Part shown: piece by piece, positions 1-5,560 of the stretch | Layout: the number at the start of each line of letters is the position of its first letter | Position numbering within the stretch: the stretch's first letter is position 1 | DNA from: a virus | Taxonomy: Duplodnaviria > Heunggongvirae > Uroviricota > Caudoviricetes | Virus record (IMG/VR): IMGVR_UViG_2734482785_000015 | DNA length: 5,560 bases | Strand: one strand, 5' to 3' | The notes under the pieces: generated by a model | The model's input: only the letters and a program-made list of their open reading frames with translations | Database searches by the model: none | Told to the model about the DNA's origin: nothing | Program-made: the position numbers and the translations under genes

Positions 1-1242
1 ATGGCACGAAAAACCACTCCACTAACCATCACGGAGATCAAAAATGCACGACCAGGAGAAAAAGAATACACCCTGCAGGATGGCGGAGGATTGTTTCTTC
101 TGGTGAAGCCCTCCGGATCAAAAATCTGGCGCTTTACGTATTACCGACCCACTGACAAAAAACGAACCATCGTTAGTCTTGGTCCGCTGAATGATGTTTC
201 TCTGTCAGAAGCCAGAGAGCGACGAAACGAATACAGGGGACTTATAGCGAAGGGAGTTGACCCACAGGACCACGAACGCCGGAAACGTGAAGCAGAGAGC
301 CGGAAAAAGGGCAACACGTTCGAAAAAGTTGCCTCTGACTGGTACGAGATGAAAAAAGGCCAGAATCTCGCTTACAACACGATTAAGGATATCTGGCGAT
401 CCATGGAAAAATACGTATTCCCGTACATCGGAAAAACGCCAATAGATACCCTCACCGCTCGCCGCTTTGTTGAGATACTCACCCCCATTAAGGCGCGTGG
501 CAACCTGGAAACCCTGAAACGCGTTTTACAGCGCATCAATGAGGTGATGGATTTTGCTGCCAACAGTGGTCTGATTGACATCAACACCGCCGCGAACGTC
601 CGTAAGGCATTCCCTACCCCCACCAAAAAGCACATGCCAACCATCCGACCGGAACAGCTACCGCAGCTAATGCACGATTTATCGGTCGCCAGCATAGAAC
701 GGCAAACCAGATTGCTGATTGAGTGGCAGCTACTGACCGTAGCACGCCCCGCCGAAGCAGCCGCCACACGCTGGGAAGAAATAAACCTCGATGCCGAAAC
801 CTGGACGATTCCAGCCGGACGCATGAAGATGCGCCGTGACCATGTGATCCCCCTTTGTGGTCAGGCTATGGCTGTACTGGAAACCATGAAGCCAATCAGC
901 GCACACAGGGAACACGTTTTTCCCAGCCTTAAAAACCCGATGCTGCCAATGAGCAGCCAGACCGCTAACGCCGCATTGCGCCGGATGGGTTACGCTGGTG
1001 TGCTGGTGTCTCACGGATTACGCGCCATATTCAGCACAGCAGCGAACGAGGAAGGATTCGAACCGGACGTAATCGAGGCCGCGCTCGCACACGTGGACAC
1101 GAACGAGGTAAGGCGAGCATATAACCGAAGTAACTACCTGGAAAAACGTGTAGTACTTATGCGCTGGTGGGGTGAATTTGTGGAAACCGCAGCAACCGGA
1201 GTGACCATAGCCAGTGGTAAAAGGGGTATCCGTGCGGTGTGA
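1..1242 (+). CDS. int: Tyrosine-type site-specific integrase, P4-like family
   Basis: 413-aa ORF from ATG at 1 to TGA at 1240-1242. The N-terminus (MARKTTPLTITEIK...DGGGLFLLVKPSGSKIWRFTYY) is typical of the arm-binding region of P4-type integrases. C-terminal catalytic-type motifs are readable: ARPAE (Arg codon 745-747), HGLR (1012-1023), LAH, and Tyr374 (1120-1122) ten residues after the second His. Confidence 0.93.
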   Translation: MARKTTPLTITEIKNARPGEKEYTLQDGGGLFLLVKPSGSKIWRFTYYRPTDKKRTIVSLGPLNDVSLSEARERRNEYRGLIAKGVDPQDHERRKREAESRKKGNTFEKVASDWYEMKKGQNLAYNTIKDIWRSMEKYVFPYIGKTPIDTLTARRFVEILTPIKARGNLETLKRVLQRINEVMDFAANSGLIDINTAANVRKAFPTPTKKHMPTIRPEQLPQLMHDLSVASIERQTRLLIEWQLLTVARPAEAAATRWEEINLDAETWTIPAGRMKMRRDHVIPLCGQAMAVLETMKPISAHREHVFPSLKNPMLPMSSQTANAALRRMGYAGVLVSHGLRAIFSTAANEEGFEPDVIEAALAHVDTNEVRRAYNRSNYLEKRVVLMRWWGEFVETAATGVTIASGKRGIRAV

Positions 1243-1355
1243 CTGTACAAAAAACCAGTACAACCAGTGCAAACCATGCTAAACCATCGTATAATCGCCT
1301 ATCTCCTCAACAGACAAGGAAAAACCCGACTCATGAGAAATCGAGATTTATTGAA

Positions 1356-1598
1356 ATGGTCTGGCACGAAAAATCATCCAATGTCTGCGGTGAAGGGCTG
1401 CAACTGGCGTTAATGGCAAATCGTGAATTCTGGTCAACATACGATCCGGAAGACAAATCAACAGCCCCCACAAAACACGAGGTAGTCAGTTTTTTACGCT
1501 CGCGTGGCGCATCGAAAAATCTGGCTGAAAGCATCGACAAGGTGCTGAGGCCCACCAGCCTTAAATGTGGTGGGCGACCTAAGAAGTGGAAACGGTAA
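1356..1598 (+). CDS. Hypothetical small protein (80 aa from ATG 1356; frame is open from GTG 1239 giving 119 aa; alternative ATG at 1413)
   Basis: Open frame with reasonable enterobacterial codon choice (ctg, gcg, cgt, gaa, aaa), ending TAA 1596-1598 and followed 5 nt later by a strong intrinsic terminator. No strong Shine-Dalgarno at any candidate start, so the start is uncertain. No family recognised. Confidence 0.4.
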   Translation: MVWHEKSSNVCGEGLQLALMANREFWSTYDPEDKSTAPTKHEVVSFLRSRGASKNLAESIDKVLRPTSLKCGGRPKKWKR

Positions 1599-1603
1599 TC
1601 ACA

Positions 1604-1633
1604 ATAGCGGCCCCTTGCGGTCGCTATTTTTTT
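1604..1633 (+). terminator. Rho-independent terminator (plus strand)
   Basis: Stem ATAGCGGCC (1604-1612) pairs with GGTCGCTAT (1619-1627) with one G-T wobble, around a CCTTGC loop, followed by a T run (1627-1633). The minus-strand reading lacks a U tract, so it is unidirectional. Confidence 0.65.
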
Positions 1634-1660
1634 GCAAAAAGAAAGCGTAATCAATGAGAT

Positions 1661-1703
1661 AAAAAACAGTGAGTACCGTTTTAAAACGGTGAGTACTGTT
1701 TTT
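1661..1703. promoter_or_regulatory. AT-rich imperfect 44-bp palindrome with a perfect 16-bp core and embedded direct repeats, upstream of alpA
   Basis: Perfect palindrome ACCGTTTTAAAACGGT at 1675-1690. Outer arms AAAAAACAGT (1661-1670) and ACTGTTTTT (1695-1703) are complementary. Direct repeats GTGAGTACCGTTTT (1669-1682) and GTGAGTACTGTTTT (1689-1702) sit 20 bp apart. Could be an operator or a weak bidirectional terminator/attenuator; function not determinable from sequence. Confidence 0.5.
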
Positions 1704-1767
1704 CCCGCCCTGCCCTGTTTTACCGTATTTATCACCGGAATACGCCGGATTAACGAGGTAAAACACG

Positions 1768-1974
1768 ATGGAAGTAATCAGAAAAATTCTTACCCGTCAG
1801 GAAGTAAAAAATATTCTGCGCATCAAGGCAGACAGTTCGCTACAGGACATGATCAACGCCGGAAAATTCCCGAAAGGCTTCAAAATCGGTCTGCGTCGTG
1901 TTGGCTGGTATGAAGATGAAGTGCTGGCCTGGCTGAAAGAGCGCGAGGAAGAAGCGCGCGGAACGGCTGCGTAA
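1768..1974 (+). CDS. alpA: AlpA-family (P4 Vis-like, MerR-superfamily HTH) transcriptional regulator / excision activator
   Basis: 68-aa ORF with GAGG (1755-1758) 9 nt upstream of ATG 1768. The translation carries the AlpA-type pattern ILTRQEVKNILRIKADSSLQDMINAGKFPKGFKIGLRRVGWYEDEVLAWL. It lies just downstream of a P4-type integrase, as in P4-like cryptic prophages. Confidence 0.85.
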   Translation: MEVIRKILTRQEVKNILRIKADSSLQDMINAGKFPKGFKIGLRRVGWYEDEVLAWLKEREEEARGTAA

Positions 1975-2120
1975 TGGTGTGAGGCGTAACGCGATGAACA
2001 TAACAAAAAGCGCCCCGTTGCCGGAGCGCCCTTGCGAACAATTAACCTACTGCGCAAAAAATGAATCAGTGCAGTGGGATTATATCAACCGTGTAGCGAA
2101 GCGCCACAATTGCCGGATAA

Positions 2121-2153
2121 CAGGCAAAACAAAGGCCACCTGCTACGGTGGCC
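2121..2153 (-). terminator. Rho-independent terminator (minus strand)
   Basis: GC stem GGCCACC (2134-2140) / GGTGGCC (2147-2153) with a 6-nt loop. On the minus strand it is followed by UUUGUUUUG (complement of 2121-2133). No T run follows on the plus strand. Confidence 0.55.
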
Positions 2154-2256
2154 ATTCGACACAAGCTACACGTTATCCCCAACGCATGAGCATTGCCAAC
2201 AATGCCACATTTGCGGCTGGTGGGCAATGTGATCAGTGTGCTGGCTTGCTGGTGGG

Positions 2257-2451
2257 CTATTCCTGCTCTTTAACATCGTCATGCCGCGATGTTTTCCAGG
2301 TATGCGATCCCATTTTTGTGCGCCTGTACTCTTTTAAGAACTTCTCAAGGGCAAACGCACATGGCGCAAATCTTTCTGATTCATGCTCTATCTTTCTGCG
2401 CCGTCTTTTCCGTGCCGGTGATGGTGTATTGGTTGATTCTTTGTTGGTCAT
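2257..2451 (-). CDS. Questionable small basic ORF (64 aa, KRRRRK-containing) inside the transcribed 3' region of the regulator gene
   Basis: ATG-to-TAG ORF on the minus strand between the regulator stop (2509) and the minus-strand terminator. Weak or absent Shine-Dalgarno (AGG 8-9 nt upstream) and several rare codons (AGA, AGG, ATA, CGG) argue against it; position between a gene and its terminator argues mildly for it. Confidence 0.2.
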   Translation of the reverse strand: MTNKESTNTPSPARKRRRRKIEHESERFAPCAFALEKFLKEYRRTKMGSHTWKTSRHDDVKEQE

Positions 2452-2508
2452 TCTGTGTACCTGTAAAGCAATGCGCCGGAGTTCCTCACACCACGGCGAT
2501 GATAGTTA

Positions 2509-2814
2509 TTATTCTGATTCTTTGGCCTTGCGGCGCTGGAGTTCTTCACGTGCGACGGTGACGAGCTGCCCGATCTCCTCGGCAGCTTTGACTCCGATTT
2601 TTTCCACCTGCGCCAGCGCATCGAGCGAAGAAACCAGGGGATTTTCTCCGCTTCCTTCTGCCTGGCGGCGGGCGATCTCACCGCGCATGGCGGTTACTAT
2701 GAATCCGGCGTTGCTTTCACCGTCCAGTTTTACGGATTCCATGCCTTCAAAAGCATCATGTGGGATACGAATTGAAATCTGTTTTGATTTGTCGTTGATA
2801 GTGTTTTTTGCCAT
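2509..2814 (-). CDS. Putative ribbon-helix-helix (CopG/Arc/MetJ-like) DNA-binding regulator, candidate repressor of the divergent operon
   Basis: Minus-strand ORF. The best start is the ATG at 2812-2814 (101 aa, MAKNTINDKSKQISIRIP...), 6 nt downstream of AGGAGA (complement of 2821-2826). The track start at 2853 adds 13 residues without a ribosome-binding site. The N-terminus KQISIRIPHDAFEGMESVKL...SNAGFIVTAMRGEIARR fits an RHH beta-strand, helix, helix pattern. It diverges from an operator-bearing promoter region. Confidence 0.7.
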   Translation of the reverse strand: MAKNTINDKSKQISIRIPHDAFEGMESVKLDGESNAGFIVTAMRGEIARRQAEGSGENPLVSSLDALAQVEKIGVKAAEEIGQLVTVAREELQRRKAKESE

Positions 2815-2836
2815 GTGCATTCTCCTAAACAAAAGA

Positions 2837-2913
2837 TGTGATTCAGTATACACAAAAAAGAATCACAAAAAATACTTGACCTGTGATTCAGTTAAATTTA
2901 ATTTAAATCACAC
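2837..2913. promoter_or_regulatory. Divergent promoter region with two inverted-repeat operator units
   Basis: Unit 1: TGTGATTCA (2837-2845), 13-bp AT-rich spacer, AGAATCACA (2859-2867). Unit 2: TGTGATTCA (2882-2890), 14-bp spacer, AAATCACA (2905-2912). Plus-strand sigma70-like promoter: -35 TTGACC (2875-2880), 17-bp spacer, -10 TAATTT (2898-2903), overlapping unit 2. Minus-strand -10 TATACT (complement of 2845-2850) overlaps unit 1. Confidence 0.6.
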
Positions 2914-2937
2914 CTCAGTAAGAGGATGTAAACGACA

Positions 2938-2971
2938 ACGCCCCGAACTGTTTGCGGCAGTAGCGGGGCGT
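2938..2971 (+). other. Stable stem-loop in the 5' leader of the Icd-like operon (no U tract)
   Basis: ACGCCCCG (2938-2945) pairs with CGGGGCGT (2964-2971); an inner CTG/CAG pair sits within the loop. It lies between the predicted promoter and the ribosome-binding site of the first gene. It is not followed by a T run, so it is not a canonical intrinsic terminator. Confidence 0.4.
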
Positions 2972-3007
2972 CTAACCACCAACGATAGAAAGCGTATCGA
3001 GGTAGCT

Positions 3008-3214
3008 ATGAGAAATCATACCATACACCCGCAAGGGCGGGACTCGCACAACCTGAATAAATACATCTGGCGTTTTATCGCCCTGAGTACGGCACAACCG
3101 CGCGTGATTACCATCGTGGCCACCAGCGAACAGGAAGCGCGCCAGCAATCTCCTGATGGCTGCGTGATGGTATTCGCCGCCCGTATTCGCCAGGAGGTGC
3201 ACCATGTGCAATAA
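3008..3214 (+). CDS. Icd-like (Ash family) small protein; positional analogue of P4 kil
   Basis: 68-aa ORF with GAGG (2999-3002) 5 nt upstream of ATG 3008. The translation MRNHTIHPQGRDSHNLNKYIWRFIALSTAQPRVITIVATSEQEARQQSPDGCVMVFAARIRQEVHHVQ matches my recollection of the host-cell-division-inhibitor Icd-like proteins of P4-like prophages. It is the C-terminal in-frame part of the artefactual 1979-3214 track ORF. Confidence 0.8.
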   Translation: MRNHTIHPQGRDSHNLNKYIWRFIALSTAQPRVITIVATSEQEARQQSPDGCVMVFAARIRQEVHHVQ

Positions 3215-3440
3215 CACCCGTCCGGACGCAGCCGCCGAAGCTATCAAAACGCTAATGCACGCGCTGATTGATATTTCTGTTATCGCGGACATGGCACATA
3301 AGCACGCCACCAGTGAAACAGAATATGCCGGGGCTTTCGTTCCTCACTCACTGGCTGTTATGCAATTTAGTGCTGATATGGCGCTGAATGAGGCAGGCAA
3401 AATTCTTACCGCAGATATTCAAGGGGCGCACCATGCATGA
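3204..3440 (+). CDS. Hypothetical protein (78 aa)
   Basis: ATG 3204 is preceded by GGAGG (3194-3198) and overlaps the Icd-like stop by 11 nt, consistent with translational coupling. No family recognised. Confidence 0.6.
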   Translation: MCNNTRPDAAAEAIKTLMHALIDISVIADMAHKHATSETEYAGAFVPHSLAVMQFSADMALNEAGKILTADIQGAHHA

Positions 3441-3660
3441 TGACCGTTATTTTAAATCAATGAGCCATGCAGAAAATGCGCTGACTAACAGTGAATGCTT
3501 GCGGCAAATATTGCTTATCTGGCTTGATGGTTTAAGTGATGCGCCGGAAGATGAACGTGAATCTAATCTTGCTGGTGCGTTTATTTCATTACTCGATACG
3601 GTAATCGTCGAATTAAATAAAGCGATCGAAATTCACGATAAAAAAATAAACGCGGAATAA
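3433..3660 (+). CDS. Hypothetical acidic protein (75 aa from ATG 3433; track start 3388 is an in-frame alternative)
   Basis: ATG 3433 is preceded by AAGGGG (3421-3426) and overlaps the stop of the preceding gene (ATGCATGA, 3433-3440). The upstream ATG at 3388 has no Shine-Dalgarno. No family recognised. Confidence 0.55.
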   Translation: MHDDRYFKSMSHAENALTNSECLRQILLIWLDGLSDAPEDERESNLAGAFISLLDTVIVELNKAIEIHDKKINAE

Positions 3661-3665
3661 AAACC

Positions 3666-3953
3666 ATGAAACAGAAAAATTCTGGCTTTACTGCCAGCGG
3701 CCCCGCTCGGTCTGAAATCCGCCCCGGCGATATTTTCAAAGATAACTACGGCGGCACGATAACGATAAAAGACGTGGAAGAACGGCGCATCACCTACCGT
3801 CGTGAAGGCTACGACTATGACTGCGTGATGCCTGTTTATCAGTTCCGGCGTGATTTTAAGCTGGTGGGCCATCGTAAAGCCGTAAATCAGAAACGTGCAG
3901 CAAGCTATATCCGCAAAATCCGTGAAATGCTGGTCGCAGGGGGTAAGAAATGA
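3666..3953 (+). CDS. Hypothetical protein (95 aa), tentatively DUF4222-like
   Basis: ATG 3666 lies 5 nt after the previous stop; the TGA stop at 3951-3953 overlaps the ATG of the downstream replication gene (ATGA). The motif ITYRREGYDYDCVMPVYQFRRDF resembles small proteins seen upstream of primases in enterobacterial P4-like islands; this is recollection only. Confidence 0.6.
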   Translation: MKQKNSGFTASGPARSEIRPGDIFKDNYGGTITIKDVEERRITYRREGYDYDCVMPVYQFRRDFKLVGHRKAVNQKRAASYIRKIREMLVAGGKK

Positions 3954-5560
3954 AACTGGCACCGAACGTAAAACTGTTACCGAAAGATAAAGGCGAGGAT
4001 GCAGTGATTTTTGCGGGGGATGACGCATACAGCCATGCAGAGCATTACATGCAGGGCGGAGAAGCCAGAAAGCGCGGCGACAAAATACCACCTGTTTATC
4101 TCGGACGGCGTGACCTGGGTAATCTGGAAAACCTGCGTATTGTGGATGAGGGTCGGTCACGCGCCATCGTCAGACGTGCCGGAAAACTGGATGACAAACT
4201 GGCGCTACAGATTGAAACCCTGCTGGCAGTGGCTGGTGTTAAAGAAGCCTGTTTTTGTGACGAGAACGGCGATTTACTGGAGGACTGGACACCACAGCTT
4301 GCCCGACTGAAAGACGAATACGAGCGCGGGGAAAGTCTTGTGTTGCCCTTAAAGAAAAAAGCCACCACAAGCCCGGGTGATGATGAATTAAAGCCCCGCG
4401 TTGAAAGCCGCGCCGATGGTGTTTTCTGGGTAACGCCCAAAGTGGATAAGCAGTCAGGCGAAATTATCCGGCCTGAAACGTGGTTATGTTCCACGCTTGA
4501 ACTACTGGGAACGGGGACAATCGGCAAAGAGCATTACCGCGTGATGCGCTGGAAAAAGCCAGCAAATCATGAAGTCATCACAATGGCGATTCCGTGCGGT
4601 GGCATTGGCGACCGTGACGGCTGGCGGCTACTGAAAGACCACGGACTGAACGTAACAACCAACGGTAAATACAGAGCTATCCTGGCTGACTGGATGCAGT
4701 TAAGCGGAAGTCATGAGGAATGGCAGTTAAGCACAACAACGGGCTGGCATTTTGGCGCGTACATCATGCCGGACGGTTCGGTCATTGGTGAGTCTGAAAA
4801 ACAGATTCTGTTTACCGGAAAAACAGCCGCTGTTAATGGCTATTCCGTGGCAGGAACGGCGGAGGGCTGGCGCGATACCGTTGCGCGGCTGGCTGGAGGC
4901 AATCCCTTAATGATGCTGGGTGTGGCGGTATCGCTATCTGCACCATTAATCGGGCTGGTGGGGGCTGACGGCTTCGGGGTACATCTTTTCGAACAGTCCA
5001 CAGCAGGGAAAACCACCACACAGAACATCGCATCAAGTTTATGGGGAGAGCCGGACGCACAACGGCTGACCTGGTACGGTACAGCGTTAGGTATCGCCAA
5101 CGAGGCAGAGGCACACAACGACGGGCTGTTACCCCTGGATGAAATAGGCCAGGCTGGAAACGCGCGGGAGGTGTCAACGTCTGCTTATACGCTGTTTAAC
5201 GGTTCCGGGAAATTACAGGGGGCGAAGGACGGCGGCAACAGGGAGATAAAACACTGGCGAACGGTGGCAATCAGTACCGGAGAAATGGACGTTGAAACAT
5301 TCCTCAAAACGGAGGGGATAAAAGTCAAGGCGGGGCAGCTTGTCCGCCTGCTTAACGTGCCGATGGAAAAAGCCACACAATTTCACGAATACAGCACCGG
5401 AAAGGCGCACGCAGACGCGTTAAAAGATGCCTGGACAGAAAATCACGGGGCGGCGGGTCGTGAATGGGTTAAATGGCTGGCAGACCACCAGCAGGAGGCA
5501 AAGGACACGGTAAGGGCATGCCGTGAACGGTGGCGCAACCTGATACCGGAGAGCTACGGC
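3950..5560 (+). CDS. Primase/helicase-like replication protein (P-loop NTPase, P4 alpha-like / DUF927-like), 3'-truncated by the window end
   Basis: Frame 2 is open for 537 codons from ATG 3950 to the last base of the window; I translated it by hand and found no stop. Deviant Walker A STAGKTTT at 4997-5020 and Walker B LLPLDE at 5126-5143. Antisense and alternate-frame track ORFs in this span are short and compositionally odd. It is absent from the supplied track only because it lacks an in-window stop. Confidence 0.85.
   Translation, partial: MKLAPNVKLLPKDKGEDAVIFAGDDAYSHAEHYMQGGEARKRGDKIPPVYLGRRDLGNLENLRIVDEGRSRAIVRRAGKLDDKLALQIETLLAVAGVKEACFCDENGDLLEDWTPQLARLKDEYERGESLVLPLKKKATTSPGDDELKPRVESRADGVFWVTPKVDKQSGEIIRPETWLCSTLELLGTGTIGKEHYRVMRWKKPANHEVITMAIPCGGIGDRDGWRLLKDHGLNVTTNGKYRAILADWMQLSGSHEEWQLSTTTGWHFGAYIMPDGSVIGESEKQILFTGKTAAVNGYSVAGTAEGWRDTVARLAGGNPLMMLGVAVSLSAPLIGLVGADGFGVHLFEQSTAGKTTTQNIASSLWGEPDAQRLTWYGTALGIANEAEAHNDGLLPLDEIGQAGNAREVSTSAYTLFNGSGKLQGAKDGGNREIKHWRTVAISTGEMDVETFLKTEGIKVKAGQLVRLLNVPMEKATQFHEYSTGKAHADALKDAWTENHGAAGREWVKWLADHQQEAKDTVRACRERWRNLIPESYG

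What the first reader, a model, noticed from the sequence alone, without database searches (positions are those of the whole stretch)
1..5560. Overall architecture fits a P4-like satellite with the integrase at the window edge
The order int, small ORF, alpA, divergent regulator, Icd-like, small ORFs, primase/helicase parallels the P4 left operon (kil through alpha) placed next to a P4-type int-alpA pair. The integration site, normally the 3' end of a tRNA gene for this integrase family, must lie just upstream of position 1. Capsid-size redirection and defence-hotspot cargo, if present, would lie beyond the 3' end of the window.
Basis: partly seen in the sequence, partly recalled or inferred. 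Interest (0 to 1): 0.45.

Follow-up and report, generated by a model that had tools for sequence, protein, structure and literature searches.

The report
Phage-inducible chromosomal island, not P4-like

Summary

Its context predictions also hold:
- tRNA-Pro(GGG) ends 208 bp upstream of position 1.
- Complete relatives have an imperfect copy of the tRNA 3' end at the far side.
- Empty-site strains exist.

The label "P4-like" fails. Of 14 P4 proteins, only Int (33% identity) and Vis/AlpA give BLAST hits. The Icd-like protein shares a domain with P4 Eta/Kil. No alpha, epsilon, sid, delta or psu is found in 13.95 kb of the window's own island or in complete relatives.

The proteins are instead 55-92% identical to those of published PICIs (EcCIATCC25922 at the same site, EcCICFT073), in the same order. 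The replicase resembles SaPI Rep/Cch helicases. Downstream lie origin iterons, SSB, ProQ, two PerC genes, a lambda/phage-21-type terS between inverted cos copies, and a Panacea gene pair.

About 8% of complete E. coli genomes carry this left junction. This is an ordinary new member of a known kind.

The parts
1..1242 (+). Tyrosine integrase of the P4/PICI clade (413 aa), transcribed inward from the left end of the island
   Evidence: Pfam Arm-DNA-bind_3, Phage_int_M and Phage_integrase; NF007246 at 551 bits. 82% identical to EcCIATCC25922 Int, 33% to P4 Int, 24% to EcCICFT073 Int. The HGLR and RRAY motifs are visible in the translation.
1356..1598 (+). 80-aa ORF of unknown function between int and alpA
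   Evidence: No Pfam, PHROG, NCBIfam or PADLOC hit. Conserved: 73% identity in EcCIATCC25922 at the same position.
1603..1628 (+). Terminator-like hairpin ending the int-orf80 unit
   Evidence: 10-bp stem with 5 G-C pairs followed by TTTTTTT. This is a consensus match only.
1768..1974 (+). AlpA-family HTH protein (68 aa), the likely activator/excisionase that switches the island on
   Evidence: PF05930 E 4.5e-8; phrog_66 'excisionase and transcriptional regulator'. 76% identical to EcCIATCC25922 AlpA; 35% over 37 aa to P4 Vis. The role is inferred from EcCICFT073 experiments (PMC6092414).
2257..2451 (-). 64-aa ORF, second gene of the divergent (leftward) pair
   Evidence: phrog_21027 E 5e-29. 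71% identical to the gene at the same position in EcCICFT073 and EcCIATCC25922. AT skew changes sign over 2000-2750.
2509..2814 (-). YlcI/YnfO-family protein (101 aa): candidate ribbon-helix-helix DNA-binding protein with a long C-terminal helix, transcribed divergently from the replication operon
2815..3007 (.). Divergent intergenic control region between the YlcI-like gene and the rightward operon
   Evidence: 193 bp with no sigma-70 consensus match and no C4/isrK RNA. A regulatory role is inferred from position only.
3008..3214 (+). Icd-like protein (68 aa), first gene of the rightward operon; domain-level homologue of the C-terminus of P4 Eta/Kil
   Evidence: NF033153 E 8.6e-20. 92% identical to the EcCICFT073 and EcCIATCC25922 proteins. 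P4 ORF 8168-8584 carries the same domain at residues 85-132, E 7.8e-21.
3204..3440 (+). 78-aa ORF, unknown function
   Evidence: phrog_5146 E 2.9e-37. 42% identity to EcCICFT073 and EcCIATCC25922 ORFs.
3433..3660 (+). 75-aa ORF, unknown function
   Evidence: phrog_2196 E 4e-23. Called as a 75-aa gene in public annotations. 42% identity to an EcCIATCC25922 ORF.
3666..3953 (+). DUF4222 protein (95 aa), immediately upstream of and overlapping the replicase start, as in EcCICFT073
   Evidence: PF13973 E 6.4e-23. 59% and 54% identity to the EcCICFT073 and EcCIATCC25922 genes at the same position.
3950..5560 (+). Replicase (Pri-Rep position): first 537 of 707 residues, with a DUF927 helicase-type domain
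   Evidence: PF06048 E 1e-45; phrog_1139 'DNA primase' E 7e-131. PDB 8tch 'Pathogenicity island protein' E 4e-15 and 5dgk 'Active helicase' E 0.003. No BLAST match to P4 alpha. 29% identity over residues 1-367 to EcCICFT073 Pri-Rep.

Best explanation
The window is the integration, regulatory and (part of the) replication zones of a Gram-negative phage-inducible chromosomal island (PICI, 'EcCI'). The island is about 14.5 kb and is integrated at the 3' end of the tRNA-Pro(GGG) gene proL, between yejM and yejO.

Likely life cycle, inferred from the characterised relative EcCICFT073:
1. The island is silent until a lambda-like helper phage is induced or infects the cell.
2. The helper turns on alpA, and AlpA activates itself and the rightward operon.
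3. Int, probably with AlpA as directionality factor, excises the island by recombination between the tRNA 3' end and its imperfect copy at the right end. Arm-type AGCTAYACG sites are clustered at both ends.
4. The DUF927 replicase, a SaPI-Rep/Cch-like helicase, fires the iteron origin just downstream of its own gene, helped by the island's SSB.
5. The island's own lambda/phage-21-type small terminase subunit directs the helper's large terminase to the island's variant cos site. Island DNA is then packaged into helper-made particles.

The Icd-like protein may block cell division during induction. The divergent YlcI-like protein is a candidate repressor.

Shown here: gene content, homologies, att structure, empty site, iterons, and the cos/terS module. 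Inferred: induction by a helper, AlpA activation, packaging, and the role of each small ORF.
For: Same gene order as EcCICFT073 and EcCIATCC25922.

Protein identities to those two PICIs: Int 82%, orf80 73%, AlpA 76%, YlcI-like 82%, Icd-like 92%, orf64 71%, DUF4222 54-59%, SSB 70-91%, PerC 56%, TerS-like 49%, terminal 94-aa ORF 71-74%.

The yejM site is a catalogued PICI attachment site (Table S1 of PMC6092414).

Attachment site:
- tRNA-Pro ends 208 bp upstream of the window start.
- attR is an imperfect tRNA 3'-end copy, and an empty site exists.
- Arm 9-mer: 9 hits against 0.35 expected, clustered at both ends.

Origin: TAACCCGCAAA iterons, 11 hits against 0.48 expected, with four copies at 21-nt spacing right after the replicase gene.

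Replicase: related to PDB 8tch 'Pathogenicity island protein' and to the Cch helicase.

Packaging module:
- The TerS homologue matches lambda TerS at E 7e-38.
- It is 67% identical to phage PhiR5_1 Nu1 and 58% to phage 21 gp1.
- It is flanked by lambda-like cos copies.

There are no tail, lysis, portal or terL genes in the 13.95 kb of the window's own island that were read, or in complete relatives.

The four-zone PICI organisation (Integration, Bro, Replication, Late) of PMC10111431 fits.
Against: - No experiment: excision, helper dependence and transfer are all inferred.
- The right end of the window's own island was not reached. L015 stops about 300 bp short, so attR is taken from relatives of 92-99% identity.
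- The island lacks the capsid and decoration genes found in EcCICFT073 and EcCIATCC25922, so it would be a 4-of-5-component ('Type B') PICI.
- Its cosN core (GGGCGGCAGACG) differs from the lambda core at 5 of 12 positions. No sequenced phage with that variant was found, so the helper is unidentified.
- AlpA shows only weak similarity to EcCICFT073 AlpA (60% over 25 aa).
Confidence: 0.9

Rival explanations
1. P4-like satellite: an element that hijacks a P2-type helper, using alpha for replication, epsilon for helper derepression, and Sid/Delta/Psu to build small capsids and activate late genes.
For: - P4-family integrase, 33% identity.
- AlpA/Vis homologue.
- Icd-like domain shared with P4 Eta/Kil.
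- tRNA-adjacent integration.
- Two separated iteron clusters recall P4 ori/crr.
- A sister allele (L019) even has the P4-type isrK + C4 immunity RNA cassette.
Against: - tblastn with all 14 P4 proteins finds no alpha, epsilon, sid, delta, psu, cII, beta or gop in the window's own island or in complete relatives.
- The replicase lacks the Zn-ribbon, Toprim, D5_N and Pox_D5 domains of alpha.
- No C4/isrK RNA in the window even at E <= 1, while P4 scores above gathering as a positive control.
- cos and terS are lambda/21-type.
- The gene order is that of PICIs.
Confidence: 0.03
2. Decayed remnant of a lambdoid prophage that kept integrase, some early genes, cos and Nu1.
For: The cos region and terS are clearly lambdoid. 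SSB and small early-type ORFs have PHROG hits.
Against: - Precise att-bounded 14.5-15 kb unit with conserved content in many strains and an empty site.
- int points inward and is next to alpA; PMC10111431 uses this as a signature that separates PICIs from prophages.
- The replicase is of the SaPI-Rep/Cch type.
- No terL, portal, tail or lysis remnants are annotated.
- All genes in the window are intact.
Confidence: 0.04
3. Integrative mobilisable island of plasmid ancestry that moves by conjugation. SSB and ProQ/FinO are typical of plasmid leading regions.
For: SSB and ProQ/FinO-family genes lie downstream of the replicase.
Against: No relaxase, oriT or coupling protein is annotated. A cos/terS packaging module is present. 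SSB is also part of the replication zone in EcCICFT073.
Confidence: 0.03

Closest known systems
EcCIATCC25922 and the other PICIs listed at the yejM site (EcCIED1a.1, EcCI11128, EcCI11368.1, SdCI1012, SbCISb227; Fillol-Salom et al. 2018, Table S1)
   Same: - Same chromosomal site (yejM-proL) and the same attR core.
- Same gene order.
- Int 82%, AlpA 76%, YlcI-like 82%, Icd-like 92%, SSB 91%, terminal ORF 74% identical.
- A terS-like gene flanked by inverted cos copies.
   Different: - Replicase allele: DUF927 here against a D5_N/DUF5906/Pox_D5-type 'DNA primase family protein' there.
- No capsid or head-decoration genes here.
- Extra ProQ, two PerC genes and a Panacea pair here.
- Arm repeat AGCTAYACG here against GTAGTTATACG there.
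- cosN core GGGCGGCAGACG here against the canonical GGGCGGCGACCT there.
- TerS only 49% identical.
EcCICFT073, the experimentally characterised E. coli PICI (helpers lambda and phi80)
   Same: - Same four-zone layout: int, alpA, divergent 64-aa + YlcI pair, Icd-like, small ORFs, DUF4222, Pri-Rep, hypothetical, SSB, PerC, cos module, terminal 94-aa ORF.
- Icd-like 92%, orf64 71%, SSB 70%, DUF4222 59%, PerC 56% identical.
- Two inverted cos copies.
   Different: - Different integrase (24% identity) and site (ycfD-phoQ).
- EcCICFT073 uses RppA, a TerS-binding mimic, whereas this island encodes a full-length Nu1-type TerS (E 7e-38 to lambda TerS, only 0.007 to RppC).
- EcCICFT073 has capsid and decoration genes.
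Satellite phage P4
   Same: - Integrase clade (33% identity), Vis/AlpA HTH, Icd-like domain of Eta/Kil.
- tRNA-type integration with arm repeats.
- A replication operon ending in a large replicase, with iterons at two separated places.
   Different: - No alpha, epsilon, sid, delta or psu.
- No CI RNA in this allele.
- Different gene order.
- Lambda-type rather than P2-type packaging signals.
SaPI Rep / SCCmec Cch replicative helicases
   Same: The window's replicase matches PDB 8tch 'Pathogenicity island protein' (E 4e-15, residues 228-599) and 5dgk 'Active helicase'. It also matches the NCBIfam SCCmec Cch1 model weakly, E 4.8e-8.
   Different: Sequence similarity is remote. The first ~170 residues have no assigned domain. 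Function was not tested.

Membership tests
P4-like satellite (seven core components, PMC10085698) | Integrase | tested here: met
   33% identity to P4 Int over 404 aa, E 1e-73. This component is shared with PICIs and does not discriminate.
P4-like satellite (seven core components, PMC10085698) | AlpA/Vis regulator | tested here: met
   PF05930 E 4.5e-8. 35% identity over 37 aa to P4 Vis. Also shared with PICIs.
P4-like satellite (seven core components, PMC10085698) | Alpha primase-helicase (Zn-ribbon primase + Toprim + D5-type helicase) | tested here: not met
   P4 alpha has Zn_Ribbon_Prim, Toprim_3, D5_N, DUF5906 and Pox_D5. The window's replicase has DUF927 only. tblastn best E is 0.4-1.4.
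P4-like satellite (seven core components, PMC10085698) | Epsilon (helper derepression protein) | tested here: not met
   No tblastn hit better than E 1.6 in the window's own island (L015) or in complete relative L002.
P4-like satellite (seven core components, PMC10085698) | Sid, Delta and Psu operon | tested here: not met
   No hit better than E 0.67 in L015 (to window-equivalent 13,953) or in complete relatives L001 and L002. The annotated downstream genes are SSB, ProQ, PerC, TerS and Panacea. A structure-level search was not done.
P4-like satellite (seven core components, PMC10085698) | Gene order psu-delta-sid, then alpA, epsilon, alpha, with int separated from alpA | tested here: not met
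   Here int and alpA are 526 bp apart and co-oriented with the replicase operon.
P4-like satellite (seven core components, PMC10085698) | CI immunity RNA (Rfam C4) with its seqA target (isrK). Characteristic of P4, though not one of the seven core components | tested here: not met
   None in the window at E <= 1 or in L015 at gathering score. The positive control P4 scores 74.9 and 60.8 bits. Sister island L019 does have both.
Gram-negative PICI (PMC6092414, PMC10085698, PMC10111431) | Inward-pointing int followed by alpA, with unidirectional rightward organisation | tested here: met
   The only exception is the small divergent pair, which is also present in EcCICFT073 and EcCIATCC25922.
Gram-negative PICI (PMC6092414, PMC10085698, PMC10111431) | Pri-Rep replicase with an iteron origin immediately downstream | tested here: met
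   DUF927 replicase. DUF927 is listed among the PICI primase-family Pfams in PMC10111431. Four TAACCCGCAAA iterons at 21-nt spacing plus inverted copies start 25 bp after the stop codon.
Gram-negative PICI (PMC6092414, PMC10085698, PMC10111431) | PICI-specific orthologues shared with characterised PICIs | tested here: met
   Ten of twelve window/island proteins match EcCIATCC25922 and/or EcCICFT073 at 42-92% identity.
Gram-negative PICI (PMC6092414, PMC10085698, PMC10111431) | Dedicated attachment site, flanking repeat, empty site in other strains | tested here: met
   proL 3' end against an imperfect copy at attR. Empty site in strain 120899. The site is listed for PICIs. The attR of the window's own record was not reached.
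Gram-negative PICI (PMC6092414, PMC10085698, PMC10111431) | Size about 8-20 kb with no tail, lysis, portal or terL genes | tested here: met
   14.6 and 15.1 kb in L001 and L002. No such genes are annotated or detected.
Gram-negative PICI (PMC6092414, PMC10085698, PMC10111431) | Packaging-redirection module (terS or rpp with cos/pac) | tested here: met
   194-aa Nu1-type TerS (E 7e-38 to lambda TerS) between inverted lambda-like cos copies.
Gram-negative PICI (PMC6092414, PMC10085698, PMC10111431) | Capsid-morphogenesis gene (fifth SatelliteFinder component) | tested here: not met
   No homologue of the EcCICFT073 capsid or decoration proteins in L015 or L002. Four of five components corresponds to 'Type B', which the authors still accept as a PICI.
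Gram-negative PICI (PMC6092414, PMC10085698, PMC10111431) | Helper-phage-dependent induction, packaging and high-frequency transfer | not testable with these tools
   Needs induction and transduction experiments.
Capsid-forming PICI (cfPICI) | Own capsid, portal, protease, head-tail connectors and terL | tested here: not met
   None are annotated in the window's own island. Variant L003/L014 has a ClpP-capsid fusion, but no portal or terL was seen.

The most novel reading that the evidence does not exclude
The divergently transcribed YlcI/YnfO-like protein (window 2509-2814, minus strand), possibly together with its 64-aa partner, could be the missing master repressor or immunity determinant of Gram-negative PICIs. 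Fillol-Salom et al. 2018 left this function open. It would hold the rightward Icd-to-replicase operon off until AlpA or a helper factor overrides it, playing the role that the CI/C4 RNA cassette plays in P4 and in sister allele L019. The evidence does not exclude this. The gene pair is conserved at this position in EcCICFT073 and EcCIATCC25922. The predicted fold is compatible with a ribbon-helix-helix followed by a coiled coil. The window's allele has no C4/isrK RNA.
Probability: 0.2. Interest if true: 0.5.

Novelty: new member of a known kind. Interest (0 to 1): 0.2.

Why it matters
The main value is in correct filing. int + AlpA + replicase next to a tRNA gene is not enough to call a P4-like satellite. 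The discriminating genes lie downstream, and here they show a PICI that parasitises lambda-like cos phages.

Such islands are common; this left junction is present in about 8% of complete E. coli genomes. They carry PerC-type virulence regulators and toxin-antitoxin or defence-type cargo, and they interfere with temperate phages. Correct classification therefore affects predictions of helper range and gene transfer.

The side observations are modest leads for PICI biology rather than surprises: the island's own TerS with a diverged cosN on an invertible segment, allelic swapping of a P4-type RNA immunity cassette, and a possible RHH repressor.

Tried and rejected
1. P4 membership. tblastn with all 14 P4 proteins against four islands gave only Int and Vis.
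2. CI/C4 immunity RNA in the window. None at E <= 1. The only hit, isrD at E 0.43 (2128-2170, minus strand), is just the terminator hairpin after the 64-aa ORF.
3. The 26-nt flanking direct repeat as the att core. Rejected after the empty-site alignment showed the crossover lies in the tRNA 3' end. The 26-mers are internal arm-type repeats.
4. Looking up the records that contain the window in the annotated E. coli collection. They are not held there.
5. Looking up the full-length replicase to extend the contig. The DUF4222 look-up extended the window's own record to window-equivalent 13,953, still about 300 bp short of attR.
6. Defence-system screen (PADLOC) of ten island proteins. No hits.
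7. Helper phage with the variant cosN. No phage record exceeded 80% identity over the cos region. In IMG/VR the exact 20-mer occurs only in PICI-like contigs, plus three chance hits in GC-rich coding sequence.
8. Fold search for the YlcI-like model. It was dominated by coiled-coil matches to the long C-terminal helix and is uninformative for the N-terminus.
9. Rpp identity of the terS-like gene. Rejected: E 0.007 to RppC against 7e-38 to lambda TerS.

Full report
**1. The observation**

| Window coordinates | Strand | Feature | Support |
|---|---|---|---|
| 1-1242 | + | Integrase | Arm-DNA-bind_3, Phage_int_M, Phage_integrase; NF007246 at 551 bits |
| 1356-1598 | + | 80-aa ORF | No family hit |
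| 1768-1974 | + | AlpA | PF05930 |
| 2257-2451 | - | 64-aa ORF | phrog_21027 |
| 2509-2814 | - | YlcI/YnfO-family protein | NF041551 |
| 3008-3214 | + | Icd-like protein | NF033153 |
| 3204-3440, 3433-3660 | + | Two small ORFs | PHROG hits only |
| 3666-3953 | + | DUF4222 | PF13973 |
| 3950-5560 | + | DUF927 replicase, running off the window | PF06048 |

A terminator-like hairpin at 1603-1628 closes the int-orf80 unit. The AT skew flips sign over 2000-2750, as expected for minus-strand genes there. The window holds no tRNA gene.

**2. Where the window comes from**

The window is an exact substring of several public chromosomes, including CP099192.1 and CP057621.1 (loci L004, L006, L007, L013, L015-L017). 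The flanking genes are yejM upstream and, in complete relatives, yejO and narP downstream. The flanks are 98-99.6% identical to E. coli.

**3. Attachment site**

- tRNA-Pro(GGG) ends 208 bp upstream of window position 1.
- A 26-nt direct repeat brackets the island in complete relatives L001 and L002.
- Alignment with an empty site (strain 120899, L009) shows the real junctions. The chromosome runs from the tRNA 3' end ...CTCTCGTGCCGACCA straight into AAAATCCCAAG.
- The right junction carries an imperfect copy...ACTCTCGTG(C)GACCA|AAAATCCC.
- The same attR core is present in L001, L002, L014, L019 and the published EcCIATCC25922.
- The 26-mers are therefore internal arm-type repeats. The 9-mer AGCTAYACG occurs 9 times in L002 against 0.35 expected, clustered at both ends.

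The complete relatives measure 14.6 and 15.1 kb. The window's own record was read to window-equivalent 13,953 and stops about 300 bp short of the predicted attR. An island-type left junction is present in 448 of 5,426 complete E. coli genomes.

**4. Test of 'P4-like'**

P4 itself was fetched and all 14 of its proteins were searched against four islands, including the window's own.

- Only Int (33% identity, E 1e-73) and Vis (35% over 37 aa, E 3e-6) match.
- Alpha, epsilon, sid, delta, psu, cII, beta and gop give nothing better than E 0.36.
- P4 alpha is Zn-ribbon primase + Toprim + D5_N + DUF5906 + Pox_D5. The window's replicase has only DUF927.
- The replicase is related to PDB 8tch 'Pathogenicity island protein' (E 4e-15) and to the SCCmec Cch helicase 5dgk.
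- In P4, int and vis are separated by the cargo genes, cos and psu-delta-sid. Here int and alpA are neighbours and co-oriented with the replicase operon.

Five of the seven components that define P4-like satellites (PMC10085698) are therefore absent. That paper also states that a typical P4-like element would score as a three-component PICI because it has integrase, AlpA and a primase. These are exactly the three markers visible in the window, so they cannot discriminate.

**5. What it is**

EcCICFT073 and EcCIATCC25922 were fetched. Both show the same order: int, alpA, divergent 64-aa + YlcI pair, Icd-like, small ORFs, DUF4222, Pri-Rep, hypothetical, SSB, (PerC), cos module, terminal 94-aa ORF.

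| Protein | vs EcCIATCC25922 | vs EcCICFT073 |
|---|---|---|
| Int | 82% | 24% |
| orf80 | 73% | none |
| AlpA | 76% | 60% over 25 aa |
| orf64 | 71% | 71% |
| YlcI-like | 82% | 34% |
| Icd-like | 92% | 92% |
| DUF4222 | 54% | 59% |
| SSB | 91% | 70% |
| PerC | none | 56% |
| TerS-like | 49% | none |
| Terminal 94-aa ORF | 74% | 71% |

Table S1 of Fillol-Salom et al. 2018 already lists six PICIs at the yejM site. Mageeney et al. 2023 describe the four-zone Gram-negative PICI plan (Integration, Bro, Replication, Late). They include DUF927 among the PICI primase-family domains and report that 15 or more reference PICIs were remapped to tRNA genes. The window covers the Integration and Bro zones and the first three quarters of the replicase gene.

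**6. Beyond the window, in the window's own island (L015)**

- Iterons TAACCCGCAAA: four direct copies at 21-nt spacing plus inverted copies, starting 25 bp after the replicase stop.
- Then a 111-aa ORF, SSB, ProQ/FinO and PerC.
- A 194-aa small terminase homologue, on the minus strand.
- A 94-aa ORF conserved in all compared PICIs, a 100-aa ORF on the minus strand, and a second PerC.
- A SocA/Panacea protein with a 145-aa partner.
- No PADLOC hits for these proteins.

The terminase homologue is a true Nu1-type TerS, not an Rpp:
- lambda TerS E 7e-38 against RppC E 0.007;
- 67% identical to phage PhiR5_1 Nu1 and 58% to phage 21 gp1.

It lies between inverted repeats of 322 + 131 nt. Each repeat contains a lambda-like cos with conserved flanks but a diverged core, GGGCGGCAGACG against GGGCGGCGACCT.

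There are no capsid or decoration genes, unlike EcCICFT073. Capsid-size redirection of the P4 kind is therefore not expected. The E. coli model PICI is reported to be packaged as phage-length concatemers (PMC10111431).

**7. What remains of the P4 parallel**

The first ORF of the P4 left operon (8168-8584, Eta with nested Kil according to PMC10111431) is Phage_ASH plus a C-terminal Icd-like domain. The window's 68-aa Icd-like protein has the same domain at 25% identity.

Rfam finds the P4 CI RNA (C4) and seqA (isrK) in P4. It also finds both in sister island L019, inside an Ash-Icd ORF at the same position. It finds neither in the window, L015, L002, EcCICFT073 or EcCIATCC25922. The P4-type RNA immunity cassette is an allelic option in this PICI lineage that the window's allele lacks.

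**8. The 'divergent regulator'**

- The YlcI-like protein has 215 homologues across Enterobacterales, and some are named CopG or Arc-like by UniRef.
- An AF2 model built from a 24-sequence alignment has mean pLDDT 80, with a short N-terminal extended segment, helices 19-28 and 35-52, and a long helix 59-100.
- That topology is compatible with a ribbon-helix-helix plus coiled coil.

'Regulator' is plausible but unproven.

**9. Mechanism (inferred)**

By homology with EcCICFT073 (PMC6092414), a lambda-like helper induces alpA. AlpA then activates itself and the rightward operon. Int excises the island at the proL att. The replicase fires the adjacent origin. The island's TerS, together with the helper's TerL, packages island DNA from its own cos. 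None of these steps was tested here.

**10. Verdict**

The element is an ordinary new member of a known kind, the Gram-negative PICIs at the yejM/proL site.

Noticed in passing
window 1979-3214 (+): A 411-aa ORF stays open across the antisense of the 64-aa and YlcI-like genes. Several public annotations call it as a 406-aa protein (L004, L005, L007, L013, L015, L016). Only its last 68 codons (the Icd-like gene) are supported. The long form is not conserved in L001, the minus-strand genes have strong PHROG hits, and the AT skew fits minus-strand coding.
   Followed up: partly
L004 18060-19728 (window-equivalent 8060-9728); L001 24601-25949: The terS gene sits between inverted repeats of 322 + 131 nt (92-94% complementary), each containing a cos-like site. 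The segment between them is inverted in some strains relative to others: terS is on the minus strand in L002, L004-L008, L013, L015-L017 and L020-L022, and on the plus strand in L001, L018 and L019. L001, L002, L005 and L008 have three cos copies. This could be simple homologous flip-flop, or it could matter for packaging direction.
   Followed up: partly
L004 18410-18427 and 19362-19379 (both cos copies): The cosN core is GGGCGGCAGACG instead of the lambda/phi80/21 core GGGCGGCGACCT. The cosQ-side and cosB-side flanks are conserved. No phage in the INPHARED set exceeds 80% identity over this region. In IMG/VR the exact 20-mer occurs only in PICI-like contigs. The helper whose TerL cuts this site is unknown.
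   Followed up: partly
L019 9070-9549 (the Icd position in a sister island with the same integrase and att site): This allele has a 159-aa Ash + Icd-like ORF containing Rfam isrK (80.5 bits) and C4 (76.4 bits). That is the same arrangement as the P4 seqA/CI immunity region in Eta. The window's allele has only the short Icd-like ORF and no such RNA.
   Followed up: yes
L003/L014 (metagenome scaffold), breakpoint at window-equivalent ~4341: The same integrase and left module (98% identity up to about codon 130 of the replicase gene) is joined to a different replicase (468 aa, AAA_25). Its late zone is also different: a 638-aa ClpP-protease/capsid fusion and a DUF1441 protein. The result is a roughly 10.5-kb island at the same site. 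This looks like modular recombination inside the replicase N-terminal region.
   Followed up: partly
L015 18917-19149 (window-equivalent ~12580-12815): A second cluster of five origin-type iterons (TAACCCGCAAA, at most 1 mismatch) lies about 6.4 kb downstream of the origin, between the second PerC gene and the Panacea gene. In total there are 11 hits against 0.48 expected. The arrangement recalls the bipartite ori/crr of P4, but its function is unknown.
   Followed up: partly
L001 14911-14936 and 29293-29318; Table S1 of PMC6092414: The strings listed as 'att site core' for the yejM PICIs in the 2018 table (TTTGTAGTTATACGTTTGTAGTTATACGG) correspond to the internal arm-type repeats found here, not to the crossover. 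The crossover lies in the tRNA-Pro 3' end. Mageeney et al. 2023 report remapping 15 or more reference PICIs to tRNA genes, so this is probably already corrected.
   Followed up: partly
L015 19509-20288 (window-equivalent ~13174-13953); L002 28777-29672: A SocA/Panacea-domain protein (153 aa, PF13274 E 1.6e-18) with an overlapping 145-aa partner of no known family sits at the right end of the island, next to attR. It could be a toxin-antitoxin or defence cargo pair. It is absent from L001. There is no PADLOC hit.
   Followed up: partly
L001 23463-24254 (-): One relative carries an 'F4 family fimbrial subunit' gene inserted between PerC and the cos-terS module. It is absent from the window's own island and from L002.
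   Followed up: no

What the first reader, a model, noticed from the sequence alone, without database searches (positions are those of the whole stretch)
1239..1633. Small ORF between int and alpA that ends at its own strong terminator
The frame opens at a GTG overlapping the integrase stop (GTGA at 1239-1242) and closes 5 nt before a GC-rich intrinsic terminator. The terminator therefore ends the int transcript about 360 nt after the int stop and insulates alpA from integrase read-through. The 80-119-aa product is basic at its C-terminus (GGRPKKWKR) and has no family I recognise. It could be an accessory excision/recombination factor or a non-translated 3' UTR.
Basis: seen in the sequence. 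Interest (0 to 1): 0.4.

Follow-up and report, generated by a model that had tools for sequence, protein, structure and literature searches.

The report
SOS-boxed small gene between int and alpA
The small ORF is a real, strongly conserved 80-amino-acid gene of an E. coli phage satellite, with its own DNA-damage (LexA) operator, promoter and terminator, so a satellite class described as SOS-independent may carry a direct SOS input next to its master switch alpA.

Summary
The ORF and the terminator are real.

- **Coding gene.** Across 101 copies (35 DNA haplotypes) the core evolves under strong purifying selection: median dN/dS 0.10, and variable sites by codon position 23/15/57.
- **Start.** The only start conserved in all lineages is ATG 1356, giving 80 aa. 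GTG 1239, which overlaps the int stop, exists only in this sublineage.
- **Own control signals.** A LexA-type box (1241-1260, 17 bits) follows the int stop. An invariant TATAAT (1290-1295) lies exactly 47 nt further on, in 34 of 36 upstream variants.
- **Terminator.** A hairpin plus T-run follows the stop in all 42 downstream variants, with two unrelated stem sequences.
- **Family.** The protein is the stand-alone C-terminal domain (three or four helices plus a GGRPKK AT-hook-like tail) of an unannotated family. Its 230-245-aa members sit in the same int-X-alpA slot in Salmonella, Dickeya-like, Pseudomonas and E. coli islands and also carry LexA boxes.

Most likely this is an SOS-derepressed, self-terminated gene for a small DNA-binding or adaptor factor of the satellite. 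The function is inferred, not shown. One observation stays unexplained: the leader keeps the reading frame in every lineage.

The parts
1..1242 (+). P4-type tyrosine integrase (413 aa); left end of the island, next to tRNA-Pro/yejM in the identical genome copy
   Evidence: Pfam Arm-DNA-bind_3, Phage_int_M and Phage_integrase; annotation of the 100% identical locus L001
1241..1260 (.). LexA (SOS) box-like palindrome GACTGTACAAAAAACCAGTA (CTG 1243-1245, CAG 1256-1258), directly after the int stop
   Evidence: PWM score 17.1 bits against 13.0-26.5 for 25 known E. coli boxes. It is the only window site at or above 8 bits; the 95th percentile of the best score in 2000 shuffles is 12.3. Present in 34/36 upstream variants. 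24 of 28 contexts at or above 15 bits in 781 kb of fetched loci lie upstream of a gene of this family.
1267..1295 (+). Putative sigma-70 promoter: weak -35 GTGCAA (1267-1272), 17-nt spacer, perfect -10 TATAAT (1290-1295); predicted start near 1302
   Evidence: TATAAT is invariant and always 47 nt from the box CTG, while the sequence between them diverges. The Salmonella long-form locus L127 has the same layout: box, then TAGACA-17-GATAAT, 10/12. The window promoter itself fails the scan's -35 criterion.
1356..1598 (+). Gene X: 80-aa protein (MVWHEKSS...GGRPKKWKR), stop TAA 1596-1598
   Evidence: This is the only in-frame start conserved in all 36 upstream variants (ATG, or GTG preceded by AAGGAG). 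PGAP CDS WP_000262088.1. NG86 omega median 0.10; 9 synonymous and 0 nonsynonymous differences against L003.
1389..1553 (+). Conserved helical domain (GEGLQLAL...FWSTYDPEDxxTAP...LRP), residues 12-66
   Evidence: Alignment A1 lists 36 invariant columns. The profile finds 664 proteins in which this is mostly the C-terminal domain. AF2 gives helices 11-26, 40-49, 54-64 and 67-70, mean pLDDT 77.5.
1554..1595 (+). Basic AT-hook-like tail TSLKCGGRPKKWKR (residues 67-80)
   Evidence: K70, G72, G73, R74, P75, K77 and W78 are invariant in A1. Relatives carry RGRP, GRPRK or GPRK tails. pLDDT is low here.
1603..1633 (+). Intrinsic terminator: stem 1603-1612/1619-1628, loop 1613-1618, T-run 1627-1633
   Evidence: All 42 downstream variants have a hairpin plus T6 or longer starting 27-28 nt after the stop codon begins, with two non-homologous stems (AATAGCGGCC.. 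and GCGGCAGAAATGCCGC).
1590..1602 (-). Inverted copy of the 13-mer GTGAGTACYGTTT, overlapping the X stop codon
   Evidence: (I3)
1662..1703 (.). Two 20-nt tandem repeats forming an imperfect 42-bp palindrome (core ACCGTTTTAAAACGGT 1675-1690) about 80 nt upstream of alpA; candidate operator
   Evidence: The core palindrome is present in 38/42 downstream variants. The motif cluster exceeds chance (5 matches against 0.39 expected in L001).
1768..1974 (+). alpA (68 aa), the satellite's master activator gene
   Evidence: Pfam Phage_AlpA 4.5e-8; role taken from PMC6092414 and PMC11773190

Best explanation
Window 1241-1633 is a self-contained transcription unit of an E. coli PICI-type phage satellite. 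It sits between the P4-type integrase and the master activator alpA.

Layout: a LexA operator (1241-1260) abuts a sigma-70 promoter (-10 TATAAT at 1290-1295). A leader of about 55 nt follows, then an 80-aa ORF (1356-1598), then an intrinsic terminator (1603-1633).

The product is the stand-alone C-terminal domain of an uncharacterised family: three or four helices with the FWSTYDPxDxxTAP...LRP signature and a basic GGRPKK AT-hook-like tail. The 230-245-aa members of that family occupy the same int-X-alpA slot in many gammaproteobacterial islands.

Proposed working (inferred): host LexA keeps the gene off. DNA damage, the same signal that induces lambdoid helper prophages, derepresses it. The terminator confines this SOS transcription, and any int read-through, so that alpA stays under its own helper-dependent control. 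The small basic protein then acts as a DNA-binding or adaptor factor on the neighbouring int/alpA control DNA (repeats at 1590-1602 and 1662-1703) to prime excision or induction.

Shown: coding status, start site, conservation of box, -10 and terminator, synteny, domain family.
Inferred: LexA binding, promoter activity, DNA binding, role in the satellite cycle.
For: Coding:
- 35 haplotypes in 101 copies; omega median 0.10 for pairs with dS above 0.3.
- Window against L003: 9 synonymous and 0 nonsynonymous differences.
- Variable sites by codon position 23/15/57.
- Only 2 of 101 copies are disrupted.

Start.

LexA box:
- 17.1 bits here and 17-20 bits in the other short-form lineages; it is the top site of each locus.
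- Fixed 47-nt spacing to an invariant TATAAT in 34/36 variants.
- Long-form relatives carry 14.5-24.2-bit boxes 129-173 nt upstream of their start: Salmonella 24.2, Dickeya-like 22.1, E. coli 18.1, Pseudomonas 15.9, and 14.5-21.1 in L016, L017, L020, L117 and L118.
- L127 shows box, then TAGACA-17-GATAAT.
- 24/28 strong sites in 781 kb lie upstream of this family.

Terminator.

Synteny int-X-AlpA in distant relatives.

Domain and tail.

Distribution: chromosomal islands and satellites only. 374/5426 complete E. coli genomes, always on the chromosome, no phage record, and one mislabelled 'plasmid' record.

Literature: alpA is helper-induced and not induced by mitomycin C alone, which fits an insulating terminator (PMC6092414, PMC11773190).
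Against: - No experiment shows LexA binding or SOS induction.
- The PWM was built from E. coli boxes recalled from memory.
- The box lies upstream of the -35 (about -61 to -42), not over the -10 as in most SOS genes.
- The window's -35 is poor (3/6), and the promoter scan calls nothing here.
- The Shine-Dalgarno before ATG 1356 is weak.
- Some relatives lack a box (L022, L023, L056-59, L116; degenerate in L130).
- The published PICIs tested for SOS independence are different elements, and EcCIMP1 lacks this gene.
Confidence: 0.6

Rival explanations
1. First reader's model. The ORF is translationally coupled to int through the GTGA overlap (119-aa product), or it is merely the untranslated 3' tail of the int mRNA, which the terminator ends.
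For: GTG 1239 overlaps TGA 1240-1242 in this window, and AAGGGG lies 13 nt upstream. The frame stays open from 1221 in almost all variants.
Against: The codon is GTA in all lineages whose int ends in TAA or TAG. It is a start only in the window's sublineage. L076 has an in-frame stop in the extension. The leader shows no third-position bias, 20/32/22. A conserved box and -10 sit inside the supposed coding extension. The UTR-only reading is excluded by omega 0.10.
Confidence: 0.05
2. A decaying remnant. The short ORF is what an N-terminal deletion left of the 230-245-aa family member, and it has no function of its own.
For: It starts exactly where the C-terminal domain of the long forms starts. 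The leader keeps a fragment (GAAAAACCCGAC) of the long-form 5' UTR. The Shine-Dalgarno is weak.
Against: Omega is about 0.1 while synonymous sites are saturated between lineages. A start codon is kept in all lineages, with a perfect AAGGAG where the start is GTG. 99 of 101 copies are intact. Box, -10 and terminator are all retained.
Confidence: 0.07
3. An SOS-induced protein-binding effector rather than a DNA binder. Examples would be an antirepressor aimed at a helper-prophage repressor, or a modulator of Int, AlpA, RecA or LexA. The invariant FW.TYDP.D..TAP surface would then be a protein interface.
Against: The RecX relation fails a profile comparison (probability 0.7%). The basic GRP-type tail conserved across the family points to nucleic acid. 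No partner is identified.
Confidence: 0.2
4. Translation enters the X frame from int by a -1 shift near AAA AGG GGT (1219-1227). This would give an Int-X fusion whose linker is the 'leader', alongside the free 80-aa form.
For: The X frame equals the int frame -1. It opens at 1221, inside int. Over 28 distinct box-to-core segments it contains 1 stop, against 121 and 18 in the other two frames. All six segment lengths are 2 mod 3, and a 42-nt insert in L010 is also in frame. The X-alpA spacer, by contrast, varies by 1-2 nt. GGTAAAAGGGG, with a rare AGG codon, is invariant.
Against: There is no canonical X XXY YYZ heptamer. No Int-domain fusions appear among 10 larger hits tested. Long forms have in-frame stops in their leaders and a variable frame relative to int. 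One other frame is also often open. The length evidence rests on only about five independent events.
Confidence: 0.05

Closest known systems
LexA-controlled accessory genes of mobile elements (coliphage 186 tum, Gifsy-phage antirepressors, integron intI promoters)
   Same: A small gene of a mobile element sits behind a CTG-N10-CAG box, so host DNA damage switches it on. It is placed in the element's control or recombination region.
   Different: No sequence or fold similarity to Tum or DinI-type proteins was found. The element is a PICI-type satellite, whose induction is reported to be helper-dependent and SOS-independent (PMC6092414). The box abuts the -35 rather than covering the -10.
AlpA / Vis / Xis (HTH_17, Phage_AlpA) recombination directionality factors and regulators
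   Different: The window protein has no Phage_AlpA or HTH_17 match. It coexists with a genuine alpA 170 nt downstream.
SaPI Stl / Gram-positive PICI Rpr master regulators
   Same: A regulator gene next to int at the satellite's control junction. In the long forms a conserved C-terminal module is joined to a separate N-terminal domain through a variable linker.
   Different: It is co-oriented with int and alpA rather than divergent. There is no homology, a LexA box is present, and repressor activity is not shown.
AT-hook minor-groove DNA-binding motif (R-G-R-P core)
   Same: A G-R-P core with flanking lysines and arginines lies at the flexible C-terminus. Several relatives carry canonical RGRP or GRPRK.
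   Different: Here the first arginine is glycine (GGRPKK). Many relatives have GPR or GRR instead. Binding has not been tested.

Membership tests
Gram-negative PICI (phage-inducible chromosomal island) int-alpA module | Tyrosine integrase at the island end, next to a tRNA attachment site | tested here: met
   Pfam integrase domains. tRNA-Pro lies 209 nt upstream of int in the identical locus L001.
Gram-negative PICI (phage-inducible chromosomal island) int-alpA module | alpA co-oriented downstream of int, followed by a primase/replicase gene, with no virion or lysis genes in the stretch examined | tested here: met
   alpA matches Phage_AlpA at 4.5e-8. A DUF927 primase, Icd-like, DUF4222 and PerC genes follow in L001. 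Identical IMG/VR contigs are 7-14 kb.
Gram-negative PICI (phage-inducible chromosomal island) int-alpA module | Induction and packaging by a helper phage | not testable with these tools
   Needs helper infection or induction and transfer assays.
LexA (SOS) regulon gene | 16-bp CTG-N10-CAG palindrome that scores within the range of proven boxes | tested here: met
   17.1 bits against 13.0-26.5 for known boxes; shuffle 95th percentile 12.3. Conserved in 34/36 variants and in long-form relatives.
LexA (SOS) regulon gene | Box overlaps or abuts the core promoter, so that LexA blocks RNA polymerase | tested here: inconclusive
   The box ends 6 nt before the weak -35, with a fixed 47 nt to TATAAT. 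L127 has box, 5 nt, then TAGACA-17-GATAAT. In L017 the box touches the -10. No transcription start has been mapped.
LexA (SOS) regulon gene | LexA binding and RecA-dependent induction by DNA damage | not testable with these tools
   Needs EMSA or ChIP, and reporter or qRT-PCR assays in lexA mutants.
Rho-independent (intrinsic) terminator | GC-rich hairpin immediately followed by a U-tract | tested here: met
   10-bp stem, 6-nt loop, T7; -14.3 kcal/mol, z -3.25. Present in 42/42 variants with two different stems.
Excisionase / AlpA family (Pfam PF05930, PF12728) | Sequence match to the HTH_17 or Phage_AlpA profile | tested here: not met
   No hit for the 119-aa or 61-aa translations in Pfam, PHROGs or NCBIfam, nor for 25 family members in Pfam.
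AT-hook | R-G-R-P core flanked by basic residues in a disordered segment | tested here: inconclusive
   GGRPKKWKR: G-R-P and the flanking K/R are invariant, but the first R is missing. The tail has low pLDDT. Canonical RGRP or GRPRK occurs in relatives P0021, P0023 and P0027.
RecX three-helix repeat | Profile-level sequence similarity to RecX | tested here: not met
Stop-start overlap (GTGA) translational coupling with int | Start codon overlapping the upstream stop, conserved among relatives | tested here: not met
   GTG occurs only where int ends in TGA, and is GTA elsewhere.
Programmed -1 ribosomal frameshift fusion | Slippery X XXY YYZ heptamer in the overlap, and an open -1 frame | tested here: inconclusive
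   The -1 frame is open and its length is kept in frame. No canonical heptamer lies in 1221-1239.

The most novel reading that the evidence does not exclude
Gene X is an unrecognised SOS input of Gram-negative PICI-type satellites. It would be a LexA-repressed factor, always wedged between int and alpA, that senses host DNA damage in parallel with helper induction and primes excision or alpA activation. In the short-form E. coli lineages it might additionally be made as an Int-X fusion by a frame change at the end of int. Either would revise the current picture that these satellites are induced only by helper-phage products.
Probability: 0.25. Interest if true: 0.7.

Novelty: new variant of a known kind. 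Interest (0 to 1): 0.5.

Why it matters
Gram-negative PICIs are described as lacking a known master repressor and as being switched on through alpA by an unidentified helper signal, independently of SOS (PMC6092414, PMC11773190).

This gene family is conserved and under purifying selection. It has no curated annotation, carries a LexA box, and sits in the slot immediately upstream of alpA in islands from E. coli, Salmonella, Dickeya-like bacteria and Pseudomonas. That makes it a concrete candidate for a missing regulatory input, and it can be tested with simple reporter, EMSA and deletion experiments.

It also defines an uncurated protein domain (664 profile hits) that could be added to family databases and to satellite-detection marker sets.

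Tried and rejected
- **Curated families.** Pfam, PHROGs and NCBIfam gave nothing for the ORF or for long-form relatives. The weak DUF3742 and RecX_HTH1 hits were not reproducible.
- **Rfam.** Nothing in the region; only a sub-threshold isrD-like hairpin elsewhere.
- **PDB by sequence.** No relative.
- **RecX homology.** Rejected by hhalign, 0.7%.
- **Ankyrin proteins P0016 and P0155.** False positives among the HMMER hits.
- **Natural Int-X fusions.** Sought among larger hits; none found.
- **Minus-strand ORF 1331-1735.** No family, and the codon-position bias fits the + frame.
- **Genome-contig scan.** Only 2 loci, because the pattern was strict.
- **Phage and plasmid collections.** No genuine match.
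- **EcCIMP1.** Checked as a characterised PICI; it lacks the gene.
- **Literature.** Searches found no description of this ORF or of a LexA box in PICIs. SEN1998 of ROD21 is an AlpA-type RDF, not this family.
Full report
**Context.** The window matches E. coli chromosomes at 100% identity. There it is the left end of an island inserted at tRNA-Pro beside yejM. The gene order is integrase, a small hypothetical gene, an AlpA-type regulator, YlcI/YnfO, Icd-like, DUF4222, a DUF927 primase, ssb, ProQ/FinO and PerC. This is the layout of a Gram-negative phage-inducible chromosomal island (PICI) as described in PMC6092414 and PMC11773190. Pfam confirms a P4-type integrase (1-1242) and AlpA (1768-1974).

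**Checking the observation.** The ORF at 1239-1598 is present as described. So are the GTG that overlaps the int stop (GTGA 1239-1242) and the GGRPKKWKR C-terminus. The hairpin at 1603-1628 and its T-run (1627-1633) are there too. The terminator scan finds the hairpin. It folds at -14.3 kcal/mol, z = -3.25.

**Is it a gene?** A word-based protein search found 15 clusters. All named sources are E. coli, apart from one chimeric entry filed under a nematode assembly. The 75-80-aa variants are 62-93% identical to the window protein.

I collected 120 further loci, from encoding contigs, IMG/VR, metagenomes and genomes. Of the fetched loci, 101 carry the short form, in 35 DNA haplotypes.
- Nei-Gojobori dN/dS has a median of 0.10 (maximum 0.25) for pairs with dS above 0.3.
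- Synonymous sites are saturated between the major lineages.
- The window differs from L003 by 9 synonymous and 0 nonsynonymous changes.
- Variable sites fall 23/15/57 on codon positions 1/2/3.
- Only two copies are damaged: L119 has a frameshift and L055 loses the last two residues.

The 'untranslated 3' UTR' alternative is therefore excluded.

**Which start?** Aligning four deep lineages shows that int ends in TGA, TAA or TAG. The codon at 1239 is GTG only where the stop is TGA, and GTA otherwise.

Over 36 distinct upstream sequences, the only in-frame start present everywhere lies 24-36 nt before the conserved core. That is ATG 1356 in the window. In lineages where it is GTG, a perfect AAGGAG precedes it. 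One variant (L076) has an in-frame stop inside the supposed N-terminal extension. The product is thus 80 aa, as PGAP annotates it here. The 119-aa form is specific to this sublineage at best.

**A LexA box and a promoter between int and the ORF.** The same alignment shows two islands of conservation in otherwise diverged DNA. One is a CTG-N10-CAG palindrome just after the int stop (window 1241-1260, GACTGTACAAAAAACCAGTA). The other is an invariant TATAAT (1290-1295).

I scored the box with a weight matrix built from 25 E. coli LexA boxes. These were recalled from the literature, so this rests on my own knowledge.
- The window site scores 17.1 bits; the known boxes score 13.0-26.5.
- It is the only site in the window at or above 8 bits.
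- The best score in 2000 shuffles of the window has a 95th percentile of 12.3.
- The box is present in 34 of 36 upstream variants. One exception (L005) carries a CTG-to-TTG point mutation.
- The box always lies exactly 47 nt before TATAAT, although the sequence between them differs strongly.
- In 781 kb of fetched loci, 24 of the 28 distinct contexts scoring at least 15 bits lie upstream of a gene of this family.

The window's -35 is weak (GTGCAA, 3/6), and the simple promoter scan calls nothing here. The Salmonella long-form locus L127 has the same architecture with a good promoter: a 24.2-bit box, 5 nt, then TAGACA-17-GATAAT (10/12, the best promoter call in that region). In L017 the box touches an extended -10.

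The box therefore abuts the -35 rather than covering the -10. This is unusual, and it is the main caveat on the LexA reading.

**The terminator.** All 42 distinct downstream sequences have a hairpin followed by at least six T, starting 27-28 nt after the stop codon begins. Two unrelated stems are used, AATAGCGGCC...GGTCGCTATT and GCGGCAGAAATGCCGC. This conserves function without conserving sequence.

Box, promoter, ORF and terminator together make a self-contained unit. The transcript it mainly ends, however, is probably the ORF's own. Published work shows that alpA reporters respond to helper induction and not to mitomycin C alone. That would fit such insulation, but those experiments used other PICIs, and one of them, EcCIMP1, lacks this gene.

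**What is the protein?** A full HMMER search with the family profile found 664 proteins at E up to 0.001. In almost all of them the match is the C-terminal 55-70 residues of proteins of 190-280 aa. Two strong hits are ankyrin false positives.

The shared signature is (H)xSEGLxxxxxAIxxFWSTYDPxDxxTAPTKxxVxxYLxxxGxSxNxAxAxDxxLRPxxLxxxGR(P/R)K. None of Pfam, NCBIfam or PHROGs covers it.

The closest long forms (230-245 aa) occur in E. coli, Salmonella, Enterobacter, Serratia, Erwinia, Yersinia, Dickeya, Pantoea, Regiella, Pseudomonas and Azotobacter. All are annotated as hypothetical. Their architecture is a well-conserved N-domain (residues 1-125), a variable disordered linker, and then this C-domain. 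The E. coli short form begins exactly at the start of the C-domain.

Structure predictions:
- **Short form.** Helices 11-26, 40-49, 54-64 and 67-70; mean pLDDT 77.5; floppy tail.
- **Long form.** Mean pLDDT 80; N-domain about 95; linker below 50.

The tail residues K-x-G-G-R-P-K-K-W are invariant in the short forms. Relatives carry RGRP, GRPRK or GPRK, so the tail is AT-hook-like. By my count from the sequence, the protein has a net charge of about +6, most of it in the last 16 residues.

**Synteny.** In every case where the flanks were available, the family member lies downstream of a P4-type integrase. In all but two it lies directly upstream of an AlpA/HTH_17 gene.
- The short forms sit at no fewer than three chromosomal sites.
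- The long forms were seen in E. coli, Salmonella, Enterobacter, Dickeya-like, Pseudomonas and uncultured gammaproteobacteria.
- The two exceptions are L017 and L135. In L017 the upstream neighbour is a type III restriction enzyme and the contig ends before any downstream gene. In L135 no AlpA gene follows the family member.

Long forms carry LexA boxes of 14.5-24.2 bits, 129-173 nt upstream of their start, in most enterobacterial and Pseudomonas loci. Several environmental relatives have none.

At the DNA level the short form is detectable in 374 of 5426 complete E. coli genomes. It is always chromosomal and always annotated 'hypothetical protein'. It is absent from phage records and from genuine plasmids.

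**Mechanism proposed.** Shown here: a real 80-aa gene with a conserved operator-like box, a -10, a terminator and a fixed genomic slot.

Inferred: LexA represses it and SOS derepresses it, in step with induction of helper prophages. The terminator keeps this transcription out of alpA. The protein binds DNA or a partner at the int/alpA junction. Candidate sites are the 13-mer GTGAGTACYGTTT, present once inverted over the X stop codon (1590-1602) and twice in the 42-bp palindrome at 1662-1703. The AT-rich core of that palindrome, ACCGTTTTAAAACGGT, is conserved in 38/42 variants.

The evidence for and against each is listed in the rival section.

**An unexplained feature.** In the short-form lineages the distance from the box to the conserved core takes six values: 116, 122, 125, 137, 149 and 152 nt. 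All are equal modulo 3. A 42-nt insert in L010 is also in frame.

The X frame is the int frame -1 and opens at 1221, inside int. Over 28 distinct segments it contains one stop, against 121 and 18 in the other two frames. The X-alpA spacer, by contrast, varies by single nucleotides.

Against translation of the leader:
- it has no start codon in most lineages;
- it shows no third-position bias (20/32/22);
- the long forms do not share the property;
- no canonical slippery heptamer is present.

Chance (roughly 1 in 100-250) or translation entering from int cannot be told apart here.

**Novelty and verdict.** I found no description of this ORF, of its family, or of a LexA box in PICIs in the searchable literature. 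It is best classed as a new variant of a known kind: an SOS-controlled accessory or regulatory gene of a mobile element, but in a satellite class thought to be SOS-independent, and belonging to an uncurated protein family. Interest is moderate (0.5). The anatomy is solid and the hypothesis is directly testable, but the function is inferred.

Noticed in passing
window 1662-1703 (also 1590-1602 on the - strand and 1641-1653): Two 20-nt tandem repeats form an imperfect 42-bp palindrome (core ACCGTTTTAAAACGGT) about 80 nt upstream of alpA. A third, inverted copy of the 13-mer overlaps the stop codon of the small gene. The core is conserved in 38/42 variants. It is a likely operator for AlpA, for the small protein or for a helper factor.
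   Followed up: partly
window 1716-1733 / 1748-1765: An 18-nt inverted repeat (78% complementary, 14 nt apart) in the alpA leader. Its right arm contains the alpA Shine-Dalgarno GAGG, so it could occlude alpA translation.
   Followed up: no
window 1221-1355 and the equivalent leaders in L002-L113: The leader between int and ATG 1356 stays stop-free in the gene's frame (1 stop in 28 variants). Its length varies only in multiples of 3, although it has no start codon and no codon-position bias. This is unexplained.
   Followed up: partly
L127:1900-2000, L020:2880-2988, L122:3900-4000, L130, L133: Long-form relatives share a conserved 5' UTR of about 130 nt. It has long-range pairing GGCTATGCC...GGCATAGCC around an inner hairpin CCCGAAAACCCGTACACCTCTGCGGG. 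The window leader keeps only a remnant (GAAAAACCCGAC, 1319-1330). This may be a regulatory RNA structure.
   Followed up: no
L121 (EcCIMP1, NZ_CP139039.1) 26379-26398 and 17958-17977: The characterised PICI EcCIMP1 lacks the small gene. It still has a weak CTG-N10-CAG site (10.8 bits) right after its int stop. It also has a strong 20.2-bit LexA-like box just upstream of its minus-strand operon that includes a DNA-ejection protein and a lytic transglycosylase.
   Followed up: partly
P0014 (90 aa, labelled Cooperia oncophora): A chimeric protein joins residues 1-42 of the small protein to the C-terminal part of AlpA. It is a deletion variant of this locus sitting in a nematode assembly, presumably from bacterial contamination.
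   Followed up: no
window 2128-2170 (-) and 2006-2033 (-): A sub-threshold isrD-like Hfq-sRNA/terminator hairpin (Rfam 22.4 bits against a gathering score of 37). A strong terminator-like hairpin on the minus strand lies just after alpA.
   Followed up: no
L122:4690-4950: In the E. coli long-form island, the region between the family gene and alpA carries four copies of a different 13-mer (AATAGTNCCCACC). One copy lies inside the gene's terminator hairpin. This parallels the repeat arrangement in the window.
   Followed up: no

What the first reader, a model, noticed from the sequence alone, without database searches (positions are those of the whole stretch)
1661..1703. Large AT-rich palindrome with embedded 20-bp-spaced direct repeats just upstream of alpA
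A perfect 16-bp palindrome ACCGTTTTAAAACGGT sits inside complementary arms AAAAAACAGT / ACTGTTTTT, and the same span holds two direct copies of GTGAGTAC(C/T)GTTTT exactly 20 bp apart. It lies between the upstream terminator and the alpA start, roughly 65-105 bp before ATG 1768. AlpA-family proteins control excision and induction of P4-like and PICI-type islands, so this is a strong candidate for the site where a host or helper-phage signal gates island activation. As RNA it could instead fold as a weak AU-rich attenuator hairpin flanked by U runs on both strands.
Basis: seen in the sequence. Interest (0 to 1): 0.5.

Follow-up and report, generated by a model that had tools for sequence, protein, structure and literature searches.

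The report
Tandem operator sites upstream of alpA
Just upstream of alpA, the gene that switches on a phage-parasitising island of E. coli, lie two conserved side-by-side 20-bp symmetric sites that look like docking sites for a regulatory protein, so they are a good handle on the still unknown signal that wakes the island, but they are an ordinary kind of feature.

Summary
Its robust core is a 20-bp tandem direct repeat (1663-1682 and 1683-1702, 18/20 identical), not the palindrome. Each unit is a dyad, AAAAC-N-GT-N4-AC-N-GTTTT. The perfect 16-bp palindrome is only the junction of the two units. It is not rare by chance and is not conserved.

The window is the left end of an E. coli PICI-type satellite island: int, a small ORF, a terminator, alpA, then a primase. 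Between two island lineages whose synonymous sites are close to or at saturation (pS 0.55-0.80), the dyads stay 85-95% identical, while the flanking non-coding DNA falls to 30-55%. The promoter-proximal unit keeps both half-sites in all 53 IMG/VR copies. The distal unit varies, is degenerate in two, and is cleanly deleted in three.

The dyads sit between an intrinsic terminator and a conserved promoter/leader block with no recognisable -35. They are therefore most likely tandem protein-binding operator sites that control the alpA promoter. That promoter is already known to be auto-activated by AlpA and induced by helper phage.

Which protein binds is unresolved. Comparative evidence slightly favours a lineage-specific factor other than AlpA. 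An RNA attenuator is unlikely. This is a new member of a known kind, of moderate interest.

The parts
1603..1633 (+). Intrinsic terminator that ends the int/small-ORF transcription unit and insulates alpA.
   Evidence: a 10-pair stem at 1603-1628 followed by a T run; related lineages have a different hairpin sequence (AAAGCGGCAGAAATGCCGCTTTTTTT) at the same place, so the structure is kept while the sequence is not.
1663..1682 (.). O1, the distal 20-bp dyad unit, AAAACAGTGAGTACCGTTTT.
   Evidence: Allele survey: the half-sites AAAAC.GT and AC.GTTT are kept. The central 4 bp and the N of each pentamer vary freely. The unit is degenerate in 2 IMG/VR copies and cleanly deleted in 3 (2 IMG/VR contigs and E. 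coli VG35A2).
1683..1702 (.). O2, the promoter-proximal 20-bp dyad unit, AAAACGGTGAGTACTGTTTT.
   Evidence: Both half-sites are invariant in all 53 IMG/VR copies of the lineage and in the 6 E. coli loci. This stretch is 85-95% identical between lineages in which pS is 0.55-0.80.
1675..1690 (.). The perfect 16-bp palindrome, which is the junction of O1 and O2.
   Evidence: It is perfect only in window-type alleles; the others read ACCGTTTAAAAACGGT.
1704..1715 (.). Spacer of variable sequence but constant length between the dyads and the proximal block.
   Evidence: 55-65% identity and no indels between lineages.
1716..1767 (+). Conserved proximal block. It holds TGnTTTACCGTATTT (1716-1730), CCGG-N6-CCGG (1735-1748) and the Shine-Dalgarno GAGG (1755-1758). 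It presumably contains the core promoter, the transcription start and the leader.
   Evidence: 90-95% identity. The CCGG pair is shared with many enterobacterial alpA loci. P4 vis has a CCGG...CCGG in the same region and an identical ATTAACGAGGTA. No sigma-70 consensus match was found.
1768..1974 (+). alpA, encoding a 68-aa winged-helix regulator/excisionase-family protein.
   Evidence: PF05930; phrog_66, excisionase and transcriptional regulator; PDB 8c3t, an AlpA-family protein, E = 4e-5.
1356..1598 (+). orfS, an 80-aa lineage-specific protein that co-occurs strictly with the dyads. It is a candidate binder only.
   Evidence: homologues exist only in dyad-bearing islands; pN/pS 0.22; a three-helix AF2 model, pLDDT 76; no significant fold match.

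Best explanation
The element is a pair of tandem, dyad-symmetric protein-binding sites, O1 and O2. Together they form the upstream control module of the alpA promoter in one lineage of E. coli PICI-type satellite islands.

Proposed mechanism. A sequence-specific protein binds as a dimer to each unit. It reads the AAAAC.GT half-sites and ignores the central 4 bp and the N of each pentamer. The units are 20 bp apart, which puts two dimers on roughly the same face of the helix. O2 abuts a core promoter that lacks a -35 element, and the bound protein switches alpA transcription on. O1 is an auxiliary, cooperative site. AlpA then drives excision and the island cycle.

I commit to the binder being a lineage-specific trans-acting activator other than AlpA, most plausibly supplied or induced by the helper phage. 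In this model AlpA's own positive feedback acts through another part of the region.

Status of each step:
- Shown: the anatomy, the conservation, the copy-number variation, and the position between the terminator and the conserved promoter/leader block.
- From the literature: PalpA is auto-activated, and it is induced by helper phage partly without AlpA.
- Inferred: protein binding, dimer geometry, activation rather than repression, and the identity of the binder.

The general claim (a protein operator that controls alpA transcription) I put at about 0.75. The specific claim (a non-AlpA activator) I put at about 0.35, which is the confidence given.
For: 1. Selection. The dyads are 85-95% identical between the window lineage and the L002/L003 lineages. 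The non-coding DNA just upstream (1601-1660) is 30-55% identical and the spacer is 55-65%. Synonymous sites of the flanking genes differ at 55-80%.
2. The pattern of constraint fits protein contacts. The half-sites are invariant, the centre and the N positions are free, and O2 never varies in 53 IMG/VR copies.
3. Position. The element lies after an intrinsic terminator. It sits a fixed distance upstream of a conserved block that has no sigma-70 -35/-10 consensus, as expected for an activator-dependent promoter.
4. Known biology. alpA promoter fusions are activated by AlpA and by helper phages lambda and phi80, with the inducer unknown (PMC6092414). In EcCIMP1, helper induction persists in an alpA deletion (PMC11773190).
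5. Dissociation from AlpA. L008 and L218 have identical HTH-wing cores and L011 differs by one V-to-I change, yet their upstream repeats differ (ACTTCCA against CCCTCAC). L215 has a divergent core but shares ACTTCCA. Window-type and L002/L003-type AlpA differ at about 8 positions of that core yet share the dyads.
6. Precedent. In P4, the alpA homologue vis sits behind a promoter with a TGT-N12-ACA dyad (seen at 9150-9133). From my own knowledge, this is the site of the helper activator Ogr and of P4 Delta; PMC8628076 supports only that Ogr and Delta activate P2 and P4 late genes. P4 shares the ATTAACGAGGTA leader with this window.
7. Other alpA lineages also carry lineage-specific paired repeats or palindromes, often about two helical turns apart.
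Against: - No phage record or viral contig carries the same dyad outside this island lineage. No E. coli genome has a second copy of it. A phage DNA-binding activator would be expected to have cognate sites in its own genome.
- The only activator of PalpA identified so far is AlpA. The dyads are the only conserved block in the usual activator position, upstream of the promoter.
- Winged-helix excision factors can bind with little sequence consensus (RdfS, PMC11963761). This weakens the argument that an invariant AlpA cannot read differing repeats.
- The transcription start is unmapped, so the promoter geometry is a guess.
- The repeats seen in other lineages were individually significant in only 4 of 25 sequences tested, plus a few marginal cases.
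Confidence: 0.35

Rival explanations
1. The dyads are AlpA's own binding sites. AlpA molecules occupy the four AC-N-GT/A-tract sites, spaced 9-11 bp apart, and activate PalpA. This would be the cis element of the known positive autoregulation.
For: - AlpA activates its own promoter in EcCICFT073 and EcCIMP1.
- The dyads are the only conserved block upstream of the core promoter.
- Related winged-helix excision factors bind arrays spaced about one helical turn apart and need little consensus (PMC7498355 abstract; PMC11963761).
- A fifth ACCGT sits in the invariant block at 1722-1726.
Against: - AlpA sequence and upstream repeat motif are dissociated in both directions.
- The half-sites are arranged head to head as a dyad, whereas such factors usually bind head to tail.
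- The half-site is not enriched elsewhere in the related island or at its att arms.
- The element that tracks the AlpA clade is the proximal CCGG pair, not the dyads.
Confidence: 0.3
2. The dyads are operators of a repressor that keeps alpA silent. The repressor is either the lineage-specific small protein orfS encoded just upstream (or the small basic protein at 2257-2451) or a host protein. The helper phage would act by removing it.
For: - orfS and the 64-aa minus-strand protein occur only in dyad-bearing islands.
- orfS lies next to the sites and has a perfect TATAAT at 1290-1295.
- It is under purifying selection (pN/pS 0.22).
- It models as a three-helix bundle with a basic GGRPKKW tail.
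- A half-site-like ACCGT lies in the presumed -10 region, and O2 would overlap the -35 region.
Against: - Physical linkage explains the co-occurrence equally well.
- EcCICFT073 has no ORF between int and alpA. Its PalpA reporter is still low in the reported non-lysogenic strains, so no island repressor seems to be needed there. Whether those strains lack the island is my assumption.
- No known host-factor consensus fits.
Confidence: 0.12
3. The element acts through DNA architecture rather than through a specific regulator. Its phased A/T tracts would bend the DNA, act like an UP element, or nucleate H-NS or IHF, which silence or tune the promoter.
For: - GC content is 33% at 1661-1703 against 51% for the window.
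- A/T tracts recur every 20 bp.
- H-NS binds and represses an alpA promoter in Shewanella CP4So (PMC5148205).
- An IHF-like match with one mismatch lies at 1649-1661.
Against: - The invariant positions include the G/C bases of AC.GT, while the AT-rich DNA just upstream is free to diverge.
- No H-NS or Fis motif matches.
- The IHF-like site is not kept in the other lineages.
Confidence: 0.08
4. The element works as a nucleic-acid hairpin: an attenuator, terminator or processing site in RNA, or a cruciform in DNA.
For: The 56-nt stretch folds at -17.4 kcal/mol, z = -4.8. The terminator scan flags 1674-1691. 95% of pair cells stay paired across 12 alleles.
Against: - The pairing follows automatically from the dyad symmetry.
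- Only one pair shows changes on both sides, and the counts are not beyond the shuffles in a meaningful way.
- Changes at the N positions break pairs without compensation.
- There is no U tract after the extended stem.
- The alleles with O1 deleted lose the main hairpin.
- The element lies downstream of a real terminator and probably upstream of the transcription start.
- No Rfam family matches.
Confidence: 0.05
5. The element is a neutral tandem duplication with no function.
For: The copy number varies between one and two. The two units tend to carry the same central bases within an island, which suggests homogenisation by slippage or conversion.
Against: The conservation far exceeds that of the flanking non-coding DNA and of synonymous sites. 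O2 is invariant in every copy.
Confidence: 0.03

Closest known systems
Bacteriophage P4 late promoter PLL, upstream of vis (the alpA homologue). It is activated by P2 Ogr or P4 Delta through a TGT-N12-ACA dyad centred near -55.
   Same: Both are satellite elements. In both, a dyad-symmetric site lies about 70-120 bp upstream of the alpA-family gene, in front of a weak promoter that a helper-linked activator turns on. The P4 leader shares CCGG...CCGG and an identical ATTAACGAGGTA with the window. Vis and AlpA are distant homologues (35% identity over 37 residues).
   Different: The site sequence is unrelated: there is no TGT-N12-ACA in 1600-1767. Here there are two tandem units rather than one. 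Nothing Ogr/Delta-like was annotated in the related island, but no targeted search was run. The known helpers of E. coli PICIs are lambdoid or P22-like phages, which, from my own knowledge, drive late genes by antitermination rather than with such an activator. The role of TGT-N12-ACA is my own knowledge plus the sequence check, not tested here.
PalpA of the Gram-negative PICIs EcCICFT073 and EcCIMP1
   Same: The gene order is the same: int, alpA, a YlcI/Icd-like module, DUF4222, primase. That promoter region is activated by AlpA and induced by helper phage. Both islands also carry conspicuous repeats or a palindrome upstream of alpA.
   Different: Their AlpA proteins belong to other clades and their upstream sequences are unrelated to these dyads. 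No cis element has been mapped in either island in the papers I read, so there is nothing to compare site by site.
Tandem operators of dimeric phage regulators, such as the lambda or 434 OR sites
   Same: Both have short dyad sites with conserved outer half-sites and free central bases. Both are placed side by side about two helical turns apart at a promoter (comparison from my own knowledge).
   Different: No repressor/Cro-type gene is adjacent. The sequence matches no operator I could test. There are two sites, not three.
PrdfS of ICEMlSymR7A, the promoter of an excision-factor gene, controlled by the activator FseA through an inverted repeat
   Same: The promoter of a winged-helix excision-factor gene is switched on by a separate activator that binds an inverted repeat upstream of the -35 (figure legend in PMC11963761).
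   Different: The element, the host and the sequences are all unrelated. This is an analogy only.

Membership tests
Gram-negative PICI (phage-inducible chromosomal island) | int and alpA co-oriented at the left end, followed by a replication (primase) module. | tested here: met
   int at 1-1242, alpA at 1768-1974, DUF4222 at 3666-3953 and a DUF927 primase from 3950.
Gram-negative PICI (phage-inducible chromosomal island) | A small island (about 10-20 kb) with its own att site, no virion or lysis genes, and packaging-redirection genes such as terS. | tested here: met
   Tested on the closest relative, L001 (window 1-2373 is 99.96% identical). The 16-bp direct repeats TTTTTAGCTACACGTT lie 14.4 kb apart, next to tRNA-Pro/yejM. 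A terS gene is annotated, and no capsid, tail or lysis genes are. The right part of the window's own island is not in the window.
Gram-negative PICI (phage-inducible chromosomal island) | Induction, excision and packaging depend on a helper phage. | not testable with these tools
   This needs experiments.
AlpA family (Pfam PF05930) | A profile match above the curated cutoff. | tested here: met
   33.3 bits against a cutoff of 21, E = 4.5e-8. PDB 8c3t, an AlpA-family protein, matches at E = 4e-5.
Transcription-factor operator at PalpA | Sequence conservation above the neutral background, concentrated in symmetric half-sites. | tested here: met
Transcription-factor operator at PalpA | Protein binding, and an effect on transcription. 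| not testable with these tools
   This needs EMSA or footprinting and reporter mutagenesis.
Intrinsic terminator / attenuator | A G+C-rich stem directly followed by a U tract, with compensatory changes in the stem. | tested here: not met
   The inner stem has 3 G-C pairs. The U run is part of the outer stem, not a tail. There is no convincing covariation.
P2 Ogr / P4 Delta activator site | A TGT-N12-ACA dyad upstream of the promoter. | tested here: not met
   No match in 1600-1767. The dyad is present in P4 itself.
SlmA-binding site (GTGAGTACTCAC) | Both half-sites of the 12-bp palindrome. | tested here: not met
   GTGAGTACTGTT matches 9 of 12 positions and the second half-site is absent. In relatives the GAGT centre varies to GGGT, TATA or GGGA.
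LexA, lambda CII, CRP, Fis, H-NS and IHF sites | A match to the consensus. | tested here: not met
   The only near hit is an IHF-like sequence with one mismatch at 1649-1661. It lies outside the element and is not conserved.
Excision-factor (RDF) binding array | Direct repeats about one helical turn apart, also present at the att arm. | tested here: inconclusive
   The AC-N-GT pentamers are spaced 9, 11 and 9 bp, but their flanks alternate in orientation. There is no significant similarity to the att arms of the related island and no half-site enrichment.
Integrase arm-type sites | Repeats shared with the att arms. | tested here: not met
   The att arms of the related island carry TAGCTA repeats. 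The P4 arm repeats read TTGGGGGCAYAT. Neither resembles the dyad.
Pseudomonas aeruginosa AlpA antiterminator system | A Q-like antiterminator protein (DNA-contact residues numbered up to 142), with the AlpA-binding element GGGACG between -35 and -10. | tested here: not met
   The protein here has 68 residues and a different fold class. There is no GGGACG in the region. The two share a name only.

The most novel reading that the evidence does not exclude
The dyads are the operators of orfS, a constitutively expressed, lineage-specific small protein encoded just upstream. orfS would be a master repressor of alpA, the first counterpart in a Gram-negative PICI of the Stl repressors of staphylococcal islands. 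A helper-phage protein would have to inactivate it. The orfS-terminator-dyad cassette would then be an exchangeable helper-sensing module.
Probability: 0.12. Interest if true: 0.7.

Novelty: new member of a known kind. Interest (0 to 1): 0.4.

Why it matters
How a helper phage switches on Gram-negative PICIs has been open since 2018. It is known that the phage raises alpA transcription and that AlpA then amplifies itself. In the papers I could search, neither the phage inducer nor any cis element of the alpA promoter has been defined.

The element is a short, sharply conserved pair of sites found in about 7% of complete E. coli genomes (374 of 5,426 have a match to the region containing it). 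It gives a concrete target for mutagenesis and a bait for pulling down the binding protein. Natural one-unit alleles already exist as ready-made variants.

If each island lineage carries its own upstream repeats while the AlpA reading head stays the same, this module may also set which helper phages an island responds to.

Tried and rejected
- Known host or phage site consensus sequences (LexA, CII, Ogr/Delta, CRP, Fis, H-NS, SlmA, the P. aeruginosa AlpA element): none fits. The SlmA resemblance (9 of 12) disappears in relatives.
- The same site in phage genomes: blastn against 50,697 phage records found only chance 18-mers. The exact O2 pattern in IMG/VR found 53 island copies plus 8 unrelated single hits in low-GC contigs. 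The generic tandem-dyad pattern found otherwise only coding 9-nt repeats.
- A second copy elsewhere in E. coli genomes: none.
- Similarity between the alpA upstream region and the att arms, testing whether AlpA acts here as an excision factor: not above shuffles. The half-site AAACNGT is not enriched in the related island (13 observed against 9.2 expected).
- Lambda Xis sites: only a loose resemblance by eye (CTGTTTTTT). Not pursued.
- Integrase arm sites: the repeats are different.
- K-mer enrichment across alpA upstream regions: not above the null.
- RNA families: no Rfam match at the element. The CCGG hairpin shows no covariation because it is invariant.
- Variable ORFs between int and alpA in other lineages: no Pfam families. 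They are probably cargo.
- The core promoter could not be located by consensus, so all promoter geometry is provisional.

Full report
**1. What the window is**

The 5,560-base window is the left end of an Escherichia coli satellite island of the PICI type.

| Feature | Coordinates | Evidence |
|---|---|---|
| P4-type tyrosine integrase | 1-1242 | |
| orfS, an 80-aa ORF with no family | 1356-1598 | |
| Terminator-like hairpin with T run | 1603-1633 | |
| alpA (PF05930, 33.3 bits against a cutoff of 21) | 1768-1974 | |
| Two small minus-strand genes | 2257-2451, 2509-2814 | |
| Rightward operon: Icd-like gene, two small ORFs, DUF4222, DUF927 primase | from 3008 | |

- The closest complete genome, strain MB06102 (locus L001), is 99.96% identical over 1-2373. 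It carries a different module at 2374-3169.
- In L001 the island is 14.4 kb long and is bounded by the 16-bp direct repeats TTTTTAGCTACACGTT, next to tRNA-Pro/yejM.
- It carries terS, SSB and PerC-like genes and no virion genes.
- A match to 1580-1770 is present in 374 of 5,426 complete E. coli genomes.

**2. The observation**

- The anatomy is better stated as two tandem 20-bp units, 1663-1682 and 1683-1702, which are 18/20 identical.
- Each unit is itself a dyad, AAAAC-N-GT-N4-AC-N-GTTTT.
- The 16-bp perfect palindrome at 1675-1690 is simply where the two units meet.
- In 300 first-order Markov resamples of the window, a perfect palindrome of 16 bp or more appeared 34 times. A 20-mer repeated at 18/20 identity with a period of 20-30 bp never appeared; the best was 16.

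The tandem repeat is therefore the statistically solid feature, not the palindrome.

**3. Comparative evidence**

I collected related loci from three sources:

- five E. coli islands whose upstream region is 80-85% identical;
- 33 loci from a scan of 185,579 species genomes for AlpA relatives, 15 of them enterobacterial islands with an AlpA 62-72% identical;
- 68 viral-contig loci, 53 of which belong to the dyad-bearing lineage.

*Footprint.* Identity between the window lineage and the L002/L003 lineages changes sharply along the region:

| Window region | Identity |
|---|---|
| 1601-1660 | 30-55% |
| 1661-1700 (the dyads) | 85-95% |
| 1701-1720 | 55-65% |
| 1721-1780 | 90-95% |

- Synonymous sites of the flanking genes differ at 55-80% (orfS pS 0.80, alpA 0.55, int 0.59). 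The pN/pS ratios are 0.19-0.31.
- Neutral positions are therefore heavily diverged between these lineages (synonymous sites differ at 55-80%), yet the dyads are kept.

*Pattern of constraint.* Across 12 distinct two-unit alleles, the invariant positions are the A tract, the C, the GT and their mirror images. The N of each pentamer takes A, G or T on the left and C or A on the right. The central four bases vary freely: GAGT, GGGT, GGAT, TATA, TCTA, GGGA.

*Unequal units.* O2, next to the promoter, keeps both half-sites in every copy. O1 varies, is degenerate in two alleles, and is missing as an exact 20-bp deletion in two IMG/VR contigs and in E. coli VG35A2. These deletions arose on two different AlpA backgrounds, and alpA remains intact.

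*The perfect palindrome.* It exists only in window-type alleles. Most relatives read TTTAAAAA at the junction.

**4. Position relative to the promoter**

- The element lies between a terminator and a conserved block. The terminator's sequence differs between lineages but its hairpin and T run are kept.
- The conserved block at 1716-1767 holds TGnTTTACCGTATTT, a CCGG-N6-CCGG pair (1735-1748) and the ribosome-binding site.
- The spacer between O2 and this block varies in sequence but not in length.
- No sigma-70 consensus promoter is detectable in 1600-1767. This fits a promoter that needs an activator.
- The transcription start is unknown.
- By analogy with P4, the start would lie a few bases upstream of the CCGG pair. 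From my own knowledge, the Ogr/Delta dyad sits near -55. In P4 I found TGT-N12-ACA upstream of vis, followed by a CCGG...CCGG leader and the same ATTAACGAGGTA.
- That would put O2 near -40 and O1 near -60. This geometry is an inference.

**5. What is known about this promoter**

- In EcCICFT073, AlpA is an activator. It activates its own promoter. Overexpressing it alone induces the island.
- In EcCICFT073, lambda and phi80 lysogens induce alpA transcription independently of SOS. The phage inducer was not identified (PMC6092414).
- In EcCIMP1, a -449 to +50 alpA reporter is induced by helper phage Kapi1. It is still induced, though less, in an alpA deletion (PMC11773190).
- I found no paper that maps a cis element or an AlpA binding site in a PICI.
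- The P. aeruginosa protein called AlpA is an unrelated, larger Q-like antiterminator and is not a guide here.

**6. Who binds?**

This could not be settled.

| Locus | AlpA HTH-wing core | Upstream repeat |
|---|---|---|
| L008, L218 | identical to each other | ACTTC(C)A |
| L011 | differs by one V-to-I change | CCCTCAC |
| L215 | divergent | ACTTCCA |
| Window type and L002/L003 type | differ at about 8 core positions | the same dyads |

What tracks the AlpA clade is instead the proximal CCGG pair.

*For AlpA.*
- It is the only activator of this promoter identified so far.
- The dyads are the only conserved block in an activator position.
- Related winged-helix excision factors can bind with little consensus.

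*Against a phage DNA-binding inducer.* The dyad occurs nowhere else. It is absent from 50,697 phage records and from viral contigs outside the island lineage. No E. coli genome has a second copy.

*For an island-encoded binder.* orfS and the 64-aa minus-strand protein occur only with the dyads. orfS is a selected gene with a perfect -10 hexamer and a three-helix model. Linkage explains the co-occurrence just as well, and no DNA-binding signature was found.

**7. Rival readings**

- *RNA hairpin.* The fold is stable, but that follows from the dyad symmetry. It lacks a trailing U tract, shows no convincing compensation, and is lost in the alleles with O1 deleted.
- *Pure DNA architecture or H-NS.* There is a precedent in Shewanella. 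However, the constrained positions include G/C bases, while the neighbouring AT-rich DNA drifts.
- *Integrase arm sites and excision-factor sites at att.* These do not match.

**8. Generality**

- Other alpA lineages also carry their own paired repeats or palindromes in the same region.
- Examples are two AAAACTTCCA 21 bp apart, two AGCACTGTAT 25 bp apart, three 22-bp repeats in E. albertii, a 35-bp palindrome in EcCIMP1, and 10-bp phased ACAAC repeats in EcCICFT073.
- Only four of 25 lineages reach clear significance individually. The best periods cluster at 17-22 bp in 14 of 25.
- This hints at a modular, lineage-specific input element in front of a conserved alpA leader. It is a lead, not a result.

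**9. Verdict**

The finding is a real, selected cis element. It is most likely a pair of tandem operator sites that control the alpA promoter (about 0.75).

| Binder or mechanism | Estimate |
|---|---|
| A non-AlpA activator, probably linked to the helper phage | 0.35 |
| AlpA itself | 0.30 |
| A repressor such as orfS | 0.12 |
| Architecture, RNA hairpin or neutral duplication (together) | about 0.16 |

It is a new member of a known kind of feature. It is of moderate interest because it makes an open question about PICI induction directly testable.

Noticed in passing
window 1735-1760: A CCGG-N6-CCGG pair followed by ATTAACGAGGTA lies just before the alpA start. The CCGG pair is kept in most enterobacterial alpA loci of this clade. 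P4 vis has a CCGG...CCGG and the identical 12-mer. It may be a 5'-leader hairpin or the true AlpA site. The pair is invariant, so covariation cannot decide.
   Followed up: partly
window 1253-1295: Four AACCA(G/T) repeats at 1253, 1262, 1272 and 1282 (spacing 9-10 bp) run into a perfect TATAAT at 1290-1295, right after the int stop. This is the likely orfS promoter. Similar phased AAAC-type arrays followed by CGTATAAT occur after int in other lineages, and six ACAAC repeats occur in EcCICFT073.
   Followed up: partly
window 1356-1598: orfS is an 80-aa protein found only in this island lineage of E. coli. It is under purifying selection (pN/pS 0.22) and models as a three-helix bundle with a basic GGRPKKW tail. 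No family or fold assignment was possible.
   Followed up: yes
window 2837-2912: The divergent intergenic region holds four WATCACW heptads: TGTGATT at 2837 and 2882, AATCACA at 2861 and 2906. They surround a promoter-like TTGACC-17-TAATTT at 2876-2904, next to a YlcI/YnfO-family gene whose N-terminus looks like a ribbon-helix-helix. This is probably a separate repressor/operator switch for the replication operon.
   Followed up: no
window 2374-3169: This regulatory module is replaced by unrelated sequence in the otherwise near-identical island of strain MB06102. The island is therefore mosaic at this point.
   Followed up: partly
window 2257-2451 (minus strand): A 64-aa, very basic protein (PARKRRRRK; phrog_21027, unknown function) is convergent with alpA. 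Homologues were found only in the dyad-bearing islands.
   Followed up: no
window 2006-2033 and 2134-2153 (minus strand): Two terminator-like hairpins lie downstream of alpA on the minus strand. A weak, sub-threshold Rfam match to isrD lies at 2128-2170 (22.4 bits against a gathering score of 37, E = 0.43).
   Followed up: no
window 1649-1661: An IHF-like sequence, AATCAATGAGATA, with one mismatch to WATCAANNNNTTR, sits just upstream of the distal unit. It is not kept in the other lineages.
   Followed up: partly
window 1589-1602: A third, inverted partial copy of the repeat (GAAACGGTAATCAC, two mismatches to GTGAGTACYGTTTT on the minus strand) overlaps the orfS stop codon. The other lineages read differently here, and coding constraint probably explains it.
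   Followed up: partly
L001 14352-14441 and 28630-28749: In the related island the att core is TTTTTAGCTACACGTT. Five TAGCTA-containing repeats lie between the core and int. CGGTA(C/T)CGG and ATAAC(A/G)G repeats lie on the attR side. These are likely integrase and excision-factor sites.
   Followed up: no
L271 2440-2500 (EcCIMP1) and L021 2801-2870: EcCIMP1 has a 35-bp palindrome, AAAGACCGCAATATG-TTTTT-CATATTGTGGTCTTT, about 90-125 bp upstream of its alpA. An E. albertii island has three tandem 22-bp repeats upstream of alpA.
   Followed up: no
window 1979-3214: The 411-aa plus-strand ORF listed mechanically here overlaps the real minus-strand and plus-strand genes. It is almost certainly not a gene.
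   Followed up: no

What the first reader, a model, noticed from the sequence alone, without database searches (positions are those of the whole stretch)
2121..2508. About 390-nt region transcribed on the minus strand past the regulator stop, ending at an intrinsic terminator, with no convincing gene
The minus-strand terminator at 2121-2153 is oriented to stop transcripts coming from the regulator gene, yet lies about 390 nt beyond its stop codon. The interval holds only a dubious 64-aa highly basic ORF (2257-2451, KRRRRK motif, weak ribosome-binding site, rare codons). Options are a long 3' UTR, a small regulatory RNA, or a second small gene forming a two-gene regulator-plus-effector module; an RHH antitoxin followed by a small toxin is one such architecture. 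The large plus-strand track ORF across this region is an artefact.
Basis: partly seen in the sequence, partly recalled or inferred. Interest (0 to 1): 0.5.

Follow-up and report, generated by a model that had tools for sequence, protein, structure and literature searches.

The report
Small conserved gene after satellite repressor
The "empty" 390 bases after a phage-satellite repressor gene hold a real, conserved 64-amino-acid gene of unknown function, two Chi sites and a terminator, all lying antisense inside a long open reading frame that resembles the one phage P4 translates to escape its own immunity.

Summary
The window is the left end of an E. coli phage-inducible chromosomal island: int, alpA, a minus-strand regulator, Icd-like, DUF4222, primase.

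- **Terminator:** the minus-strand terminator (stem 2134-2153, T-tract 2124-2133) is real. It is functionally conserved in 86 of 89 related loci, with at least five different compensating stems.
- **The 64-aa ORF (2257-2451) is a gene, not a dubious ORF:**
  - It is intact in 89 of 89 loci, with the ATG and the AGG of its ribosome-binding site kept.
  - Indels are in frame.
  - pN/pS is 0.40-0.43, the same as the regulator gene.
  - Replacements are conservative only in this frame.
  - It gives a full-length match to PHROG 21027.
- **Co-transcription:** a conserved hairpin between the two genes keeps G-U pairs that only work in minus-strand RNA.
- **3'UTR:** it is mosaic and shows no sign of a regulatory RNA. 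Its conserved core is two Chi sites.
- **Toxin-antitoxin reading:** not supported.
- **The plus-strand ORF is not an artefact:**
  - The frame is stop-free for 237-819 codons in every relative.
  - It is usually fused in frame to Icd-like.
  - Its amino-acid sequence is unconstrained.
  - This fits an analogue of P4 eta.

The function of the small protein remains unknown.

The parts
2509..2814 (-). Regulator gene (101 aa, YlcI/YnfO family, ribbon-helix-helix-like N-terminus), first gene of the minus-strand unit
   Evidence: NCBIfam NF041551, 65.3 bits against a cut-off of 30. pN/pS is 0.44 in its frame. Homologues in 8 other genera are 48-74% identical. The RHH fold itself is inferred: the Pfam PSK_trans_fac match is weak (E=0.015) and the AlphaFold2 model is poor.
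2474..2498 (-). Conserved stem-loop in the 57-nt spacer between the regulator stop and the small-ORF start
   Evidence: Present in 22 of 22 distinct spacers. Several pairs are G-U, which pair only in the minus-strand RNA. There is one double compensatory change, CG->UA. The window copy folds as 5+3 pairs. It is not followed by a U-tract, so it is not a terminator.
2460..2463 (-). Ribosome-binding site core (CAGG) of the small ORF, 8 nt before the ATG
   Evidence: AGG is invariant in 22 of 22 distinct upstream sequences. Some relatives have AGGA or AGGAGG.
2257..2451 (-). Small protein gene, 64 aa, basic (pI 10.1), member of PHROG 21027; conserved core ERFAPCAFxLExFLKEYRRTKMGxHTWK
   Evidence: RefSeq annotates relatives as 'hypothetical protein'.
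2154..2256 (-). 3' untranslated region of the unit; mosaic between relatives
   Evidence: No coding signature in any frame. Unremarkable fold, z=-0.99. Several alternative sequences and lengths occur: the terminator lies 64-147 nt after the stop in nearly all loci.
2216..2223 (+). Chi site GCTGGTGG (first of two in the 3'UTR)
   Evidence: 87 of 89 relatives keep 1-2 Chi sites here.
2248..2255 (+). Chi site GCTGGTGG (second)
2124..2153 (-). Intrinsic terminator of the minus-strand unit (stem 2134-2153, T-tract 2124-2133). On the plus strand it has no T-tract after it.
   Evidence: 86 of 89 relatives have a hairpin plus T-tract at this place, with at least 5 different compensating stems: GGCCACC/GGTGGCC, GGCGACCG/CGGTCGCC, GGCGGCTCC/GGGGCCGC and others.
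1979..3214 (+). Long open frame (411 codons; GTG 1979, ATG 1994 preceded by GAGG). It starts 5-20 nt after the alpA stop, runs antisense through the whole minus-strand unit and is fused in frame to the Icd-like gene (3008-3214). Read as an analogue of P4 eta/kil.
   Evidence: openness. (no amino-acid constraint outside Icd-like). (Icd-like domain at residues 362-405). PMC10111431 for P4 eta.
2837..2917 (.). Two inverted repeats in the divergent promoter region (TGTGATTC/GAATCACA 2837-2844/2860-2867; 2877-2888/2906-2917), candidate operators of the regulator; -35-like TTGACC at 2875-2880
   Evidence: Binding is inferred, not shown.

Best explanation
Positions 2121-2508 are the distal half of a two-gene minus-strand unit of a phage-inducible chromosomal island.

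The unit, in order of transcription:
1. A promoter in the divergent region around 2815-2900.
2. The YlcI/YnfO-type regulator.
3. A 57-nt spacer with a conserved stem-loop.
4. A genuine 64-aa basic, helical protein (PHROG 21027).
5. About 100 nt of 3'UTR carrying two Chi sites.
6. A one-way intrinsic terminator.

The whole unit lies antisense inside a 411-codon plus-strand frame that links alpA to the Icd-like and replication genes.

Likely working:
- In the quiescent island, the regulator represses the Icd-like/primase promoter at the TGTGATTC operators. The small protein is made with it.
- On induction, AlpA-driven transcription reads leftward-to-rightward across the unit. The two minus-strand terminators do not stop it.
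- That transcript is kept translated by the long frame. It therefore escapes premature termination and enters Icd-like in frame, as P4 eta does for kil.

What is shown: gene status of the ORF, conservation of the terminator, hairpin and Chi sites, openness of the plus frame without sequence constraint.

What is inferred: co-transcription, repression at the operators, the read-through mechanism, and the role of the small protein. My guess for that role is a nucleic-acid-binding accessory of the maintenance circuit. That part carries low confidence.
For: **Gene status of the ORF**
- Intact in 89 of 89 related loci, 39 distinct coding sequences.
- Indels in the N-terminal part are 3 and 6 nt.
- pN/pS is 0.40-0.43 in its frame, against 0.44 for the regulator gene and 0.8-1.25 for the other frames apart from the plus-strand long-ORF frame (0.47-0.52).
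- Mean BLOSUM62 of replacements is -0.10 in this frame. It is -1.09 in the overlapping plus frame, close to the noncoding baseline of about -1.06 to -1.34.
- The regulator control gives -0.65 against -1.22.
- PHROG 21027 matches full length, E=5e-29.
- 68 protein clusters were found, all Escherichia or Shigella.
- Divergent members keep F.LE.FLK...RTK.G..TWK.
- It is the most conserved stretch of the region, 85-92% identity.

**Unit structure**
- The spacer is 57 nt in 77 loci.
- The hairpin is kept in 22 of 22 distinct spacers, with G-U pairs specific to the minus strand.
- The terminator is kept in 86 of 89 loci with compensating stems.

**Plus-strand frame**
- 0 stops in 75 distinct spans of 237-752 codons. 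The other two frames carry 5.2 and 6.5 stops per 100 codons.
- In 2000 shuffles of the window span the longest open run was 209 codons, against 357 observed.
- 68 of 89 loci are fused in frame to Icd-like.
- 15 of the 20 distinct spacer lengths between the regulator ATG and the Icd ATG are 1 mod 3.
- pN/pS is 0.83-1.05 where the frame is not overlapped. The plus-strand controls give 0.46 for Icd-like and 0.57 for alpA.
- 330-381-codon frames occur in 6 of 8 other genera. In four of them the start overlaps the stop of the upstream gene.

**Literature**
- AlpA activates its own promoter and a reporter fused to the downstream ORF3. No repressor is known for Gram-negative islands (PMC6092414).
Against: - There is no expression data of any kind: no RNA-seq, ribosome profiling or proteomics.
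- The ribosome-binding site is weak in this window.
- The plus frame shares wobble positions with the small ORF, so pN/pS alone (0.43 against 0.47) does not separate the strands. Separation rests on the BLOSUM test and on the lack of constraint on the plus frame elsewhere.
- The C-terminal tail exists in two unrelated versions.
- The family is tiny: 13 representatives among 1.84 billion proteins.
- The AlphaFold2 model is weak (pLDDT 63). It shows only a kinked helix with no informative fold match.
- No promoter for the minus unit passed the consensus scan.
- P4 Eta/Kil showed no sequence similarity to this frame, so the eta comparison is by analogy only.
Confidence: 0.78

Rival explanations
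1. Toxin-antitoxin pair: the ribbon-helix-helix protein is an antitoxin and the 64-aa protein is its toxin. The pair would stabilise the island or abort phage infection.
For: The gene order is regulator first, small partner second, in one apparent unit. RHH antitoxins are common (general knowledge). The Pfam match of the regulator to an Rv0623-like family is weak (E=0.015).
Against: - No toxin, Pfam, NCBIfam or PADLOC family matches the ORF.
- The same small protein follows a 101-aa regulator, a 57-59-aa form with no room for a toxin-binding tail, and an unrelated Arc-like 57-aa protein.
- One relative sits on an IncFII plasmid without such a neighbour.
- Regulator homologues in eight other genera have no partner.
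- The 57-nt spacer with a hairpin is unlike the tight coupling usual for such pairs.
Confidence: 0.06
2. The ORF is not translated. The interval is a long 3'UTR or antisense RNA whose job is to pair with, or collide with, the plus-strand read-through transcript. Its conservation would come from RNA- or DNA-level constraints.
For: The whole minus transcript is complementary to the plus-strand frame. The ribosome-binding site is weak here. The plus frame is open and shares wobble positions. Chi sites show that DNA-level constraint exists in the interval.
Against: - Variation is concentrated at third positions.
- Replacements are conservative only in the minus frame.
- Start codon, AGG and reading frame are kept in 89 of 89 loci.
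- Motif conservation at protein level holds in relatives with diverged DNA.
- There is no structural signal in the RNA.

An antisense effect in addition to coding is not excluded.
Confidence: 0.08
3. The plus-strand 411-codon ORF is the real protein-coding gene here (a 'Bro-network' or extended Icd-like protein). The minus-strand small ORF would be a by-product of its sequence.
For: The frame is open in all relatives. Gene callers and RefSeq's annotation pipeline (PGAP) repeatedly call it, or fragments of it. pN/pS is 0.47 over the small-ORF segment.
Against: - Outside the two minus-strand genes its pN/pS is 0.83-1.05.
- Its replacements score like noncoding DNA.
- No Pfam domain is found apart from the C-terminal Icd-like part.
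- The dip in pN/pS occurs exactly, and only, where minus-strand genes lie.
Confidence: 0.05

Closest known systems
Bacteriophage P4 eta/kil nested genes with CI RNA immunity (Forti et al. 1999, as summarised in PMC10111431)
   Same: A long ORF starts next to the alpA homologue, contains the immunity determinant and an internal promoter, and is in frame with a small downstream ORF. Its translation, rather than its product, is the apparent point. Relatives of this island carry the CI/seqA equivalents (Rfam C4 and isrK) at the same place.
   Different: In this window the immunity determinant inside the frame is an antisense two-gene protein unit, not an RNA. The frame is 237-819 codons, against 197 in P4 as I recall it. 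No sequence similarity to P4 was detected. Prevention of termination is untested.
P1/P7 immI region (c4 antisense RNA, icd, ant)
   Same: An Icd-family small ORF acts as a leader whose translation gates expression of downstream genes (established knowledge, recalled). The Icd-like domain is present here.
   Different: No C4 RNA is present in this window. The downstream genes are replication genes, not an antirepressor.
Type II toxin-antitoxin modules with RHH antitoxins
   Same: A small RHH-like regulator is followed by a small ORF on the same strand.
   Different: There is no toxin homology, the partner is interchangeable, the spacer is 57 nt, and each gene occurs without the other.
PHROG 21027 / RefSeq 'hypothetical protein' WP_071779903.1-like family
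   Same: Full-length profile match, with the same length and context in annotated genomes.
   Different: Nothing differs; this is the family. It has no assigned function.
Face-to-face (convergent) promoter switches such as coliphage 186 pR/pL
   Same: Two transcription units overlap in opposite directions across a developmental switch region (recalled knowledge).
   Different: Here the overlap is about 0.7 kb and contains two protein genes on one strand and a translated, sequence-free frame on the other. Interference has not been measured.

Membership tests
PHROG 21027 (small prophage/satellite protein of unknown function) | Full-length match to the family profile | tested here: met
   E=5.1e-29, residues 1-64 on profile positions 1-65 of 65.
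PHROG 21027 (small prophage/satellite protein of unknown function) | Evolution as a protein: intact frame, purifying selection, conservative replacements | tested here: met
   Intact in 89 of 89 loci. pN/pS 0.40-0.43. BLOSUM -0.10 against about -1.1.
Type II toxin-antitoxin module | Second gene belongs to a known toxin family | tested here: not met
   No match in Pfam, NCBIfam, PADLOC or PDB. The model is a single kinked helix.
Type II toxin-antitoxin module | The two genes form an obligate, co-varying pair | tested here: not met
   Three different upstream regulators occur with a near-identical small ORF. The regulator occurs without the partner in 8 genera. A plasmid copy has no such neighbour.
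Type II toxin-antitoxin module | Toxicity neutralised by the antitoxin | not testable with these tools
   Needs expression experiments.
3'UTR-derived or Hfq-binding small RNA (isrD-like) | Rfam match above the gathering score | tested here: not met
   isrD scores 22.4 bits against 37, E=0.43, and covers only the terminator hairpin.
3'UTR-derived or Hfq-binding small RNA (isrD-like) | Conserved sequence and structure upstream of the terminator | tested here: not met
   The 3'UTR is mosaic. Fold z=-0.99. The conserved core is two Chi sites.
Intrinsic (Rho-independent) terminator | G+C-rich hairpin followed by a U-tract on the transcribed strand | tested here: met
   7 pairs, 6 of them G-C, tail TTTGTTTTGC.
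Intrinsic (Rho-independent) terminator | Function conserved through compensating stem changes | tested here: met
   86 of 89 loci, at least 5 stem versions.
P4 eta/kil-type translated read-through ORF (plus strand) | Long ORF in frame with a small downstream ORF | tested here: met
   Fused to Icd-like in 68 of 89 loci; it ends less than 30 nt before Icd-like in 15 more.
P4 eta/kil-type translated read-through ORF (plus strand) | Start adjacent to the stop of the alpA homologue | tested here: met
   In the window, GTG lies 5 nt and ATG 20 nt after the alpA stop, with GAGG before the ATG. In 47 loci the first start codon lies within 60 nt of the alpA stop.
P4 eta/kil-type translated read-through ORF (plus strand) | Selection on openness, not on amino-acid sequence | tested here: met
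   0 stops against 5-6.5 per 100 codons in the other frames. pN/pS 0.83-1.05.
P4 eta/kil-type translated read-through ORF (plus strand) | Sequence homology to P4 Eta/Kil | tested here: not met
   tblastn of the Icd-like part against 50,697 phage records found one satellite-like record and no P4.
P4 eta/kil-type translated read-through ORF (plus strand) | Translation prevents premature (Rho-dependent) termination | not testable with these tools
   Needs reporter fusions with in-frame stops, with and without a Rho inhibitor.
YlcI/YnfO family (the upstream regulator) | NCBIfam NF041551 above its cut-off | tested here: met
   65.3 bits against a cut-off of 30.

The most novel reading that the evidence does not exclude
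The regulator and small-protein unit, together with a neighbouring unannotated antisense small RNA, form the immunity arm of a convergent, translation-gated switch. In this reading, AlpA-driven transcription can cross the antisense unit only while ribosomes translate a 411-codon frame of arbitrary sequence into Icd-like. The 64-aa protein would be a new kind of factor that acts on this crossing. It might help sense and antisense RNAs pair, or it might hold back AlpA. That would supply the missing negative control of Gram-negative phage-inducible islands.
Probability: 0.2. Interest if true: 0.7.

Novelty: new variant of a known kind. Interest (0 to 1): 0.42.

Why it matters
- **A possible missing repressor.** Gram-negative phage-inducible islands are said to have an activator (AlpA) but no known repressor (PMC6092414). 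This locus shows a conserved candidate repressor unit with an uncharacterised partner protein. It sits exactly where AlpA-driven transcription must pass.
- **A translated spacer through two real genes.** The plus-strand frame is kept open for hundreds of codons with no constraint on what it encodes. This extends the P4 eta principle to an arrangement where the translated spacer runs antisense through two real genes. It therefore constrains the synonymous codon choice of those genes.
- **A correction for annotation.** RefSeq's annotation pipeline (PGAP) often marks this stretch as an 'Icd-like', 'BRO-N' or 'ash' pseudogene and frequently misses the small gene.

Tried and rejected
- **Rfam** on the window at E<=1: only a sub-threshold isrD hit on the terminator.
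- **Pfam, NCBIfam, PADLOC and PDB** sequence searches for the small ORF: nothing.
- **Profile search** of 1.84 billion representatives: 13 hits, no annotated relative.
- **Pfam** on divergent members: nothing above threshold.
- **AlphaFold2** with a 32-sequence alignment: pLDDT 63, two helices.
- **hhalign** of the family against AlpA and against the regulator: no relation.
- **AlphaFold2** of the regulator alone: too poor to confirm the RHH fold. PDB sequence search: nothing.
- **RNA folds** of the 3'UTR and of the spacer in the window alone are not better than shuffles. Only the comparative analysis showed the spacer hairpin.
- **pN/pS alone** could not separate the small ORF from the overlapping plus frame. 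I added the per-segment and BLOSUM tests for this.
- **tblastn** of the small ORF against the phage collection: no match.
- **Forti et al. 1999** (PMC94026) is not held, so P4 details come from PMC10111431 and from memory.
- **Literature search** for a ribbon-helix-helix regulator in these islands found nothing.

Full report
**Context.** The window is the left end of a phage-inducible chromosomal island (PICI) of Escherichia coli.
- Plus strand: integrase 1-1242, a 119-aa ORF 1239-1598, alpA 1768-1974 (Pfam Phage_AlpA).
- Minus strand: the 64-aa ORF 2257-2451 and a 101-aa YlcI/YnfO-family regulator 2509-2814 (NCBIfam NF041551, 65.3 bits).
- Plus strand again: Icd-like 3008-3214 (NF033153), two small ORFs, DUF4222 3666-3953 and a primase from 3950.
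- Annotated relatives sit next to tRNA-Pro/yejM, roxA or tqsA and have the same order.
- The stretch 2100-2520 matches 1900 of 5426 complete E. coli genomes.

**The observation.**
- The terminator is there: stem 2153->2134 on the minus strand, 7 pairs of which 6 are G-C, tail TTTGTTTTGC.
- It is 388 nt beyond the regulator stop. A second minus-strand terminator lies at 2033->2006.
- In 86 of 89 related loci a hairpin plus T-tract lies downstream of the small ORF, 64-147 nt after the stop in nearly all of them.
- At least five different stems occur that compensate each other: GGCCACC/GGTGGCC, GGCGACCG/CGGTCGCC, GGCGGCTCC/GGGGCCGC and others.
- The three exceptions are a contig end, a locus where the held sequence ends after what looks like a transposase ORF, and one divergent locus.
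- Neither hairpin has a T-tract on the plus strand, so both should stop only minus-strand transcripts.

**The 64-aa ORF is a gene.**
- RefSeq already annotates it as 'hypothetical protein' in some genomes. In others it is missed.
- It matches PHROG 21027 over its full length (E=5e-29).
- It has 68 relatives at 90% clustering, all from Escherichia or Shigella, 41-100 aa, none with a Pfam domain.
- I collected 8 genome loci and 80 IMG/VR loci. The frame is intact in all 89, counting the window, with 39 distinct coding sequences.
- Indels in the N-terminal part are 3 and 6 nt.
- Variable columns are 24, 29 and 45 of 56 at codon positions 1, 2 and 3.
- pN/pS over the first 45 codons is 0.40-0.43. 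The regulator gene gives 0.44, and the other frames give 0.8-1.25 apart from the plus-strand frame discussed next.

One other frame also scores low (0.47-0.52): the long plus-strand frame, which shares its wobble positions with both minus-strand genes. Two further tests separate them.
- The plus frame shows no constraint wherever it is not overlapped. pN/pS is 0.87, 0.83, 0.80, 0.90 and 1.05 in five segments. Real plus-strand genes give 0.46 (Icd-like) and 0.57 (alpA) by the same method.
- Amino-acid replacements are conservative only in the minus frames. Mean BLOSUM62 is -0.10 for the small ORF and -0.65 for the regulator. The plus frame over the same DNA gives -1.09 and -1.22, close to the noncoding baseline of about -1.06 to -1.34.

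Other features of the protein:
- The conserved core is ERFAPCAFxLExFLKEYRRTKMGxHTWK, preceded by a basic arm (RKRRRRK).
- Divergent members keep F.LE.FLK...RTK.G..TWK. So the tail of the window's version is the older one and is under protein-level constraint too.
- A second, shorter tail (…RKKLSLQTWERTESD) arose by out-of-frame indels of 26 and 19 nt.
- The protein is basic (pI 10.1) and predicted as two helices, 12-27 and 29-46, at modest confidence (pLDDT 63).
- No fold or family match was found.

**It is made together with the regulator.**
- The spacer between the regulator stop and the ATG is 57 nt in 77 loci.
- The spacer holds a stem-loop (window 2474-2498) that is kept in all 22 distinct spacer sequences.
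- Most variation in that stem turns G-C or A-U pairs into G-U pairs. On the plus-strand RNA these would be A-C mismatches. One pair changes on both sides, CG to UA.
- The structure is therefore selected in the minus-strand RNA. This is indirect evidence that transcription continues from the regulator into the small ORF.
- The AGG of the ribosome-binding site is invariant. The window has the weak form CAGG.
- The hairpin has no U-tract, so I read it as a processing or stabilising element. That reading is inferred.

**The remaining ~100 nt.**
- The 3'UTR (2154-2256) has no coding signature and an unremarkable fold (z=-0.99). It is replaced by other sequences in other lineages.
- Its conserved core, the repeated CCCACCAGC, is the complement of Chi. 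GCTGGTGG lies at 2216-2223 and 2248-2255 on the plus strand.
- 87 of 89 relatives keep one or two copies there.
- The only Rfam match in the window (isrD, 22.4 bits against 37) is the terminator hairpin. I see no support for a regulatory RNA inside the interval.

**Toxin-antitoxin reading.** Nothing supports it.
- No toxin or defence family matches.
- The same small protein follows three different upstream proteins: the 101-aa regulator (45 loci), a 57-61-aa form of it with no C-terminal extension (34 loci), and in the O157:H7 locus L003 an unrelated Arc-like 57-aa protein. Nine other loci also lack a match to the window's regulator.
- A relative lies on an IncFII plasmid with no such neighbour.
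- The regulator's homologues in Enterobacter, Photorhabdus, Yersinia, Pantoea, Scandinavium, Lelliottia, Xenorhabdus and Pseudomonas have no small ORF. In most of them a terminator-like hairpin with a T-run follows the regulator, directly or within about 300 nt.
- The small gene is therefore an addition of the Escherichia lineage, inserted between the regulator and its terminator.

**The plus-strand ORF is not an artefact.**
- The 411-codon frame 1979-3214 begins 5 nt (GTG) or 20 nt (ATG 1994, preceded by GAGG) after the alpA stop. It ends at the Icd-like stop.
- In all 89 loci a stop-free plus-strand frame of 237-819 codons covers the small ORF.
- In 75 distinct spans it has no stop, while the other two frames have 5.2 and 6.5 stops per 100 codons.
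- In 2000 shuffles of the window span the longest open run was 209 codons, against 357 observed.
- In 68 loci it is fused in frame to Icd-like. In 15 more it ends within 30 nt of the Icd-like start.
- The 'intergenic' spacer between the regulator ATG and the Icd-like ATG takes 20 different lengths. Of these, 15 (60 loci) are 1 mod 3.
- Frames of 330-381 codons are present in six of the eight other genera. In four of these the ATG overlaps the stop of the upstream BRO or KilAC gene.
- One locus with a tandem duplication of the regulator-hairpin-small-ORF module keeps 799 codons open.
- Yet the encoded sequence is free to vary, and only the C-terminal Icd-like part matches a family.

**Comparison with P4.** Selection for openness without selection on sequence is what is described for P4 eta. 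That ORF is translationally coupled to the alpA homologue, contains the immunity RNA and an internal promoter, and is in frame with the small kil. Its translation prevents termination of transcripts from the upstream late promoter (PMC10111431, citing Forti et al. 1999, which I could not read).
- Relatives of this island carry the P4/P1-type immunity RNAs (Rfam C4 at 76-81 bits, isrK at 62-80 bits) just upstream of Icd-like inside the same frame. The window has none.
- AlpA activates its own promoter and a reporter fused to the downstream ORF3, and no repressor is known for these islands (PMC6092414).
- I therefore read the plus frame as an eta-like translated read-through frame. The minus-strand unit is a protein-based immunity or maintenance determinant embedded in it.
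- No sequence similarity to P4 was detectable, so this is an analogy of mechanism, not shown homology.
- Keeping the plus frame open also constrains the minus-strand genes. Tyr codons may not follow a codon ending in T or C, and His or Gln codons may not follow a codon ending in T (derived from the phase relation; the window obeys it).

**How it most likely works.** The window shows two inverted repeats, TGTGATTC/GAATCACA (2837-2867) and 2877-2917, that straddle a TTGACC -35-like box. The rest is inferred.
- The regulator probably represses the Icd-like/primase promoter there and controls its own unit, which also yields the small protein.
- On helper-phage induction, AlpA-driven transcripts cross the unit, kept translated by the long frame.
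- The role of the 64-aa protein is unknown. A basic arm followed by helices, and co-expression with the repressor, suggest a nucleic-acid-binding accessory of the maintenance circuit. Confidence in that specific role is low.

**Novelty and verdict.**
- The interval itself is ordinary: a small conserved hypothetical gene, already catalogued, plus a 3'UTR and a terminator.
- What is unusual is the arrangement. Two real genes lie antisense inside a long, sequence-free but stop-free translated frame.
- Two features were seen in passing: strong Chi enrichment and a likely antisense small RNA at the start of that frame.
- I rate it a new variant of a known kind, of moderate interest.

Noticed in passing
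window 1163, 2216, 2248, 3860, 4954 (+) and 1552, 3120, 5485 (-): There are eight Chi sites (GCTGGTGG) in 5560 bases. Shuffles give a mean of 0.23 and a maximum of 2. That is about one per 700 bases. Related loci hold 506 Chi sites in 496 kb, on both strands (288 against 218). This may protect replicating or linear island DNA from RecBCD.
   Followed up: partly
window ~1999-2087, minus strand: Candidate unannotated small RNA.
- It has an extended -10 box: TG at 2087-2086 and TATAAT at 2084-2079.
- About 75 nt downstream there is a strong terminator with a GCAA loop (2033-2006). Fold z-score is -2.7.
- The module is in 51 of 89 related loci, in two subtypes with the same spacing, and in 443 E. 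coli genomes. It is never annotated as RNA.
- It would be antisense to the first ~25 codons of the long plus-strand frame. In 32 of 51 loci the first ATG of that frame lies 16-34 nt from the hairpin.
   Followed up: partly
window 1979-3214 (+): RefSeq's annotation pipeline (PGAP) annotates pieces of this open frame in relatives as 'Icd-like', 'BRO-N' or 'ash family' pseudogenes. Pfam Phage_ASH matches, in a relative (L097), the part of this frame just upstream of the Icd-like domain, in the stretch of DNA where the isrK and C4 RNA matches lie. These calls appear to describe a translated spacer or RNA genes rather than decayed proteins.
   Followed up: partly
L005 3403-3588; L097 2289-2477: Related islands carry Rfam isrK and C4 antisense RNA (P1/P4-type immunity) directly upstream of Icd-like, together with a short form of the regulator. 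The window lacks them. The immunity region is therefore mosaic between protein-based and RNA-based versions.
   Followed up: partly
L098 2800-4125: There is a tandem duplication of the module 'regulator, spacer hairpin, small ORF'. The first regulator copy is decayed and its small-ORF paralogue (81 aa, P0070) is intact. The antisense frame stays open for 799 codons across both copies.
   Followed up: partly
L003 3187-3360 (E. coli O157:H7): In the O157:H7 island the small ORF is preceded by an unrelated Arc-like 57-aa protein instead of the YlcI/YnfO regulator. PGAP annotates neither gene there.
   Followed up: partly
L099/L100 3001-3192: A divergent member of the small-protein family (P0075, 63 aa) lies on an IncFII plasmid next to a sulfatase-family gene, outside any island and without a regulator neighbour.
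   Followed up: no
window 1669-1702 (+): Direct repeats GTGAGTAC(C/T)GTTTT lie at 1669-1682 and 1689-1702. They sit upstream of alpA and just after the plus-strand terminator at 1603-1628. They are possible AlpA binding sites in its own promoter.
   Followed up: no
window 2938-2971: A perfect 8-bp inverted repeat ACGCCCCG/CGGGGCGT lies in the leader of the Icd-like gene. On the minus strand it is followed by a T-rich run. Its purpose is unknown.
   Followed up: no
window 2485-2512 (+): This is the only sigma-70-like match in 1200-3300 (CTCACA, 16 nt, TATTAT). It lies on the plus strand inside the spacer between the two minus-strand genes and points into the antisense of the regulator. It could be an internal promoter of the long frame, or a chance match.
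   Followed up: no

What the first reader, a model, noticed from the sequence alone, without database searches (positions are those of the whole stretch)
2509..3007. Protein-based divergent repressor switch where phage P4 itself uses an RNA immunity factor
A 101-aa minus-strand protein with an RHH-like N-terminus is transcribed divergently from the Icd-like / primase operon, across a 190-bp AT-rich region carrying two inverted-repeat operator units that overlap both predicted promoters. This is the layout of an autoregulated repressor controlling the replication operon. In P4 the equivalent operon is controlled by the small CI RNA rather than a protein repressor, so this element may use a different, possibly uncharacterised immunity/induction switch.
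Basis: partly seen in the sequence, partly recalled or inferred. Interest (0 to 1): 0.65.

Follow-up and report, generated by a model that had tools for sequence, protein, structure and literature searches.

The report
Candidate protein repressor switch of PICIs
A small, unstudied DNA-binding protein and its four matching binding sites sit on the promoter of the replication genes of a phage-parasitic island (a Gram-negative PICI, including the model island of E. coli CFT073), which makes it the first concrete candidate for the silencing repressor that the one experimental study found could not identify in these islands.

Summary
A 101-aa gene at 2814-2509 (-) lies 193 bp from, and divergent to, an Icd-like/DUF927-primase operon. 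The gap holds two 31-bp inverted-repeat units made of four TGTGATTCA-like half-sites.

Across about 20 related loci, the four half-sites keep fixed positions around conserved promoter elements. They change in concert with the recognition-strand residues, not with AlpA or Icd. Proteins only 54-60% identical but with the same strand have the same half-sites.

The island is a Gram-negative PICI, not a P4 relative. It does keep P4's alpA / long "eta-like" ORF / nested Icd (Kil) layout. Rfam finds the C4/CI RNA in P4 but nothing here.

The model island EcCICFT073 carries a short form of the gene. The literature I could search calls these islands unidirectional and their repressor "unclear".

Best reading: an autoregulated RHH immunity repressor that occludes the replication-operon promoter. 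DNA binding and repression are inferred, not shown.

One plus-strand frame stays open antisense across the repressor operon. This suggests induction by AlpA-driven, translated read-through.

The parts
2509..2814 (-). Gene for a 101-aa YlcI/YnfO-family ribbon-helix-helix protein (candidate PICI repressor). Residues 1-54 form the RHH domain. Residues ~55-93 are an accessory helical insert with an HhH-like motif. Residues 94-101 are a basic tail.
2822..2826 (-). Shine-Dalgarno AGGAG, 7 nt upstream of the ylcI-like ATG.
   Evidence: Read directly from the sequence.
2837..2867 (.). Operator unit O1: TGTGATTC-N15-GAATCACA. It brackets the -10 of the leftward promoter.
   Evidence: The half-sites keep fixed positions in ~20 loci and co-vary with the recognition strand.
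2845..2850 (-). Predicted -10 (TATACT) of the leftward ylcI-like promoter.
   Evidence: TATACT or TATAAT lies at +31..+36 from the ATG in 13 of 21 loci and within one base of that in 4 more. Prediction only.
2876..2881 (+). Predicted -35 (TTGACC) of the rightward Icd/primase-operon promoter.
   Evidence: TTGACN lies at the same position in 18 of 21 loci. Prediction only.
2882..2912 (.). Operator unit O2: TGTGATT-N17-AATCACA. It spans the spacer, the -10 and the likely start site of the rightward promoter.
2899..2904 (+). Predicted -10 (TAATTT) of the rightward promoter, 17 bp after the -35.
   Evidence: A TAnnnT hexamer sits 16-18 bp (mostly 17) after the -35 in 18 of 21 loci. Weak consensus.
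2938..2971 (+). Conserved 5'-leader hairpin (ACGCCCCG...CGGGGCGT), followed by the conserved TCTAACCA.
   Evidence: 7 predicted pairs, 2 of them with compensatory changes. No Rfam family matches it.
3008..3214 (+). Icd-like (P4 Kil-like) ORF, first gene of the rightward operon. Its stop overlaps the next start codon.
   Evidence: NF033153 at 8.6e-20. Weak alignment to the C-terminus of P4 Eta/'cI ORF'.
2257..2451 (-). orf64, a small basic protein that is the second gene of the leftward operon. Function unknown.
   Evidence: phrog_21027. Homologues occur only in E. coli islands. No Pfam or PADLOC hit.
2134..2153 (-). Intrinsic terminator of the leftward operon.
   Evidence: Also seen as an isrD-like hairpin.
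2006..2033 (-). Second minus-strand intrinsic terminator. The scan finds no plus-strand terminator between alpA and icd.
1994..3214 (+). Long open frame equivalent in position to P4 eta. It starts 20 nt after alpA, reads antisense through orf64 and ylcI and through the operators, and ends as the Icd-like ORF.
   Evidence: 0 stops against 22-25 in the other two + frames. The same holds in 16 of 17 loci. P4 eta comparison.
1768..1974 (+). AlpA-family HTH gene, the known activator of Gram-negative PICI induction.
   Evidence: PF05930 at 4.5e-8. Function taken from PMC6092414.
3950..5560 (+). DUF927 primase/helicase gene (cut off by the window end), the replication gene at the end of the operon.
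   Evidence: PF06048 at 1e-45 and phrog_1139 DNA primase.

Best explanation
The 101-aa protein is a ribbon-helix-helix (Arc/Mnt-type) DNA-binding protein of the YlcI/YnfO family. It most likely acts as the immunity repressor of a Gram-negative phage-inducible chromosomal island (PICI).

Shown or strongly supported:
- The RHH fold.
- Four half-sites (consensus here TGTGATTCA) at fixed positions. They form two 31-bp inverted units, one around each -10 element of two back-to-back promoters.
- Half-site sequence tracks the outward-facing residues of the recognition strand. These are positions 12 and 14, next to the near-invariant R16, and correspond to Arc Q9/N11/R13.
- The N-terminal coding part plus the operators are exchanged between islands as one specificity cassette.

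Inferred:
- Dimers bind each half-site and pair up across a unit.
- O2 (2882-2912) occludes the promoter of the Icd-like to primase operon and keeps the island from replicating.
- O1 (2837-2867), whose inner half-site is the most degenerate in many loci, gives negative autoregulation at higher protein levels.
- The 42-residue insert with an HhH-like motif, absent from the 59-aa short forms such as in EcCICFT073, adds oligomerisation, backbone contacts or a sensor surface.

Most speculative: induction. AlpA-activated transcription from upstream is kept going by translation of the long eta-like frame, as described for P4 eta. It runs antisense across the repressor operon and bypasses the repressed promoter.
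For: Fold:
- The N-domain model has pLDDT 88.6.
- The N-terminal profile retrieves Arc from the PDB in the expected register, at E~0.5.
- 14 of 22 family members hit the RHH-clan Pfam family PSK_trans_fac weakly.
- NF041551 is matched at 3.7e-18.

Sites:
- Repeats confirmed.
- Half-sites lie at about +23, +46, +68 and +91 from the ATG in most of the loci scanned.
- Aligned half-site table.

Co-variation of recognition strand and half-site:
- Q..S -> TGTGATTCA
- S..T -> TGTAAGACA
- L..T -> TGTGTTTCA (E. coli, Xenorhabdus, Photorhabdus and Serratia; the spacers differ)
- Q..N -> TG(C/G)GATTCA
- T..A -> GTGTTCAACAC
- Within-locus half-site identity is 0.58 against 0.40 between classes. None of 10,000 permutations reached the observed value.

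Independent check. 35 operator matches in IMG/VR lie next to a homologue. The nine sequences printed all carry KQISIRIP, seven of them from proteins only 54-60% identical overall. The other hits are 90-100% identical to the window protein.

Specificity to YlcI:
- Window and L001 share AlpA at 97% and an identical ylcI C-terminal half. They differ in the N-terminal half and in the operators.
- Window and L013 share only 2191-2978, at 98.7%. Their AlpA is 38% identical and their Icd 77%.

Geometry and context:
- Conserved -35 and -10 elements.
- Minus-strand terminators.
- The order int, alpA, then leftward ylcI, then rightward icd to pri is seen in the 11 annotated E. coli islands examined, including EcCICFT073. 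The ylcI-icd divergence and a convergent alpA are also seen by tblastn and ORF listing in loci from other genera.
- No C4/isrK RNA here, although P4 scores 74.9 bits for C4.

Read-through idea:
- Open-frame statistics.
- P4 eta mechanism as summarised in PMC10111431.
- AlpA activates a downstream 'ORF3' fusion in EcCICFT073 (PMC6092414).
Against: - No experiment shows binding, repression or any effect on the island.
- The sigma-70 scan did not call either promoter at its threshold. The rightward -10 is weak in this window (3 of 6).
- The full-length model was uninformative.
- Published work on EcCICFT073 explains induction by the activator AlpA without needing a repressor.
- In some classes (L001, L003, L005, CFT073, L021) the half-sites are direct or self-palindromic rather than simply inverted. 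The binding stoichiometry is therefore not settled.
- Linked descent inflates simple co-variation statistics. The concerted change of 3-4 copies, and the match in diverged backgrounds, are the stronger arguments.
Confidence: 0.7

Rival explanations
1. The RHH protein is the antitoxin of a type II toxin-antitoxin pair, with orf64 (2451-2257) as the toxin. On this reading the repeats serve only to autoregulate that pair.
For: - There is a weak Pfam hit to the VapB-type PSK_trans_fac.
- A small ORF follows on the same strand in most E. coli islands.
- Palindromic operators at the promoter are typical of TA autoregulation.
Against: - tblastn finds no orf64 homologue in L017 or in any locus from other genera, and no consistent small ORF follows ylcI in the seven such loci whose ORFs were listed. 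All of these keep the protein and the operators.
- orf64 has no Pfam, NCBIfam or PADLOC match.
- A 57-nt gap separates the two genes.
- Unit O2 sits on the rightward replication-operon promoter in every locus, which a TA pair does not need.
Confidence: 0.07
2. The protein binds the repeats, but it is not the island's master repressor. It could be a dual regulator like P22 Mnt, repressing one promoter and activating the other. It could also be a fine-tuner, with AlpA alone deciding induction.
For: - Everything that supports DNA binding also fits this reading.
- AlpA overexpression alone induces EcCICFT073 (PMC6092414).
- From my own knowledge, Mnt both represses Pant and activates Pmnt from one operator.
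Against: - O2 covers the stretch from the -35 edge to about +1 of the rightward promoter. That geometry suggests occlusion rather than activation.
- The module is present in every one of about 20 Icd-headed islands examined.
- It diversifies in the way phage immunity regions do.
Confidence: 0.15
3. Only the long + strand ORF (1994-3214, 'ORF3' or eta-like) is real. The minus-strand 101-aa ORF is a shadow, and the repeats are bound by AlpA, Icd or a host factor.
For: - The + frame is open in 16 of 17 loci, with 0 stops against 14-47 in the other two frames.
- PGAP sometimes extends the Icd-like CDS across the region.
- The published maps show only rightward genes.
Against: - The minus frame gives a confident RHH fold and matches curated HMMs.
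- It has its own Shine-Dalgarno sequence and minus-strand terminators.
- The + frame translation has no family hit. Its upstream parts are unrelated between genera.
- The repeats do not track AlpA or Icd.
Confidence: 0.03

Closest known systems
P22 immI region: the Mnt and Arc ribbon-helix-helix repressors (from my own knowledge of the P22 literature; Arc retrieved)
   Same: - A small RHH repressor gene is transcribed divergently from the operon it controls.
- The operators lie within overlapping back-to-back promoters.
- The recognition strand has the Q-x-N-x-R-x-P pattern in the same register as Arc.
- The long form, like Mnt, has an extra C-terminal helical domain after the RHH core.
   Different: - Sequence similarity is not significant (E~0.5).
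- The controlled operon is an Icd-like/primase replication operon of a satellite, not an antirepressor gene.
- The C-terminal domain is unrelated to that of Mnt and carries an HhH-like motif.
Phage P4 immunity region: PLE, CI (C4-type) RNA and the nested eta/kil genes
   Same: - The gene order is an alpA homologue, then a long ORF starting at its end, with an Icd/Kil-like ORF nested at the C-terminus, then small ORFs and the primase.
- An internal promoter for the replication operon lies inside the long ORF.
- Translation of the long ORF from an upstream promoter is reported to prevent termination in P4 (PMC10111431).
   Different: - P4 has C4, isrK and c4-a1b1 RNA elements. Here none is detected.
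- Here a divergent protein gene and operators occupy the region instead.
- The related island L001 has no psu, sid, delta or epsilon.
- There is no detectable nucleotide similarity to P4.
Stl/Rpr master repressors of Gram-positive PICIs (SaPIs)
   Same: The position is functionally equivalent. A regulator is transcribed divergently from the replication module of a phage satellite and is proposed to keep it silent until a helper phage is active (PMC6092414).
   Different: - There is no homology. From my own knowledge, Stl proteins are larger helix-turn-helix proteins. This is a 59-101-aa RHH protein.
- Here int and alpA are rightward and convergent with the repressor gene.
- No helper-encoded antirepressor is known.
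- The known trigger in Gram-negative PICIs is AlpA.
E. coli K-12 YlcI (DLP12) and YnfO (Qin), the uncharacterised name-giving members of NF041551
   Same: - They share the N-terminal motif (..NIRFP..).
- K-12 ylcI is also a small leftward gene, divergent from a rightward operon headed by nohD.
   Different: - The context differs: the late/packaging region of lambdoid prophages.
- The relationship is weak (hhalign probability 24%).
- No function is known for them, so they give no mechanistic precedent.

Membership tests
Ribbon-helix-helix (Arc/MetJ/CopG) DNA-binding superfamily | A beta-alpha-alpha fold of about 45 residues. | tested here: met
Ribbon-helix-helix (Arc/MetJ/CopG) DNA-binding superfamily | An N-terminal strand in which alternate residues face the DNA, including a conserved basic residue. 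| tested here: met
   The profile aligns to Arc residues 5-29 with Q12/S14/R16 matching Arc Q9/N11/R13. R16 is invariant in the long-form alignment and nearly so family-wide, while positions 12 and 14 vary by class.
Ribbon-helix-helix (Arc/MetJ/CopG) DNA-binding superfamily | A dimer that binds repeated or palindromic sites. | tested here: inconclusive
   Four half-sites co-vary with the strand residues. This is indirect evidence for binding. Dimerisation and binding cannot be tested with these tools.
NCBIfam NF041551 YlcI/YnfO family | Score above the curated cutoff of the family HMM. | tested here: met
   65.3 bits against a cutoff of 30, E 3.7e-18, residues 9-50.
Gram-negative PICI (EcCICFT073 type) | int, then alpA, then a pri/rep module, in an island of about 10-18 kb at its own attachment site. 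It carries captured packaging genes and no lysis or tail genes. | tested here: met
   The window has int, alpA and a DUF927 primase. The 96%-identical island L001 lies between tRNA-Pro and yejO and carries SSB, ProQ, PerC and TerS. EcCICFT073 itself has the same module.
Gram-negative PICI (EcCICFT073 type) | Induction and packaging by a helper phage. | not testable with these tools
   This needs experiments. It has been shown for EcCICFT073 in PMC6092414.
P4-like satellite | The core genes psu, sid, delta, epsilon and the alpha primase (list from my own knowledge). | tested here: not met
   None is annotated in L001. The primase is DUF927, not P4 alpha. There is no blastn match to P4.
P4-like satellite | A C4/CI immunity RNA with seqA-type targets upstream of the Icd/Kil ORF. 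| tested here: not met
   In P4, C4 scores 74.9 bits, isrK 60.8 and c4-a1b1 44.1. The window has no hit at E<=10. Nine related loci have none at gathering score.
Type II toxin-antitoxin system | A conserved adjacent toxin gene of a recognisable family. | tested here: not met
   tblastn finds no orf64 homologue in L017 or in the loci from other genera, and no consistent small ORF follows ylcI where ORFs were listed. orf64 has no Pfam, NCBIfam or PADLOC hit.
Helix-hairpin-helix (HhH) motif, in the C-terminal insert | The L-x-x-[VI]-x-G-[IV]-G-x-x-x-A-x-x-I signature forming two helices joined by a hairpin. | tested here: inconclusive
   The only PDB profile hits are HhH motifs of Hef and XPF, at E 0.0055-1.1. 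The motif [VI]E.IG.[KR]A..[ED]I is kept in diverged C-terminal domains. The first Gly is missing, no Pfam HhH family is hit, and AF2 draws one continuous helix at 59-100.

The most novel reading that the evidence does not exclude
Gram-negative PICIs, including the model EcCICFT073, are not unidirectional, activator-only elements. They carry a diversifying RHH immunity repressor with its own operators. The repressor gene is encoded antisense inside a long eta-like reading frame.

On this reading induction works in four steps:
1. AlpA drives transcription rightward from upstream.
2. Translation of the long frame keeps that transcript from terminating, as reported for P4 eta.
3. The transcript runs head-on through the repressor operon and shuts off repressor supply by transcriptional interference or antisense pairing.
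4. It also bypasses the repressed replication promoter.

This would be a protein-based counterpart of the RNA-based P4 immunity switch, built on the same scaffold.
Probability: 0.3. Interest if true: 0.8.

Novelty: new variant of a known kind. Interest (0 to 1): 0.64.

Why it matters
PICIs spread virulence genes and block helper phages. In Gram-positive PICIs the whole life cycle hangs on one repressor (Stl/Rpr) and its phage-encoded antirepressor.

For Gram-negative PICIs, the only experimental study I found states that a global repressor is 'unclear' and that the islands are transcribed in one direction (PMC6092414). I found no later paper in the searchable library that characterises one.

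This analysis gives a specific, testable candidate.
- It is present in the model island EcCICFT073.
- A DNA match to this segment is found in 1026 of 5426 complete E. coli genomes.
- The operator sites and the specificity residues are predicted.

Possible consequences if it holds:
- Natural immunity classes could explain which islands can coexist or cross-repress.
- It gives a handle for engineering PICI-based delivery vehicles.
- It shows two solutions, RNA and protein, to silencing the same Icd-headed replication operon.

Tried and rejected
- Rfam on the window at E<=10 and on nine related loci gave no C4, isrK or other relevant family. The RNA-immunity idea is rejected for this element. P4 served as the positive control.
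It was redone without those rows.
- The word-indexed homologue search with the N-domain returned mostly truncated near-relatives. The exhaustive search showed a small family of 38 clusters.
- tblastn against 50,697 phage genomes gave no match. blastn to phages gave one irrelevant hit. The protein therefore appears specific to satellites and prophage islands.
- PADLOC had no hit for the protein, orf64 or Icd.
- Translating the long + frame gave no Pfam hit, including Phage_ASH.
- A scan of IMG/VR for the operator, looking for targets in helper phages, gave hits at about the number I estimated by hand for chance, apart from those next to a homologue. There is no evidence for trans targets.
- I guessed that L013 8631-8837 was YnfO-like. 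It is not.
- The P4 eta/kil primary paper (PMC94026) is not held. I cite it through PMC10111431.
- AlpA or Icd as the binder of the repeats is rejected by the mosaic comparisons.
Full report
**What is in the window.**
- The 5,560 bases hold, left to right on the + strand: a tyrosine integrase (1-1242), a small ORF, and an AlpA-family HTH gene (1768-1974).
- Two small genes follow on the minus strand: orf64 (2451-2257) and a 101-aa ORF (2814-2509).
- The + strand then carries an Icd-like ORF (3008-3214), three small overlapping ORFs, DUF4222, and a DUF927 primase/helicase that runs off the end.
- A 96%-identical E. coli island lies between tRNA-Pro and yejO. It continues with SSB, ProQ/FinO, PerC and a small terminase subunit, and has no psu, sid, delta or epsilon.
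- This is the gene set of a Gram-negative phage-inducible chromosomal island (PICI), not of a P4-type satellite.
- The same regulatory cassette also occurs in a PICI embedded in the terminase gene of a Qin-like prophage.

**Checking the observation.**
- The ORF has an AGGAG 7 nt before its ATG.
- Substitution counts in its frame give pN/pS 0.05-0.13 in the C-terminal half at pS of about 0.5, and 0.2-0.5 in the N-terminal half. This is weak evidence here, because the antisense frame shares the same wobble positions.
- Two intrinsic terminators follow the leftward operon on the minus strand. The scan finds none on the + strand in that stretch.
- The gap to the Icd-like ATG is 193 bp. Its first 100 bp are 29% GC, against 51% for the window.
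- The gap holds TGTGATTC (2837) / GAATCACA (2860) and TGTGATT (2882) / AATCACA (2906). These form two 31-bp units whose starts are 45 bp apart.
- The 8-mer occurs three times in the window against 0.2 expected.
- The generic promoter scan called nothing in the gap, so the promoters are predictions. Comparison of about 20 loci nevertheless shows TTGACN at a fixed position with a TAnnnT 17 bp downstream. It also shows TATACT or TATAAT on the other strand at +31..+36 from the ATG.
- Each -10 lies between the two half-sites of one unit.

**What the protein is.**
- It passes the curated cutoff of NCBIfam NF041551, YlcI/YnfO family, whose function is unknown.
- It hits the RHH-clan Pfam family PSK_trans_fac weakly, as do 14 of 22 relatives.
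- The full-length AlphaFold model shows an extended N-terminus, helices at 19-28 and 35-54, and one long helix at 59-100. Fold searches with it were dominated by that helix.
- A model of residues 1-56, built on a more diverse alignment, reached pLDDT 88.6.
- A profile of the N-domain retrieves Arc from the PDB (E~0.5, not significant alone). The register places Q12/S14/R16 on Arc Q9/N11/R13.
- The C-terminal insert gives only HhH motifs of Hef and XPF as PDB hits (E 0.0055-1.1). The motif [VI]E.IG.[KR]A..[ED]I survives in otherwise diverged C-termini. I treat this as suggestive only.
- Short forms of 59-65 aa look like the long form with residues ~52-93 removed.

- In the loci from E. coli, Enterobacter, Erwinia, Serratia, Xenorhabdus, Photorhabdus, Phytobacter and others, the half-sites mostly lie at +23, +46, +68 and +91 from the ATG.
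- Their sequence changes in concert with the strand residues:

| Recognition strand | Half-site | Notes |
|---|---|---|
| KQISIRIP | TGTGATTCA | this window |
| QSLTARIP | TGTAAGACA | |
| QLTTVRVP | TGTGTTTCA | shared by E. coli, Xenorhabdus, Photorhabdus and Serratia; spacers inside the units differ |
| QQ(I/L)NARFP | TG(G/C)GATTCA | |
| QTVAARVP | GTGTTCAACAC | three copies |

- Within-locus half-site identity exceeds between-class identity (0.58 against 0.40). None of 10,000 permutations reached the observed value.
- Because everything in the cassette is linked, natural recombinants are stronger evidence.
  - The window and L001 are 98% identical through int and alpA and identical in the 3' half of the gene. 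They diverge exactly in the part coding the N-terminal domain and in the operators.
  - The window and L013 share only 2191-2978, at 98.7%, between otherwise unrelated integrase, AlpA (38% identical) and replication genes.
- The repeats therefore follow the N-domain, not AlpA or Icd.
- A scan of IMG/VR for the operator itself found 35 sites next to a homologue. Seven of those homologues are only 54-60% identical overall yet carry the same KQISIRIP strand, as do the two near-identical ones that were printed. The remaining hits are 90-100% identical to the window protein.

**How it most likely works.**
- Supported: an RHH protein whose recognition strand matches four sites that bracket the -10 elements of two back-to-back promoters.
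- Inferred:
  - Binding at O2 (2882-2912, from the -35 edge to about +1) occludes the promoter of the Icd-like to primase operon.
  - Binding at O1 (2837-2867) autoregulates the leftward operon.
  - The inner half-site of O1 is the most degenerate one in many loci. This would fit autoregulation only at high protein levels.
- The N-domain plus operators behave like a phage immunity region: a cassette with discrete specificity classes that is swapped between backbones.

**Relation to P4, and an unexpected layer.**
- In P4 the long ORF eta (8812-8168) starts inside the end of the alpA homologue orf88. It contains the internal promoter region with the C4, isrK and c4-a1b1 RNA elements, and it ends as the Icd/Kil-like sequence.
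- Tommasini et al. summarise earlier P4 work as follows. [quoted passage not shown]
- In the window one + frame is open from 1937. An ATG at 1994 has a GAGG 9 nt upstream and lies 20 nt after alpA. The frame runs to the Icd stop at 3214, which is 425 codons without a stop. The other two + frames have 25 and 22 stops over the same span.
- The same holds in 16 of 17 loci (264-611 codons). These include loci with extra inserted DNA and genera whose upstream sequences are unrelated.
- Within the AT-rich gap alone, that frame has 0 stops in all 16 loci, against 2-8 in the other frames. The chance of this is about 1-4% per locus.
- The frame shares wobble positions with both minus-strand genes. Its translation matches no family.
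- The P4 scaffold (alpA, eta-like frame, nested Icd) is therefore kept, but the RNA immunity elements are absent. A protein repressor operon sits antisense inside the frame.
- This suggests, but does not show, that AlpA-driven and translated read-through both silences the repressor operon and bypasses its operator.
- That would reconcile the module with the published finding that AlpA activates a downstream ORF3 fusion and is necessary and sufficient for EcCICFT073 induction (PMC6092414).

**Is it known?**
- RefSeq now annotates a 59-aa YlcI/YnfO gene and a 57-aa ORF on the minus strand of EcCICFT073, divergent from its Icd-like gene. It does the same in every other E. coli island I opened.
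- Full-text searches for YlcI/YnfO, EcCICFT073, PICI with repressor or RHH, and AlpA with inducer found no paper that assigns a role to this gene. One 2026 survey merely lists it.
- The library lacks most subscription journals, so an existing report cannot be excluded.

**Rivals.**
- A toxin-antitoxin reading is weak. No orf64 homologue is found outside E. coli or in L017, and orf64 matches no toxin family.
- The reading that the minus ORF is a shadow is contradicted by the fold, the HMM match, the Shine-Dalgarno sequence and the terminators.
- The reading that the protein binds DNA but is a dual or minor regulator remains open. It needs the deletion experiment.

**Verdict.** It is a new variant of a known kind: an Arc/Mnt-style repressor-operator module serving as the likely immunity switch of Gram-negative PICIs. 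The function is inferred, not shown.

Noticed in passing
window 1937-3214 (+), first ATG at 1994; the same feature in L001, L013-L017, L019, L021-L023, L002, L004, L006, L009 and L011: One + frame has no stop for 425 codons. It runs from just after alpA, antisense through orf64 and the RHH gene, across the operators, and into the Icd-like ORF. The other two frames have 22-25 stops. The frame is open in 16 of 17 loci even where the sequence is unrelated. It is equivalent in position to P4 eta with nested kil.
   Followed up: yes
window 2938-2971, plus 2972-2979 (TCTAACCA): A conserved hairpin and single-stranded tail lie in the 5' leader of the Icd-like operon. They are kept across all immunity classes and genera, with 2 of 7 pairs showing compensatory change. 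No Rfam family matches. A second small hairpin (about 2913-2925) overlaps the outer O2 half-site.
   Followed up: partly
window 2191-2978 compared with L013 13683-14470: The cassette (orf64, RHH gene, operators and leader hairpin) is 98.7% identical in a helper-embedded PICI that sits inside the terminase gene of a Qin-like prophage. That island has an unrelated integrase, AlpA and RepA-type helicase. The cassette therefore moves as a unit between backbones.
   Followed up: yes
window 2257-2451 (-): orf64 is a 64-aa, very basic protein with the conserved core ARKRRRRKIEHESERFAPCAFALE.FLKEY. It is co-transcribed with the RHH gene in E. coli islands, including CFT073, but absent from other genera. 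No family or function is known.
   Followed up: partly
L019 10474-10653 (EcCICFT073); L016, L021-L023: Short forms of 59-65 aa equal the long form minus residues ~52-93. The junction lies at the repeated RRQ/RRK motif. This suggests that the HhH-like insert was gained or lost by recombination.
   Followed up: partly
window 1669-1682 and 1689-1702 (+): The direct repeat GTGAGTAC(C/T)GTTTT occurs twice, 20 bp apart, 65-100 nt upstream of the alpA start. These may be AlpA auto-activation sites. A hairpin with a T-run at about 1606-1632 separates this region from the upstream int/orf transcript.
   Followed up: no
L024 6252-6446 (E. coli K-12 ylcI): K-12 ylcI, the family's namesake, is also a small leftward gene. 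It is divergent from a rightward operon (nohD, packaging) across a 388-bp gap. I did not check whether that gap holds matching repeats.
   Followed up: no
L001, L003, L005; L019; L021-L022 intergenic regions: In some immunity classes the sites are direct repeats (two pointing right, then two pointing left) or self-palindromic 11-mers (GTGTTCAACAC, GTGGGCCAC) rather than simple inverted pairs. Site architecture therefore differs between classes.
   Followed up: partly

What the first reader, a model, noticed from the sequence alone, without database searches (positions are those of the whole stretch)
2837..2913. Two tandem operator units built on TGTGATTCA inverted repeats, about 45 bp apart
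Unit 1 is TGTGATTCA-N13-AGAATCACA (2837-2867) and unit 2 is TGTGATTCA-N14-AAATCACA (2882-2912). Each half-site pair is separated by an AT-rich spacer, suiting a dimeric binder that contacts two major grooves across a bendable spacer. The 45-bp offset would allow cooperative binding. Unit 2 covers the plus-strand -35/-10 and unit 1 covers the minus-strand -10, so one protein could repress the lytic-like operon and autoregulate.
Basis: seen in the sequence. Interest (0 to 1): 0.55.

Follow-up and report, generated by a model that had tools for sequence, protein, structure and literature searches.

The report
Satellite repressor operators, specificity-switching boxes
The repeats are real: four 9-bp boxes laid over two back-to-back promoters of an E. 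coli phage-satellite island. They are most likely the binding sites of the small ribbon-helix-helix protein encoded next door, a family with no assigned function, in a type of satellite for which no repressor has been described.

Summary
TGTGATTCA-type boxes sit at 2837, 2859, 2882 and 2904, spaced 22/23/22 bp. They form two 9+13+9 inverted-repeat units 45 bp apart (0 of 2000 simulated sequences reproduce this).

The window is the left end of an enterobacterial PICI-type phage satellite: int, alpA, a leftward YlcI/YnfO-family gene, then a rightward Icd-like/DUF4222/primase operon. The boxes bracket the -10 elements of two back-to-back promoters.

Predictions held in both directions. Diverged Edwardsiella, Klebsiella and Yersinia proteins with the same strand keep TGTGATTCA. 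A scan of 185,579 species genomes for the double unit hit only two sites, both next to such genes.

The likeliest mechanism is autoregulated repression of the rightward operon. Binding and repression are inferred, not shown. The model island EcCICFT073 carries a short version of the module. I found no paper describing it.

The parts
2837..2845 (+). Box 1 (TGTGATTCA), left arm of unit 1. It overlaps the last base of the leftward -10 and the predicted leftward start site (~2838).
   Evidence: The same offset from the ylcI-like start codon (22 nt) is seen in classes A, A' and C.
2859..2867 (-). Box 2 (reads TGTGATTCT on the minus strand), right arm of unit 1. It lies in the spacer of the leftward promoter, directly next to its weak -35 position.
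2882..2890 (+). Box 3 (TGTGATTCA), left arm of unit 2, directly after the rightward -35.
2904..2912 (-). Box 4 (reads TGTGATTTA on the minus strand), right arm of unit 2. It overlaps the last base of the rightward -10 and the predicted start site (~2911).
2876..2904 (+). Predicted rightward promoter P_R: -35 TTGACC (2876-2881), 17-bp spacer, -10 TAATTT (2899-2904).
   Evidence: Read from the sequence. TTGAC and TAAnnT at 17 bp are conserved in classes A-D. The consensus scan misses it in the window (the -10 is only 3/6) but finds the homologous TTGACA-17-TAAAGT in class B. No transcription start data.
2845..2873 (-). Predicted leftward promoter P_L: -10 TATACT (2850 down to 2845) inside the unit 1 spacer, and a poor -35 (ATTTTT, 2873 down to 2868). 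It is the mirror image of P_R, with 2 bp between the two -35 positions.
   Evidence: Read from the sequence. The spacer 'CAGTATACACAAAA' is the best-conserved non-box stretch across classes. Not found by the consensus scan.
2509..2814 (-). YlcI/YnfO-family gene (101 aa), the proposed repressor. Residues about 11-52 form a ribbon-helix-helix domain. Residues 2-23 are the specificity cassette. Residues 55-101 are a long helix or a helix-hairpin-helix-like region. Shine-Dalgarno AGGAGA at 2826 down to 2821.
2257..2451 (-). Small basic ORF (64 aa) downstream of the YlcI/YnfO gene in the leftward operon. Function unknown, and not always present in relatives.
   Evidence: Annotated as hypothetical in L001. 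Absent in L083.
2128..2170 (-). Terminator-like GC hairpin plus T-run that ends the leftward operon. It lies between the convergent alpA gene and the leftward operon.
   Evidence: Sub-threshold isrD-like match whose alignment shows GGCCACC...GGUGGCC UUUGUU.
2938..2985 (+). Conserved leader hairpin (2938-2971) and invariant CUAACCA motif (2972-2978) in the 5' leader of the rightward operon.
3008..3214 (+). First gene of the rightward operon: Icd-like protein (68 aa). It is followed by small ORFs at 3204-3440 and 3388-3660, DUF4222 at 3666-3953, and a DUF927 replicase from 3950 that runs off the window.
1..1974 (+). Context: integrase (1-1242) and AlpA-family regulator (1768-1974). These mark the left end of a PICI-type satellite.
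   Evidence: Island maps of relatives.

Best explanation
The four boxes are the operators of the divergently encoded YlcI/YnfO-family protein (2814 down to 2509). This protein is a small ribbon-helix-helix DNA binder, and its first ~23 residues (N-terminal arm, beta-strand and start of helix 1) set sequence specificity.

The proposed mechanism is as follows. One dimer binds each 9-bp box. The two boxes of a unit lie 22 bp apart, on roughly the same face of the helix, and bracket a -10 hexamer. Occupancy of unit 2 (2882-2912) would therefore block RNA polymerase at the rightward promoter, which drives the Icd-like/DUF4222/replicase operon. Occupancy of unit 1 (2837-2867) would block the protein's own leftward promoter, giving negative autoregulation. 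The C-terminal half of the protein probably links dimers, so that the boxes fill cooperatively.

The module would be the immunity or quiescence switch of this PICI-type satellite. It exists in many specificity classes, made by swapping a ~170-bp cassette that carries the N-terminal codons plus the boxes.

What is shown: the repeats, their placement relative to conserved promoter-like hexamers, the co-switching of boxes and protein N-terminus, and the ribbon-helix-helix fold of the model.

What is inferred: binding itself, the sign of regulation, stoichiometry, cooperativity, and how the helper phage or AlpA overcomes the block.
For: 1. Architecture. The boxes start at 2837, 2859, 2882 and 2904, and 0 of 2000 simulations reproduce the arrangement. 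P_R and P_L are exact mirror images: -35, then a 9-bp box, then 8 bp, then a -10 that overlaps the next box by 1 bp.

2. Conservation pattern. In 80 IMG/VR loci plus 17 others, TTGAC, TAAnnT and the 'TATACACAAAA' spacer are kept while the boxes differ: A TGTGATTCA, B TGTAAG[AC]CA, C TGTGTTTCA, D TGTATATCA, E TGGTATTCA, F/G GGTGTGT-type, CFT073 GTGGGCCACAC, NDM6 GTGTTCAACAC. In classes A, A' and C the boxes sit at the same offsets from the start codon (22, 45, 67, 90).

3. Co-switching with the protein. The beta-strand motifs are KSKQISIRIP for A, KSQSLTARIP for B, KSQLTTVRVP for C and KSQMTTIRVP for D. They are fully concordant with box class in 80 loci. Class representatives are 76-78/78 identical in residues 24-101 but only 9-16/22 identical in residues 2-23.

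4. Other proteins do not track. The same AlpA and integrase (96-100% identity) occur with classes A, B and D. Class A occurs with at least 4 AlpA types and several Icd-like types. Two class-A islands carry unrelated replicases, DUF927 and AAA_25.

5. Forward prediction. Edwardsiella (71% identity) and Klebsiella (66%) proteins with the class-A strand keep the TGTGATTCA boxes even though the flanking DNA has diverged.

6. Reverse prediction. A scan for the double-unit pattern in one genome each of 185,579 species hit only Yersinia pekkanenii and a Klebsiella sp. Both hits are directly upstream of genes with the strand KS[KR]QISIRIP. Within the 97 loci held when the scan was run, the single-unit pattern occurs only at this promoter of class-A loci.

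8. Within-class polymorphism avoids the boxes: class A has 0/36 variable box positions against 7/51 outside (p = 0.04); A+B has 2/72 against 13/102 (p = 0.03).
Against: - There are no binding, footprint, reporter or transcription-start data for any member.
- The boxes and the N-terminal codons are 20-100 bp apart, so their concordance is partly simple linkage. The argument rests on the concerted change of four separate boxes with conserved DNA between them, and on the distant-genus cases.
- The consensus promoter scan finds neither promoter in the window. P_L has essentially no -35.
- Sequence-level support for the ribbon-helix-helix fold is weak. PF07704 scores 16.6 bits against a gathering score of 28.3. 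hhalign against Mnt gives probability 1%. Whole-protein fold searches were uninformative.
- Box orientation is not constant. Classes F and G read as two direct boxes, then the -35, then two boxes in the opposite orientation, with a ~24-bp period. CFT073 and NDM6 have direct repeats. The 'inverted-repeat unit' is therefore not a general property of the family.
- Published work on these satellites attributes induction to the activator AlpA and reports no repressor (PMC6092414). Over-expressing AlpA alone induced EcCICFT073, so any repression by this module must be bypassable or weak, at least in the short 59-aa CFT073 form.
Confidence: 0.7

Rival explanations
1. The module is a toxin-antitoxin-like, self-contained autoregulated cassette. 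In this reading the ribbon-helix-helix protein is an antitoxin and the downstream 64-aa basic ORF is its partner. The boxes would serve only the leftward operon, and any effect on the rightward promoter would be incidental.
Against: The 64-aa ORF matches no toxin or defence family in Pfam or PADLOC, and PHROGs lists it as unknown. No gene is called in that position in L083. Unit 2 mirrors unit 1 exactly on the rightward promoter, and that placement is conserved in all classes examined. An incidental overlap would not be expected to be kept this way.
Confidence: 0.1
2. The boxes are bound by the YlcI/YnfO protein, but it acts as an activator or a switch. For example, it could repress P_R while activating its own promoter, as P22 Mnt does, or it could activate P_R.
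For: P_L has almost no -35, so it might need help from a bound protein. In P22 immI, binding of Mnt at its operator represses Pant and favours Pmnt (established knowledge, not tested here).
Against: In both promoters the boxes lie between -35 and +1. That position normally excludes RNA polymerase, and it is the same mirror-image position in both, which argues for the same sign of regulation at both.
Confidence: 0.08
3. The boxes are sites for AlpA, the known activator of Gram-negative PICIs, or for the Icd-like protein that PHROGs labels a 'transcriptional repressor'.
For: AlpA is required for induction and activates PICI genes (PMC6092414). PHROGs families 6196 and 1743, which match the Icd-like protein, are labelled 'transcriptional repressor'.
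Against: AlpA alleles and Icd-like alleles assort independently of box class. AlpA at 96-100% identity is found with classes A, B and D. Class A is found with AlpA types at 99%, 42% and 38% identity, or only a 60% match over 25 residues, and with Icd-like proteins at 47-91% identity.
Confidence: 0.04
4. The evenly spaced ~22-bp boxes are iterons of the satellite's replication origin and are bound by the replicase.
For: A 22-23-bp periodicity and four or more copies resemble plasmid iterons. Some classes have direct repeats.
Against: Two class-A islands with 98% identical box regions encode unrelated replicases, DUF927 and AAA_25/RepA. The DUF927 replicase also occurs with class-E boxes. The boxes are locked to the promoter hexamers.
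Confidence: 0.03

Closest known systems
Phage P22 immI region: Mnt and Arc ribbon-helix-helix repressors at the divergent Pant/Pmnt promoters
   Same: Small ribbon-helix-helix repressors encoded beside back-to-back promoters of a mobile element, with operators that overlap the promoter cores. Mnt combines an N-terminal ribbon-helix-helix domain with a C-terminal helical oligomerisation domain, like the model here (strand, two helices, long C-terminal helix). The beta-strand signature h-x-h-R-h-P (ISIRIP) resembles FNFRMP in Mnt and FNLRWP in Arc (the Mnt segment is aligned; the Arc and Mnt sequences are from memory).
   Different: There is no detectable sequence homology (hhalign probability 1%). 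Box centres here are 22-23 bp apart, whereas Arc/Mnt half-sites are about one helical turn apart. There are four boxes over two promoters and a single regulator, where P22 uses two. The C-terminal region carries a helix-hairpin-helix-like motif. The element is a satellite, not a phage.
SaPI Stl / Gram-positive PICI Rpr master repressors
   Same: A repressor gene transcribed divergently from the satellite's replication/early operon, next to the integrase end of the island. It would hold the island quiescent until a helper phage acts (PMC6092414).
   Different: To my knowledge (not tested here), Stl/Rpr are larger helix-turn-helix proteins, unrelated in fold. Here int and alpA are co-oriented with the early operon and only the small regulator is divergent. 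Induction in Gram-negative PICIs has been ascribed to AlpA, and a repressor has been called 'unclear' (PMC6092414).
Lambdoid immunity regions (cI/Cro with OR/OL) and their heteroimmune variants
   Same: Repeated operators overlie divergent promoters. Operator sequence and the protein's recognition element change together between immunity types, while the flanking sequences recombine freely (mosaic cassette).
   Different: The fold is different (helix-turn-helix there, ribbon-helix-helix here). The number and spacing of sites differ. Here the swapped protein segment is only ~23 residues, with the rest of the protein identical.
AmrZ and other Arc-like regulators; ribbon-helix-helix antitoxins (HicB, TacA, VapB-type)
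   Same: These are the best structural matches of the N-terminal domain. They are autoregulators that bind repeats in their own promoters.
   Different: The partners and biological context differ. No toxin partner was found here.
EcCICFT073, the model Gram-negative PICI
   Same: It has the same gene order: int, alpA, divergent YlcI/YnfO gene, Icd-like gene, small ORFs, DUF4222, primase. It has the same promoter skeleton, with repeated boxes around the P_R -10, and the same leader hairpin.
   Different: Its protein is a 59-aa short form that lacks residues ~55-97. Its strand motif is KSQALKARVP. Its boxes are direct repeats of GTGGGCCACAC with a 23-bp period, and the boxes on the leftward side look degenerate.

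Membership tests
NCBIfam NF041551 (YlcI/YnfO family, N-terminal domain) | Score above the curated cut-off of the family model | tested here: met
   65.3 bits against a cut-off of 30; residues 9-50 match profile positions 1-42 of 42. RefSeq annotates the homologues the same way.
Ribbon-helix-helix (Arc/MetJ/CopG) superfamily | Strand-helix-helix fold of about 45 residues | tested here: met
Ribbon-helix-helix (Arc/MetJ/CopG) superfamily | Significant match to a curated sequence model of the superfamily | tested here: not met
   The only Pfam match is PF07704, at 16.6 bits against a gathering score of 28.3; 21 of 30 relatives match weakly. hhalign against Mnt gives probability 1%. The profile search of PDB sequences found no ribbon-helix-helix protein.
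Ribbon-helix-helix (Arc/MetJ/CopG) superfamily | Dimer whose paired beta-strands read bases in the major groove of repeated sites | not testable with these tools
   Only indirect evidence: the predicted strand residues and the box cores change together.
Gram-negative PICI (as defined in PMC6092414) | int followed by a co-oriented alpA at the left end, then a replication module (pri/rep) | tested here: met
   Integrase at 1-1242 and AlpA at 1768-1974. DUF927 replicase from 3950.
Gram-negative PICI (as defined in PMC6092414) | Size of ~10-15 kb, packaging or capsid-redirection genes, no lysis or tail genes, att sites, induction by a helper phage | not testable with these tools
   The window ends inside the replicase gene. 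Close relatives (L001, L002, EcCICFT073) carry SSB, capsid, decoration and small-terminase genes.
Type II toxin-antitoxin operon with a ribbon-helix-helix antitoxin | A recognisable toxin gene is an obligate partner downstream of the antitoxin | tested here: not met
   The 64-aa ORF has no Pfam or PADLOC hit, and its PHROG has unknown function. No such gene is called in L083.
P1 C4 / P4 CI / isrK RNA immunity | Match to the Rfam C4 or isrK covariance models near the Icd-like gene | tested here: not met
   No hit at E <= 1 in the whole window, and none at E <= 10 in 2880-3060.
CRP-binding site | TGTGA-N6-TCACA dyad | tested here: not met
   TGTGA and TCACA are 17 bp apart within each unit, and the TGTGA core is not kept in classes B, D or E.
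Replication iterons | Repeat sequence co-varies with the replication initiator | tested here: not met
   Class-A boxes occur with DUF927 and with AAA_25 replicases. DUF927 also occurs with class-E boxes.

The most novel reading that the evidence does not exclude
YlcI/YnfO-family ribbon-helix-helix proteins are the missing repressors (immunity determinants) of enterobacterial PICI-type and related Icd-carrying satellites. A ~170-bp cassette, made of 23 N-terminal codons plus four promoter-embedded boxes, is exchanged between islands. This creates at least ten mutually orthogonal immunity classes on an otherwise identical protein scaffold. Helper-phage induction would then have to defeat this repressor, either directly or through AlpA. 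That would revise the current activator-only model of Gram-negative PICI induction. It would also provide a natural set of compact orthogonal repressor/operator pairs.
Probability: 0.45. Interest if true: 0.75.

Novelty: new member of a known kind. Interest (0 to 1): 0.6.

Why it matters
Gram-negative PICIs are widespread. 1679 of 5426 complete E. coli genomes match part of this 901-bp stretch, and 384 match at least 80% of it. These islands move virulence and defence genes. [quoted passage not shown]

This finding assigns a concrete, testable role to a protein family with no assigned function. PHROGs lists it as unknown, and a 2026 survey calls it only a 'prophage-associated protein' (PMC13612085). 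The same module is present in the model island EcCICFT073.

The natural cassette swaps amount to a ready-made specificity experiment: the protein is identical from residue 24 onward, while the first 23 residues and all four boxes differ. That helps in understanding how ribbon-helix-helix proteins read DNA, and it is useful for building orthogonal regulators.

Tried and rejected
- The profile search of PDB sequences gave no ribbon-helix-helix hit. It gave only a weak helix-hairpin-helix match to Hef for residues 45-86 (E = 0.005). AF2 instead draws residues 60-100 as one helix, so this is unresolved.
- The consensus promoter scan found no promoter in the window. In the Klebsiella locus it picked a different, probably spurious site. 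Only class B gave the expected hit.
- Rfam gave no C4 or isrK hit. It gave only sub-threshold hits: isrD-like, which is really a terminator hairpin, and Plasmid_R1162 antisense at 17 bits against a gathering score of 55.
- PADLOC gave no defence-system match for any small ORF.
- The phage database gave essentially no similarity (one 104-bp hit).
- CRP site, iteron origin, AlpA site and Icd-like-protein site were each considered and rejected, for the reasons given under the rival explanations and membership tests.
- Literature searches for YlcI/YnfO, PICI plus ribbon-helix-helix, EcCICFT073 plus repressor, and related terms found no description of this module. Subscription-only papers were not searchable.
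- The within-class polymorphism test had to drop class C (a 1-bp indel shifts a box) and class D (the anchor failed).

Full report
**1. The observation**

Reading the window gives four boxes:
- TGTGATTCA at 2837-2845
- AGAATCACA at 2859-2867
- TGTGATTCA at 2882-2890
- TAAATCACA at 2904-2912

Both units therefore have the same 9 + 13 + 9 geometry and lie 45 bp apart. The repeat finder returns the 11-nt direct repeat and the perfect 8-bp inverted arms.

The 9-mer is only mildly over-represented on its own: 5 matches against 1.26 expected, and 3 of 200 shuffles did as well. The composite is not chance. Two inverted units sharing a left arm within 100 bp never arose in 2000 Markov simulations.

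The inner arms also form an inverted pair. The simplest description is four boxes with starts 22, 23 and 22 bp apart, which is about two helical turns, in alternating orientation.

**2. Context**

The window encodes, in order:
- a P4-type tyrosine integrase (1-1242)
- an AlpA-family regulator (1768-1974)
- a leftward YlcI/YnfO-family gene (2814 down to 2509; NF041551, 65 bits) followed by a 64-aa ORF and a terminator-like hairpin
- a rightward Icd-like gene (3008-3214), two small ORFs, DUF4222, and a DUF927 replicase that runs off the end

.

Near-identical and related stretches in complete E. coli genomes lie in 10-15-kb islands. Two of them were checked for their insertion site: one lies next to a tRNA-Pro gene and the other inside a prophage terminase gene. 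The islands carry SSB, capsid, decoration and small-terminase genes. They are PICI-type phage satellites.

The model island EcCICFT073 has the same gene order, including a divergent YlcI/YnfO gene.

**3. Promoters**

Immediately left of box 3 is TTGACC (2876-2881). Seventeen bp later, inside the unit 2 spacer, is TAATTT (2899-2904). Box 4 then covers the expected start site.

On the other strand the picture is mirrored. TATACT (2850 down to 2845) lies in the unit 1 spacer, box 1 covers the expected start, and box 2 abuts a very poor -35. The leader that results (about 24 nt) carries AGGAGA 7 nt before the ATG.

These are sequence readings, not mapped starts. The consensus scan misses both promoters in the window, because the -10 of P_R scores only 3/6. 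The homologous class-B promoter, TTGACA-17-TAAAGT, is found by the scan.

**4. Comparative test**

I fetched 80 viral-contig loci through the protein, and further loci through more distant homologues. The upstream regions fall into discrete classes.

The promoter skeleton is conserved: 'CAGTATACACAAAA', TTGAC, and TAAnnT at 17 bp. The boxes differ between classes, and within a class all the boxes are of the same type:

| Class | Box |
|---|---|
| A | TGTGATTCA |
| B | TGTAAG[AC]CA |
| C | TGTGTTTCA |
| D | TGTATATCA |
| E | TGGTATTCA-N13-TGAATACCA |
| F/G | GGTGTGT-type |
| CFT073 | GTGGGCCACAC |
| NDM6 island | GTGTTCAACAC |

. In classes A, A' and C the boxes sit at the same offsets from the start codon (22, 45, 67, 90).

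The encoded proteins are almost invariant from residue 24 onward. They differ in residues 2-23, which form the predicted beta-strand and its flanks:

| Class | Strand motif |
|---|---|
| A | KSKQISIRIP |
| B | KSQSLTARIP |
| C | KSQLTTVRVP |
| D | KSQMTTIRVP |

Representatives of A-D are 76-78/78 identical in residues 24-101 and 9-16/22 identical in residues 2-23. Strand motif and box class agree in all 80 loci.

The other candidate binders do not track the boxes. The window's AlpA and integrase alleles occur with classes A, B and D. Class A occurs with several AlpA and Icd-like alleles and with two unrelated replicases.

**5. Linkage caveat and prediction tests**

The boxes and the N-terminal codons are adjacent, so concordance alone could reflect inheritance as one block. 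Three things go beyond linkage.

(i) Four separate boxes change together while the DNA between them stays conserved.

(ii) In Edwardsiella tarda and Klebsiella michiganensis the protein is only 71% and 66% identical and the flanks have diverged. The class-A strand is retained (KS[KR]QISIRIP), and so are the TGTGATTCA boxes.

(iii) In the reverse direction, I scanned one genome from each of 185,579 species for the double unit. There were two hits, in Yersinia pekkanenii and a Klebsiella sp. Both lie directly upstream of YlcI/YnfO genes carrying that strand.

Within the 97 loci held when the scan was run, the unit pattern occurs only at this promoter of class-A loci. Within-class polymorphism avoids the boxes (0/36 against 7/51 in class A, p = 0.04). 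This last test is weak because the sequences are related.

**6. The protein**

The full-length AF2 model (pLDDT 79) has an extended segment at 11-18, helices at 19-28 and 35-52, and a long helix at 60-100. The N-terminal 54 residues alone model at pLDDT 87.

Sequence models do not reach significance. Membership of the superfamily therefore rests on the modelled fold and on the Arc/Mnt-like h-x-h-R-h-P strand signature.

The C-terminal half is either a coiled-coil-like helix, as in the AF2 model, or contains a helix-hairpin-helix motif. The segment LAQVEKIGVKAAEEI has an invariant I-G and matches Hef weakly (E = 0.005). Either would fit a role in linking dimers or touching the spacer backbone. 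This is unresolved.

**7. Mechanism proposed**

One ribbon-helix-helix dimer binds per box, and two boxes bracket each -10. Occupancy of unit 2 shuts off the Icd-like/replicase operon. Occupancy of unit 1 limits the regulator's own synthesis.

Several boxes have internal dyad arms, as expected for a symmetric dimer: GTGTT-C-AACAC, GTGG-G-CCAC and TGA-T-TCA.

The sign of regulation is inferred from position only. How induction overcomes the block is unknown. The literature shows that AlpA is needed, and that when over-expressed it is sufficient for EcCICFT073 (PMC6092414). That island has the short 59-aa form and degenerate leftward boxes.

**8. Variation that the simple model does not explain**

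- In classes F and G, two direct boxes precede the -35 and two boxes in the opposite orientation follow it, with a period of about 24 bp.
- The short-form islands have direct repeats.
- Class D and the Edwardsiella locus have extra boxes downstream of unit 2.

So the 'inverted-repeat unit' is a property of classes A to E, not of the family as a whole.

**9. Comparison with known systems and novelty**

Functionally, the closest known system is the P22 immI arrangement, with the ribbon-helix-helix repressors Mnt and Arc at back-to-back promoters. Conceptually, the closest are the divergent Stl/Rpr master repressors of Gram-positive PICIs and the heteroimmune cassettes of lambdoid phages.

It is not a sequence relative of any of them. 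It fails the tests for a toxin-antitoxin pair, RNA immunity, a CRP site and iterons.

I found no paper that assigns a role to YlcI/YnfO proteins or describes this operator set. PHROGs lists the family as unknown.

The kind of system, a ribbon-helix-helix repressor with promoter-embedded operators, is well known. What is new is the family, its place in Gram-negative satellites, and the compact specificity cassette.

Noticed in passing
window 2938-2985: Conserved hairpin in the 5' leader of the rightward operon (ACGCCCCG...CGGGGCGU with an inner stem), followed by an almost invariant CUAACCA motif. Five of 14 pairs show compensatory changes in 15 distinct homologues (covariation score 0.150 against 0.072 in shuffles, 0 of 500 reaching it). 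It has no U-tract, so it is not an intrinsic terminator. The only Rfam match is a sub-threshold one to the R1162 antisense RNA. This leader plus the Icd-like gene is present in far more E. coli genomes than the class-A operator block.
   Followed up: partly
L096 10474-10860 (E. coli CFT073, NC_004431.1 1380473-1380860): The model island EcCICFT073 carries the same module, but with a 59-aa YlcI/YnfO protein that lacks the C-terminal helix. Its boxes are direct repeats of GTGGGCCACAC (23-bp period) around the P_R -10, and the boxes on the leftward side look degenerate. A second short-form island (L097, strain NDM6) has three copies of the 11-bp palindrome GTGTTCAACAC. Both short forms seen here go with direct repeats; the sample is too small to judge.
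   Followed up: partly
L086/L088, L091, L092 (classes F and G): In these classes the boxes (GGTGTGT... / ...ACACACC) run as two direct copies, then the -35, then two copies in the opposite orientation, with a ~24-bp period. This differs from the alternating orientation of class A. The rightmost box (TAAATACACACC) resembles class A's TAAATCACACC.
   Followed up: no
L033, L039, L053 etc. (class D) and L089/L090 (Edwardsiella): Extra boxes lie downstream of unit 2. Class D has two further TGTATCTCACA copies. Edwardsiella has a third TGTGATTCA about 20 bp after box 4. This suggests an additional operator in the transcribed leader of some islands.
   Followed up: no
window 2509-2650 (protein residues 55-101): The C-terminal half matches the helix-hairpin-helix region of the archaeal Hef nuclease (PDB 1x2i, E = 0.005) and has an invariant I-G in LAQVEKIGVKAAEEI. 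AlphaFold draws it as one continuous 40-residue helix with high confidence. The two readings conflict.
   Followed up: partly
window 2128-2170, minus strand: GC-rich hairpin followed by UUUGUU, picked up as a sub-threshold isrD-like match. It is most simply the terminator of the leftward operon, placed between it and the convergent alpA gene.
   Followed up: no
window 3008-3214: PHROGs labels the families that match the Icd-like protein (phrog_6196, phrog_1743) as 'transcriptional repressor', while NCBI calls it a 'host cell division inhibitor Icd-like protein'. Its alleles do not track the box classes.
   Followed up: partly
L022 and L026 (class A): Two class-A islands have the P_R -35 changed from TTGACC to TTTACC or TTTGCC while all four boxes are intact. 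These may be promoter-down variants.
   Followed up: no
window 1979-3214, plus strand: A 411-codon open frame runs across the alpA-distal region, the antisense of the YlcI/YnfO gene and the promoter region, into the Icd-like gene. RefSeq annotates part of the equivalent frame in L002 as an Icd-like pseudogene. It looks like an annotation artefact of the real 68-aa gene and not a real long gene.
   Followed up: no
L001 (E. coli EC42405, NZ_CP043414.1): The closest relative of the window (98% identity over the operator region) is integrated inside a prophage large-terminase gene, next to Qin-like lysis genes. That is the helper-embedded configuration described in PMC10111431. It carries a RepA-type helicase where the window has a DUF927 replicase.
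   Followed up: partly

What the first reader, a model, noticed from the sequence alone, without database searches (positions are those of the whole stretch)
2938..2971. Stable GC-rich stem-loop in the 5' leader of the Icd-like operon
An 8-bp GC stem with an internally structured loop lies between the predicted promoter and the ribosome-binding site of the first gene, and has no U tract. In P4 the operon is controlled by RNA-RNA interactions that cause premature termination, so a structured leader here could be a processing site, an antisense-RNA target, or an attenuator working with a factor. The sequence GCGCCCCG recurs at 2010-2017 downstream of alpA; this may be coincidence.
Basis: partly seen in the sequence, partly recalled or inferred. 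Interest (0 to 1): 0.4.

Follow-up and report, generated by a model that had tools for sequence, protein, structure and literature searches.

The report
Terminator of a hidden antisense RNA
The GC-rich hairpin is real, but comparison with about 170 related elements shows it is selected on the opposite strand, where it most likely ends an unannotated ~80-nt antisense RNA covering the ribosome-binding site of the first (Icd-like) gene of a phage-satellite-like island.

Summary
The hairpin at 2938-2971 exists and is non-random (-20.3 kcal/mol, z -3.8).

- **Pairing is conserved.** Across 91 distinct homologues, 12 of its 14 pairs change on both sides while the sequence varies freely.
- **The wobbles point to the minus strand.** There are 184 G.U cells on the minus-strand RNA and 1 on the plus strand. 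The minus-strand fold is more stable in 41 of 43 variants.
- **The tail fits a minus-strand terminator.** On the minus strand the hairpin is followed by a U-rich tail. On the plus strand it is not.
- **A promoter-like element lies upstream on the minus strand.** About 85 nt upstream is a -10 element of form TATNNT (TGgTATGAT in the window, 3023->3015). It holds a fixed position in all but one of the 48 unique upstream sequences, the exception carrying a 10-nt duplication. A synonymous codon position is fixed to keep it.

The predicted RNA (about 3009->2927, minus strand) has two hairpins. It is fully complementary to the Shine-Dalgarno sequence and AUG of the Icd-like gene. It has no Rfam match, and its core sequence appears in no relevant searchable paper.

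Among loci chosen only by the Icd-like protein, 79 of 80 carry it. The region matches in 1276 of 5426 complete E. coli genomes and occurs in ten other Enterobacterales genera.

Expression and repression are inferred, not shown. I file it as a new member of a known kind, a cis-antisense RNA.

The parts
2937..2972 (-). Terminator hairpin of the predicted antisense RNA; this is the finding's stem-loop (2938-2971) plus a closing G.U pair. On the minus strand there is a 9-bp outer stem (G2972.U2937 to G2964-C2945), a 4-bp inner stem and a 7-nt loop.
   Evidence: Folds. Covariation: 12 of 14 pairs change on both sides, 95% of cells are paired, and 0 of 500 shuffles reach this. G.U cells are 184 on the minus RNA and 1 on the plus RNA. 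The minus fold is more stable in 41 of 43 variants.
2925..2938 (-). U-rich tail after the hairpin on the minus strand (UUGUCGUUUACAUC). The predicted 3' end of the RNA is around 2930-2926.
   Evidence: Sequence. In 91 homologues the mean is 4.95 U in the 9 nt 3' of the hairpin on the minus strand, against 1.07 on the plus strand. Many relatives have stronger tracts such as UUUGUUUUUU.
2973..3008 (-). 5' hairpin of the predicted antisense RNA (UAGCUACCUCGAUA / 7-nt loop / UAUCGUUGGUGGUUA). It contains the anti-SD ACCUC and the complement of the AUG.
   Evidence: Fold of the 85-nt RNA is -34.2 kcal/mol, z -4.46. Helix 1 is 98.9% paired but nearly invariant. Pairwise diversity is 0.022.
2988..2994 (-). 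Hypervariable 7-nt apical loop of the 5' hairpin (CGCUUUC in the window).
   Evidence: Pairwise diversity is 0.30, against 0.022 for the flanks and 0.125 for synonymous sites of the neighbouring gene. There are at least 12 loop variants.
3015..3023 (-). Predicted antisense promoter: extended -10 TGgTATGAT (hexamer 3020->3015). The predicted start is at A3009 or A3007.
   Evidence: TATNNT sits at a fixed offset in 47 of the 48 unique upstream sequences, including lineages with different peptides. L052 carries a 10-nt duplication that shifts it. The complement of A(-11) is the third position of codon 4 and is always T. No -35 is recognisable. The consensus scan did not list the site.
3024..3061 (-). 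Conserved block upstream of the antisense -10, overlapping codons 6-18 of ORF1. It contains the hairpin CCCGC/GCGGG at 3028-3041. Its role is unknown; it may be promoter-upstream or a regulator site.
   Evidence: Third-codon-position diversity is 0.005 in codons 2-18, against 0.125 in codons 19-68.
2999..3010 (+). Shine-Dalgarno GAGGT (2999-3003) and ATG (3008-3010) of ORF1. This is the inferred target of the antisense RNA.
   Evidence: Read from the sequence. It is fully complementary to the predicted RNA by construction.
3008..3214 (+). ORF1, 68 aa: an 18-residue N-terminal cassette fused to an Icd-like domain (residues 19-62).
   Evidence: NCBIfam NF033153 phage_ICD_like, E 8.6e-20. In relatives the same first 18 codons are fused to 'ash family' or other ORFs.
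2876..2912 (+). Sense promoter (TTGACC 2876-2881, TAATTT 2899-2904; start near 2911) overlapped by the operator pair TGTGATT 2882-2888 / AATCACA 2906-2912.
   Evidence: My reading. Relatives show the same layout of TTGAC(A/G), 17 nt, then a -10. The promoter is not experimentally mapped.
2509..2814 (-). Divergent YlcI/YnfO-family gene, the presumed repressor. A second operator pair lies at 2837-2844 / 2860-2867.
   Evidence: NCBIfam NF041551, E 3.7e-18. The repressor role is inferred from position only.

Best explanation
The hairpin is the Rho-independent terminator of a short (about 80-85 nt) cis-antisense RNA. The RNA is transcribed on the minus strand from an extended -10 promoter embedded in codons 3-6 of the Icd-like gene. 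Its predicted span is about 3009 to about 2927.

The RNA has two hairpins and is perfectly complementary to the sense leader, the Shine-Dalgarno sequence and the AUG of ORF1.

Inferred mechanism:
- While the YlcI/YnfO-type repressor keeps the sense promoter low, the antisense RNA accumulates and pairs with any sense transcript.
- Pairing blocks ribosome binding to ORF1 and probably creates an RNase III substrate.
- ORF1 heads a chain of overlapping genes leading to the DUF927 replication helicase, so loss of its translation should silence the whole operon. This would work through translational coupling or Rho polarity.
- The convergent promoters lie about 110 bp apart and may also interfere with each other.

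Shown computationally: the structure, covariation, strand of selection, U-rich tail, conserved -10, complementarity to the RBS, and distribution.

Inferred: that the promoter fires, that the hairpin terminates, and that the RNA represses.
For: 1. Pairing is conserved with covariation. In helix 2, 12 of 14 pairs change on both sides, 95.1% of cells are paired, and 0 of 500 shuffles reach the observed values. Sliding the 3' partners gives only 33-53% paired.

2. The strand is the minus strand. G.U cells number 184 on the minus RNA. Only 1 A.C cell would be G.U on the plus RNA. Mean folding energy is -23.3 kcal/mol on the minus strand against -17.0 on the plus, and the minus fold is more stable in 41 of 43 variants.

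3. The tail is U-rich only on the minus strand: 4.95 against 1.07 U in 9 nt.

4. A TATNNT -10 holds a fixed position in all but one of 48 unique upstream sequences from E. coli-type elements and ten other genera. The one exception carries a 10-nt duplication. The synonymous third position of codon 4 is fixed.

5. Third-position diversity is 0.005 in codons 2-18 against 0.125 downstream. This shows a non-coding constraint exactly where the promoter lies.

6. The 85-nt minus-strand RNA folds at -34.2 kcal/mol, z -4.46. The same stretch on the plus strand gives -26.6, z -2.04.

7. Of 80 loci chosen only by the Icd-like core, 79 have a model match on the minus strand just upstream.

8. The minus-strand ORF that ends at the UAG before the hairpin is not conserved, so the transcript is non-coding.
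Against: - None of the data show an RNA. No transcript ends were available to me.
- In the window itself the two strands fold equally well (-21.0 against -20.9). The strand call therefore rests on relatives.
- The window's U tract is interrupted (UUGUCGUUU), and the consensus terminator scan did not list the site.
- The promoter has no recognisable -35, and TGn is missing in some lineages.
- The alignment used for pair counts was fitted to the model structure.
- The first two collections were anchored on an exact core motif, which inflates the apparent core conservation. The Icd-anchored set only partly corrects this, because it contains close relatives at 90-96% identity.
Confidence: 0.7

Rival explanations
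1. The hairpin acts in the sense mRNA leader as a processing site, a stabiliser, a pause or attenuator, or a site bypassed by an antiterminator such as an AlpA-family protein.
For: The hairpin lies inside the predicted sense leader and still folds there (-20.3 kcal/mol in the window; mean -17.0 in relatives). An alpA gene is present. A Pseudomonas AlpA-family protein lets RNA polymerase bypass a leader terminator (abstracts of PMC7969949 and PMC9371919, listed).
Against: - There is no U tract on the plus strand (1.07 U in 9 nt).
- Relatives accumulate C.A and A.C mismatches in the plus-strand stem. These are G.U pairs on the other strand, at a ratio of 184 to 1.
- In some relatives the plus-strand hairpin drops to between -9 and -13 kcal/mol, while the minus-strand one stays between -20 and -24.
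Confidence: 0.08
2. The minus-strand promoter inside ORF1 is a distal, establishment-type promoter for the divergent YlcI/YnfO gene, like lambda PRE. The hairpin is then a leaky terminator or attenuator that sets how much transcription reads through into the repressor gene. This is compatible with an antisense role for the short product.
For: On the minus strand the order is promoter, hairpin, operator region, then the repressor gene. The interrupted U tract in the window suggests incomplete termination.
Against: - The repressor gene has its own conserved -10-like element (CAGTATAC on the plus strand) next to the operators in many modules.
- The RNA module is found joined to many unrelated repressor and operator modules, with homology breaking at the hairpin. 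That fits an autonomous unit ending there.
Confidence: 0.12
3. The inverted repeat works at the DNA level, as a protein-binding palindrome, a cruciform or a recombination site. This would explain why homology between elements breaks there.
For: Megablast matches of other E. coli elements start at about 2930, 2941, 2958 or 2963-2968, which is at or inside the hairpin.
Against: - The arm sequences are not conserved; only pairing is.
- A DNA site would not show one-strand-specific G.T tolerance at 184 to 1.
- The loop and spacing vary.
Confidence: 0.03
4. The hairpin ends a minus-strand protein-coding gene: the 112-aa ORF 3310->2972, whose stop codon UAG directly precedes the hairpin.
For: An ORF of 112 aa ends at 2972-2974, immediately before the stem.
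Against: - In relatives the same frame is open for between 0 and 168 codons.
- The UAG is replaced by AAG, CAG or GAG in Yersinia, Morganella, Serratia and others.
- The codon-position diversity pattern fits plus-strand coding.
Confidence: 0.01

Closest known systems
sar RNA of phage P22 immI (antisense to the ant ribosome-binding region). Comparison from my own knowledge of the P22 literature, not checked with the tools.
   Same: A short (about 70 nt) cis-antisense RNA with its own promoter inside the early operon. It overlaps the RBS of a downstream gene, ends at an intrinsic terminator, and sits next to a divergent small repressor gene and operator-controlled promoter.
   Different: There is no sequence or Rfam relationship. 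The target here is the first gene (Icd-like) of a satellite replication operon. The promoter lies inside the target's own first codons. There are two hairpins, one with a hypervariable loop.
P1 immI c4-icd-ant and P4 CI RNA / seqA (Rfam C4 RF01695 and isrK RF01394)
   Same: RNA-level control of an operon that begins with, or contains, an Icd-type gene. In P1, blocking icd translation shuts off the downstream gene (my own knowledge). P4 immunity is summarised in PMC4825925 and PMC3632133.
   Different: C4/CI are processed from the sense transcript and act on repeated target sites. This RNA is encoded on the opposite strand. The window has no C4 or isrK match. Ash-type relatives carry both the antisense module and isrK plus C4 further downstream. 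P4 itself and L204 lack the antisense module.
CopA/CopT-tap-repA control of IncFII plasmid R1, and related plasmid antisense RNAs. Comparison from my own knowledge.
   Same: An antisense RNA of about 90 nt with stem-loops blocks translation of a small leader ORF to which the replication gene is coupled. Loop sequence defines specificity.
   Different: This is an integrated satellite-like island, not a plasmid. Coupling of ORF1 to the DUF927 helicase gene is inferred only from overlapping start and stop codons. No loop-specificity data exist.
Type I toxin-antitoxin pairs such as hok/sok. Comparison from my own knowledge.
   Same: A cis-antisense RNA covers the translation start of a gene whose product can harm the cell, here a cell-division inhibitor family.
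   Different: Icd-like proteins are not small membrane toxins. The gene heads a multi-gene operon under a protein repressor. No evidence exists for a stable-mRNA and unstable-RNA logic.

Membership tests
Rho-independent (intrinsic) terminator, minus strand | GC-rich stem with a short loop | tested here: met
   There is a 9-bp outer stem, 7 of them G-C, a 4-bp inner stem and a 7-nt loop. The stem-loop stretch alone folds at about -21 kcal/mol.
Rho-independent (intrinsic) terminator, minus strand | U-rich tract immediately 3' of the stem | tested here: inconclusive
   The window has the interrupted tract UUGUCGUUU. Relatives average 4.95 U in 9 nt and many have a run of 6 or more U. The consensus scan did not list the window site.
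Rho-independent (intrinsic) terminator, minus strand | Ends transcripts in vivo or in vitro | not testable with these tools
   No transcript data were available.
cis-encoded antisense regulatory RNA | Own promoter on the strand opposite the target | tested here: met
   A TATNNT -10 (TGgTATGAT in the window) is conserved at a fixed offset in all but one of 48 unique upstream sequences, and a synonymous site is fixed to keep it. Activity was not measured.
cis-encoded antisense regulatory RNA | Overlaps a functional site of the target mRNA | tested here: met
   The predicted RNA (3009->2927) is complementary to SD 2999-3003 and AUG 3008-3010.
cis-encoded antisense regulatory RNA | Conserved secondary structure supported by covariation | tested here: met
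   Helix 2 covaries strongly. Helix 1 is almost invariant, which neither supports nor contradicts it.
cis-encoded antisense regulatory RNA | The RNA is made and changes target expression | not testable with these tools
   Needs a Northern blot, RNA-seq or reporter assays.
P4/P1-type immunity RNAs (Rfam C4 RF01695, isrK RF01394) | Match to the family covariance model | tested here: not met
   There is no hit at E up to 10 anywhere in 2900-3100 on either strand. Both families are found in P4 and in ash-type relatives, downstream of the module.
Sense-strand leader terminator or attenuator | Hairpin followed by a U tract on the sense strand, with pairing maintained on that strand | tested here: not met
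   The plus strand has 1.07 U in 9 nt. Relatives carry plus-strand C.A and A.C mismatches.
Any Rfam 15 family | Covariance-model match | tested here: not met
   nothing on either strand at the hairpin or across the predicted RNA.

The most novel reading that the evidence does not exclude
The conserved module comprises the translation start, the antisense promoter and the two-hairpin RNA. It may be a portable RNA-based specificity system for phage satellites. The invariant stem would present a hypervariable 7-nt loop that defines which co-resident elements cross-repress each other, as in plasmid incompatibility groups. Up to 6 copies occur per E. coli genome. Alternatively, the invariant single-stranded GUUGGUGGUUAG could act in trans on a helper phage or host mRNA.
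Probability: 0.15. Interest if true: 0.7.

Novelty: new member of a known kind. Interest (0 to 1): 0.5.

Why it matters
The region matches in about a quarter of complete E. coli genomes and is present in at least ten other Enterobacterales genera, yet the predicted RNA is not annotated and is not in Rfam.

If the RNA is made, many P4-like or PICI-like islands have a second, RNA-level lock on their replication and Icd operon beside the protein repressor. This differs from the well-studied P4 CI RNA system.

That would bear on three things:
- how satellites stay silent and how sharply they switch on;
- how toxic Icd-type genes are tolerated;
- how genome annotation treats the first 60 nt of these genes, where synonymous sites are frozen by an overlapping promoter.

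It also shows that a 'leader hairpin' can be a feature of the opposite strand. G.U asymmetry in homologues is a cheap way to tell.

Tried and rejected
- **Rfam:** a permissive search of the window (E up to 10) found nothing at the site.
- **Phage records:** a distant search found no match to the RNA region.
- **Literature:** a full-text search for the core sequence and its reverse complement gave only two unrelated hits on one 13-mer. Searches on P4-like with antisense or sRNA, on Icd-like, and on EcCICFT073 with AlpA found no description of this RNA. Two of these were poorly targeted and returned noise.
- **Minus-strand protein gene:** rejected, because the ORF is not conserved.
- **DNA palindrome:** rejected on the strand-specific wobbles.
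- **GCGCCCCG recurrence:** not an exact repeat of the stem.
- **RNAalifold on the MAFFT alignment:** it misaligned the inner part of the variable hairpin. I realigned with a covariance model.
- **PDB sequence search of the YlcI/YnfO protein:** nothing found. Its fold and repressor role remain inferred.
- **Loop comparison within genomes:** I looked by eye at whether co-resident copies carry different 5' loops. There are only about nine same-genome pairs among the loci, which is too few for a test.

Full report
**The window**

The window carries an integrase (1-1242), an AlpA-family gene (1768-1974) and a divergent YlcI/YnfO-family gene (2814->2509). An operon on the plus strand follows. It starts with a 68-aa Icd-like ORF (3008-3214), continues with small overlapping ORFs including a DUF4222 protein, and reaches a DUF927 helicase-type gene from 3950. 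This is a P4-like or PICI-like integrative island.

Between the divergent genes lie two operator-like inverted repeats of TGTGATT(C). There is also a sigma-70-type sense promoter: TTGACC 2876-2881, a 17-nt spacer, and TAATTT 2899-2904. This promoter is my reading, and relatives show the same layout.

**The observation**

The hairpin at 2938-2971 is real. It folds at -20.3 kcal/mol, z -3.76, and 0 of 200 shuffles fold as well. It sits in the sense leader and has no U tract on the plus strand.

The claimed recurrence of GCGCCCCG is inexact. That 8-mer occurs only at 2010-2017, and the stem reads ACGCCCCG. The 2010-2017 copy belongs to another minus-strand terminator-like hairpin.

**Homologues**

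The sequence CTAACCACCAACGATA lies immediately 3' of the hairpin on the plus strand.

A longer pattern retrieved 19 loci from Xenorhabdus, Serratia, Yersinia, Erwinia, Edwardsiella, Morganella, Photorhabdus, Providencia, Rahnella and Symbiopectobacterium. It also gave four hits outside Enterobacterales, about the number I estimated for chance matches.

In E. coli, the 156-nt region matches in 1276 of 5426 complete genomes, with up to six places per genome.

In all these relatives the hairpin sequence differs widely but pairing is kept. The repressor and operator module upstream of the hairpin is highly mosaic, and homology between E. coli elements breaks at or inside the hairpin.

**Which strand**

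This is the decisive result.

- Among 43 distinct hairpin variants, the minus-strand RNA fold is more stable in 41. The means are -23.3 and -17.0 kcal/mol. Predicted G.U pairs number 110 on the minus strand and 10 on the plus strand.
- I built a covariance model of the minus-strand RNA and aligned 94 matches, 91 of them distinct. In the hairpin helix, 12 of 14 pairs change on both sides and 95.1% of cells are paired. No shuffle out of 500 reaches the observed measures, and slid controls fall to 33-53% paired.
- In that helix, 184 cells are G.U on the minus RNA. Only one cell is A.C, which would be G.U on the plus RNA.
- The 9 nt after the hairpin hold 4.95 U on average on the minus strand, against 1.07 on the plus strand. 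Tails such as UUUGUUUUUU occur in relatives.

The window's own hairpin folds equally well on both strands (-21.0 against -20.9). That is why a reader of this window alone could not see the asymmetry.

**A promoter for the minus-strand transcript**

About 85 nt upstream on the minus strand lies TGgTATGAT (3023->3015). At the same offset from the conserved CAUAGCU, 47 of the 48 unique upstream sequences carry TATNNT (TATGAT, TATAAT, TATATT, TATAGT or TATGCT). L052 has a 10-nt duplication that shifts the offset. The set includes lineages whose ORF1 peptide differs: MRNHT, MLNHT, MFQYTF, MYKYTF and MRNYTE.

The complement of the key A(-11) is the third position of codon 4 (CAT or TAT). It is never the synonymous C.

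I also took 63 loci chosen only by the Icd-like core. There, third-position diversity is 0.005 in codons 2-18 against 0.125 in codons 19-68. A non-coding constraint therefore overlaps the start of ORF1.

No -35 is recognisable, and the TGn extension is absent in some genera. The promoter is a prediction.

**The predicted RNA**

The stretch 3009->2925 folds into two hairpins at -34.2 kcal/mol, z -4.46. The same stretch read on the plus strand gives -26.6, z -2.04.

- The 5' hairpin contains ACCUC (anti-SD) and the complement of the AUG.
- Its 7-nt loop is hypervariable, with diversity 0.30 between flanks at 0.022.
- The second hairpin is the finding.

The minus-strand ORF that happens to end at the UAG before the hairpin is not conserved, so the transcript is non-coding.

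Rfam 15 has no match on either strand. The core sequence appears in no relevant searchable paper; the only two hits, on one 13-mer, were unrelated.

**Association with the Icd-like operon**

Of 80 IMG/VR loci retrieved with the Icd-like core alone, 79 have a model match on the minus strand just upstream.

- 64 are of the window's type.
- 15 are 'type B', with the same terminator hairpins, a different 5' domain carrying CCUC in the loop, and a TATGCT -10.
- The single exception, L204, is a P4-type locus whose upstream DNA resembles the seqA/CI-RNA region that Rfam identifies in P4 and L002 (compared by eye).

P4 itself lacks the module. Ash-type relatives carry the module and also the isrK and C4 RNAs further downstream. 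The window has neither isrK nor C4. The P4 RNA-immunity analogy therefore does not apply to this window.

**Mechanism (inferred)**

The RNA most likely pairs with the sense leader and blocks ribosome binding at ORF1. The 85-bp duplex would be an RNase III substrate.

ORF1 heads a series of overlapping ORFs. Losing its translation should therefore reduce expression of the replication gene, through coupling or Rho polarity. The convergent promoters may add transcriptional interference.

The closest analogues are P22 sar, P1 c4-icd-ant, R1 CopA-tap-repA and type I antitoxin RNAs. These comparisons rest on my own knowledge. They are functional analogies, not family membership.

**Rivals**

- A sense-leader function, including AlpA-type antitermination, is disfavoured by the strand asymmetry and the missing U tract.
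- A lambda PRE-like role, with read-through into the repressor gene, is not excluded. It is compatible with the antisense role.
- A DNA-level palindrome and a minus-strand protein gene are rejected.

**Limits**

- There are no expression data.
- The U tract in the window is interrupted.
- The pair counts come from a model-fitted alignment.
- Two of the three homologue sets were anchored on the conserved core. The third set contains close relatives.

**Verdict**

The interpretation needs a change of strand.

The best reading is a conserved, widespread, unannotated cis-antisense RNA whose terminator is the hairpin. I put the confidence at about 0.7 for the antisense-terminator reading and lower for the repression mechanism. 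I class it as a new member of a known kind.

Noticed in passing
window 3011-3061: Third codon positions of codons 2-18 of ORF1 are almost invariant (diversity 0.005), against 0.125 further into the gene. The block contains a small hairpin, CCCGC-AAGG-GCGGG, at 3028-3041. The constraint extends well beyond the -10 element, so there may be a regulator site or an RNA structure.
   Followed up: partly
window 2988-2994: The 7-nt loop between CGATA and TATCG is hypervariable (diversity 0.30, at least 12 variants) inside an otherwise invariant block. This is higher than neighbouring synonymous sites. It may be a specificity determinant.
   Followed up: partly
L012 10475-10556; L191, L192, L195, L206, L212-L224 at about 1204-1286: There is a second, 'type B' version of the RNA. 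It has the same terminator hairpins, some identical to the window's, but a different 5' domain: AUAAUCGUUACCUCAUUUAACGGUUUGGUUAG, with the anti-SD in the loop. It lies upstream of a different first ORF (MAGTQHTQTHPKF...). L012 carries both types about 800 nt apart.
   Followed up: partly
window 3008-3061, compared with L002 4079-4135: The same SD, ATG and first 18 codons (MRNHT.HPQGRDSHNLNK) are fused in frame to different downstream ORFs. These are Icd-like here, and an 'ash family' ORF followed by isrK and C4 RNAs in L002, L012, L053 and L095. The junction is always right after AATAAA. It looks like a portable translation-start and antisense cassette.
   Followed up: partly
window 2006-2033 and 2134-2153, minus strand: Two terminator-like hairpins with U tracts lie on the minus strand between alpA and the YlcI/YnfO operon. 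The second gives a sub-threshold isrD match (22.4 bits, against a gathering score of 37).
   Followed up: no
window, whole: The 7-mer CGCCCCG occurs 6 times on both strands, against 1.13 expected. None of 200 shuffles reaches 6. Two copies are the hairpin arms and one is in the 2006-2033 hairpin. The others (745, 3720, 5446) are unexplained.
   Followed up: no
window 2837-2867 and 2882-2912: There are two inverted-repeat operator candidates (TGTGATTC...GAATCACA and TGTGATT...AATCACA). They overlap the divergent promoters. In relatives the repeat sequence changes with the repressor module while the layout stays the same.
   Followed up: partly
window 3204-3214, 3433-3440, 3950-3953: Successive ORFs of the operon overlap by a few bases. 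The start of each lies within or next to the stop of the previous one. This is consistent with translational coupling from ORF1 down to the DUF927 gene.
   Followed up: no

What the first reader, a model, noticed from the sequence alone, without database searches (positions are those of the whole stretch)
3204..3953. Three small overlapping unknown proteins between the Icd-like gene and the primase, in the position of P4 helper-manipulation genes
ORFs of 78, 75 and 95 aa are chained by overlapping start/stop codons (3204 overlapping 3212-3214, ATGCATGA at 3433-3440, ATGA at 3950-3953), which suggests translational coupling. In P4 the genes between kil and the alpha primase include epsilon, which derepresses the helper prophage by binding its repressor. 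These small proteins are therefore candidates for helper-phage derepression or interference, or anti-defence functions. None is recognisable from sequence alone.
Basis: partly seen in the sequence, partly recalled or inferred. Interest (0 to 1): 0.5.

Follow-up and report, generated by a model that had tools for sequence, protein, structure and literature searches.

The report
PICI early operon: RgdR-family plus two small proteins
The three small genes are real and sit, tightly chained, just ahead of the primase of an E. coli phage-inducible chromosomal island; the third belongs to the already known RgdR (DUF4222) regulator family and the other two are conserved acidic helical proteins of unknown role, so this is an ordinary, largely described satellite module and not a P4-type helper-derepression cassette.

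Summary
ORFs 3204-3440 (78 aa), 3433-3660 (75 aa) and 3666-3953 (95 aa) exist with the stated overlaps; ORF2 and ORF3 are separated by 5 nt, not overlapping. Their frames are open in all 51, 40 and 58 homologues examined. Pooled pN/pS is 0.41-0.57, against 1.0-1.3 in the other forward frames. Junction geometry is conserved.

The element is a Gram-negative PICI (int, alpA, Icd-like, pri-rep; near-identical islands at tRNA-Pro carry SSB, PerC and terS-like genes), not a P4-like satellite.

ORF3 is recognisable: Pfam DUF4222, E=6e-23, and 56-60% identical to RgdR (ECs1581/C1493). RgdR is a characterised regulator already reported in all analysed E. coli PICIs, always directly upstream of the primase. 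Its model is a Tudor/KOW-like barrel plus a basic helix.

ORF2 is an acidic two-helix hairpin. Its family precedes rgdR in 79 of 83 loci.

ORF1 belongs to a shufflable cassette and also occurs in a lambdoid prophage.

None of the three resembles P4 epsilon.

By-product: an unannotated DUF4222 ORF overlaps E. coli K-12 e14 ymfM in another frame.

The parts
1..1242 (+). Tyrosine integrase of the island
   Evidence: Pfam Phage_integrase, Phage_int_M and Arm-DNA-bind_3. In the near-identical islands L001 and L002 it lies next to tRNA-Pro, between yejM and yejO.
1768..1974 (+). AlpA-family HTH regulator (the PICI activator family)
   Evidence: Pfam Phage_AlpA E=4.5e-8. The role of AlpA in EcCICFT073 is taken from PMC6092414.
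2509..2814 (-). YlcI/YnfO-family protein, divergent from the operon
   Evidence: NCBIfam NF041551 E=3.7e-18 and phrog_6522 E=2e-58. Minus-strand terminator-like hairpins lie downstream at 2153-2134 and 2033-2006.
2815..3007. Divergent control region. It holds a candidate -35 TTGACC at about 2875-2880 (read by eye; the consensus scan reported no promoter here), two operator-like inverted repeats (2837-2867 TGTGATTC-N15-GAATCACA and about 2882-2914), and a GC hairpin at 2938-2971.
   Evidence: the repeat finder pairs I8, I4, I9 and direct repeat D1; sequence. Function was not tested.
3008..3214 (+). Icd-like protein, first gene of the operon
   Evidence: NCBIfam NF033153 E=8.6e-20 and phrog_6196 E=6.6e-44. 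It is 92% identical to the EcCICFT073 Icd-like protein.
3204..3440 (+). ORF1: 78 aa, acidic (pI 5.5), family phrog_5146. It is a member of a shufflable cassette.
   Evidence: phrog_5146 E=2.9e-37. 232 homologue clusters, mostly E. coli. 43% identical to EcCICFT073 C_RS06965. Pooled pN/pS 0.41, frame open in 51/51. Natural in-frame fusions to the CFT_6970 family occur. Also present in a lambdoid prophage, L069.
3433..3660 (+). ORF2: 75 aa, acidic (pI 4.6, net charge -8), two-helix hairpin, family phrog_2196. It is the conserved upstream neighbour of rgdR.
   Evidence: phrog_2196 E=2.3e-23. AF2 pLDDT 91, helices 2-33 and 38-74. 39% identical to EcCICFT073 C_RS06975. The family precedes rgdR in 79/83 loci. 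Only about 10 small-protein representative clusters exist among 1.84 billion proteins.
3666..3953 (+). ORF3: 95 aa, basic (pI 10.1, net charge +10.6), RgdR-family DUF4222 protein
3950..5560 (+). Pri-rep (DUF927 primase/helicase). Its start overlaps the ORF3 stop as ATGA, and it is cut by the window end.
   Evidence: Pfam DUF927 E=1e-45 and phrog_1139 'DNA primase' E=6.7e-131. 80% identical to the Sakai OI-51 primase.

Best explanation
The three ORFs are the middle genes of the early (replication/regulation) operon of a Gram-negative phage-inducible chromosomal island. The order is control region - Icd-like - ORF1 - ORF2 - ORF3 - pri-rep.

Shown:
- The genes are co-oriented and have no internal promoter-like or terminator-like site.
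- The start/stop geometry that would allow coupled translation is conserved.
- ORF3 is a member of the RgdR/DUF4222 family.
- ORF2 is an acidic helical hairpin whose family almost always sits 5-7 nt upstream of rgdR.
- ORF1 belongs to a variable cassette of one to four small genes between the Icd-like gene and the ORF2-family/rgdR pair.

Taken from the literature on homologues:
- RgdR binds DNA without sequence specificity, activates the LEE1 promoter and represses motility.
- PICI early genes are switched on by AlpA once a helper phage is active.

Inferred:
- ORF3 acts as a small, basic, nucleic-acid-binding modulator of transcription. It would be made in fixed proportion to the primase when the island is induced, and at low level otherwise.
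- Its Tudor/KOW-like barrel, flanked by a basic disordered N-tail and a basic C-helix, is the working part.
- ORF2, of opposite charge and co-conserved with it, most likely binds ORF3 or shares its target and tunes it.
- ORF1 is an exchangeable accessory protein-binding factor shared with temperate phages.
- None of the three acts like P4 epsilon.
For: PICI identity:
- int, AlpA, Icd-like and DUF927 genes are present.
- Islands that are 96-99% identical sit at tRNA-Pro and carry SSB, ProQ/FinO, PerC and terS-like genes and no virion genes.

Operon and coupling.

ORF3 as RgdR family:
- Pfam DUF4222 E=6.4e-23 and 56-60% identity over the full length.
- It has the same position, with ATGA onto the primase, in Sakai OI-51 and EcCICFT073 and in 84/85 loci.
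- RgdR function comes from PMC3378721. [quoted passage not shown]

ORF2 and ORF3 as a pair:
- Net charges are -8.2 and +10.6.
- An ORF2-family HMM hits the ORF directly upstream of rgdR in 79/83 loci, with 5-7 nt gaps in 77.
- The pair is present in three PICI lineages with different primases.

Cassette behaviour of ORF1: architectures Icd-[A]-O1-[B]-O2-Rgd-Pri, Icd-to-rgdR distances of 220-910 nt, O1-B fusions, and presence in prophage L069.
Against: - No experiment exists on this island or on any ORF1 or ORF2 homologue.
- The ORF2 hairpin has no significant structural match (best E=0.94).
- An ORF2-ORF3 interaction is inferred only from adjacency and charge. RgdR alone complemented its mutant in trans, and phage DUF4222 genes lack an ORF2-like neighbour.
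- ORF3 has PGD where RgdR has the RGD motif shown to matter for T3SS activation.
- The native role of RgdR in the PICI life cycle is unknown. Its constant position in front of replication initiators could instead point to a replication function.
- The locus set is biased: it was fetched by similarity to ORF1 or ORF2 and contains duplicates.
Confidence: 0.55

Rival explanations
1. Replication-accessory reading. ORF3, possibly with ORF2, is a cofactor of replication initiation. It might prepare or mark the origin, or assist loading of the initiator/primase-helicase. Its effects on LEE and motility would then be side effects of a non-specific DNA binder.
For: DUF4222 genes lie directly upstream of replication initiator genes of unrelated types, and their stop overlaps the initiator's start. 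The types are:
- DUF927 pri-rep (window, Sakai);
- the CFT073-type primase, 28% identical;
- lambda-O-like 'primosomal protein' in e14, SfIV, SfII and Klebsiella phages, with an 11-nt overlap;
- a different replication protein in Kp4882-3.
ATGA coupling to pri occurs in 84/85 loci. RgdR binds DNA non-specifically.
Against: The partner initiators are non-homologous, so a specific protein-protein contact is unlikely. In mEp460 the DUF4222 ORF is separated from the replication gene by other coding sequence. No replication phenotype has been reported. In lambdoid phages the position before the replication genes is also where the last early regulators sit: in SfII the gene before ymfM is annotated 'cII: protein YmfL'.
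Confidence: 0.2
2. ORF1 and/or ORF2 are small protein inhibitors. They would be anti-defence factors, or factors that interfere with the helper phage or take over host proteins, and they would act independently of ORF3.
For: They are small, acidic and (ORF2) a helical hairpin. The cassette is mosaic: members are present or absent, and one to four genes lie between the Icd-like gene and rgdR. Purifying selection is only moderate, with dN/dS about 0.3-0.35. They are narrowly distributed in Enterobacteriaceae mobile elements. PMC6092414 notes that the EcCICFT073 genes responsible for interference were not identified.
Against: There is no match to PADLOC, Pfam, NCBIfam or PDB sequences and no significant fold match. 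The strict pairing of the ORF2 family with rgdR argues for a joint function. No phenotype data exist.
Confidence: 0.2
3. One reading: one of the three is a functional analogue of P4 epsilon that derepresses a helper prophage by binding its repressor.
For: The genes occupy the same relative position as epsilon in the P4 left operon, downstream of an Ash/Icd-type ORF and upstream of the primase, with short overlaps. Functional analogues need not share sequence.
Against: There is no similarity to epsilon or to its Pfam family PF25738. The island is a PICI, and in studied relatives the helper (lambda, phi80) induces the island via AlpA. The ORF1 family occurs in a temperate prophage, which has no helper. 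ORF3 belongs to a family with a different documented activity.
Confidence: 0.05
4. The ORFs are chance open frames or mis-called genes.
For: They are short and, for ORF1 and ORF2, unannotated in function.
Against: The frames are open in all homologues, and pN/pS is well below that of the alternative frames. PHROG and Pfam matches are strong. Junctions are conserved.
Confidence: 0.01

Closest known systems
RgdR (ECs1581 of E. coli O157:H7 Sakai OI-51/Sp7) and C1493 of EcCICFT073; Pfam DUF4222
   Same: ORF3 is 56-60% identical to both over the full length, with a highly conserved core (residues about 20-68), basic termini and a similar pI (about 10). The gene position is identical: last small gene of the operon, with its stop overlapping the primase start as ATGA.
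   Different: ORF3 is 95 aa, not 99, and its C-terminal third differs. Position 20 is Pro (R-P-G-D) instead of the Arg of the RGD motif. RPGD is in fact the commonest form among the 174 family members collected here (116, against 27 with RGD). No functional data exist for this variant.
Early operons of the characterised E. coli PICIs EcCICFT073 and EcCIEDL933/OI-51
   Same: All share the same order, Icd-like - small overlapping ORFs - ORF2-family - rgdR - primase, and a divergent YlcI/YnfO gene and alpA lie upstream.
   Different: This island sits at tRNA-Pro (yejM-yejO) rather than next to phoQ. It has two small ORFs between Icd and rgdR; CFT073 has four and Sakai three. ORF1 has no homologue in Sakai. 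The primase is the Sakai type (80% identity), not the CFT073 type (28%).
Satellite phage P4 left operon (Ash/Icd-type ORF, epsilon, orf151, orf106, alpha)
   Same: An Icd-like first gene is followed by a chain of small overlapping ORFs and then a primase. An AlpA/Vis-type HTH lies nearby (35% identity over 37 aa).
   Different: No detectable homology links ORF1-3 to epsilon, orf151 or orf106. The best result is orf151 N-terminus against DUF4222, with hhalign probability 11.7%. The primases are not detectably related (blastp E=0.11). No sid, psu or delta genes are present.
DUF4222 ORFs of lambdoid phages (e14, SfII, SfIV, Klebsiella phages)
   Same: They share the same Pfam domain (SfIV ORF E=3.2e-19) and also lie immediately before the replication initiator gene, overlapping its start.
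   Different: They are 59-76 aa, lack the long basic N- and C-terminal extensions, and are about 35% identical to ORF3. They lie in an alternative frame over the 3' half of ymfM and are mostly unannotated. No ORF2-like neighbour is present.
RNA-polymerase-binding Tudor/KOW-type barrels (UvrD/PcrA C-terminal domain, CarD RID, NusG/Spt5/RfaH KOW)

Membership tests
RgdR / DUF4222 (Pfam PF13973) | Match to the DUF4222 profile above Pfam's gathering score | tested here: met
   ORF3 scores 80.5 bits against a cut-off of 27, E=6.4e-23, covering profile positions 2-52 of 53.
RgdR / DUF4222 (Pfam PF13973) | Full-length similarity to the characterised proteins ECs1581 and C1493 | tested here: met
   55.6-60% identity over 92-99 residues; blastp E=2.5e-34 and 1.8e-37.
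RgdR / DUF4222 (Pfam PF13973) | RGD tripeptide at residues 20-22, the motif that named the protein and matters for T3SS activation | tested here: not met
   ORF3 has P20-G21-D22, preceded by R19. Only 27 of the 174 collected family members have RGD, so the motif does not define the family.
RgdR / DUF4222 (Pfam PF13973) | Activation of LEE1/T3SS, repression of motility, non-specific DNA binding | not testable with these tools
   These are known only for ECs1581 and C1493 (PMC3378721).
Gram-negative PICI | Integrase, AlpA-family regulator and pri-rep gene in the prophage-like order | tested here: met
   Pfam hits for all three, in the order int - alpA - ... - pri.
Gram-negative PICI | Island of about 10-15 kb at its own att site, without virion structural or lysis genes, often with a terS/rpp-like gene | tested here: met
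   The window itself ends inside pri. The 96-99% identical islands L001 and L002 span roughly 13-15 kb between tRNA-Pro and yejO. They are annotated with SSB, ProQ/FinO, PerC and a small terminase subunit, and no capsid, tail or lysis genes.
Gram-negative PICI | Helper-phage-dependent induction, replication and packaging | not testable with these tools
   Shown only for relatives such as EcCICFT073 (PMC6092414).
P4-like satellite | sid, psu and delta genes and an alpha-type primase | tested here: not met
   No such genes are annotated in L001 or L002. P4 alpha against the window primase gives blastp E=0.11.
P4 epsilon ('Derepression', Pfam PF25738) | Match to the epsilon family profile or to P4 epsilon itself | tested here: not met
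   P4 epsilon hits PF25738 at E=4e-50. ORF1-3 give no PF25738 hit at E<=1. hhalign probability is 4.7% (ORF1 family) and 0.14% (ORF3 family). The best blastp result is E=0.049 over 19 residues.

The most novel reading that the evidence does not exclude
The acidic ORF2 hairpin and the basic RgdR-type ORF3 form a two-component switch made together with the primase. ORF3 uses its Tudor/KOW-like barrel to engage RNA polymerase or nucleoid-bound DNA, and so reprograms host transcription (and perhaps licenses origin firing) when the island or phage enters its lytic programme. ORF2 acts as its antagonist or chaperone.

The same DUF4222 module, hidden in an alternative frame inside ymfM, would then be a widespread and overlooked early function of lambdoid phages, possibly contributing to phenotypes now assigned to YmfM.
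Probability: 0.15. Interest if true: 0.6.

Novelty: new member of a known kind. Interest (0 to 1): 0.27.

Why it matters
As it stands the finding matters little. It re-describes the early operon of a common E. coli PICI, and its third gene belongs to a named regulator family.

Two points have some value. First, RgdR-family genes are always the last gene before the replication initiator, in PICIs and in lambdoid phages, and in PICIs they are paired with an acidic hairpin protein. This gives a concrete, testable handle on the unknown native role of RgdR, which has so far been studied only as a virulence regulator. Second, the small cassette between the Icd-like gene and rgdR is a shuffling hotspot that could hold helper- or host-directed factors.

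Tried and rejected
- The scan of species-representative genomes with the RgdR alignment returned only 2 loci; the patterns were too narrow.
- Profile searches of the three families against PDB sequences gave nothing meaningful.
- PADLOC gave no hit. NCBIfam gave none for the three ORFs.
- Foldseek of the ORF2 hairpin against the PDB gave only generic coiled hairpins, with E>=0.94. Rop-like or DNA-mimic ideas therefore remain untested guesses.
- BFVD search with the ORF3 model returned uncharacterised small barrels and DUF1653 proteins.
- The exhaustive HMMER search with ORF2 returned a few giant repetitive proteins (1,400-4,600 aa, 3-11 short stretches). I regard these as low-complexity matches, not relatives.
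- hhalign among the cassette families (O1, O2, A, B, Icd, Rgd) showed no relationship, with all probabilities at or below 1%. The idea that they are diverged paralogues was dropped.
- Rfam found no RNA family in or near the finding, only a sub-threshold isrD-like hairpin at 2128-2170.
- The EcCIMP1 paper (PMC11773190) was read for gene functions but does not concern these genes.
Full report
**Observation**

The window encodes, on the + strand:
- an integrase (1-1242);
- an 80-aa conserved hypothetical protein (1356-1598);
- an AlpA-family HTH (1768-1974);
- an Icd-like protein (3008-3214);
- three small ORFs at 3204-3440, 3433-3660 and 3666-3953;
- a DUF927 primase/helicase from 3950 to the window end.

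A YlcI/YnfO-family gene lies on the - strand at 2509-2814.

ORF1 starts 11 nt before the Icd-like stop. ORF2 starts within ATGCATGA, 8 nt before the ORF1 stop. The primase ATG forms ATGA with the ORF3 stop. ORF2 and ORF3 are separated by 5 nt and do not overlap. The mechanical ORF2 begins at an upstream ATG (3388) that has no SD and is not used in homologues.

**Are these real genes?**

I collected about 100 related loci: IMG/VR contigs fetched by ORF1 or ORF2 similarity, E. coli islands, and the Sakai and CFT073 islands.

- In every unique homologue the annotated frame is open (51/51, 40/40, 58/58).
- Pooled pN/pS is 0.41, 0.57 and 0.56. The other two forward frames give 1.0-1.3 and always contain stops.
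- The two long antisense ORFs seen in the window are broken in most relatives.
- Median pairwise dN/dS is 0.31, 0.35 and 0.42.
- Junction geometry is conserved: -11 nt in 62/78, -8 nt in 19/19, +5 nt in 59/61, and ATGA in 84/85.
- No promoter-like or forward terminator-like site lies inside the chain.

The loci are not independent and some are duplicates, so these counts describe consistency, not numbers of events.

**What the element is**

The two closest complete E. coli islands (96-99% identity over the shared parts) sit next to tRNA-Pro, between yejM and yejO. Downstream of the primase they carry a small hypothetical gene, SSB, ProQ/FinO, PerC regulators and a small-terminase-like gene. 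They carry no capsid, tail or lysis genes and no sid/psu/delta.

With int, alpA and pri-rep in prophage order, this is the Gram-negative PICI layout described in PMC6092414. It is not a P4-like satellite. The P4 alpha primase is not detectably related to this primase.

**ORF3**

ORF3 is not unrecognisable. It matches Pfam DUF4222 at E=6.4e-23. It is identical to a RefSeq 'DUF4222 domain-containing protein' seen on 155 contigs.

The one characterised member of the family is RgdR (ECs1581, OI-51 of E. coli O157:H7). RgdR is a 99-aa basic protein that activates LEE1 and type III secretion, represses motility and binds DNA non-specifically. The CFT073 orthologue C1493 behaves similarly (PMC3378721; PMC10877973). 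[quoted passage not shown]

ORF3 is 56-60% identical to both proteins over the full length. In Sakai and CFT073 rgdR occupies exactly the same place: it is the last small gene, and its stop overlaps the primase start.

ORF3 has R-P-G-D where RgdR has the eponymous RGD. Among 174 collected family members, RPGD is the majority form (116) and RGD the minority (27).

**ORF2**

ORF2 belongs to phrog_2196. It is a confident two-helix hairpin (pLDDT 91, helices 2-33 and 38-74) and strongly acidic (pI 4.6, net charge -8).

The family is small. The word-indexed search found 8 clusters, and an exhaustive HMMER scan of 1.84 billion representatives found about 10 small-protein clusters.

It is 39% identical to the gene directly upstream of rgdR in EcCICFT073. 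It is weakly similar to the one upstream of rgdR in Sakai.

An HMM of the family hits the ORF immediately upstream of rgdR in 79 of 83 loci, with gaps of 5-7 nt in 77. This includes loci where simple BLAST had suggested the family was absent. The acidic hairpin and the basic RgdR-type protein therefore form a conserved pair in these islands.

No structural or sequence relative of known function was found.

**ORF1**

ORF1 belongs to phrog_5146 and has 232 homologue clusters, nearly all E. coli. It is 43% identical to C_RS06965 of EcCICFT073 and has no homologue in Sakai.

It is part of a variable cassette. Architectures follow Icd-[A]-O1-[B]-O2-Rgd-Pri, with one to four small genes and Icd-to-rgdR distances of 220-910 nt. 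In about ten loci ORF1 is fused in frame to the B family (CFT_6970-like), giving 150-156-aa proteins. This explains its match to the first half of phrog_2512.

It also occurs on a 44.6-kb prophage contig (L069). There it lies downstream of a YdaS-like HTH, an ORF6N/KilAC antirepressor and two Ash/Rha proteins, with the same 11-nt overlap. It lies upstream of a weak DUF4222-like ORF and of DnaC-like and DnaB genes. It is therefore not satellite-specific.

**Comparison with P4**

The P4 left operon is an Ash/Icd-type ORF (annotated as cI), then epsilon (95 aa), orf151, orf106 (DUF5375) and alpha, with 8-nt overlaps between the first three. A related island still carries an ash pseudogene in front of the Icd-like gene.

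Epsilon, however, belongs to Pfam PF25738, and none of the three ORFs hits that family. hhalign probabilities against epsilon are 4.7% for the ORF1 family and 0.14% for the ORF3 family. ORF2 gave no blastp hit to epsilon at E<=10 and was not run through hhalign. The only faint signal is the orf151 N-terminus against DUF4222 (probability 11.7%), which I leave as inconclusive.

In the studied E. coli PICIs the helper induces the island through AlpA. Nothing suggests that the island derepresses the helper.

**Mechanism**

Shown:
- One operon with conserved coupling geometry.
- ORF3 is an RgdR-family protein with a small barrel and basic tails.
- ORF2 is its conserved acidic neighbour.
- ORF1 is a mobile cassette gene.

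From the literature: RgdR homologues bind DNA non-specifically and alter transcription of LEE1 and motility genes.

Inferred:
- ORF3 is a nucleic-acid-binding transcription modulator made in step with the primase.
- ORF2 binds or tunes it.
- ORF1 is an exchangeable protein-binding accessory.

The main rival is a replication-accessory role for ORF3. DUF4222 genes sit directly before replication initiators of unrelated types, and their stop overlaps the initiator's start. This holds in PICIs with two primase types and in lambdoid phages with O-like and other initiators. I cannot separate these readings with the tools at hand.

**By-product**

In e14, SfII, SfIV and related phages, the DUF4222 homologue is an unannotated ORF in a third frame. 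In K-12 it lies at L102 7002-7181 (59 aa); the SfIV equivalent scores Pfam E=3.2e-19. It covers the 3' 160 nt of ymfM ('cell division inhibitor YmfM') and the first 11 nt of the replication gene.

- Among K-12, SfIV and 720R4, all six distinct substitutions in the overlap are synonymous in the DUF4222 frame and non-synonymous in the YmfM frame. The two substitutions upstream of the overlap are synonymous for YmfM.
- Against a Klebsiella phage (73% nucleotide identity), the DUF4222 frame is 86% identical. YmfM is 63% identical in residues 1-60 and 48% in residues 61-112. Both frames stay open.
- In mEp460 the DUF4222 ORF is embedded in the alternative frame of the antirepressor-like gp41.
- The ymfM study cloned the annotated ORF, and I found no frame control in its text.

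**Verdict**

The finding is a new member of a known kind and of low to moderate interest.

Noticed in passing
L102 7002-7181 (E. coli K-12 NC_000913.3 1204001-1204180); also L099 3438-3659 (SfIV) and L105 1677-1856: An unannotated DUF4222 ORF lies in an alternative frame over the 3' half of e14 ymfM ('cell division inhibitor YmfM') and over the start of the replication gene. All six distinct substitutions in the overlap are synonymous in the DUF4222 frame and non-synonymous for YmfM. Against a Klebsiella phage, the DUF4222 frame is 86% identical, whereas YmfM residues 61-112 are 48% identical.
   Followed up: partly
L108 2414-2629 (phage mEp460); Stx-phage hits: In mEp460 the DUF4222 ORF is embedded, in another frame, inside gp41. 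gp41 is a 383-aa antirepressor-like protein whose N-terminus resembles YmfM. In many Stx phages the same DNA segment lies under genes annotated Ant/Rha.
   Followed up: partly
L040 2058-2525, L034 6001-6465, L029 3091-3543 and about 8 more loci: Natural in-frame fusions of the ORF1 family to the CFT_6970-like family give 150-156-aa proteins (= phrog_2512). This suggests the two cassette proteins act together.
   Followed up: partly
window 2815-3007: The divergent control region holds two operator-like inverted repeats (TGTGATTC-N15-GAATCACA at 2837-2867, and a second at about 2882-2914 overlapping a TTGACC -35 candidate). A GC-rich hairpin lies at 2938-2971 in the leader of the Icd-like operon.
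   Followed up: no
window 1979-3214 (+) against 2257-2814 (-): A 411-codon open frame runs in phase into the Icd-like gene. At 2195-2626 it resembles Sakai ECs_1576 (48% over 144 aa), antisense to the YlcI/YnfO gene and its neighbour. A related island has an 'ash family' pseudogene here (L103 3121-3711). This is either a decayed Ash domain or a conflict between old and new annotations.
   Followed up: partly
L104 7440-7895 (P4 orf151): The N-terminus of P4 orf151 aligns weakly with the DUF4222 core (PGEIYR... against RPGDIF...; hhalign probability 11.7%, blastp E=0.1). This may be a trace of deeper synteny between the P4 and PICI early operons.
   Followed up: partly
L024 1401-1613, L067 6230-6442, L053 2778-2990 and others: Further cassette families fill the slot between the Icd-like gene and rgdR in related islands. 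One example is a 70-aa protein beginning MNNNEAHLSVVLNVPSDYTGRV....
   Followed up: no
window 2128-2170 (-) and 2006-2033 (-): Two terminator-like hairpins lie on the minus strand downstream of the YlcI/YnfO unit. The first gives a sub-threshold Rfam isrD match (22.4 bits, E=0.43).
   Followed up: no
window 1356-1598 (+): A conserved 80-aa hypothetical protein lies between int and alpA. It is 100% identical in L001 and L002 and is followed by a terminator-like hairpin at 1603-1628.
   Followed up: no
L101 8986-9204 (Escherichia phage vB_KppS-Ant, a 16.5-kb 'phage' record): An ORF2-family gene lies directly upstream of the primase with no rgdR between them. The record carries capsid, portal and terminase genes and looks like a capsid-forming PICI deposited as a phage.
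   Followed up: no

What the first reader, a model, noticed from the sequence alone, without database searches (positions are those of the whole stretch)
3950..5560. Large replication-protein gene missing from the supplied ORF track
A 537-codon open frame starts at ATG 3950, overlapping the upstream stop as ATGA, and runs to the last base of the window with no stop. It carries a deviant Walker A (STAGKTTT, 4997-5020) and a Walker B (LLPLDE, 5126-5143). This matches the primase/helicase proteins that follow the immunity region in P4-like satellites. All track ORFs listed in 3960-5410 are antisense or out-of-frame and should not be annotated.
Basis: seen in the sequence. Interest (0 to 1): 0.5.

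Follow-up and report, generated by a model that had tools for sequence, protein, structure and literature searches.

The report
Phage-satellite replication helicase gene, cut off
The open frame is real: it is the first three quarters of the replication initiator-helicase gene of a common E. coli phage-inducible chromosomal island, which is already annotated in public genomes, and it was absent from the ORF list only because it runs off the end of the window.

Summary
Observation confirmed. Positions 3950-5560 (+) form a 537-codon open frame. The ATG overlaps the upstream stop as ATGA. The P-loop motifs lie at the stated coordinates.

Four public E. coli contigs contain the window at 100% identity. 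In them the frame continues 513 nt further, giving a 707-aa protein.

The protein belongs to DUF927 (Pfam E=1e-45). This is the family of the staphylococcal SCCmec helicase Cch and of a solved staphylococcal pathogenicity-island protein (PDB 8TCH, profile E=2e-17). The literature describes this family as MCM-like, self-loading initiator-helicases.

A textbook iteron origin follows the stop codon: 2x TGCGGGTTA, an AT-rich stretch, then 4-5x TAACCCGCA.

The surrounding element has integrase, AlpA, an Icd-like gene, DUF4222, rep, ori, SSB, PerC and TerS, and sits beside tRNA-Pro after yejM. This is a Gram-negative PICI, not a P4-like satellite. It has no alpha, sid, delta, psu or epsilon homologues. 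The protein shares no domain with P4 alpha.

No primase domain was found. The N-terminal ~130 aa form a small alpha/beta module of unknown function. The same module heads four unrelated helicase cores in related islands.

Verdict: ordinary and already annotated.

The parts
3950..5560 (+). 5' 76% (aa 1-537 of 707) of the island's replication initiator-helicase gene (pri-rep / 'DUF927 domain-containing protein'). The true stop lies 513 nt beyond the window end (window-equivalent position 6073).
   Evidence: Open frame. The window is 100% identical to L005, L007, L008 and L009, where the gene is called as 707 aa. RefSeq annotates the same start in homologues.
3950..4339 (+). N-terminal module (aa 1-~130): a small alpha/beta domain of unknown function. 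Invariant residues include A4-P5-N6-x-K8, F21-A22-G23, D44, P48, R69 and G78. It is shared by replication proteins built on four different helicase cores.
4469..5251 (+). DUF927 domain (aa 174-434): a beta-rich N-terminal part plus the P-loop ATPase core.
   Evidence: Pfam PF06048 E=1e-45. PDB 8tch_A E=1.1e-11 as a single sequence and 1.9e-17 as a profile. 5dgk_A (Cch) E=2.8e-3 and 7e-4 respectively.
4988..5020 (+). Walker A, FEQSTAGKTTT (aa 347-357). K354 is the AAA codon at 5009-5011. The first glycine is replaced by E348.
   Evidence: G353, K354, T355, T356 and T357 are invariant in 26 homologues. It aligns with GSTSTGKT of 8tch and GQSSTGKS of Cch.
5126..5143 (+). Walker B, LLPLDE (aa 393-398; D397, E398).
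   Evidence: Invariant in 26 homologues. It aligns with IVFDE of Cch.
5267..5284 (+). AISTGE (aa 440-445): candidate sensor-1 strand. This assignment is inferred.
   Evidence: Invariant. It aligns with ILISTGE of 8tch and VISTSE of Cch.
5333..5362 (+). GQLVRLLNVP (aa 462-471): R466 is a candidate arginine finger. This assignment is inferred.
   Evidence: G462-N469 are invariant in 26 homologues. The position after sensor 1 matches the R-containing segment of Cch.
3666..3953 (+). DUF4222 gene, translationally coupled (ATGA) to the replication gene.
   Evidence: Pfam PF13973 E=6e-23. It also lies immediately upstream of the RepA-type variants of the replication gene in E. coli genomes.
3008..3660 (+). 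Start of the rightward early operon: an Icd-like gene (3008-3214) and two small conserved genes (3204-3440 and 3433-3660).
   Evidence: NF033153 E=8.6e-20. PHROGs 6196, 5146 and 2196.
1..1974 (+). Integration zone: tyrosine integrase (1-1242), a small hypothetical gene, and an AlpA-family regulator (1768-1974).
   Evidence: Pfam and NCBIfam. tRNA-Pro lies about 210 bp upstream of int in homologues.
2257..2814 (-). The only leftward genes: a YlcI/YnfO-family protein (2509-2814) and a 64-aa protein (2257-2451).
   Evidence: NF041551 E=3.7e-18. phrog_6522 E=2e-58 and phrog_21027 E=5e-29.

Best explanation
The frame encodes residues 1-537 of a 707-aa replication initiator-helicase. This is the 'Pri-Rep' or 'Primase' gene of a Gram-negative phage-inducible chromosomal island (PICI) integrated beside tRNA-Pro downstream of yejM in E. 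coli. It belongs to the DUF927 lineage, which includes SCCmec Cch and the solved staphylococcal island protein 8TCH. The literature places SaPIbov1 Rep and Rep2 in the same lineage and describes the family as MCM-like AAA+. Proposed mechanism, by analogy with those characterised relatives: after the helper phage induces the island and the rightward operon is switched on, the protein is made together with the coupled DUF4222 product. Its C-terminal domain, which lies outside the window, recognises the TAACCCGCA iterons that flank an AT-rich stretch directly after its own stop codon. It melts that stretch and self-assembles there as a ring. It then uses the Walker A/B site (K354, D397/E398) to translocate 3'->5' and unwind the island DNA for the host replisome. 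The island's own SSB gene lies just downstream. Shown here: the gene, its family, its intact motifs, its full length, the iteron origin and the island context. Inferred: hexamer formation, polarity, iteron binding by the C-terminal domain, and priming by host DnaG.
For: The ORF and motifs are verified. Pfam DUF927 scores 157 bits against a cutoff of 22.6. Profile search against the PDB gives 8tch_A at 1.9e-17 over positions 209-606, and Cch 5dgk_A at 7e-4. Walker A, Walker B, ISTGE and the R466 segment are invariant in 26 homologues of 63-84% identity. The exact source contigs give a 707-aa product. The C-terminal 170 aa give a weak Cch HTH_56 hit at E=0.0032. The origin follows the stop: 2 forward iterons, a stretch of 77-80% AT, and 4+1 reverse iterons in 21-bp phase. 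Two replication-gene variants carrying the same N-terminal module but other helicase cores each have their own iteron sequence downstream: the RepA/AAA_25 type with AAAGTGGGC, which replaces this gene at the same chromosomal locus (L006), and the SF3/D5 type with GGTGAACA in the separate phage record vB_KppS-Ant (L003). So gene and origin travel as a cognate cassette. The island synteny is int-alpA-...-DUF4222-rep-ori-SSB-ProQ-PerC-TerS, and it matches the E. coli 042 island. Literature: Gram-negative PICIs carry int, alpA and pri-rep, followed by an origin with two iteron sets flanking an AT-rich region; a pri-ori fragment drives plasmid replication; and E. coli has 4 Pri-Rep variants distinct from P4 alpha (PMC6092414). 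DUF927 was counted within the PICI 'Primase' family (PMC10111431). Cch contains DUF927, is related to SaPIbov1 Rep, is MCM-like, and has 3'-5' polarity (PMC7581432, PMC9371898).
Against: There is no biochemical or genetic data for this protein. The full-length AF2 model was poor (pLDDT 57.5, ATPase core below 50), so the MCM-like fold was not confirmed structurally here. The C-terminal DNA-binding domain hit is below Pfam's threshold and lies outside the window. Similarity to Cch itself is weak: 36 bits against the 700-bit equivalog cutoff. Walker A lacks its first glycine. The island contains no identifiable primase, so how primers are made is unknown.
Confidence: 0.85

Rival explanations
1. 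It is a P4-alpha-type (DnaG-Toprim primase + D5/SF3 helicase + origin-binding) protein of a P4-like satellite.
For: It is a large gene at the end of an early operon that begins with an Icd-like gene, as in P4. Int and an AlpA/Vis homologue are present. Some databases name relatives 'DNA primase'.
Against: None of alpha's Pfam or TIGRFAM domains is found. BLASTP E=0.025. hhalign probability 0.5%. P4 is not among the 22 phage records hit. The full island has no sid, delta, psu, epsilon or alpha homologue.
Confidence: 0.02
2. It is a true bifunctional primase-helicase: the N-terminal ~130-aa module is a divergent Toprim-type primase that makes the primers at the island origin.
Confidence: 0.08
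3. It is a non-replicative island ATPase, for example an anti-phage or phage-interference NTPase that happens to carry a DUF927 domain.
For: PICIs carry interference and defence genes. DUF927 is formally a 'domain of unknown function'.
Against: An iteron/AT-rich origin lies directly downstream and changes together with the gene. An SSB gene lies next door. The position is the same as the experimentally validated pri-rep of E. coli PICIs (PMC6092414). The closest solved relatives are replicative helicases.
Confidence: 0.03

Closest known systems
Pri-Rep / 'Primase' gene of Gram-negative PICIs (EcCICFT073, EcCIO42; Fillol-Salom et al. 2018, PMC6092414; Mageeney et al. 2023, PMC10111431)
   Same: It holds the same position in the same island architecture: int, alpA, small rightward genes, rep, then an origin with two iteron sets around an AT-rich stretch, then SSB, PerC and TerS. 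The E. coli 042 island shows the same synteny, including YlcI/YnfO, Icd-like and DUF4222. DUF927 is listed among the Pfams of the PICI 'Primase' family.
   Different: The E. coli 042 island carries the RepA/AAA_25 core behind the same N-terminal module, whereas this island carries the DUF927 core. Which of the four published E. coli Pri-Rep variants this one corresponds to was not checked. That the L011 island is the named EcCIO42 is my inference.
Staphylococcal Cch (SCCmec, PDB 5DGK) and the solved pathogenicity-island protein 8TCH; the Rep2/SaPIbov1-Rep class of self-loading helicases (PMC9371898, PMC7581432)
   Same: It has a DUF927 ATPase core with aligned Walker A, Walker B and ISTGE motifs. 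There is a helical region after the ATPase. The iteron origin lies immediately 3' of the gene, with oppositely oriented iterons around an AT-rich centre. There is a weak Cch-type C-terminal HTH hit.
   Different: Similarity is only remote (profile E 2e-17 and 7e-4; 36 bits against 700 for the Cch1 equivalog). It has an extra ~130-aa N-terminal module that is absent from the aligned part of the staphylococcal proteins. The host is a proteobacterium. E replaces G at the first Walker A position.
Phage P4 alpha protein
   Same: It plays the analogous role (satellite-encoded replication protein with a P-loop NTPase) and sits at an analogous place, at the end of an early operon that starts with an Icd-like ORF.
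   Different: The helicase superfamily differs (SF3/D5 against DUF927). Alpha has a Zn-ribbon + Toprim primase, and this protein does not. There is no detectable sequence homology. P4's ori and crr are arranged differently.

Membership tests
Pfam DUF927 (PF06048) | Score above the curated gathering threshold | tested here: met
   157 bits against 22.6, E=1e-45, aa 174-434 covering profile positions 21-283 of 284. The full-length homologue scores 158.6 bits.
Cch / SaPI Rep2-type MCM-like self-loading initiator-helicases | Significant sequence similarity to solved members, with Walker A and Walker B aligned | tested here: met
   8tch_A 1.9e-17 and 5dgk_A 7e-4 with profile A2. The motifs align.
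Cch / SaPI Rep2-type MCM-like self-loading initiator-helicases | Iteron origin immediately downstream of the gene, with iterons in opposite orientation around an AT-rich region | tested here: met
   L005 12437-12625 (window-equivalent about 6102-6290): 2x TGCGGGTTA, a stretch of 77-80% AT, 4x TAACCCGCA at 21-bp spacing, and 1 degenerate copy. This lies outside the window.
Cch / SaPI Rep2-type MCM-like self-loading initiator-helicases | C-terminal winged-helix/HTH domain that binds the iterons | tested here: inconclusive
   HTH_56 (Cch HTH) scores E=0.0032, 17.9 bits against a cutoff of 26.2, on the last 170 aa of the full-length homologue. The AF2 model of this region had low confidence.
Cch / SaPI Rep2-type MCM-like self-loading initiator-helicases | MCM-like AAA+ fold (pre-sensor-II insert clade) | tested here: inconclusive
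   The full-length AF2 model has pLDDT 57.5, and residues 344-473 are below 50. It was not suitable for a fold search.
Cch / SaPI Rep2-type MCM-like self-loading initiator-helicases | Hexameric ring, ATP-dependent 3'->5' helicase activity | not testable with these tools
   This needs purified protein.
NCBIfam NF047345 SCCmec Cch1 (equivalog) | Score above the equivalog cutoff | tested here: not met
   32-36 bits against 700. It is a remote relative, not an orthologue.
P4 alpha / 'phage/plasmid primase, P4 family' (TIGR01613; D5_N, DUF5906, Pox_D5) | SF3/D5-type helicase core and Primase_Cterm signature | tested here: not met
   P4 alpha hits all of these. The window protein hits none at E<=1 (Pfam) or E<=0.01 (NCBIfam). 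BLASTP and hhalign are not significant.
DnaG-type (Toprim) primase | Zn ribbon, Toprim with catalytic Glu and DxD acidic motifs | tested here: not met
P4-like satellites (seven core components, de Sousa et al. 2023, PMC10085698) | Integrase + AlpA + alpha + epsilon (Ash) + Sid + Delta + Psu | tested here: not met
   tblastn of all P4 proteins against the window and the two full islands detected only Int (33% identity) and Vis/AlpA (35% over 37 aa).
Gram-negative PICI (PMC6092414, PMC10085698) | Integrase, AlpA-type regulator, primase-replicase module with iteron origin, mostly unidirectional rightward genes | tested here: met
   Only two small genes are leftward.
Gram-negative PICI (PMC6092414, PMC10085698) | Packaging/hijack module (small terminase and/or capsid morphogenesis gene) | tested here: met
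   A TerS gene (PF07471 Phage_Nu1) lies downstream in the exact-match contigs and in the RefSeq homologues. No capsid-morphogenesis gene was identified. This is outside the window.
Gram-negative PICI (PMC6092414, PMC10085698) | Induction, replication and packaging dependent on a helper phage | not testable with these tools
   This needs an experiment.

The most novel reading that the evidence does not exclude
The conserved N-terminal ~130-aa module is found at the extreme N-terminus of enterobacterial PICI and cfPICI replication proteins built on four unrelated helicase/ATPase cores (DUF927, SF3/D5, RepA/AAA_25, VapE-like). It has only 61 cluster representatives among 1.84 billion. It may be a previously undescribed adaptor, possibly a catalytically dead Toprim relic. 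It could couple whichever helicase the island carries to a common partner, such as host DnaG or the replisome, a helper-phage factor, or the co-translated DUF4222 protein. Its conserved 5' coding sequence may also serve as the recombination handle for swapping rep-ori cassettes.
Probability: 0.25. Interest if true: 0.4.

Novelty: already known. Interest (0 to 1): 0.12.

Why it matters
For annotation, the window should carry one partial CDS, 3950 to beyond 5560 (+), named as a PICI replication initiator-helicase (DUF927 family). The nine overlapping shadow ORFs should be dropped. The labels 'DNA primase' and 'P4-like' should not be propagated. Biologically the gene is a routine part of a very common class of E. 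coli islands. The only mildly interesting point is the shared N-terminal module and the evident rep-ori cassette exchange behind it. This bears on how satellites swap replication specificities while keeping some common interaction.

Tried and rejected
1. P4 alpha homology was rejected. I tried BLASTP, profile-sequence hhalign of the N-domain, Pfam and NCBIfam domain comparison, and tblastn against the phage collection.

2. A full-length AF2 model of a 96%-identical homologue, built from 26 sequences, gave pLDDT 57.5 with the ATPase core unmodelled. The alignment was too shallow (at least 63% identity). The model was not used for a fold search, so the MCM-like fold is taken from the literature and from sequence homology only.

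4. Rfam found nothing on the whole window (E<=0.1) or on 2780-3250 (E<=10). There is no C4/isrK-type immunity RNA, only chance-level hits.

5. The sigma-70 promoter scan found fewer sites than shuffled sequence (1 against 5.0), so it was uninformative.

6. I checked whether DUF4222 also precedes the SF3-type variant in vB_KppS-Ant. The small upstream ORFs there have no Pfam hit, so the DUF4222-to-N-domain link holds only for the DUF927 and RepA variants that I examined.

7. The literature search found no paper describing the shared N-terminal module. Absence from this library does not prove that it is new.

Full report
OBSERVATION. The frame from ATG 3950 to the last base of the window (5560) translates to 537 residues without a stop. 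The preceding in-frame stop is at 3944, so 3950 is the first possible start. It overlaps the TGA of the upstream gene (3666-3953) as ATGA, and a purine-rich stretch (AGGGGG) lies about 7 nt upstream. STAGKTTT maps to aa 350-357 (nt 4997-5020). LLPLDE maps to aa 393-398 (nt 5126-5143). Both are exactly as reported. Given the window's composition, a 537-codon open frame has a chance probability of about 3e-12. The nine ORFs of at least 40 aa that overlap the gene are all antisense or in the +1 frame. The gene is 'missing' from the ORF list only because that tool does not list ORFs that run off an end of the source.

EXTENSION. The upstream 95-aa protein was used to look up contigs. Four public E. 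coli assemblies (L005, L007, L008, L009) contain the whole 5560-nt window at 100% identity. In them the frame continues for another 513 nt and ends with a stop, giving a 707-aa product. Its first 537 residues are identical to the window translation. Gene callers and RefSeq use the same start codon. The gene is intact, and the window holds 76% of it.

WHAT THE PROTEIN IS. Pfam gives a single strong hit, DUF927 (PF06048): 157 bits against a cutoff of 22.6, E=1e-45, aa 174-434. NCBIfam gives only a remote hit to the SCCmec helicase Cch1, at 32-36 bits against an equivalog cutoff of 700. PHROGs places it in phrog_1139, which is labelled 'DNA primase' (E=7e-131). However, the match starts at profile position 243 of 895, so the protein has nothing corresponding to the first ~240 positions of that profile.

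Against solved structures, the single sequence hits 8tch_A, a staphylococcal 'pathogenicity island protein' (E=1e-11), and 5dgk_A, Cch 'active helicase' (E=3e-3). A profile of 26 homologues improves these to 1.9e-17 (positions 209-606 against 98-479) and 7e-4. In these alignments FEQSTAGKTT lines up with GSTSTGKT and GQSSTGKS. LLPLDE lines up with the Walker B of Cch (IVFDE). AISTGE lines up with ILISTGE and VISTSE. So the Walker A is deviant only in that E348 replaces the first glycine. G353-K354-T355, D397-E398, the ISTGE strand and G462-N469 (with R466) are invariant across 26 homologues of 63-84% identity.

According to the literature, Cch contains DUF927, is related to the SaPIbov1 Rep helicase, closely resembles MCM, and unwinds 3'->5' (PMC7581432). 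The Rep2 class of SaPI Reps is assigned to the MCM (SF6) group. These Reps are self-loading initiator-helicases whose C-terminal winged helix binds iterons placed just after the gene (PMC9371898). The last 170 residues of the full-length protein give a sub-threshold hit to the Cch HTH domain (E=0.0032). My attempt to confirm the fold failed: the full-length AF2 model had pLDDT 57.5 and an unmodelled ATPase core.

THE ORIGIN. Directly after the stop codon, the exact-match contigs and the 98.8%-identical RefSeq island carry two TGCGGGTTA repeats. These are followed by a stretch of 77-80% A+T. Then come four TAACCCGCA repeats in the opposite orientation at exact 21-bp spacing, plus a degenerate fifth. 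[quoted passage not shown]

Contig L006 has the same chromosomal locus. Its nucleotides are 100% identical through the DUF4222 gene and the first ~45 nt of the replication gene. After that point the gene encodes a 468-aa RepA/AAA_25-type protein and is followed by different iterons, AAAGTGGGC/GCCCACTTT. The SF3/D5-type variant in the 16.5-kb 'phage' vB_KppS-Ant is followed by GGTGAACA/TGTTCACC repeats. Gene and origin therefore change together, as expected for an initiator and its cognate site.

THE ELEMENT. In the window and its extensions the order is as follows: tRNA-Pro (after yejM); integrase; a small hypothetical gene; an AlpA-family regulator; two leftward genes (a 64-aa protein and a YlcI/YnfO-family protein); an Icd-like gene; two small genes; DUF4222; the DUF927 gene; the origin; a hypothetical gene; SSB; ProQ/FinO; PerC; Nu1-type TerS; a second PerC; a Panacea-domain gene; then yejO.

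This is the published Gram-negative PICI layout: an integration zone with int and alpA, a dynamic zone, a replication zone with Primase and SSB, and a late zone (PMC10111431). The published features are int, alpA, pri-rep, ori, PerC and terS (PMC6092414). The E. coli 042 island between cspD and clpS shows the same synteny, with a RepA-type replication gene. I infer that this island is the published EcCIO42.

All 13 P4 proteins were searched against the window and two full islands. Only Int (33% identity) and Vis/AlpA (35% over 37 aa) were detected. Alpha, epsilon, sid, delta, psu, cII, gop and beta were not. Under the seven-component definition of P4-like satellites (PMC10085698), the element fails five components. 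One real link to P4 exists. The first gene of the rightward operon carries the Icd-like domain NF033153 (E=8.6e-20), and so does P4's 'cI' ORF (E=7.8e-21). No C4/isrK-type RNA was detected.

NOT P4 ALPHA, AND NO DEMONSTRABLE PRIMASE. P4 alpha consists of Zn_Ribbon_Prim, Toprim_3, D5_N, DUF5906 and Pox_D5, and reaches the TIGR01613 cutoff. The window protein has none of these. BLASTP gives E=0.025 at best, and hhalign of the N-domain profile against alpha gives probability 0.5%.

THE ONE UNUSUAL POINT. The N-terminal module is rare and modular. A full HMMER scan of 1.84 billion cluster representatives found only 61 hits at E<=1e-3, nearly all starting within the first few residues of the protein. 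The long hits, together with vB_KppS-Ant and L006, combine it with four unrelated cores: DUF927, D5_N+DUF5906+Pox_D5, AAA_25/RepA and VapE-like.

Within DUF927 proteins the module is mosaic. For example, P0008 is 85% identical to the window protein overall but only 48% identical in the module. The module stays conserved while the iterons differ, so it is unlikely to be the origin-binding domain. In E. coli genomes it is preceded by DUF4222 in both the DUF927 and RepA variants.

Fillol-Salom et al. mention four allelic Pri-Rep variants in E. coli PICIs (PMC6092414). I found no description of a shared N-terminal module in the searchable literature. That is weak evidence of novelty.

VERDICT. It is partly wrong: it is not P4-like, not alpha/D5-type, and has no demonstrable primase. 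The gene is already annotated as 'DUF927 domain-containing protein' in RefSeq. Clusters of over 1,000 member sequences exist. About 1,900 of 5,426 complete E. coli genomes match some part of the window. The gene belongs to a described class of PICI replication genes. It is an ordinary finding, and the fix is an annotation one.

Noticed in passing
window 3950-4339; L006 10285-10680; L003 9938-10300: The N-terminal ~130 aa of the replication protein is a rare module: 61 hits among 1.84 billion cluster representatives, nearly all at the protein's N-terminus. It is fused to four unrelated helicase/ATPase cores (DUF927, SF3/D5, RepA/AAA_25, VapE-like) in enterobacterial PICI and cfPICI elements. 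Its fold is Rossmann-like. It is possibly Toprim-related, but the catalytic acidic residues are absent.
   Followed up: yes
L006 9500-11900 compared with L005 (window-equivalent 3165-5565): At the same chromosomal locus, a metagenome contig is 100% identical in nucleotides through DUF4222 and the first ~45 nt of the replication gene. It then switches to a RepA-type gene with its own iterons. This is a rep-ori cassette exchange with a breakpoint inside the conserved MKLAPNVKLLPKDK coding stretch.
   Followed up: partly
L005 12437-12625 (window-equivalent about 6102-6290, outside the window): Iteron origin directly after the stop codon: 2x TGCGGGTTA, an AT-rich core, 4x TAACCCGCA at exact 21-bp (two helical turns) spacing, and one degenerate copy.
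   Followed up: yes
window 3008-3214 (+) and upstream 2939-2970: The first gene of the rightward operon carries the Icd-like domain NF033153, which is also present in P4's 'cI' ORF. A 7-bp GC-only stem (CGCCCCG ... CGGGGCG, 18-nt loop) lies just upstream of it. No C4/isrK or other Rfam family matches there, so whether an immunity RNA exists is open.
   Followed up: partly
window 1979-3214 (+): A 411-codon open frame runs antisense across the two leftward genes (2257-2451 and 2509-2814, both with strong PHROG hits) and into the Icd-like gene. Gene callers on several public contigs call it as a 406-aa protein with no Pfam hit, while RefSeq annotates the small genes instead. It is probably a spurious long call, but the length of the open antisense frame is striking.
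   Followed up: no
window 3666-3953 (+): The DUF4222 gene is translationally coupled (ATGA) to the replication gene. It sits immediately upstream of both the DUF927 and the RepA variants in many E. coli genomes. It may be a replication accessory protein. It was not recognisable upstream of the SF3 variant in vB_KppS-Ant.
   Followed up: partly
window 1603-1628 (+), 2153-2134 (-), 2033-2006 (-): There are strong terminator-like hairpins after the small ORF ending at 1598, and two in tandem downstream of the leftward gene pair. This suggests that the int-proximal genes, alpA and the leftward pair are separate transcription units.
   Followed up: no
database labels: Relatives are variously named 'DNA primase' (PHROG 1139 and some NCBI records). 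Neither an AEP nor a Toprim/Zn-ribbon primase domain is detectable in this variant, so the label is probably inherited from primase-fused members of the family.
   Followed up: yes
L003 (LR881103.1, 'Escherichia phage vB_KppS-Ant', 16.5 kb): This record is deposited as a phage, but it has int, AlpA, a Pri-Rep-type gene with iterons, capsid, portal and terminase genes, and only a tape-measure gene annotated from the tail module. This is the gene set of a capsid-forming PICI rather than a complete phage.
   Followed up: no
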